IMG/VR virus record: IMGVR_UViG_3300046050_000015
Reading direction: 5' to 3' (one strand)
Source: an uncultured virus (IMG/VR IMGVR_UViG_3300046050_000015)
Taxonomy: Duplodnaviria; Heunggongvirae; Uroviricota; Caudoviricetes
Length of the DNA stretch: 20,000 nucleotides
In this document: in pieces, positions 1-20,000 of the stretch
Position numbering within the stretch: the stretch's first letter is position 1
Layout of the letters: each line of letters opens with the position of its first letter
The notes under the pieces: generated by a model
Database searches by the model: none
Told to the model about the DNA's origin: nothing
The model's input: only the letters and a program-made list of their open reading frames with translations
Position numbers and translations under genes: made by a program

Positions 1-665
1 CGCAAAATCTCCACAACCTTCCCGAGCACGTCGGACAGTTTCCGACTTACCGCGTCTTCGGTCTCGTTCGTATGAGGCGTCAGGGGCTCTCCACCATAAT
101 GCTTGGTTAGGCGCCGTTGATACAACCGCTCTTCTTCACTTTGGTCCTTATTCCCTCGGAAGGCGAGCGGCACGTTGTACCGACTCAGAATACTAGCAAT
201 CGTTTTAGCCTTACTCAGGTCCACCAGCTTTGCCCGTCCCAACGAAATAATCTTGAGGAGGTTCCCCATGCCCATCATGTCGATATCGTTCTTGCACCAG
301 TGCTCGGGTCCATCATCTTTCCACGTCAACCCTCGAAGTGCCTCTTTCACGTTTTCGTTGTTGTCGTTAACTTCCACGTCCCCCTTATACTTCCCGTAGA
401 GGCTCTTGGCGCAGAGGCTGTGAATGGTTCGGGCTTCGGCGTGGTCCGGCAACTTCTCATCGAGTTCATCTGAAATGTTCCGGTTGAACGCCAGGAAGAT
501 AACCTCTTGGTTTTCAGGCAATCGTTCGGCGGCCTCAATCGCGGTCGTGGTCTTGCCACTGCCGCTGACGGCGTTCACGATAACGTGTTTGTCTGTGTTT
601 TCGATAACGGAGAAAATGTCGGTTTGTTCGTCGGTCCATTCCCACCCGAGTTTGGCTTGCCTCAT
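1..665 (-). CDS. Superfamily 1 (UvrD/Rep-like) DNA helicase, N-terminal part, runs off the window
   Basis: Not in the ORF track. Manual translation from ATG at 665: MRQAKLGWEWTDEQTDIFSVIENTDKHVIVNAVSGSGKTTTAIE...VIFLAFNRNISDELDEKL...ARTIHSLC. This shows the Q-motif, Walker A (AVSGSGKT), motif Ia (LAFNR) and TIHS. ATGA overlap with the upstream gene. Confidence 0.9.
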   Translation of the reverse strand, partial: MRQAKLGWEWTDEQTDIFSVIENTDKHVIVNAVSGSGKTTTAIEAAERLPENQEVIFLAFNRNISDELDEKLPDHAEARTIHSLCAKSLYGKYKGDVEVNDNNENVKEALRGLTWKDDGPEHWCKNDIDMMGMGNLLKIISLGRAKLVDLSKAKTIASILSRYNVPLAFRGNKDQSEEERLYQRRLTKHYGGEPLTPHTNETEDAVSRKLSDVLGKVVEIL

Positions 666-1057
666 TCCTCACCCTCCGCGTCGTTGACCCGCTGCTCCAA
701 CTCAGCCAGTTTCTCCGCGTAGATGTCAGTGTACATCATACCCTCCTCGGTGAAGATTTCTTCCATTTGTTGCAGCATGAGCTGAACGTCGACAATCTCA
801 CCCAGTACCTCTTCTTTCCCAGTTTTGCCCCTCCGATAGTGCTGGATAGCGGTCATGAGTTCGCCCATTTCTTCGTACAGCATCCCAATCTGAGCCTCTT
901 CACCCCATGCTTCGATGGCACGTTGCTCCAATTTCATGTCTGGTTCCATGTTGTCGTTGAGTTTGATTTGAAACTCTGTCGTAAATGTTGGAGCGTGGAT
1001 GCTCTCGTCGTGAATGTCACTCTCACTATCGCCGGGTGGAAGTTCTTTCCAGTTCAA
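662..1057 (-). CDS. MazG-like nucleoside triphosphate pyrophosphohydrolase
   Basis: AIEAWGEEAQIGMLYEEMGELMTAI...EEVLGEIVDVQLML has the MazG EExxE...ExxD acidic pattern. The TTG start overlaps the upstream stop; a later ATG start is possible. Confidence 0.8.
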   Translation of the reverse strand: MNWKELPPGDSESDIHDESIHAPTFTTEFQIKLNDNMEPDMKLEQRAIEAWGEEAQIGMLYEEMGELMTAIQHYRRGKTGKEEVLGEIVDVQLMLQQMEEIFTEEGMMYTDIYAEKLAELEQRVNDAEGEE

Positions 1058-1476
1058 ATGTCTCCCCCCGTTGCTCGCACGGCTGCCATCACAATCGTTT
1101 CGGCAACGTGTTCATTGTCTTCCATGGCGAGCCATTTCGCCAATCGGCTAAACGTTGACGTATTACTGAACTCACCCGACTTGGGCGTAGGGACGAGTTC
1201 CTTGAATTCTTCCACCCACCCGGACCCAACTTCCTTGGCGAGGTTGAGAGCGTCGTGGAGACTGTTCACGTAGTCGGGGGTGTAGTGACCCATATGAACC
1301 TCGGGCTCGGGCCAAGCATCATCCCGGCTGTAGATGTACGTCCAACACTCTTCGCACATCACGGGGTCCATGTCGTCGACCGGATGCCCGAACTCTCCAC
1401 CACAGGGTTCCTTTCGAAGAACGAAGATTTCGGCGTAGGCGTTCTTTTCTAAGTCGCTAAGTTCTGCCCAGTTCAT
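1054..1476 (-). CDS. Hypothetical protein, possibly phage ABA-sandwich-like, with Cys-rich insert
   Basis: PDYVNSLHDALNLAKEV and AETIVMAAVRATG resemble ABA-sandwich motifs. Start placed at ATG 1476 because of the TGATG overlap. Confidence 0.55.
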   Translation of the reverse strand: MNWAELSDLEKNAYAEIFVLRKEPCGGEFGHPVDDMDPVMCEECWTYIYSRDDAWPEPEVHMGHYTPDYVNSLHDALNLAKEVGSGWVEEFKELVPTPKSGEFSNTSTFSRLAKWLAMEDNEHVAETIVMAAVRATGGDI

Positions 1477-1595
1477 CAGCATGCACCCCCGTAAATAGAC
1501 ATGAATACTGCGGTTACTGCCAGCATACTTGCACCGATGGCGAACACCAGCATACTCCCCCCGATGATGAGGATAGCTTCCTTAACTCCGCTCAT
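1476..1595 (-). CDS. Small single-pass membrane protein (39 aa)
   Basis: MSGVKEAILIIGGSMLVFAIGASMLAVTAVFMSIYGGAC; exactly fills the gap, with TGATG overlaps at both ends. Confidence 0.7.
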   Translation of the reverse strand: MSGVKEAILIIGGSMLVFAIGASMLAVTAVFMSIYGGAC

Positions 1596-1831
1596 CAGTT
1601 ATCCAGGCTCCGTAATTGCTTGCGGGTCGTCCCGGGGTCGTAGTCGCTCCATTCGGCGTGTTCGTGGATGATGTCGAATACTTCATCTTCACTGTACCCG
1701 ATGAAGTTGAGGAGGAAGCCCCCGAACCAGCAGCGGTCGCTGTGACCGGCGTCGGGGTCCTTGAGCACCTCCCCCAACTCTTCACGCTTTTGGGCGCTTT
1801 TGACTTTCGAGAAGACTCGCTTGGTATTCAT
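1595..1831 (-). CDS. Stand-alone primase large-subunit C-terminal (PriL-CTD/PriX-like) helical domain protein
   Basis: GHSDRCWFGGFLLNFIGYSEDEVFDIIHEHAEWSDYDPGTTRKQLRSL matches the PriL-CTD pattern HxxR...FL..iG...e....f....D(Y/F)d...TryQ; lies in the helicase operon. Confidence 0.55.
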   Translation of the reverse strand: MNTKRVFSKVKSAQKREELGEVLKDPDAGHSDRCWFGGFLLNFIGYSEDEVFDIIHEHAEWSDYDPGTTRKQLRSLDN

Positions 1832-1864
1832 CAACCCACGAAGCGACCTAACATGTGAAAAGAG

Positions 1865-1999
1865 TTATGGTTCTAAGTGCTCCATGCACCGAATCTTTCC
1901 CCTGTCGTCCCGGCGCTCGTCGTCGACACAAACAACGACCTGCTTCCCGCAAATCGCACATCCCACTTTCCGATTCTTGAAATCCAAAAGTGATGCCAT
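1865..1999 (-). CDS. Small zinc-finger protein (44 aa)
   Basis: MASLLDFKNRKVGCAICGKQVVVCVDDERRDDRGKIRCMEHLEP has CxxC...CxxH; TATA box about 22-30 nt upstream. Confidence 0.65.
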   Translation of the reverse strand: MASLLDFKNRKVGCAICGKQVVVCVDDERRDDRGKIRCMEHLEP

Positions 2000-2020
2000 A
2001 TCGGTAATCTGTGTTTTCCC

Positions 2021-2034
2021 TTATATATTTTCTT
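2021..2034 (-). promoter_or_regulatory. Archaeal promoter (BRE+TATA) for the leftward block
   Basis: Minus strand reads GAAAATATATAAGGG...TACCGATATG, ending at ATG 1999. Confidence 0.7.
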
Positions 2035-2042
2035 CGCAGAAA

Positions 2043-2060
2043 ACCAAACCTTTATATAAG
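2043..2060 (+). promoter_or_regulatory. Archaeal promoter for the rightward block
   Basis: ACCAAACCTTTATATAAG; TATA begins 34 nt before ATG 2085. Confidence 0.75.
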
Positions 2061-2084
2061 CTTTCCGTAAGACTTAACCCTGTA

Positions 2085-2336
2085 ATGAGCGCAGAACTGG
2101 TAGCCGGCCTCGTGTACGGGCTCGCCGCACTCCTCGTCAACGCCGGAGACAACACCGGCAACAGCATTGGTGCCCTAACTGTCGTCGCGGCCCTCACGTT
2201 CTACACCGGTCAATACCTCGGGGGTGCCTGGTACCATTACCTCATCCCCGCGGGCTCCCTCATCATCGGTAGCATCGTAGCGGTGACCCTCTCCACCGAG
2301 ACCCAGGATGAAGCGCCCACGGAGTCGGTAACATAA
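2085..2336 (+). CDS. Small multi-pass membrane protein (83 aa)
   Basis: MSAELVAGLVYGLAALLV... with about 3 hydrophobic segments and an acidic tail; start set by the promoter, not the track's 1761. Confidence 0.75.
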   Translation: MSAELVAGLVYGLAALLVNAGDNTGNSIGALTVVAALTFYTGQYLGGAWYHYLIPAGSLIIGSIVAVTLSTETQDEAPTESVT

Positions 2337-2782
2337 TGGGAGACCCGACAAGTGCAAGGATGAAGAACGGTCAAGTTCACTTCAAATGCCCCACATGCGC
2401 CATTGACCTTACGGTAAAGGACAAGGCGCGCGAGGGCAATCACACCGTCACATTGACGAGCTTCGGGGTTACGGTTGACCCACAATGGGTATGCCCCGAG
2501 TGCGGCTTAGTGGGCAAAATCCGCAACGACGACCTGAAAAGCGTTGACCGTCGCAGCATTCCGCCCGGCGACTACCAACCCGCCGAATTGAGCAACGGCA
2601 CTCGGGCGTTCGCCGTTCGGGTCGACGTGGAAGAACAAGACGAAGACCCCGAAGCTTACCCTGACAAGGACGACTGCCCCGACAACGCCAAGCACGGCTA
2701 TTATGGTCGCGTCGGTGAGCGTTGTCCAACCTGTTACACTGATTTCTCGGAGGATAACAATGCCAACGAAGGACGAGATTAA
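2336..2782 (+). CDS. Zinc-ribbon protein (CPxCG-type)
   Basis: CPTC, CPECG, C-x5-H and CPTC motifs; TAATG overlap with the previous gene. Confidence 0.75.
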   Translation: MGDPTSARMKNGQVHFKCPTCAIDLTVKDKAREGNHTVTLTSFGVTVDPQWVCPECGLVGKIRNDDLKSVDRRSIPPGDYQPAELSNGTRAFAVRVDVEEQDEDPEAYPDKDDCPDNAKHGYYGRVGERCPTCYTDFSEDNNANEGRD

Positions 2783-3038
2783 GCAAGAACGAGACGAGCT
2801 ACGGAACCGCGTCGACGAGCTTGAGGAAGACCTCACTGAAGCCGAGATGGAGCGAGACTACCTCCGCGAATGTGTCAACATCGCCGAAGACGTGATTGAC
2901 ACCCTCGGCGACGAAGTAGAGGGCGTGGTCGAAACGTACAACGATAAGGTGGAACTCAAGCAAACCCGTCAACAGCGCGCCGCTCGGGCCGTCGAGGAAG
3001 AGCACAATGACTCCGACCCTGAGTCGGACGCAACATAA
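2760..3038 (+). CDS. Acidic coiled-coil hypothetical protein
   Basis: MPTKDEIKQERDELRNRVDELEEDLTEAEMERDYLRE heptad pattern; GGAGG upstream of ATG 2760. Confidence 0.7.
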   Translation: MPTKDEIKQERDELRNRVDELEEDLTEAEMERDYLRECVNIAEDVIDTLGDEVEGVVETYNDKVELKQTRQQRAARAVEEEHNDSDPESDAT

Positions 3039-3132
3039 TCTACACGAAACCCCAAACAACACCGTCACCGTGTTGGTGATGAAGGTTCAAGGGGGCGCGG
3101 TGAACATGAAGATGTGGACGGCTCACTGGACC

Positions 3133-3471
3133 ATGAGTGACAACATCGAAACATTGCAACGCTTAAACGAAAGACTGGACGGAGAAAACTCCAGCCTCGA
3201 CGGTATCCAGAACGCCTGGAGTGCGGACTACCGCAACAGTGAAGAGAACACCTTCACGCTGGCCTCCAGCCTGGGATGCAAAATCTGTCAACAGTACCAC
3301 CAAAACCCCACGGTTCATTCATTAGAGTTCCCCCTACGCATCGACGGCAAGACCTACGAGTATTACACTGTCTGTCCGCAGGCCGAAGAACCCCTCTTCC
3401 TCACCGAAGACGCCTCCTATCCACGCATGCAAGATGTTGACCCCGAAGACATCCCGGACCAAGAAAGCTGA
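3133..3471 (+). CDS. Hypothetical protein, possibly metal-binding (CxxC..H..C); start uncertain
   Basis: Acidic ORF beginning MSDNIETLQRL; in-frame upstream ATGs at 3079 and 3106 are possible. Confidence 0.6.
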   Translation: MSDNIETLQRLNERLDGENSSLDGIQNAWSADYRNSEENTFTLASSLGCKICQQYHQNPTVHSLEFPLRIDGKTYEYYTVCPQAEEPLFLTEDASYPRMQDVDPEDIPDQES

Positions 3472-3484
3472 CAAGGCTTTAAGA
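3471..3484 (+). promoter_or_regulatory. Promoter of the portal gene
   Basis: ACAAGGCTTTAAGA; TTTAAG begins 32 nt before ATG 3510. Confidence 0.55.
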
Positions 3485-3509
3485 ACCACAAAATTGAAAC
3501 GATAGACCA

Positions 3510-5018
3510 ATGGACTCTCAGCGGTTACCAGTCAACAATCAACGTTTCCTACTCCCTGACGCCCAAAGCGCGGCGCAATTCCTCAGCTTTTACGAGGACG
3601 ACCGCAGAGAGGATGCCGCTGAGATGGCTAGTGCCGCGTTCGCCGGGAACAGTCTAGCCAACACGCGTGTCGAGGACCAACTCAGCAACCTCGGTGGCCA
3701 ACGCTCCTTCCGCAGTCGATTCAAAAAGGAGCAACACATTTACGGCAATCAGGAAACCGTGTGGGACCTGGACCTGGAGTATCTCCACAATCGTGACCCC
3801 ACGGTTCGAGCCATTAACCACCGACCCGCCGAAGACACCTGGTACCGGCTCCCCGAAACGAGTGTAGAGTCTATCGACGAATGGTTCACCCGCCTCATGA
3901 GGATGAAATACCATACCAAGGCCATCAGTGCCGATGCGCTCGGGCGGGCCTATGGGGGCGCGTTCCTATACATCAACGCCTCCGGTGACGTGAGCGAAGA
4001 GATTCCGAGACGAGGTGGAGAGATTCATGGTTTCACTGTTATTCATCCTCTATTGGTTGCTGACGATAGCGTGGAGTGGGATAACTCGGGTCGCCGCATT
4101 TATAAACAACATGGCATCAAGAGCATTCGACTCAATGCGAAACTTCTTCGCGGCGACGAAAACATCGGTTCTGAGGGTTCACGAGCCCGAACCAAACCCA
4201 TCGACGGTTCACGCCTCATCCACTTCAGCCCCGATGCTTCGACCGAGCACTGGCGAGGCAAACCCAAGATACTGCCTGCATTCGACACCATCAACGACCT
4301 CCGTGACATTATCTATGGGCAGACGAAGCAACAGTTCGAGGGTTCACCAATCGCTATCACTATCACTGAACCCGAGCAATTCGCCCTCGACGCCGAAAGC
4401 GAAGAACAACTAGAACAAGACATTCAACGCTTCGTTTCCGGTGGCGGTCAATTCTTCAGCCCCGTCAAGGGAGCCACGGTTCAGCGCGTCGGTGACCATG
4501 GTCTCGCCGACCCCGAGACGGCTCTCCACACGGTTGCTTCCCGGATTGCTCAAGACGTTGAGTTGCCCAAACAAATGATTCTGGCGACCGCGGGCAACGA
4601 CCAGGCTATCGATGAATCGACCGCCATGACCTACTCTTCACGCATCGCTGTCCGCCGCAACCGGTTCGCGTTCCCGATTCTTCAACACCTCACCCTTCTG
4701 GGTCAATGGGTTCGAGACATTCCCGCCACCGAGCAATTGCCCCTCGACCTCGACTGGCCGAGCCTTCGCATGATGAGTGCTCGTGAACGAGCTTACGTTC
4801 GCCGCACGAACTCGATGGCGCTGGACGTGGCTGAGAAATGGAACCGGGGCGTTGACAAGGAGGTCGAGGAAATGTTCCCCCAAGACGGGGGCTCCAATAT
4901 TGAGTCCCGCAAACCCGACCAAGACAACTCATCCGATGGTGAAGAGATGGATTCCTTCGACATGGAGATTCTTCACCGCCTTGACCGCATCGACCGAGAA
5001 TTGGAGGACCTACAATGA
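3510..5018 (+). CDS. Portal protein (DUF1073-like)
   Basis: 502 aa; RAINHRPAEDTW, GRAYGGAFLYI, DGSRLIHF, WRGKPKILPAFDTINDL, RIAQDVELPKQMIL and LDWPSL follow the DUF1073-type portal layout; first gene of the head module. Confidence 0.85.
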   Translation: MDSQRLPVNNQRFLLPDAQSAAQFLSFYEDDRREDAAEMASAAFAGNSLANTRVEDQLSNLGGQRSFRSRFKKEQHIYGNQETVWDLDLEYLHNRDPTVRAINHRPAEDTWYRLPETSVESIDEWFTRLMRMKYHTKAISADALGRAYGGAFLYINASGDVSEEIPRRGGEIHGFTVIHPLLVADDSVEWDNSGRRIYKQHGIKSIRLNAKLLRGDENIGSEGSRARTKPIDGSRLIHFSPDASTEHWRGKPKILPAFDTINDLRDIIYGQTKQQFEGSPIAITITEPEQFALDAESEEQLEQDIQRFVSGGGQFFSPVKGATVQRVGDHGLADPETALHTVASRIAQDVELPKQMILATAGNDQAIDESTAMTYSSRIAVRRNRFAFPILQHLTLLGQWVRDIPATEQLPLDLDWPSLRMMSARERAYVRRTNSMALDVAEKWNRGVDKEVEEMFPQDGGSNIESRKPDQDNSSDGEEMDSFDMEILHRLDRIDRELEDLQ

Positions 5019-5134
5019 CGACCGTGGACGAAAGCGAAGAAGGAGACCTTGTGTACGAGAACGGGAAAATCCTTGACGCGAAGACCGGTGAGGAGTTAAC
5101 CCGCGAAGAGATGCAAGAGCGAGCGAATCGCTAG
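5015..5134 (+). CDS. Small acidic protein (39 aa)
   Basis: MTTVDESEEGDLVYENGKILDAKTGEELTREEMQERANR; ATGA overlap with the portal stop; GGAGG upstream. Confidence 0.65.
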   Translation: MTTVDESEEGDLVYENGKILDAKTGEELTREEMQERANR

Positions 5135-5140
5135 CTTGCC

Positions 5141-5166
5141 TTTATAAACCTTGATAGTGGAGATTG
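5141..5166 (+). promoter_or_regulatory. Promoter of the protease-scaffold gene, with TGGAGATTG element
   Basis: TTTATAAA begins 32 nt before ATG 5173; TGGAGATTG at 5158-5166. Confidence 0.7.
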
Positions 5167-5172
5167 AGGATA

Positions 5173-6927
5173 ATGCCCGACGACATTCCTTCCCGGGTTG
5201 CGATTGCTGGCGGAGCCTTCAACACGTCCGTTCCCGGTAACGGCATGTGGTTCCAGCACGAACACATCGAAGACCTGGCCGAACAAATGGCTAGCGGTGG
5301 AGAGTTCGTCGCGAACCACGACCGAGAGATTGATGCTCTCGCTGGACTCGTCAAGGAGACCGAAGTCCTCGAAGATGTTACCCAGGACGACTTCGACCTT
5401 TCCGAGGAAAAGTTCGACGTTTGGGACGACGGCGGGAAACTCATCCAGTACAAGGCCGAACTTGAAGATGGGTTTCCGTCCTTCGACAAGGTAGCCGAAT
5501 CCATCCTTGTTCGTCAAGAGAAGGGTCTAACGCCGCACGTTTCGATGAGCATCGTCGGTGATGGGCTTGAATTCGACAGTGACAAGGGCTTCATTCTCGA
5601 AGGACCATACCGCTTCATTCACCTTGGCCACGTCGACAGCGGTGCACAGACCCCCGAGGAAGGCGTGGGCATCATGGATGTCGCCACGGACGACAGCGAA
5701 CTTACGATGATGTTCGACGAGGAGCCCGAGGTTGAGTTCAACGACGACGTACAACGCATGGGTTCCCGTGTTGCCCGCATGCCTGCCGAGATGTCCGTCC
5801 ACGTCGAAAACATGGACAACCTGATTCAAGAATTCAACGCCACGCACGAGATGAATTTCGAGGACGGGATGCTCAAGACCCGTCTCATGAATCTCAACCA
5901 TCCCGAACTCGTCGAAGAGAAGATGGAAGAAGAAAATTTCGGCGACGACCTCATGGACCTCACCGTTGACCAAATCGATGAACTGGTCGCAGAAGTCGAA
6001 GAAGGCCTCAACGAAGAGGTCGGGGAAACTCCCGAAGAGAACCTCGACGAAGGGTCCGACAAGCCCACGACTGGCGAGAAGAGGGTGCGTGATAGTCCCG
6101 ATGTTGGGGCGTACAGTGACTTCTCCGAGGCCGAAGGCGTAGGCAAAGGCCCTGGCTCCAGCTCTACATTACCCAATACTGAACTCCACGCAGAAACCGG
6201 TGACTCCGACTCCATGGCGGCTGACGCCAAGGAAGGCCTCGACGAGAAGATGGAAGACGTGCTACATGCCCCCAATTCTCAACTCGGTTCTAGTTCCAAT
6301 TCATCTTCAGGACCAATTACGCCCGAAAACGCTTCTGAAGTCTTAAGTAAGGCGAATACAGAAGAACGTCCTGAAGAACAACTAGGTGACATGACCTTGA
6401 GTTCTGAAACTACCGACGACGCCGACCTCGATGAAGCAGACGTGGAGGAGCTAGACGAATCCACTGCTGTGGAAGCCGAGGAGTCTCCCGAGGCCGCAGA
6501 GGCTGAGGTCGAGACTGAGGCAGAGGCCGCCGAGGCCGACGCTGATGTTGAAGCCGACGCCGAGGCCTCCGAGGACGGCGACGACCTCCCCAAGGAGGAA
6601 CTGAAGCGCGAACTTGCGCGAGAGCGCGAAGAGCGCCAGGACCTCGAACGGAAGGTCGACGTTCTCTTCTCCGAATACCAGGACGAGAAGGAACAACGCC
6701 TCGAACGACTCCGTGACGACCTCATGGTCGAGCACGGCGTCTCCGAAGAGACCCTTCAAACGTTCAACTCCGAGACACAGCTTGAAGCCCTAAAGGCCGA
6801 GCTTGAATCTCGTGAGACGAACGACCTTGGCATTGTGGAAGTCGAGCAAGGCCACGACGACAACGATAGCGAGTTCGAGCAATGGCGAGAGGAAACTCTC
6901 AGCGACGGACCGCTAGGTGATGTATGA
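5173..6927 (+). CDS. Prohead protease fused to acidic scaffolding region
   Basis: N-terminal FVANHDREIDALAG (His), HVSMS (Ser) and FIHLGHVDSGA resemble DUF2213/HK97-type proteases; long acidic linker; C-terminal coiled coil; sits between portal and capsid. Confidence 0.8.
   Translation: MPDDIPSRVAIAGGAFNTSVPGNGMWFQHEHIEDLAEQMASGGEFVANHDREIDALAGLVKETEVLEDVTQDDFDLSEEKFDVWDDGGKLIQYKAELEDGFPSFDKVAESILVRQEKGLTPHVSMSIVGDGLEFDSDKGFILEGPYRFIHLGHVDSGAQTPEEGVGIMDVATDDSELTMMFDEEPEVEFNDDVQRMGSRVARMPAEMSVHVENMDNLIQEFNATHEMNFEDGMLKTRLMNLNHPELVEEKMEEENFGDDLMDLTVDQIDELVAEVEEGLNEEVGETPEENLDEGSDKPTTGEKRVRDSPDVGAYSDFSEAEGVGKGPGSSSTLPNTELHAETGDSDSMAADAKEGLDEKMEDVLHAPNSQLGSSSNSSSGPITPENASEVLSKANTEERPEEQLGDMTLSSETTDDADLDEADVEELDESTAVEAEESPEAAEAEVETEAEAAEADADVEADAEASEDGDDLPKEELKRELAREREERQDLERKVDVLFSEYQDEKEQRLERLRDDLMVEHGVSEETLQTFNSETQLEALKAELESRETNDLGIVEVEQGHDDNDSEFEQWREETLSDGPLGDV
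6391..6927 (+). CDS. Putative nested in-frame scaffolding protein
   Basis: CTAGGTGA SD-like site directly before in-frame ATG 6391 and TTG 6397; TATA-like CTTAAGTA at about 6342. Confidence 0.5.
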   Translation: MTLSSETTDDADLDEADVEELDESTAVEAEESPEAAEAEVETEAEAAEADADVEADAEASEDGDDLPKEELKRELAREREERQDLERKVDVLFSEYQDEKEQRLERLRDDLMVEHGVSEETLQTFNSETQLEALKAELESRETNDLGIVEVEQGHDDNDSEFEQWREETLSDGPLGDV

Positions 6928-7457
6928 TGTCCACGACAGTAGACGATATTAACGACCAGCCGACCGTCACCCGCAACGAGGTAGACGCGCACGGCATGGT
7001 GTTTGTTAGCGGGCCAAGCCGTATCGACGAAGGCGTTGCCGACAATGCCGTTACCCCGGGTGCTCTTCTTGTGGCGGGAGCCACGGGCGAGGAGTACGTC
7101 GACGAGACTAGCGGTGTTGACGCCAACGTCATCGCATACGCACTTGAGAACGACTGGCAAAAGGTCGACCCCGAGGCTGCTGCCGCCGACGACACCCCCT
7201 ATTACAACGATTTCTCCGCGGACGAGCACGTTCCCTACAACAAGGCGACCGATTCCGAGTTCAAGGGAATGCTTGCCGCCGGCGAGAACGTGAGTAAGGG
7301 CGATAACCTGGTTCCCGCTTCTGGTGGGGAGCTTCAGGCCTACGACTCCGGTGCCGCCAACCACACCCCGGACGACATCGTTGCCCAGGCACAAGAAGAC
7401 CTGGACAACAGCGGCTCCACTGAGACGGCTCGGCTTCACGCCAAGTTCCAACCCTAA
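6924..7457 (+). CDS. Capsid cement/decoration protein
   Basis: 177 aa directly before the MCP; ADNAVTPGALL...LAAGENVSKGDNLVPASGGEL...IVAQAQEDLD resembles beta-tulip/DUF2190-like cement proteins; SD AGGTGA. Confidence 0.7.
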   Translation: MMSTTVDDINDQPTVTRNEVDAHGMVFVSGPSRIDEGVADNAVTPGALLVAGATGEEYVDETSGVDANVIAYALENDWQKVDPEAAAADDTPYYNDFSADEHVPYNKATDSEFKGMLAAGENVSKGDNLVPASGGELQAYDSGAANHTPDDIVAQAQEDLDNSGSTETARLHAKFQP

Positions 7458-7482
7458 CGTAAACTAACGAGGTAACAAAACA

Positions 7483-8394
7483 ATGGCATATCCAATTCCT
7501 GACCTAGACGGCTTCATTGATGAAGTCCAAGATGCCCTAGTTCCGCGGATGCGTCGGCAACTCACTGCCGCGCAATTCGTCACGGACCGTACCGTTGAGG
7601 ACCTTGGTATCAAGGAGTACCGTTGGCAAGAGCGTACCGACCTTGACGGTGTGCGTGCGACGATGGAGATTCCTGACCCGAGCCAATCGGACCAAGGGAA
7701 CATCATCGAGCACAACGTCGAACTTCCGGTGTTCACGCGCGACATGCACTATGACGGGCGTGATTTCCTTGCCTACCAGCGGACCGGTCTCGACACCACG
7801 GACGCCGAAGAGGCGGGCCGCATCATGGGTGAGTTCCTGAACGATTACTTCTACCTTGGCGGTGGGCTCAGTGGTGAGGACATCCCGGGTCCTGACACGG
7901 GCCTTCTCAACAACCCCGACCGTCTTGAGGTAGATAATACGGGGTCGTCTAACTGGGAGAACCCCGAGGACTTCGTGAACGACCTTGCCGAGGCCATCGC
8001 GGACCTTGGTCTCCACCGCCAGGACCCACCTTACGTACTGCTTGCGGACCCGGCGGACATGGACCTGTTCCAGAAGGTTCGAAGCGAGACGGACGCCCGA
8101 GCCACGGACCTGCTACAGGACGACATGATTCGTGGTCCGGTGTTCGATGAGGTTGTCACTGGAACCCGCGACGAGGACGGTAACAGTCAGACCGGAGAGA
8201 TGTTCCTGTTCAAGGCTTCCTCCGACAATTATGACTGGGTTACTCCCTTCAGTGGTTTCGGCGACGTGCGCCGAGTCACCGAAGAGGGCGAGGACCTCAT
8301 GGGGCAGGGTCTCTGGGTGCGGTGGCTCACCGCTGGTGCGCCGCGCGTTATCCGGGGCGACTCTGTTTGCCGCGTCGTAGGCGACCGCAGCTAG
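7483..8394 (+). CDS. Major capsid protein, HK97 fold, encapsulin(Linocin M18)/DUF2184-like
   Basis: ELPVFTRDMHYDGRDFLAYQRTGLDTTDAEEAGRIMGEFLNDYFYLG, TGLLNNP, WENPEDFVNDLAEAIADL and PPYVLL; 303 aa; SD GAGGT. Confidence 0.85.
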   Translation: MAYPIPDLDGFIDEVQDALVPRMRRQLTAAQFVTDRTVEDLGIKEYRWQERTDLDGVRATMEIPDPSQSDQGNIIEHNVELPVFTRDMHYDGRDFLAYQRTGLDTTDAEEAGRIMGEFLNDYFYLGGGLSGEDIPGPDTGLLNNPDRLEVDNTGSSNWENPEDFVNDLAEAIADLGLHRQDPPYVLLADPADMDLFQKVRSETDARATDLLQDDMIRGPVFDEVVTGTRDEDGNSQTGEMFLFKASSDNYDWVTPFSGFGDVRRVTEEGEDLMGQGLWVRWLTAGAPRVIRGDSVCRVVGDRS

Positions 8395-8424
8395 GTGACC
8401 TCACCTTAGCCGGGTGACACCGGC
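8393..8424. terminator. Possible hairpins between convergent stops
   Basis: AGGTGA-CC-TCACCT (8393-8406) and GCCGG...CCGGC (8409-8424), followed by a pyrimidine-rich tract on the plus strand. Confidence 0.3.
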
Positions 8425-9050
8425 CTCCAATCCCCCCTTTCTTTCCCTTCTTCATACTTGCTATCTCGTTCGTTAGCGTAGCCCAGGTCCTCCATAACTA
8501 AACGATTACCGCCACTGTAGGCGGTGTGTTGGATGGCTGAAGCTTGAGATTGAGTCATGTTGAGAAGGTACACATCTTCCTCGTAGTAGAACGTGTCGAA
8601 CGCTCCGCCTTCTTGACCATCGTAACTGACCACGTTGTCGATGTTTTCAAAGTCCCTAACCGATACCCCAGCTTCGTTGGCCACCTTGAGGACTTCGGTC
8701 TTGGCATCCTGAATGAAGTCCTCGTAACGAATAATGACATCAGCTCTCTCCACCCACGATTTGTATTTGGCCAGGTAGCCACCGATAATCGGACGAATAA
8801 TGTTGCCGACCCAGTTACACTCTACACCGTGCTCTTCCTCGTATCGCTGGAAGCTATCAAACCAAGCCCATGGGTTCTTTGCAATGACGACGACCGTCCA
8901 CCCTTCCATGATTTCCAGGGTGTGGAGATTGTGCTTCCCCTCGGGACTCCGGCTATGGATGTGAATATTGTCGAGGTTCTTGCAGAGGAGTTCTTCCAAG
9001 TAGTTGGTTCCGGTTCGTCGTGCCCCGTAAATCTTTACGTTCGTCGTCAC
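8406..9050 (-). CDS. PAPS-dependent sulfotransferase-family protein
   Basis: 5'-PSB-like loop IYGARRTGTNYLEELL, 3'-PB-like VIAKNPWAWFDSF, and IIRYEDFIQD; GTG start with its own promoter. Confidence 0.8.
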   Translation of the reverse strand: MTTNVKIYGARRTGTNYLEELLCKNLDNIHIHSRSPEGKHNLHTLEIMEGWTVVVIAKNPWAWFDSFQRYEEEHGVECNWVGNIIRPIIGGYLAKYKSWVERADVIIRYEDFIQDAKTEVLKVANEAGVSVRDFENIDNVVSYDGQEGGAFDTFYYEEDVYLLNMTQSQASAIQHTAYSGGNRLVMEDLGYANERDSKYEEGKERGDWRPVSPG

Positions 9051-9073
9051 GGGGTCGGTATACTTCTTTATCG

Positions 9074-9087
9074 ATATAAGGGTTTCG
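9074..9087 (-). promoter_or_regulatory. Promoter of the sulfotransferase gene
   Basis: Minus strand CGAAACCCTTATAT is a canonical haloarchaeal BRE+TATA; TATA 24-30 nt before GTG 9050. Confidence 0.7.
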
Positions 9088-9102
9088 GGTGCTACCCCAC
9101 AC

Positions 9103-9123
9103 TTTTAACCTCTCAAACGCAAA
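9103..9123 (+). promoter_or_regulatory. Promoter restarting rightward transcription
   Basis: TTTTAA begins 36 nt before ATG 9139. Confidence 0.5.
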
Positions 9124-9138
9124 TCTTGACTGTTAGCT

Positions 9139-9492
9139 ATGACTGTATTCACCCCTGACTCTCAACCAACCAATGTCGGGGATACGACCGTAGCCGTGGA
9201 CATCCCACCCCGGTACCGGTCGTTCCGCATTGACCGCATCATCGTTGTACAGGACAACGGTAGTGCGTCCAGTTATGACGTGACCGCTACAACGGATAGC
9301 GCTACCTCTGACCGTTCACAACAAATCGCCAAGTTCACTGGGGCTACCTCTTCGGACTCCGTTGACCACGACAATGGCGGCAACGGGTATGTGTGGGAAG
9401 ATAACAAGAGCGCCATCCACGTCGACATTGGTGTAGATGGGGGCACGGATAACAACTTTACCGTCAAGCTTATTATCAATAGGGTTGATTGA
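9139..9492 (+). CDS. Small all-beta putative virion protein
   Basis: 117 aa; alternating hydrophobic strands; T/S/D/G-rich; located just after the MCP. Confidence 0.65.
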   Translation: MTVFTPDSQPTNVGDTTVAVDIPPRYRSFRIDRIIVVQDNGSASSYDVTATTDSATSDRSQQIAKFTGATSSDSVDHDNGGNGYVWEDNKSAIHVDIGVDGGTDNNFTVKLIINRVD

Positions 9493-9494
9493 AT

Positions 9495-10562
9495 ATGGGA
9501 GTTGAACAAGAGTACCCTCGGGGTCCCGGGCAAGATGTTCAGGATGAGGTTCAACAGCTCCAAGAGGATGGCGCGTTAACCTGGATGAAGAGTGACGCCC
9601 CCAGTGTGGATGAGTCCGGTGGTCAATACTCCGCCCACGTGACACTTTTCGAGCCATCAGAAGGTCAAATTGGTTCGCCCGATATCGATATCAGTGGAGC
9701 CAGTGTTACGCTTGAGCGCTCCACCGATGGGGGGTCGTTCAGTACGACGAGTGTTACCCAGCCCACCCTCTCTAAGGCGGATGGTGTAGTTGAGGTCGTG
9801 TTCGATATCGCGGGGTCCGAGTGGACTGTTGGTGACACGTATCGCCTCACCATTGATGGTGTAGAGGCTAACGATAGCGACGGTAATACGTTCAATATCC
9901 CGACGGTGCGCTGGGTTGGTTCCACGAACCGGGATTCGGGGGTGCAGTCCAAGGTTTCCATTCTTCACAATACCCGCGTCCCGGATATCTTATCCCTGTC
10001 GAACATCCAAGATGAAGCGGAGGATGCTCTCTTAGCGGACCTGAGCAGCAATAGTCCAGATTCGTCTTCGGTTGTGGATGTCACCTCTACCCTTGAGTCC
10101 CGGTTGCCGGGCTCGGGCACCCTCTCCACGCATGCTTGGGACCCTGATGGGGTTATCCCGTCCGCGGGCACGGTCGCGGTGGCAACCGACCTGGACCCCG
10201 TTGAGCGACGACAACCACCAGATGCAGGAAGTATCACACTCAGCGACGATACCGATAATGGACTCATTGCTCTTGGAAGTGTTGGTAGGTCTGTGACGCA
10301 TTACCTTGATGCCTTGTATGCTGATGTTACGCTTGGCGACCATACCCAAGTAACGTTCAAGCTTACCGTTGACGTGAACGGAAACAAGGCACAGGTGAAC
10401 ACACTCACCGTGAGTAGTAGTGGCCCTGTGGACGTACTTAGTGACGCTGGGTGGGAAGTTCCCGCTAGTGCCCTTGTCGAGGTTGACGTTGCTGGTGACG
10501 CCGCGAACCCCTCGACGAACGGTAACGTTGATTTCAGCGCTGAACATAGCCAGGCTGAGTGA
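9495..10562 (+). CDS. Putative virion spike/fibre protein (N- and C-terminal beta domains, central linker)
   Basis: About 355 aa; beta-rich ends; start at ATG 9495 or TTG 9489. Confidence 0.6.
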   Translation: MGVEQEYPRGPGQDVQDEVQQLQEDGALTWMKSDAPSVDESGGQYSAHVTLFEPSEGQIGSPDIDISGASVTLERSTDGGSFSTTSVTQPTLSKADGVVEVVFDIAGSEWTVGDTYRLTIDGVEANDSDGNTFNIPTVRWVGSTNRDSGVQSKVSILHNTRVPDILSLSNIQDEAEDALLADLSSNSPDSSSVVDVTSTLESRLPGSGTLSTHAWDPDGVIPSAGTVAVATDLDPVERRQPPDAGSITLSDDTDNGLIALGSVGRSVTHYLDALYADVTLGDHTQVTFKLTVDVNGNKAQVNTLTVSSSGPVDVLSDAGWEVPASALVEVDVAGDAANPSTNGNVDFSAEHSQAE

Positions 10563-10567
10563 TACTG

Positions 10568-11008
10568 ATGTTTCCAGCCGAAATGGTCCCTGATGGAGCC
10601 CTATTTGCCCCCCACCATTACCTCCTGGGCACATTTGTTGCCTTGTTTGTCTTCGCGCTTCTGTGGGATAACTACCGGAACGACGAACCTACCACCACCG
10701 TAGGGTTGACCATAGTTTCCTTGTTCGGGTGGGCGTTCACCTGGAAGTATTATCCCACCCTAGGTGCATCGATGGCCATCGTAGGCACCTTTGGGGCAAC
10801 CTTCGTGTTGCTTTGGGATGGGTTCATCGCGCCCCGGTTCAGGTTCCCCTCACCCTTTGGTGACCGATGGGAAGATTATCCTTTGAAGTGGAGAGTGGTG
10901 GGGTTAGTTGGGTCGTTGATTGCCGTGGACGACCTGCTTAGTCATGCCTTCGGCCTTTGGACTCCCTTGGATGCCGTTTGGCCATATATTGTGCCTTATA
11001 TCACCTGA
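10568..11008 (+). CDS. Multi-pass membrane protein (about 4 TM)
   Basis: LFAPHHYLLGTFVALFVFALLW...LIAVDDLLSHAFGLWTPLD; four hydrophobic segments; start at 10559 or 10568. Confidence 0.75.
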   Translation: MFPAEMVPDGALFAPHHYLLGTFVALFVFALLWDNYRNDEPTTTVGLTIVSLFGWAFTWKYYPTLGASMAIVGTFGATFVLLWDGFIAPRFRFPSPFGDRWEDYPLKWRVVGLVGSLIAVDDLLSHAFGLWTPLDAVWPYIVPYIT

Positions 11009-11011
11009 TAG

Positions 11012-11044
11012 TCCAAACTTTTATATAAGACGAGTTGGAGATTG
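11012..11044 (+). promoter_or_regulatory. Promoter with TGGAGATTG element
   Basis: CCAAACTTTTATATAAG is nearly identical to 2044-2060; TGGAGATTG at 11036-11044; ATG 11051. Confidence 0.75.
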
Positions 11045-11050
11045 GTGGGT

Positions 11051-11365
11051 ATGCCTGAGACTTACGAGTATTACGTCCGGAACTTCGTCGACAAGGACGG
11101 CAAGCGTTACAAGCGCCAGGTTCTCGAACTCCCGAAAGTTGTCGCTGCTTATTTCGAGCTGGAGCCACACACCGAAGCGGCAGAATACGACGAAGACATC
11201 CTCAACCAAGACGTTACAGAGACCGATGTCGTAACGGAAACCCCAGACATCGAAGTCGACCCAGACAACCACTACAAGGATGGTCTCGTCGAGCTTGCCG
11301 AGGCTCTAGACCTCGACACCGAGGGCAGCAAGGACGAGCTTGTGGAACGCATCAACGAGGCTTAA
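11051..11365 (+). CDS. Acidic protein with C-terminal SAP/HeH (Rho-N-like) motif
   Basis: YKDGLVELAEALDLDTEGSKDELVERINEA matches the helix-extension-helix pattern. Confidence 0.7.
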   Translation: MPETYEYYVRNFVDKDGKRYKRQVLELPKVVAAYFELEPHTEAAEYDEDILNQDVTETDVVTETPDIEVDPDNHYKDGLVELAEALDLDTEGSKDELVERINEA

Positions 11366-11380
11366 TCGGTCCCCCCATAA

Positions 11381-11395
11381 ACCAACCCTTTTCAA
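11381..11395 (+). promoter_or_regulatory. Possible promoter variant
   Basis: ACCAACCCTTTTCAA; T-run begins 31 nt before ATG 11420. Confidence 0.4.
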
Positions 11396-11419
11396 GGCTC
11401 AGGACGCAAACTCTGGGTA

Positions 11420-11614
11420 ATGCCCAGGGTTAGGACCAGAATCAATATCCACGACACCGTACCCCCCAATCGTAGCCTTACCGTCGAGGACCCTGAAACT
11501 GGGAAACTATCAGCCGTCGAAACAGACTATGGCTTTGTGACGATTCGAGCCGATTATACGCGGGACGACGACCACCCGTTCAACATCCAGAAGGTCGAAT
11601 TCAGCATCGTATGA
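11420..11614 (+). CDS. Hypothetical protein (64 aa)
   Basis: Fills the gap between neighbours on the coding strand; promoter-like element upstream. Confidence 0.6.
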   Translation: MPRVRTRINIHDTVPPNRSLTVEDPETGKLSAVETDYGFVTIRADYTRDDDHPFNIQKVEFSIV

Positions 11615-11623
11615 GAGGATACC

Positions 11624-13573
11624 GTGACAAATTATAGCACCACCTGGGATAAGACGAATCTCCTCTGCAAGGAAAACCTAAATCGGGTAGAGGGGGAACT
11701 TGCCAAGATGTGTCCCACCCACCCCGAGCGTGCACGACTCGTGGATAGGGCGAACGGTATCCATCTCTCCTATCTGGACGAGGGTCACCACAAAGAAATT
11801 CAATCTGCCAACAACGCAAAGTATGGCGATGGGATTACAAATGCAAGATTCAGAGTAACGGATAGTGCCTTCGAAGCCACGTCATCTCTCGCCTATTTCT
11901 TCTCCCTCGAACTCAGCAATACGTCCACTACCGTTATCCGCCAACAAAATGGTAGCGAGTATGCTAACGTATTCATCAACTCAAGTGGTGAATTAGCCTA
12001 TGACGACGATGGGGGGTCTGGAGTTTCCTCAGGTACCGCGGTCAGTCAGGGGGAATACCAAATAACTCTCCACCGTGTCGATAACGGCAACGGCACAGCA
12101 GATACCAAAGTCAAACTCTTCAACAGTGACGGCACCCTTCATAGCTCTATCGATATCACGAATCGCTCCCTGCCTAGTGGGTCTGGGGGACAAGTGACGT
12201 TAGGGGATTTTACCATCACTGATGTCACCTTTTACGAATCGCGCATCTGGGTAGATGACATTCCTAGCCAGGCCGACCTTGACACGATGGCTGACCCGAA
12301 CGCAACCGGGCCAACAAACTTTGAAGACAAGGTGGAGGGACAAGAAACCGCGGCCTGGTTCCATGAACCAGCACCGGTTCGGAACAATAGCTGGGGGGAC
12401 CGTAACGGCTCCTCGGAGGCAACCGGGAACGGTGCGACGCGGGCCCTTGGAAACATTATCCAGAACCAGGACAACATTCGAATCGTAACAATTACCCCCC
12501 ACCTCTCTGCACCGCTTGGAAACATCGCCAAGGCAACCGTCGAGGTAGGGACAGACCTCAGCAACGCGGTGGACTACAAGCCAGCCGAAGTATCCCAAGA
12601 GTCGGGGGCAAGCACACAACGTGAGCGTCGATACCCAGTGTCGTTCCTCGTCAAACCCGGTGAAGAGTACCGAATCAAGGATGCCTCTTCTTCGGGTGGT
12701 GGTGTCTCGCTTGCGAGCAGCGACGGCGCGACATGGTACGAGTTCGACTTCGATGCAACCTACTCTCCACAATCGTGGACCCATAACGAGAACCTAGACC
12801 CGGGAAAGCTTCGAACCTACGCCCATAACGCGTTTGGTGTTGGTGATACGACGACGGGCTCTGACGCGCGATATGAGACCAAGTTAGGTAACGAGGTTAA
12901 CGTTGAGGGGATGAATCTCGTTACCCATAATTTCAATATGGGTTCCGGTCTGAGTACAAACAGTGAAGCCAACATTGACCAACGGGACAAAGACGGAACC
13001 TTGTCCAACATTGCCTCGGCATTCATTCAAAACAGTGATGGTACGATGGATACTAGTGCATTTTTTGGTGTGAATCCCTCGGGTGCTTATCAATACTATG
13101 CAGTGAATGGTGACGTTAATGATGCGTATGGGGTTGAGAATAGACCACCCACCCTCCCTGTTGTTTCGTTCCAAGATGGAAACGTTGGGGGGTCGGTTGA
13201 TACCAAGTTTACGGACCTCGACAACAACACGGCGAAGGGTCTCAACATCGAGCAAGACCCCACACGTAACGAGGACGTGAATGGGAACGATGGAAGCAAA
13301 AGCACCCCATCGGGTGATAGATGGTCCATCGTTAGCGCTACTGTAGCTCTACAACCTAGCTCAACTTCCACCGCCCAGTACTCAGAGATTCGGCTTTGGG
13401 ATACATCCGATACCGAGAAATGGGGCCTAATTCCCCAGGAATATATTTCGGCAACCACTACAGATGCTAACACTTACCGAACGATGATGACCTTCGTCCC
13501 GCCGGACTGGAGTTGGGACCTTCAAATCGATTCCAATTCAACGATTACCAAACGAACAGAGTGGGTGCTATGA
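11624..13573 (+). CDS. Putative receptor-binding fibre: LamG/ConA-like domain plus three tandem tip-like beta domains
   Basis: N-terminal W...LCKENLNRVE fibre-anchor-like motif; LamG-like FYESRIWVDDIPSQADL; repeated FLVKPGEEY / FGVNPSGAY / TFVPPDWSW; GAGG before the GTG start. Confidence 0.65.
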   Translation: MTNYSTTWDKTNLLCKENLNRVEGELAKMCPTHPERARLVDRANGIHLSYLDEGHHKEIQSANNAKYGDGITNARFRVTDSAFEATSSLAYFFSLELSNTSTTVIRQQNGSEYANVFINSSGELAYDDDGGSGVSSGTAVSQGEYQITLHRVDNGNGTADTKVKLFNSDGTLHSSIDITNRSLPSGSGGQVTLGDFTITDVTFYESRIWVDDIPSQADLDTMADPNATGPTNFEDKVEGQETAAWFHEPAPVRNNSWGDRNGSSEATGNGATRALGNIIQNQDNIRIVTITPHLSAPLGNIAKATVEVGTDLSNAVDYKPAEVSQESGASTQRERRYPVSFLVKPGEEYRIKDASSSGGGVSLASSDGATWYEFDFDATYSPQSWTHNENLDPGKLRTYAHNAFGVGDTTTGSDARYETKLGNEVNVEGMNLVTHNFNMGSGLSTNSEANIDQRDKDGTLSNIASAFIQNSDGTMDTSAFFGVNPSGAYQYYAVNGDVNDAYGVENRPPTLPVVSFQDGNVGGSVDTKFTDLDNNTAKGLNIEQDPTRNEDVNGNDGSKSTPSGDRWSIVSATVALQPSSTSTAQYSEIRLWDTSDTEKWGLIPQEYISATTTDANTYRTMMTFVPPDWSWDLQIDSNSTITKRTEWVL

Positions 13574-14373
13574 TTCTAGACGTTGGGCGAGATGAAATTG
13601 CTCGGCTCAGTGGCGATGGTCTCGGAGGCTCCCCCTTCGACCACTTGGCCATCGGTACCGATGGAACCACGCCATCCAGCACCAACACCGCGCTCGGGAA
13701 CGAGACCAACCGAGTCTCCACAACCACCACTGTAGATGGAGCTAACAACGAAGCAACCTTTGAAGGAACCATTACGTTTGGTGCCACACCATCGAGTGTC
13801 GAAGAGTATGGTGTGGTGAACGCAGCAACCGGGGGAACATTCCTTAACCGAACAACTTTCGCTGAGTCGCTTGAAGTTTTCTGGGGAGACAAACTCAACC
13901 TTGTCGTGGACGTTTCACTCTCACCAAAAACGACGACACATACTCTAGCAAGTGGTAGTACGGCTAGCTCAGCCACAACCGATGGTGGTGTGGAGATGGT
14001 TCTTAACCAAATCGTCGGCAACAGCGGTGGCCGAGTCTCGGTCTGCGCCCTCGGTAAGGGCAACGTGGCTCCATCTACGTCTGATTCAACCCTCGGAAAC
14101 GAAGTGTTAAACAAGGAGTTATCCCGAACTGACCATATTACCAAAACCATCAAGGGCCCAGACGATGGTCTACCAACCGGAACCATTCAAGTGGGCACAA
14201 AGTGGACCAGTCAAGACGCAGAATACAGCAATTTCCAGGTTGACGAGGTTGGAGTGTTCGATACGACGCAGAATGAAAGTGGAACACTCATTAGTCGGTA
14301 TGTCTACGCCACACCGTTAAAGTTTCGAACGAAGAACACGTATGAAGTGAATTATCGATTCCAGATTGTATGA
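13570..14373 (+). CDS. Virion protein with two tandem tail-collar/fibre-base (DUF3751-like) domains
   Basis: HLAIGTDGTTPSSTNTALGNE...VEEYGVVNAATGGTFLNR is repeated as CALGKGNVAPSTSDSTLGNE...VDEVGVFD...GTLISR; ATGA overlaps at both ends. Confidence 0.75.
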   Translation: MILDVGRDEIARLSGDGLGGSPFDHLAIGTDGTTPSSTNTALGNETNRVSTTTTVDGANNEATFEGTITFGATPSSVEEYGVVNAATGGTFLNRTTFAESLEVFWGDKLNLVVDVSLSPKTTTHTLASGSTASSATTDGGVEMVLNQIVGNSGGRVSVCALGKGNVAPSTSDSTLGNEVLNKELSRTDHITKTIKGPDDGLPTGTIQVGTKWTSQDAEYSNFQVDEVGVFDTTQNESGTLISRYVYATPLKFRTKNTYEVNYRFQIV

Positions 14374-17300
14374 CCGAAGAGATTACACTTCCAGAGGCCA
14401 AAATTGGGACCAATTCAGGCGATTCAGTTGGTCGTAGCTTCCACAACAACGACGAAATCATCTCTTCAGATTCACGAGCCAGTTTCACCATTATCCGAGA
14501 TGCATCAAGCCAACCAGAATGGCCAACCACTCTATCTTCTGTATCCTTGGACCAAGATACGCTTATCCGTGACCACTCCGAGCACGCAAACTTCCCTTCC
14601 GCTGCTTCCTCGTCTGATTCCCGTAACTATACCTCTGTCCGAGACAAGGAATCAGACTCTTCACCCTCTGCTTCCAAGATTCAAACTCACATCCGTGAAG
14701 AGGTTAGCCAGGGAACCACCCTAGAAGAACGAAGGTTTACCACGACGCGAGATTTCGAGGTAGAGATTGTACCCGATGACCAAGATGGTACCCTCAGTCC
14801 CGCCGAGGCTGACGGCCTCCGTCTTACCTACCAATTCGATAATGAAAACTACGTCCCTGAGAATCTACGAAACTCCAGCTTCGAAGATTGGACGAATGGT
14901 GAACCTGATAATTGGGTCCTAGATAACAACATTGACTCCACCGAGGTTAGTGAAGAAACCACCAACGTCCATGATGGTGGCTCCGCCATCAAGGTCGATT
15001 TCAGTGGCGATGAGAAGGAATATGATGGTGTATCCCAGCAACCACTCTCGAACACCGGTGATATTTCGGGTCGCCGAATCTATGTTGATGTATGGACTAG
15101 AACTGGTGGTGGTACGGCAACCCCACGCCTATGGGTAGGAACTCGTAAAAGTGGGTCTTGGACCAACCAAGTGGATGTAACCGGCACCCAGGGCGGGACG
15201 ACCTACGAGAAACTGTCCGGTTGGTTCACGGTTCCCCAAGGTCATAGCGATATCCTCGTCGAACTCCGAAACAAGGGCAACCGTGACTCTACCGAGGTCC
15301 TATACTGGGACGATGTGAGCGTCGTAGAAACCTTCATTGATGATAGCACAACCGACAATTGGGCCGTACCCATCAACGATTACACGAAGACCCCTAACGG
15401 CAAGGTGGGCTCCACAGCCGACAACAACCAGGGCTATGCAGCCATCCATGACTTCTACGAGGAGCCCCAATCTTCACTCACCGTTAGTGCCTGGGTCAAA
15501 GGAACCGACGACAACGCATTCATCGCCTCTTATGACCGCTCTGAGTATTGGCGATTCAGTGTTGGAAGTGGTACGACTGGTGGCCATTTCTCCTTCAATT
15601 ACACGGTTACGAGTGAGTCGGGTCAAACCGTCCATGACCGGGGCTCAGGTGTACCCATCAACGACGACAAATGGCACCACATCGCCGCTGTGTTTGATAA
15701 TGGGGAAACAAAACTGTACGTTGATGGTAACCTTGAGGCAACCTTCACCGACGACTACAGCCAACTTGGGGACGCTGGGTCCACCCGGTATGGGTTCCTT
15801 GGCGATGGGTCTGAGGCGTCAAGCTTTGACGGTAGGCGCAATGACGCCGGTAAGAATACCTACCTTGTCGACGATTTCCGAGTCTATAACCGCGCCCTTA
15901 GTCAGGAAGAGATTCAAAATGTTCTCGAACACCCGTACCATCGGGACCGTAAACTAACACCCATCCGGGATGGGGTCTTGTCCTTCTCTCCACAGGCCGA
16001 AGCTGTCGAGTATGCCAATATTCGACAACGAATCTCTGCTACGACGAGTGAAGATGGGGAGGACCGCACAAATGTTCGTACTCAAGATTCTTCCTTGTCA
16101 CCTAGACAGGAGCGCGATGTTACTACGGTTCATGACCGGTCCTCAGACTTCAACGTAACGGATGAAAGGGACTACACGACACTCCGCGACAAGCAGACCC
16201 GACTCTACACCAGTGCGACGTTCATTCACACCACCATTCGAGATAATTCTTCTTCCCTCTTCCCACTCGATGAACGAGACCTAACCGAAGTACGGGACCA
16301 ATCCTCAACGCTCACACAGAGCAACGAACGCAACCTCTCAGCAATTCGAGACAAGAACAGTACACTTGCCCCAATTGATGGGCGAGACCTTACAGCACTC
16401 CGAACAAAATTCTCACAAGTTACCCAGGCCGATTCCCGGACCTTTGCAACCATTCATACTGAAGCCAGTGACCTTACTACTGGTAACAGCCGCGATGTTG
16501 TACTCATTTCTTCGGAGGGTACTAATCTTTCCCCCACCGATAACCAGATGAAGAGCATCCTCCGGCCGAAGGGTAGCCACGCCACCACTGCCGACAGTGA
16601 AGACCGTTCAACTATCCATCGAACTACAAGTTCAGTCGCCTCTCCCAATCCCAACAAAGACCTATCGACAATCCGCAGTGAGACTTCTGACCTTGGCTTC
16701 AGTGATTTCCATATCTTCACCACGGTCCGCAAGCTTACCTCCACGGCACAACCCATCGAAGAGCGTGATTTTTCCTTCATCCGTGACCTGGTAAGCTCAA
16801 CCGGACCAGTGGCTGAGCAGGACCTTGCTACGGTTCGTGAGAAGTTATCCGAGGTCGTACCCACAGACGAACGCGACTTCACCACCATCCGAGAGATAAT
16901 CTCCACCCTCTCCACAATTGATGCCGTAATTCATACGCTCACCCACCGGAAGGAAAGCCACACTACTCCGGTAGACGATGATGACAATGTTCCTATCATT
17001 CGCATGGAGACCTCCAAGGTATCCCAAGCGGATGCCCGGGACGTAACTGAGGTCCGAAGGAAGCCTTCAGAGTTGTCCCCGGCCGACCTGCGTGATTGGA
17101 CCACACTCCACATCTCCGAATCGTTGGCTCAACCGGCCGACGAACGGGAACTCTCCGCGCTGCGGCCCGAGCGCAGTCGGTCCAGTACTGGGGAAAACCT
17201 CTTCACAACGGTACTTCGTGACCGAGCATCTGAAACTTCCATTGAAACAGCGTTCATCAAGACCTTGGTTCGTGACAGAGGGACAGCCTTCGAATTGAAG

Positions 17301-18416
17301 GACGACGATGGGGAAGATACCCTTACTCGCATTGTGCTTTCCTCTCTTAGCCCATCTGAAAGCCGTGACTACACGAACACGCGTAACCGCACCAGTACCA
17401 CGGACCCCGGAGAAGACCAACTGTACACCATCATGAGGGCACTGTCCTCACTTTCTGACCCAACCGATGAGCGAGGCCTCACAACTATCCGTGACCGCGG
17501 GTCCCAAGCCACAGGTTCGGATGTCCGAGACCTCACAACTATCCGCGAACTTGAATCCCAAACCGCACCAACTAACGAACAACACTTCTCTGTTATCCGA
17601 GACCACAAATCAGAATTTATCTCTAGTGATAAGGTGGACCTATCCATCATTCGTGCTCGTACCAGCGCCAACGTGACCGCTGACGACGATGAGGAAGACA
17701 CAATCTCCCGCACCACCACTTCTGATGTTTCACCTATTACAGACCAGGAATGGGCAGCGGTTCGTGACGTGGCATCTGACCTCGTTGCTGACAACAGTCG
17801 CATCTTCACAACGCTACGCACCGAAATCTCCACCCTTGACCCGGACGACGAACGAGCCCTCGTCCTCTTCAAAGACCTGCTCTCCACGTTCACGCAAACC
17901 GACGACATGGAAAAATACACCATTATGCGTGACCGCCTATCCCAAGGTGACGCTTCGGTCCTGCGTGAACTCAACCTCATCCATGAGCATTCCTCTGAGT
18001 TACAGCCCGAGTTCGAGCGTCTACTAGACCTTATTCGCTCCCGGACCAGCGCCTCAACTACTGAAGACGATGAGAAAATCCCGACCGAGATTCGAACGCG
18101 AGAATCCAGCGTCGAACCGGTTGAGCGTCGAGAATTCACTGCCCTACGCGACCTCGAATCTGAAGCCGGCCTAACCGACGAACGTGCCATTACCATCATT
18201 CAGGAGTTCTTCTCCGACTTCACAGGTGAAGGTGGTGGAGACATTACCCAACGCACCCTGGACCAGGAGCAGTTCCAACGCCACAAAGAAGACCTCCTTC
18301 ACTACTTCATGATGTGGGCCAGCCGTAAATACGGTCCACACATTCAACTCATCATGGACTCAGCTAAGCGTGCGACCCGCAATCTTGACGATGACGATGA
18401 TGTTTTCGAGGGTTAG
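14370..18416 (+). CDS. Large repeat-containing virion protein with CBM-like and LamG domains
   Basis: 1348 aa; NSSFEDW...YWDDVSV is CBM4/9-like; TVSAWVK...KWHHIAAVFDNGETKLYVDG...DDFRVYNRALSQEEI is LamG; 18-aa repeats on both sides. Confidence 0.8.
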   Translation: MTEEITLPEAKIGTNSGDSVGRSFHNNDEIISSDSRASFTIIRDASSQPEWPTTLSSVSLDQDTLIRDHSEHANFPSAASSSDSRNYTSVRDKESDSSPSASKIQTHIREEVSQGTTLEERRFTTTRDFEVEIVPDDQDGTLSPAEADGLRLTYQFDNENYVPENLRNSSFEDWTNGEPDNWVLDNNIDSTEVSEETTNVHDGGSAIKVDFSGDEKEYDGVSQQPLSNTGDISGRRIYVDVWTRTGGGTATPRLWVGTRKSGSWTNQVDVTGTQGGTTYEKLSGWFTVPQGHSDILVELRNKGNRDSTEVLYWDDVSVVETFIDDSTTDNWAVPINDYTKTPNGKVGSTADNNQGYAAIHDFYEEPQSSLTVSAWVKGTDDNAFIASYDRSEYWRFSVGSGTTGGHFSFNYTVTSESGQTVHDRGSGVPINDDKWHHIAAVFDNGETKLYVDGNLEATFTDDYSQLGDAGSTRYGFLGDGSEASSFDGRRNDAGKNTYLVDDFRVYNRALSQEEIQNVLEHPYHRDRKLTPIRDGVLSFSPQAEAVEYANIRQRISATTSEDGEDRTNVRTQDSSLSPRQERDVTTVHDRSSDFNVTDERDYTTLRDKQTRLYTSATFIHTTIRDNSSSLFPLDERDLTEVRDQSSTLTQSNERNLSAIRDKNSTLAPIDGRDLTALRTKFSQVTQADSRTFATIHTEASDLTTGNSRDVVLISSEGTNLSPTDNQMKSILRPKGSHATTADSEDRSTIHRTTSSVASPNPNKDLSTIRSETSDLGFSDFHIFTTVRKLTSTAQPIEERDFSFIRDLVSSTGPVAEQDLATVREKLSEVVPTDERDFTTIREIISTLSTIDAVIHTLTHRKESHTTPVDDDDNVPIIRMETSKVSQADARDVTEVRRKPSELSPADLRDWTTLHISESLAQPADERELSALRPERSRSSTGENLFTTVLRDRASETSIETAFIKTLVRDRGTAFELKDDDGEDTLTRIVLSSLSPSESRDYTNTRNRTSTTDPGEDQLYTIMRALSSLSDPTDERGLTTIRDRGSQATGSDVRDLTTIRELESQTAPTNEQHFSVIRDHKSEFISSDKVDLSIIRARTSANVTADDDEEDTISRTTTSDVSPITDQEWAAVRDVASDLVADNSRIFTTLRTEISTLDPDDERALVLFKDLLSTFTQTDDMEKYTIMRDRLSQGDASVLRELNLIHEHSSELQPEFERLLDLIRSRTSASTTEDDEKIPTEIRTRESSVEPVERREFTALRDLESEAGLTDERAITIIQEFFSDFTGEGGGDITQRTLDQEQFQRHKEDLLHYFMMWASRKYGPHIQLIMDSAKRATRNLDDDDDVFEG
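15966..18200 (+). repeat. About 41 tandem 18(19)-aa protein repeats, consensus RDxxSxLxPxDERDLTTI
   Basis: Manual parse, e.g. RDNSSSLFPLDERDLTEV / RDQSSTLTQSNERNLSAI / RDKNSTLAPIDGRDLTAL; strongly diverged at the DNA level. Confidence 0.9.
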
Positions 18417-18422
18417 TATCGC

Positions 18423-18439
18423 ACCAAGCATTTTAAGTA
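18423..18439 (+). promoter_or_regulatory. Promoter
   Basis: ACCAAGCATTTTAAGTA; TATA begins 34 nt before ATG 18465. Confidence 0.65.
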
Positions 18440-18464
18440 CCTCACCCAGAGAATTAGGACTAAC

Positions 18465-18578
18465 ATGTCGCGTTTCACCGTGACCGACGAGGACGACAAC
18501 CTTAAAACTGAGGTTGAGAAGCACAACGAGGACGGTCGTCCCTCCGTCGAAATCCGGAAGGAGGCAAATAACCAATGA
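18465..18578 (+). CDS. Small acidic protein (37 aa)
   Basis: MSRFTVTDEDDNLKTEVEKHNEDGRPSVEIRKEANNQ; promoter upstream; ATGA overlap downstream. Confidence 0.6.
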   Translation: MSRFTVTDEDDNLKTEVEKHNEDGRPSVEIRKEANNQ

Positions 18579-18877
18579 CAATCGAAGTTCCGATTGGAGC
18601 AGACGAGGGTGGGTTTGCGGTTCACGCTCACTTCGATGAAGATGCCCAACAGGCCGTACCTGCCAAGGCGTTCAAAGTTCACCCCAACGGTACCCAAGAG
18701 TTCTGGGAGTTTACCAATGGGGAAATTGTACGCCATACGATTTACAGCGACCAGCAAGCCAAGCTCCGTGAGAAGTACTACGATGGTGTGACGTTCGCTG
18801 AGCTGGGTATGGAAGAGGAGCAGGAACTCCTCGAAGAGCAACTCGAACAAAACACACAAGCATACCTAGGTGATTAA
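18575..18877 (+). CDS. Hypothetical acidic protein (100 aa)
   Basis: GGAGG SD; acidic composition; ends in CTAGGTGA, the SD for the next gene. Confidence 0.7.
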   Translation: MTIEVPIGADEGGFAVHAHFDEDAQQAVPAKAFKVHPNGTQEFWEFTNGEIVRHTIYSDQQAKLREKYYDGVTFAELGMEEEQELLEEQLEQNTQAYLGD

Positions 18878-18879
18878 TT

Positions 18880-20000
18880 ATGGTAGTTCTACGAAACGGG
18901 AAAGCCTCCCTTGCCCAACTTCTGGTCCGAGACTTCGGGCTAGGCGAACCTTACGAGAAGAATAGTTTCGATGTTCCTGATACGGGATTCAACGGCCCCA
19001 GTGGTGGAGACACTGACCCGAACGCCACCAACGATTTTTCCGTCAATTCCATCATCGCCACCATTTACTACAACTCGAATCACGCCGATGGCAACGTCGA
19101 CGGCCGATATAACGCCATGACTATCGGTACCGGTACGACGGGTGCCTCCGACACCGATACCGGGCTAGAGAACGAGATTACCAGTGGTGGTGGGGGTCGT
19201 CGAGCCGACAGTAACGTGAAGACATACCTCACCGACGACACGGCTAACGACGCCTGGAAAGCAAACTGGGAAACCACTTGGTCGTTCTCTAGTGACTTCA
19301 GTGTTTCCGAGTTCGGTGTCCACAACAAGGCCGGCGCCAATGAAGGCCTGTGCCTCATGCGCCAAGTTCTCGCTGAACCACTAGAGATTAAGAGTGGCGA
19401 CAAGCTTAACGCTGTCCTCACCCTCAAGGTTACCGGGACGGACAGCACCGCGGCTGCTCCCGCCAACCAGAACGTCGTCACGCATGACGGGCTCCGCGAG
19501 ATTGCTCGCCTATCCATGCACCCCAACACGGACCGACGTGGAGAAGATGACACCGCTGGTGATTGGAGAACAAGTTACAGTATCAACGGTACGTCCAGTC
19601 GCCGACCCCGTCCCTTCGACACTATCGCCATCGGAGACAACGCGACAACTAGCACCAACGATACCCAACTCGACATTACTGACAGCACACTTACGAGTGA
19701 ACTCACCGCGAACGGTGGCGCCCGACAATACGGTGACACGGACCTCACGGCGAATGGTGGGTCTTATGTCCGCGGCTCCATGATGCAGGACCCTGGCGAC
19801 GAACCATGGGACGGTACCAATTCTGGTGGGTCTGGCGGTGGTGGAGAGGCCTTCAACACGACCACGAGCAACAACTTCAGCGGAGACACCGTGCAATGGG
19901 TGACCAAGTTCACCTTCAGCGGCACCGTTGACGTGGCTGAGCAAGGTGTCCTGGGGCACCGGATGAATCGCTGTCGTTCAGGTCAGTGCCATTCAGGACA
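18880..20000 (+). CDS. Second tandem DUF3751-like virion protein (paralogue of 13570-14373), runs off the window
   Basis: Not in the ORF track. Manual translation MVVLRNGKASLAQLL...AMTIGTGTTGASDTDTGLENE...VSEFGVHN...LMRQVLAEPLEIKSGDKLNAVL...VVTHDGLREIARL...PFDTIAIGD...DSTLTSE...VAEQGV is open to the window end. Confidence 0.85.
   Translation, partial: MVVLRNGKASLAQLLVRDFGLGEPYEKNSFDVPDTGFNGPSGGDTDPNATNDFSVNSIIATIYYNSNHADGNVDGRYNAMTIGTGTTGASDTDTGLENEITSGGGGRRADSNVKTYLTDDTANDAWKANWETTWSFSSDFSVSEFGVHNKAGANEGLCLMRQVLAEPLEIKSGDKLNAVLTLKVTGTDSTAAAPANQNVVTHDGLREIARLSMHPNTDRRGEDDTAGDWRTSYSINGTSSRRPRPFDTIAIGDNATTSTNDTQLDITDSTLTSELTANGGARQYGDTDLTANGGSYVRGSMMQDPGDEPWDGTNSGGSGGGGEAFNTTTSNNFSGDTVQWVTKFTFSGTVDVAEQGVLGHRMNRCRSGQCHSG

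Follow-up and report, generated by a model that had tools for sequence, protein, structure and literature searches.

A sulfotransferase-fold gene, probably encoding a compact PAPS-dependent enzyme, behind the probable capsid gene of a tailed virus from halite

The DNA analysed here is a stretch of 20,000 nucleotides from an uncultured tailed virus (IMG/VR record IMGVR_UViG_3300046050_000015; the contig measures 78,652 bp), which is contained in a halite metagenome and which we refer to as the window. The genes and sequence elements around the gene of interest, which encodes a protein designated P0001, are as follows.

7483..8394, plus strand: probable HK97-fold major capsid gene, from weak concordant matches
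8406..9050, minus strand: sulfotransferase-fold gene P0001, an ORF of 214 aa with a GTG start that translates without stops
9074..9087, minus strand: BRE/TATA-like motifs of the sulfotransferase gene, read from the sequence
9102..9128, plus strand: promoter-like block (CTTTTAA...ACGCAAAT...) preceding the unit that starts at 9139
9139..10562, plus strand: two genes, P0140 (117 aa) and P0141 (357 aa, rich in Ser, Thr and Asp), divergent from the sulfotransferase gene
10568..11008, plus strand: hydrophobic membrane protein P0142 (146 aa), from its translation

The ORF at 8406..9050 is a genuine gene that lies antisense, immediately behind the probable capsid gene; in this respect its coordinates agree with the original prediction. 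The stop codons of the two genes are 11 nt apart on opposite strands, and they are therefore convergent. A plus-strand ORF at 8544-9158, antisense to P0001, has no Pfam match and was dropped as a true gene. It had also been proposed that the gene was inserted as a self-contained, moron-like cassette, but we found no sign of insertion: the GC content of the gene is 0.51, which is not distinctive next to the 0.50-0.60 of the adjacent genes, no intrinsic-terminator-like site was detected between 8200 and 9400, and a search for inverted repeats around the gene returned none that resembled a terminator. A sigma-70-like promoter was sought in the same 8200-9400 interval, and none was found. In a second halite run, the contigs of a closely related virus stop at 8389 and resume at 10557, so that none crosses the sulfotransferase site, and the interval 8390-10556 is covered by a single 51-nt piece with 80% likeness over the RYEDF region and AT-rich flanks. 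We took this piece to come from an unrelated sulfotransferase; it does not tell whether that virus has the gene.

The assignment of 7483-8394 as the gene for an HK97-type major capsid protein is probable. The encoded protein matches Linocin_M18 (E 6.5e-4), phrog_264, "major head protein" (E 0.005, and 6.2e-7 for a 49%-identical relative), and, at 27% identity (E 1e-5), genes that are annotated as capsid genes in two Brevundimonas phages. The 49%-identical relative lies on a 10.6-kb contig and is the only one that we found; searches of IMG/VR, JGI metagenomes and GTDB genomes returned none. An AF2 model of the capsid protein, built from two sequences, was unusable (pLDDT 36.1). The capsid candidate is preceded, in this order, by a portal gene (3510-5018; Phage_portal_3, E 3.6e-11), the gene of a 587-aa protein and one that resembles scaffold or decoration genes (6924-7457). 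On the other side of the sulfotransferase gene, P0140 and P0141 have no match in Pfam, PHROG or PADLOC, although four relatives of P0141 were found (35-51% identity), and P0142 weakly matches Rhomboid (E 7.7e-4), in a match that falls short of the cut-off. The lectin-rich fibres that had been described further downstream correspond to one ConA-like lectin domain in a protein of 1348 aa (Laminin_G_3, E 1.2e-21), and the description as lectin-rich rests on this single match. The original prediction had suggested looking for genes of glycosyltransferases or PAPS synthesis; the window has 21 ORFs besides P0001, and none of them matched such a gene or one for a sugar-nucleotide enzyme (E <= 0.01).

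In agreement with the earlier proposal that the sulfotransferase gene has its own BRE and TATA box, we read CGAAA at 9087-9083 and TTATAT at 9079-9074 on the minus strand, that is, at -37..-33 and -29..-24 from the GTG of P0001; the end coordinate previously given for the locus, 9087, coincides with the base at which CGAAA begins. We take these motifs to match the haloarchaeal BRE/TATA consensus, and their spacing implies that the predicted P0001 transcript would be leaderless or nearly so; no RNA run was among those listed as containing the stretch. A GTG start on a leaderless transcript may be inefficient. Runs of at least six A/T nucleotides occur 49 times in the 20 kb, two of them at promoter-like distances within the 88-nt spacer between the divergent genes. 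On the plus strand, TTTTAA at 9103-9108 lies 31-36 nt upstream of the ATG at 9139 and forms part of a pattern, CTTTT-N8-14-ACGCAAA, that is present twice in the window, at 9102-9123 and 11388-11410, each time upstream of a plus-strand ATG; the chance expectation is 0.02, for a pattern that was picked post hoc. This second promoter had been thought to restart the structural genes after the sulfotransferase gene, which now seems doubtful, given that the next genes are two of unknown function and a membrane protein. Moreover, a loose contig end from the second halite run resembles 9099-9128 in an alignment made by eye, and in that contig of the related virus the promoter block abuts 10557, directly before the membrane-protein gene.

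The host is likely a haloarchaeon, as suggested by the halite source, the acidic proteins (pI <= 5.2 in 20 of the 22 ORFs) and the start signals. No tRNA genes were found in the window, the portal and fibre proteins each have single weak matches to bacterial phages, and the ESM Atlas label is only "Viruses". The best match of the helicase N-terminus is to Salinibacter viruses (45% over 85 residues, with no synteny), and Salinibacter was considered as a host. It seems less likely, since a Shine-Dalgarno-like 5-mer precedes 8 of 22 genes here (background 9.4%) vs 0 of 14 in a Salinibacter virus, and since the window proteins are more acidic than those of that virus, which was represented in this comparison by one 11-kb stretch.

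The sequence of P0001 contains a 5'-phosphosulfate-loop-like motif (9-GARRTGTNY-17), K58-x7-S66 (KNPWAWFDS) and 108-RYEDF-112, the last being an instance of the RYED[LF] motif that it has in common with bacterial-type sulfotransferases. When Sulfotransfer_1 and Sulfotransfer_3 were searched, as the original prediction had advised, both diagnostic regions matched, with residues 7-37 aligned to positions 4-29 of Sulfotransfer_3 (E 2.1e-3) and residues 90-132 to Sulfotransfer_1 (E 1.3e-3), but P0001 alone remained under the Pfam gathering cut-offs of both (18.6 vs 22 bits for Sulfotransfer_1 and 18.8 vs 27 bits for Sulfotransfer_3). Other searches with the single sequence gave no hits in NCBIfam, PDB or PADLOC, and a best E value of 0.22 in PHROGs, and neither tblastn nor megablast matched any of 50,697 phage records. 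No relative with more than 40% identity was found, IMG/VR included, and in a word-indexed protein search the query matched nothing but itself. Since P0001 is sub-threshold in both Pfam families, we counted it as a member of neither; profile and fold place it in the sulfotransferase superfamily, as a compact and divergent subfamily.

The profile was obtained from distant relatives, of which there are 130 at E <= 1e-3; 52 of them, each with a single stretch spanning most of P0001, were aligned. Nine positions are conserved in at least 90% of the aligned relatives (G9, R12, G14, T15, K39, P60, W63, S66 and E110), H40 is invariant in all 52, and P0001 keeps every position conserved at this level. 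Sulfotransfer_3 is matched by 40 of the 52 family members and Sulfotransfer_1 by 25 (E <= 0.01). Searched against the PDB, the family profile matched 70 sequences at E <= 1, with a best E value of 4e-10, and the 60 matches listed are all of the sulfotransferase family. In the match to mouse SULT7A1 (5x2b), the KNPyaWldS of the profile is aligned to RNPKDTAVS, so that K58-NPWAWFD-S66 occupies the place of the R-x7-S element that binds the 3'-phosphate; the Lys at position 58 is a conservative change from Arg and the majority residue in the family. K39-H40 sits between the phosphosulfate loop and K58-x7-S66, which gives P0001 the order of elements found in PAPS-dependent sulfotransferases (phosphosulfate loop, His, [R/K]-x7-S). 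In five of the PDB matches, the aligned stretch starts at the profile position of H40, at chain residues 111-123, an agreement that holds at the level of the alignment rather than of superposed residues. K39-H40 would thus be placed where sulfotransferases have their catalytic base, for which it is a candidate only.

The predicted structure leads to the same family. The AF2 model of P0001 has a pLDDT of 91.7 and a pTM of 0.88 and is confident over residues 1-195, and the phosphosulfate loop lies directly behind a strand formed by residues 3-8. When the model was compared with 48,161 chains using VIA-align, ranks 1-21 were all sulfotransferase-family structures (Z 12.3-8.9, 167-190 of the 214 residues aligned, 9-17% identity), headed by SULT7A1 (Z 12.3), SULT3A1 (12.0), SULT1B1 (11.8) and an olefin synthase domain (11.8), with StaL at 10.8. 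Foldseek scores were weak (best E 9e-4, TM 0.36-0.54), and among the matches listed, down to rank 44, all were sulfotransferases. The nearest ESM Atlas clusters contain proteins of about 200 aa labelled as "sulfotransferase family" or viral hypothetical proteins. The known PAPS-dependent enzymes (PF00685, PF13469; for example 5x2b, Alicyclobacillus 3rnl, olefin-synthase 4gox and human TPST1/2) have the same fold, at Z 11-12, but are 250-390 aa long, so that P0001, with its 214 aa, is some 50-100 residues shorter.

Since sulfotransferases and nucleotide kinases have a common core fold, it could be argued that P0001 is not a working sulfotransferase at all, but a relative of P-loop nucleotide or small-molecule kinases or a degenerate, non-catalytic remnant. 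The sub-threshold Pfam scores and the Lys in place of the usual Arg at position 58 would be compatible with this, and kinases do appear in the VIA-align results from rank 22 (Z 8.8-6.6). The margin between the lowest Z of the top block (8.9) and that of the best kinase (8.8) is small, but the kinase alignments cover only the core, with 104-131 residues, so that P0001 resembles the full sulfotransferase fold rather than a bare P-loop core. In addition, the loop (G9-A-R-R-T-G14-T15-N16) does not fit the Walker A pattern GxxxxGK[ST], having Thr at the position of the Lys, and the retention of all highly conserved family positions and the confident model argue against a remnant. We therefore consider a kinase or a remnant very improbable. 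As the best structural matches are sulfotransferases and not kinases, the latter being the outcome that the original prediction had named as refuting it, we identify P0001 as a compact PAPS-type sulfotransferase; that it belongs to the sulfotransferases at all is very likely, and the fold and PAPS-binding-type motifs originally noticed are upheld by the family profile, the structural ranking and the conserved residues. It is probably an active, PAPS-dependent and soluble enzyme, and by eye it has no hydrophobic N-terminal stretch.

The structure does not discriminate the type of acceptor, as enzymes acting on small molecules, polyketides, tyrosine and heparan all have Z values of 10-12. A search of IMG/VR seeded with an 8-sequence alignment found relatives of P0001 in 18 contigs (24-36% identity), and six of these loci were scanned. 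Five have glycosyltransferases within 6 kb and the sixth an FkbM/RfbT-like methyltransferase, so that the relatives reside mostly in sugar-biosynthesis islands. A carbohydrate acceptor for P0001 seems to us an evenly balanced proposition. The window has no sugar or PAPS genes, and the P0001 locus therefore lacks the context typical of its relatives: the gene is alone, antisense and adjoining a capsid gene, in a virus of a halophile.

We tentatively favor, somewhat short of calling it probable, an active sulfotransferase acting on a glycoconjugate made by the host. The gene would be transcribed alone from CGAAA/TTATAT, unlike the adjoining plus-strand units with their CTTTT...ACGCAAA, and this separate and different type of promoter suggests that the sulfotransferase is regulated apart from the virion genes. 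Because the window contains no gene for PAPS synthesis, the enzyme would use host PAPS. The hydroxyl that accepts the sulfate, on the cytoplasmic side, would belong to a glycolipid or to the dolichol-linked precursor of an N-glycan, and the altered charge and identity of the infected cell surface could mask the receptor or block the re-adsorption of progeny. The superinfection exclusion that was originally suggested is a conjecture. That the acceptor is specifically a glycoconjugate of the host envelope rather than of the virion is rather unlikely, and we are more doubtful still about the complete scenario, in which a haloarchaeal tailed virus re-sulfates either its own particle or the glycolipids or dolichol-linked N-glycans of its host and so rewrites the S-layer receptor landscape.

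Alternatively, the enzyme might decorate the virus particle, adding sulfate to Tyr, Ser, Thr or sugars and so making the capsid or fibres more negatively charged. The position of the gene, in the head-tail block and next in line after the probable capsid gene, would fit this, as would two T4-like contigs in which relatives of P0001 adjoin neck and sheath-stabiliser genes. Tyrosylprotein sulfotransferases are good structural matches to the model (Z 11.2-11.3), and the phosphosulfate loop of P0001 is of the Arg type (R12-T-G-T15), as it presumably is in them. Excerpts of previous reports describe glycosylated structural proteins in HRTV-DL1, possibly including the capsid protein (PMC10384203), and mycobacteriophage glycosyltransferases linked to capsid glycosylation (PMC11256854). 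The mycobacteriophage system resembles this locus in having the gene of a modifying enzyme right after the major capsid gene, but it is defined by glycosyltransferases, of which none was found in the 20 kb. N-X-S/T sequons are absent from the probable capsid protein of the present virus and show no excess over expectation in its other structural proteins. Thus, the sulfation of virion glycans that was originally suggested received no direct support, and the opposite strand and different promoter type speak against co-expression with the virion genes. We regard decoration of the particle as improbable.

A third possibility is that the acceptor is a small molecule or another metabolite that is not a glycan, for example a signalling compound, a cofactor, a lipid or a molecule resembling an antibiotic. 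P0001 would then have no bearing on surfaces and would serve in auxiliary metabolism or in the takeover of the host. The top structural matches include the cytosolic SULT7A1, SULT3A1 and SULT1B1 as well as the natural-product enzymes StaL and the olefin synthase domain, and P0001 is minimal, without extra substrate-binding domains, and encoded with no sugar genes nearby. Sulfotransfer_3 genes have also been annotated in metagenomic genomes of OM43 phages and in Synechococcus phage S-SRM01, with a role that is called unclear (PMC10580990). Against this, the relatives are found among glycosyltransferases and sugar-nucleotide enzymes in five of the six scanned viral loci, and the window offers no candidate small-molecule pathway. 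We give this possibility a low probability; if it were correct, the P0001 gene would be an ordinary auxiliary gene. The annotated sulfotransferases of tailed phages are, like P0001, small, stand-alone and virus-encoded, and P0001 is, judged by its sequence, a divergent and compact member of this annotated but uncharacterised group.

Returning to the modification of host glycoconjugates, there is a parallel with phage morons and lysogenic-conversion genes, which include O-antigen acetylases and glucosylases that alter the host surface, as well as the morons of lambda/HK97-type phages. P0001 is likewise a single accessory gene, flanked by virion genes of the opposite strand and provided with its own promoter-like motifs, and a surface-modifying role is plausible. 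It differs from them in that no terminator was found, its composition is not deviant and the window has no sign of a temperate lifestyle.

Sulfated N-glycans and glycolipids are described as a hallmark of haloarchaeal envelopes, and a halovirus spike is reported to carry a sulphated glycan made by the host (PMC11407970, PMC6137143). The word "sulfotransferase" is absent from a 2024 review of archaeal N-glycosylation, sulfation is not mentioned in a 2026 review of S-layers and viruses, and we found no literature that pairs a sulfotransferase with a haloarchaeal virus; one mention in a halovirus context proved to be the annotation of a host PAPS reductase and not a viral enzyme. If the re-sulfation of host or virion glycoconjugates were true, no sulfotransferase of a prokaryotic virus would have been functionally defined before P0001, which would also offer a first approach to the enzymes, as yet without names, by which haloarchaeal glycans are sulfated. 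As a compact and confidently modelled viral protein from a hypersaline community, P0001 is a tractable candidate for testing the viral editing of surface sulfation and could be used to probe how archaeal glycans become sulfated.

The window belongs to the genome of a tailed virus, and in it the reverse-strand gene for P0001 lies directly after the probable capsid gene:

3510-5018, + strand: portal gene (Phage_portal_3, E 3.6e-11; phrog_146, E 2.7e-21)
5164-6927, + strand: gene for a very acidic 587-aa protein, between the portal and the scaffold/decoration-like genes
6924-7457, + strand: scaffold/decoration-like gene
7483-8394, + strand: probable HK97-type major capsid gene (matches weak but concordant)
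8406-9050, - strand: probable sulfotransferase ORF P0001 (214 aa, GTG start), its stop 11 bases past the capsid stop

Sequence comparisons indicate that 7483-8394 probably encodes an HK97-type major capsid protein. Its product matches Linocin_M18 (E 6.5e-4), phrog_264 'major head protein' (E 0.005), encapsulins (E 0.04) and genes annotated as capsid in two Brevundimonas phages (27% identity, E 1e-5), and the only relative found, 49% identical, matches phrog_264 at E 6.2e-7 and Major_capside at E 2.2e-4. As for the 587-aa protein, Asp and Glu make up 28% of it, and a short acidic low-complexity stretch (~6505-6590) is matched by many unrelated halite contigs, some of which carry an additional 36-nt repeat unit. 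The N-terminus of P0001 aligns in register with those of its relatives, a later in-frame start would delete the nucleotide-binding loop, and no family matches ORF 8544-9158, which overlaps it on the + strand; the gene first noticed here is therefore real.

We consider P0001 very probably a genuine PAPS-type sulfotransferase, as the original prediction had proposed, on the strength of its family profile, conserved motifs and fold matches. Alone, it is a borderline match: Pfam detects Sulfotransfer_3 at residues 7-37 (E 2.1e-3, 18.8 bits, cut-off 27) and Sulfotransfer_1 at residues 90-132 (E 1.3e-3, 18.6 bits, cut-off 22), so that both diagnostic regions are matched, but each below its cut-off, and single-sequence searches of NCBIfam, PHROGs, PDB and PADLOC gave no match. 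Searching 1.84 billion representatives exhaustively returned 130 relatives at E <= 1e-3 (closest 7.2e-12, 32% identity), most of them 180-230 aa long. Among the 52 in which one matched stretch covers most of P0001, and which were therefore aligned, H40 is invariant, and conservation reaches at least 90% at G9, R12, G14, T15, K39, P60, W63, S66 and E110. Of these members, 40 match Sulfotransfer_3 (best 5.8e-13) and 25 match Sulfotransfer_1 (best 4e-12); a stray DUF1977 match occurs in one. Judged from its position, H40 is the likely catalytic base. The family profile matched 70 PDB sequences at E <= 1, and all 60 of those listed belong to the sulfotransferase family, including retinol dehydratase, CurM and olefin-synthase domains, Stf1 and an Anopheles enzyme, the class of these entries being taken from structure titles. 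The best was mouse SULT7A1 (4.2e-10), whose RNPKDTAVS stands opposite KNPyaWldS of the family.

A nucleotide kinase, sharing a similar core, was the alternative that the structural comparison could have favoured. Calculated from the 52-row alignment, the AlphaFold model (pLDDT 91.7, pTM 0.88) is confident, being weak in the last ~20 residues only. Foldseek matches were weak (best E 9e-4, TM 0.36-0.54), with every listed row through rank 44 a sulfotransferase and GTPases at ranks 45 and 47. In VIA-align (48,161 chains), ranks 1-21 are sulfotransferase-family structures (Z 12.3-8.9, 167-190 residues aligned), and the first nucleotide kinase comes at rank 22 (Z 8.8), the kinases aligning over just 104-131 residues, the core that both folds share. 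Since sulfotransferases rank ahead of kinases and the loop G9-ARRT-G14-T15-N16 has no Walker lysine, the kinase reading is not borne out. We place P0001 within the superfamily, in a compact and divergent subfamily outside both Pfam families as drawn.

Two promoter-like elements, pointing away from each other, lie in the 88-nt spacer 9051-9138:

-37..-33 and -29..-24 from the P0001 GTG, - strand: CGAAA and TTATAT
9102-9108, + strand: CTTTTAA, then ACGCAAAT, promoter-like, ahead of ATG 9139

The spacing of the former is presumably that of haloarchaeal BRE/TATA elements whose transcript is leaderless. On the + strand, the composite CTTTT-N8-14-ACGCAAA, a pattern picked after inspection, has just two copies in the window (0.02 expected by chance), at 9102-9123 and 11388-11410, upstream of ATG 9139 and ATG 11420, respectively. 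Given these different elements, the P0001 gene seems to use another promoter type than its + strand neighbours and may be regulated apart from them. Around the gene, searches that included one for inverted repeats found no terminator-like site; a pyrimidine/T-rich run at ~8432-8453, in the C-terminal tail of P0001, which is not conserved, could be where the capsid transcript ends.

The original prediction also described the gene as an inserted cassette that could remodel the host receptor, an account that is unproven. Nothing marks a recent insertion: its GC content of 0.51 (capsid gene, 0.60) falls within the 0.50-0.60 of the window genes. One halite-metagenome run, possibly the source, contains the entire window, and a second from another study (X2) contains part of it, its contigs matching 6172-8389 and 10557-11917 at ~87-95% likeness. 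One contig stops at 8389, and none spans the P0001 site. Another (~87% over 10557-11691) fits from 10557 and carries 121 further non-fitting letters, the final 30 of which resemble, by eye, the promoter block 9099-9128 (24/29 positions, one-base gap). From this resemblance, the promoter block in the related virus apparently abuts the gene for P0142, a hydrophobic 146-aa membrane protein (ATG 10568). P0140 and P0141 (9139-10562), two genes of unknown function, are missing between these points, and would represent an insertion or deletion between close relatives, with the promoter and the following start codon as its limits; the sequence downstream of the capsid gene thus appears plastic. P0142 itself (10568-11008), midway in the apparent virion gene block, shows sub-threshold Rhomboid similarity (E 7.7e-4).

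A haloarchaeal host is likely, because the sequence comes from halite, 20 of 22 window ORFs have pI <= 5.2, a Shine-Dalgarno-like 5-mer precedes 8 of 22 genes (background 9.4%), and A/T boxes lie 24-36 nt ahead of the start in the first genes of units. The single contrary lead comes from 3-665, where the N-terminal portion of an SF1 helicase is closest to helicases of Salinibacter viruses (45% over 85 residues); the other window genes had no match to these viruses, and an 11-kb Salinibacter virus stretch, not syntenic with the window, has SD-like motifs in 0/14 genes and a median pI of 5.4. The sole basic protein among the acidic set is ORF 1761-2336 (TTG start, pI 9.25), which contains two long A/T runs (2021-2031, 2051-2059) and direct repeats at a spacing of 277-278 nt; this part of the window (1483-2336) may be regulatory or origin-like rather than a gene.

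Sulfotransferases have already been annotated in marine phages, their function being called unclear (PMC10580990), and P0001 would add another with a function predicted only. Its closest Atlas clusters are viral proteins of ~200 aa. Its halophile setting, solitary antisense placement and very confident model make it notable. Our searches yielded no paper pairing a sulfotransferase with a haloarchaeal virus, and the halovirus papers surveyed report no virus-encoded one.

In IMG/VR, 18 contigs carry relatives with 24-36% identity, and six of these contigs were scanned, one per group of near-identical matches. In five of the six, glycosyltransferases lie no more than 6 kb away, accompanied by epimerases, carbamoyl- or methyltransferases, or additional sulfotransferases, and the sixth has an FkbM/RfbT-like methyltransferase; judging from these neighbourhoods, the family usually works in sugar pathways. 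Around P0001, by contrast, no glycosyltransferase, sugar-nucleotide or PAPS-synthesis gene was found among the 21 other window ORFs. Haloarchaeal N-glycans bear sulfate (PMC11407970), and on the spike of halovirus HRPV-1 there is a glycan, made by the host, that contains sulphated glucuronic acid (PMC6137143). Since P0001 is predicted to be soluble, has promoter-like elements of its own and is accompanied by no glycosyltransferase in the window, cytoplasmic action on host-made lipid-linked glycans or glycolipids fits best, and surface changes would result from their sulfation. A serious rival is that P0001 decorates the virion, for instance by sulfating tyrosines directly. The tailed virus HRTV-DL1 has glycosylated proteins among its structural ones, yet was not affected when its host lost AglB (PMC10384203). 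In our window, the capsid protein has no N-X-S/T sequons and the fibre proteins have only as many as expected. Sulfation of small molecules is an equally serious rival, and the VIA-align matches do not separate acceptor types.

In two low-GC T4-like phage loci (L015 5983-6600, L016 3875-4492), the relative is antisense to all its neighbours, within an island of glycosyltransferases, epimerases and FkbM methyltransferases adjoined by neck and sheath-stabiliser genes. In another viral locus (L001 5355-7394), three tandem sulfotransferase-like genes, the P0001 relative flanked by two clear Sulfotransfer_3 matches, are followed by two family-2 glycosyltransferases.
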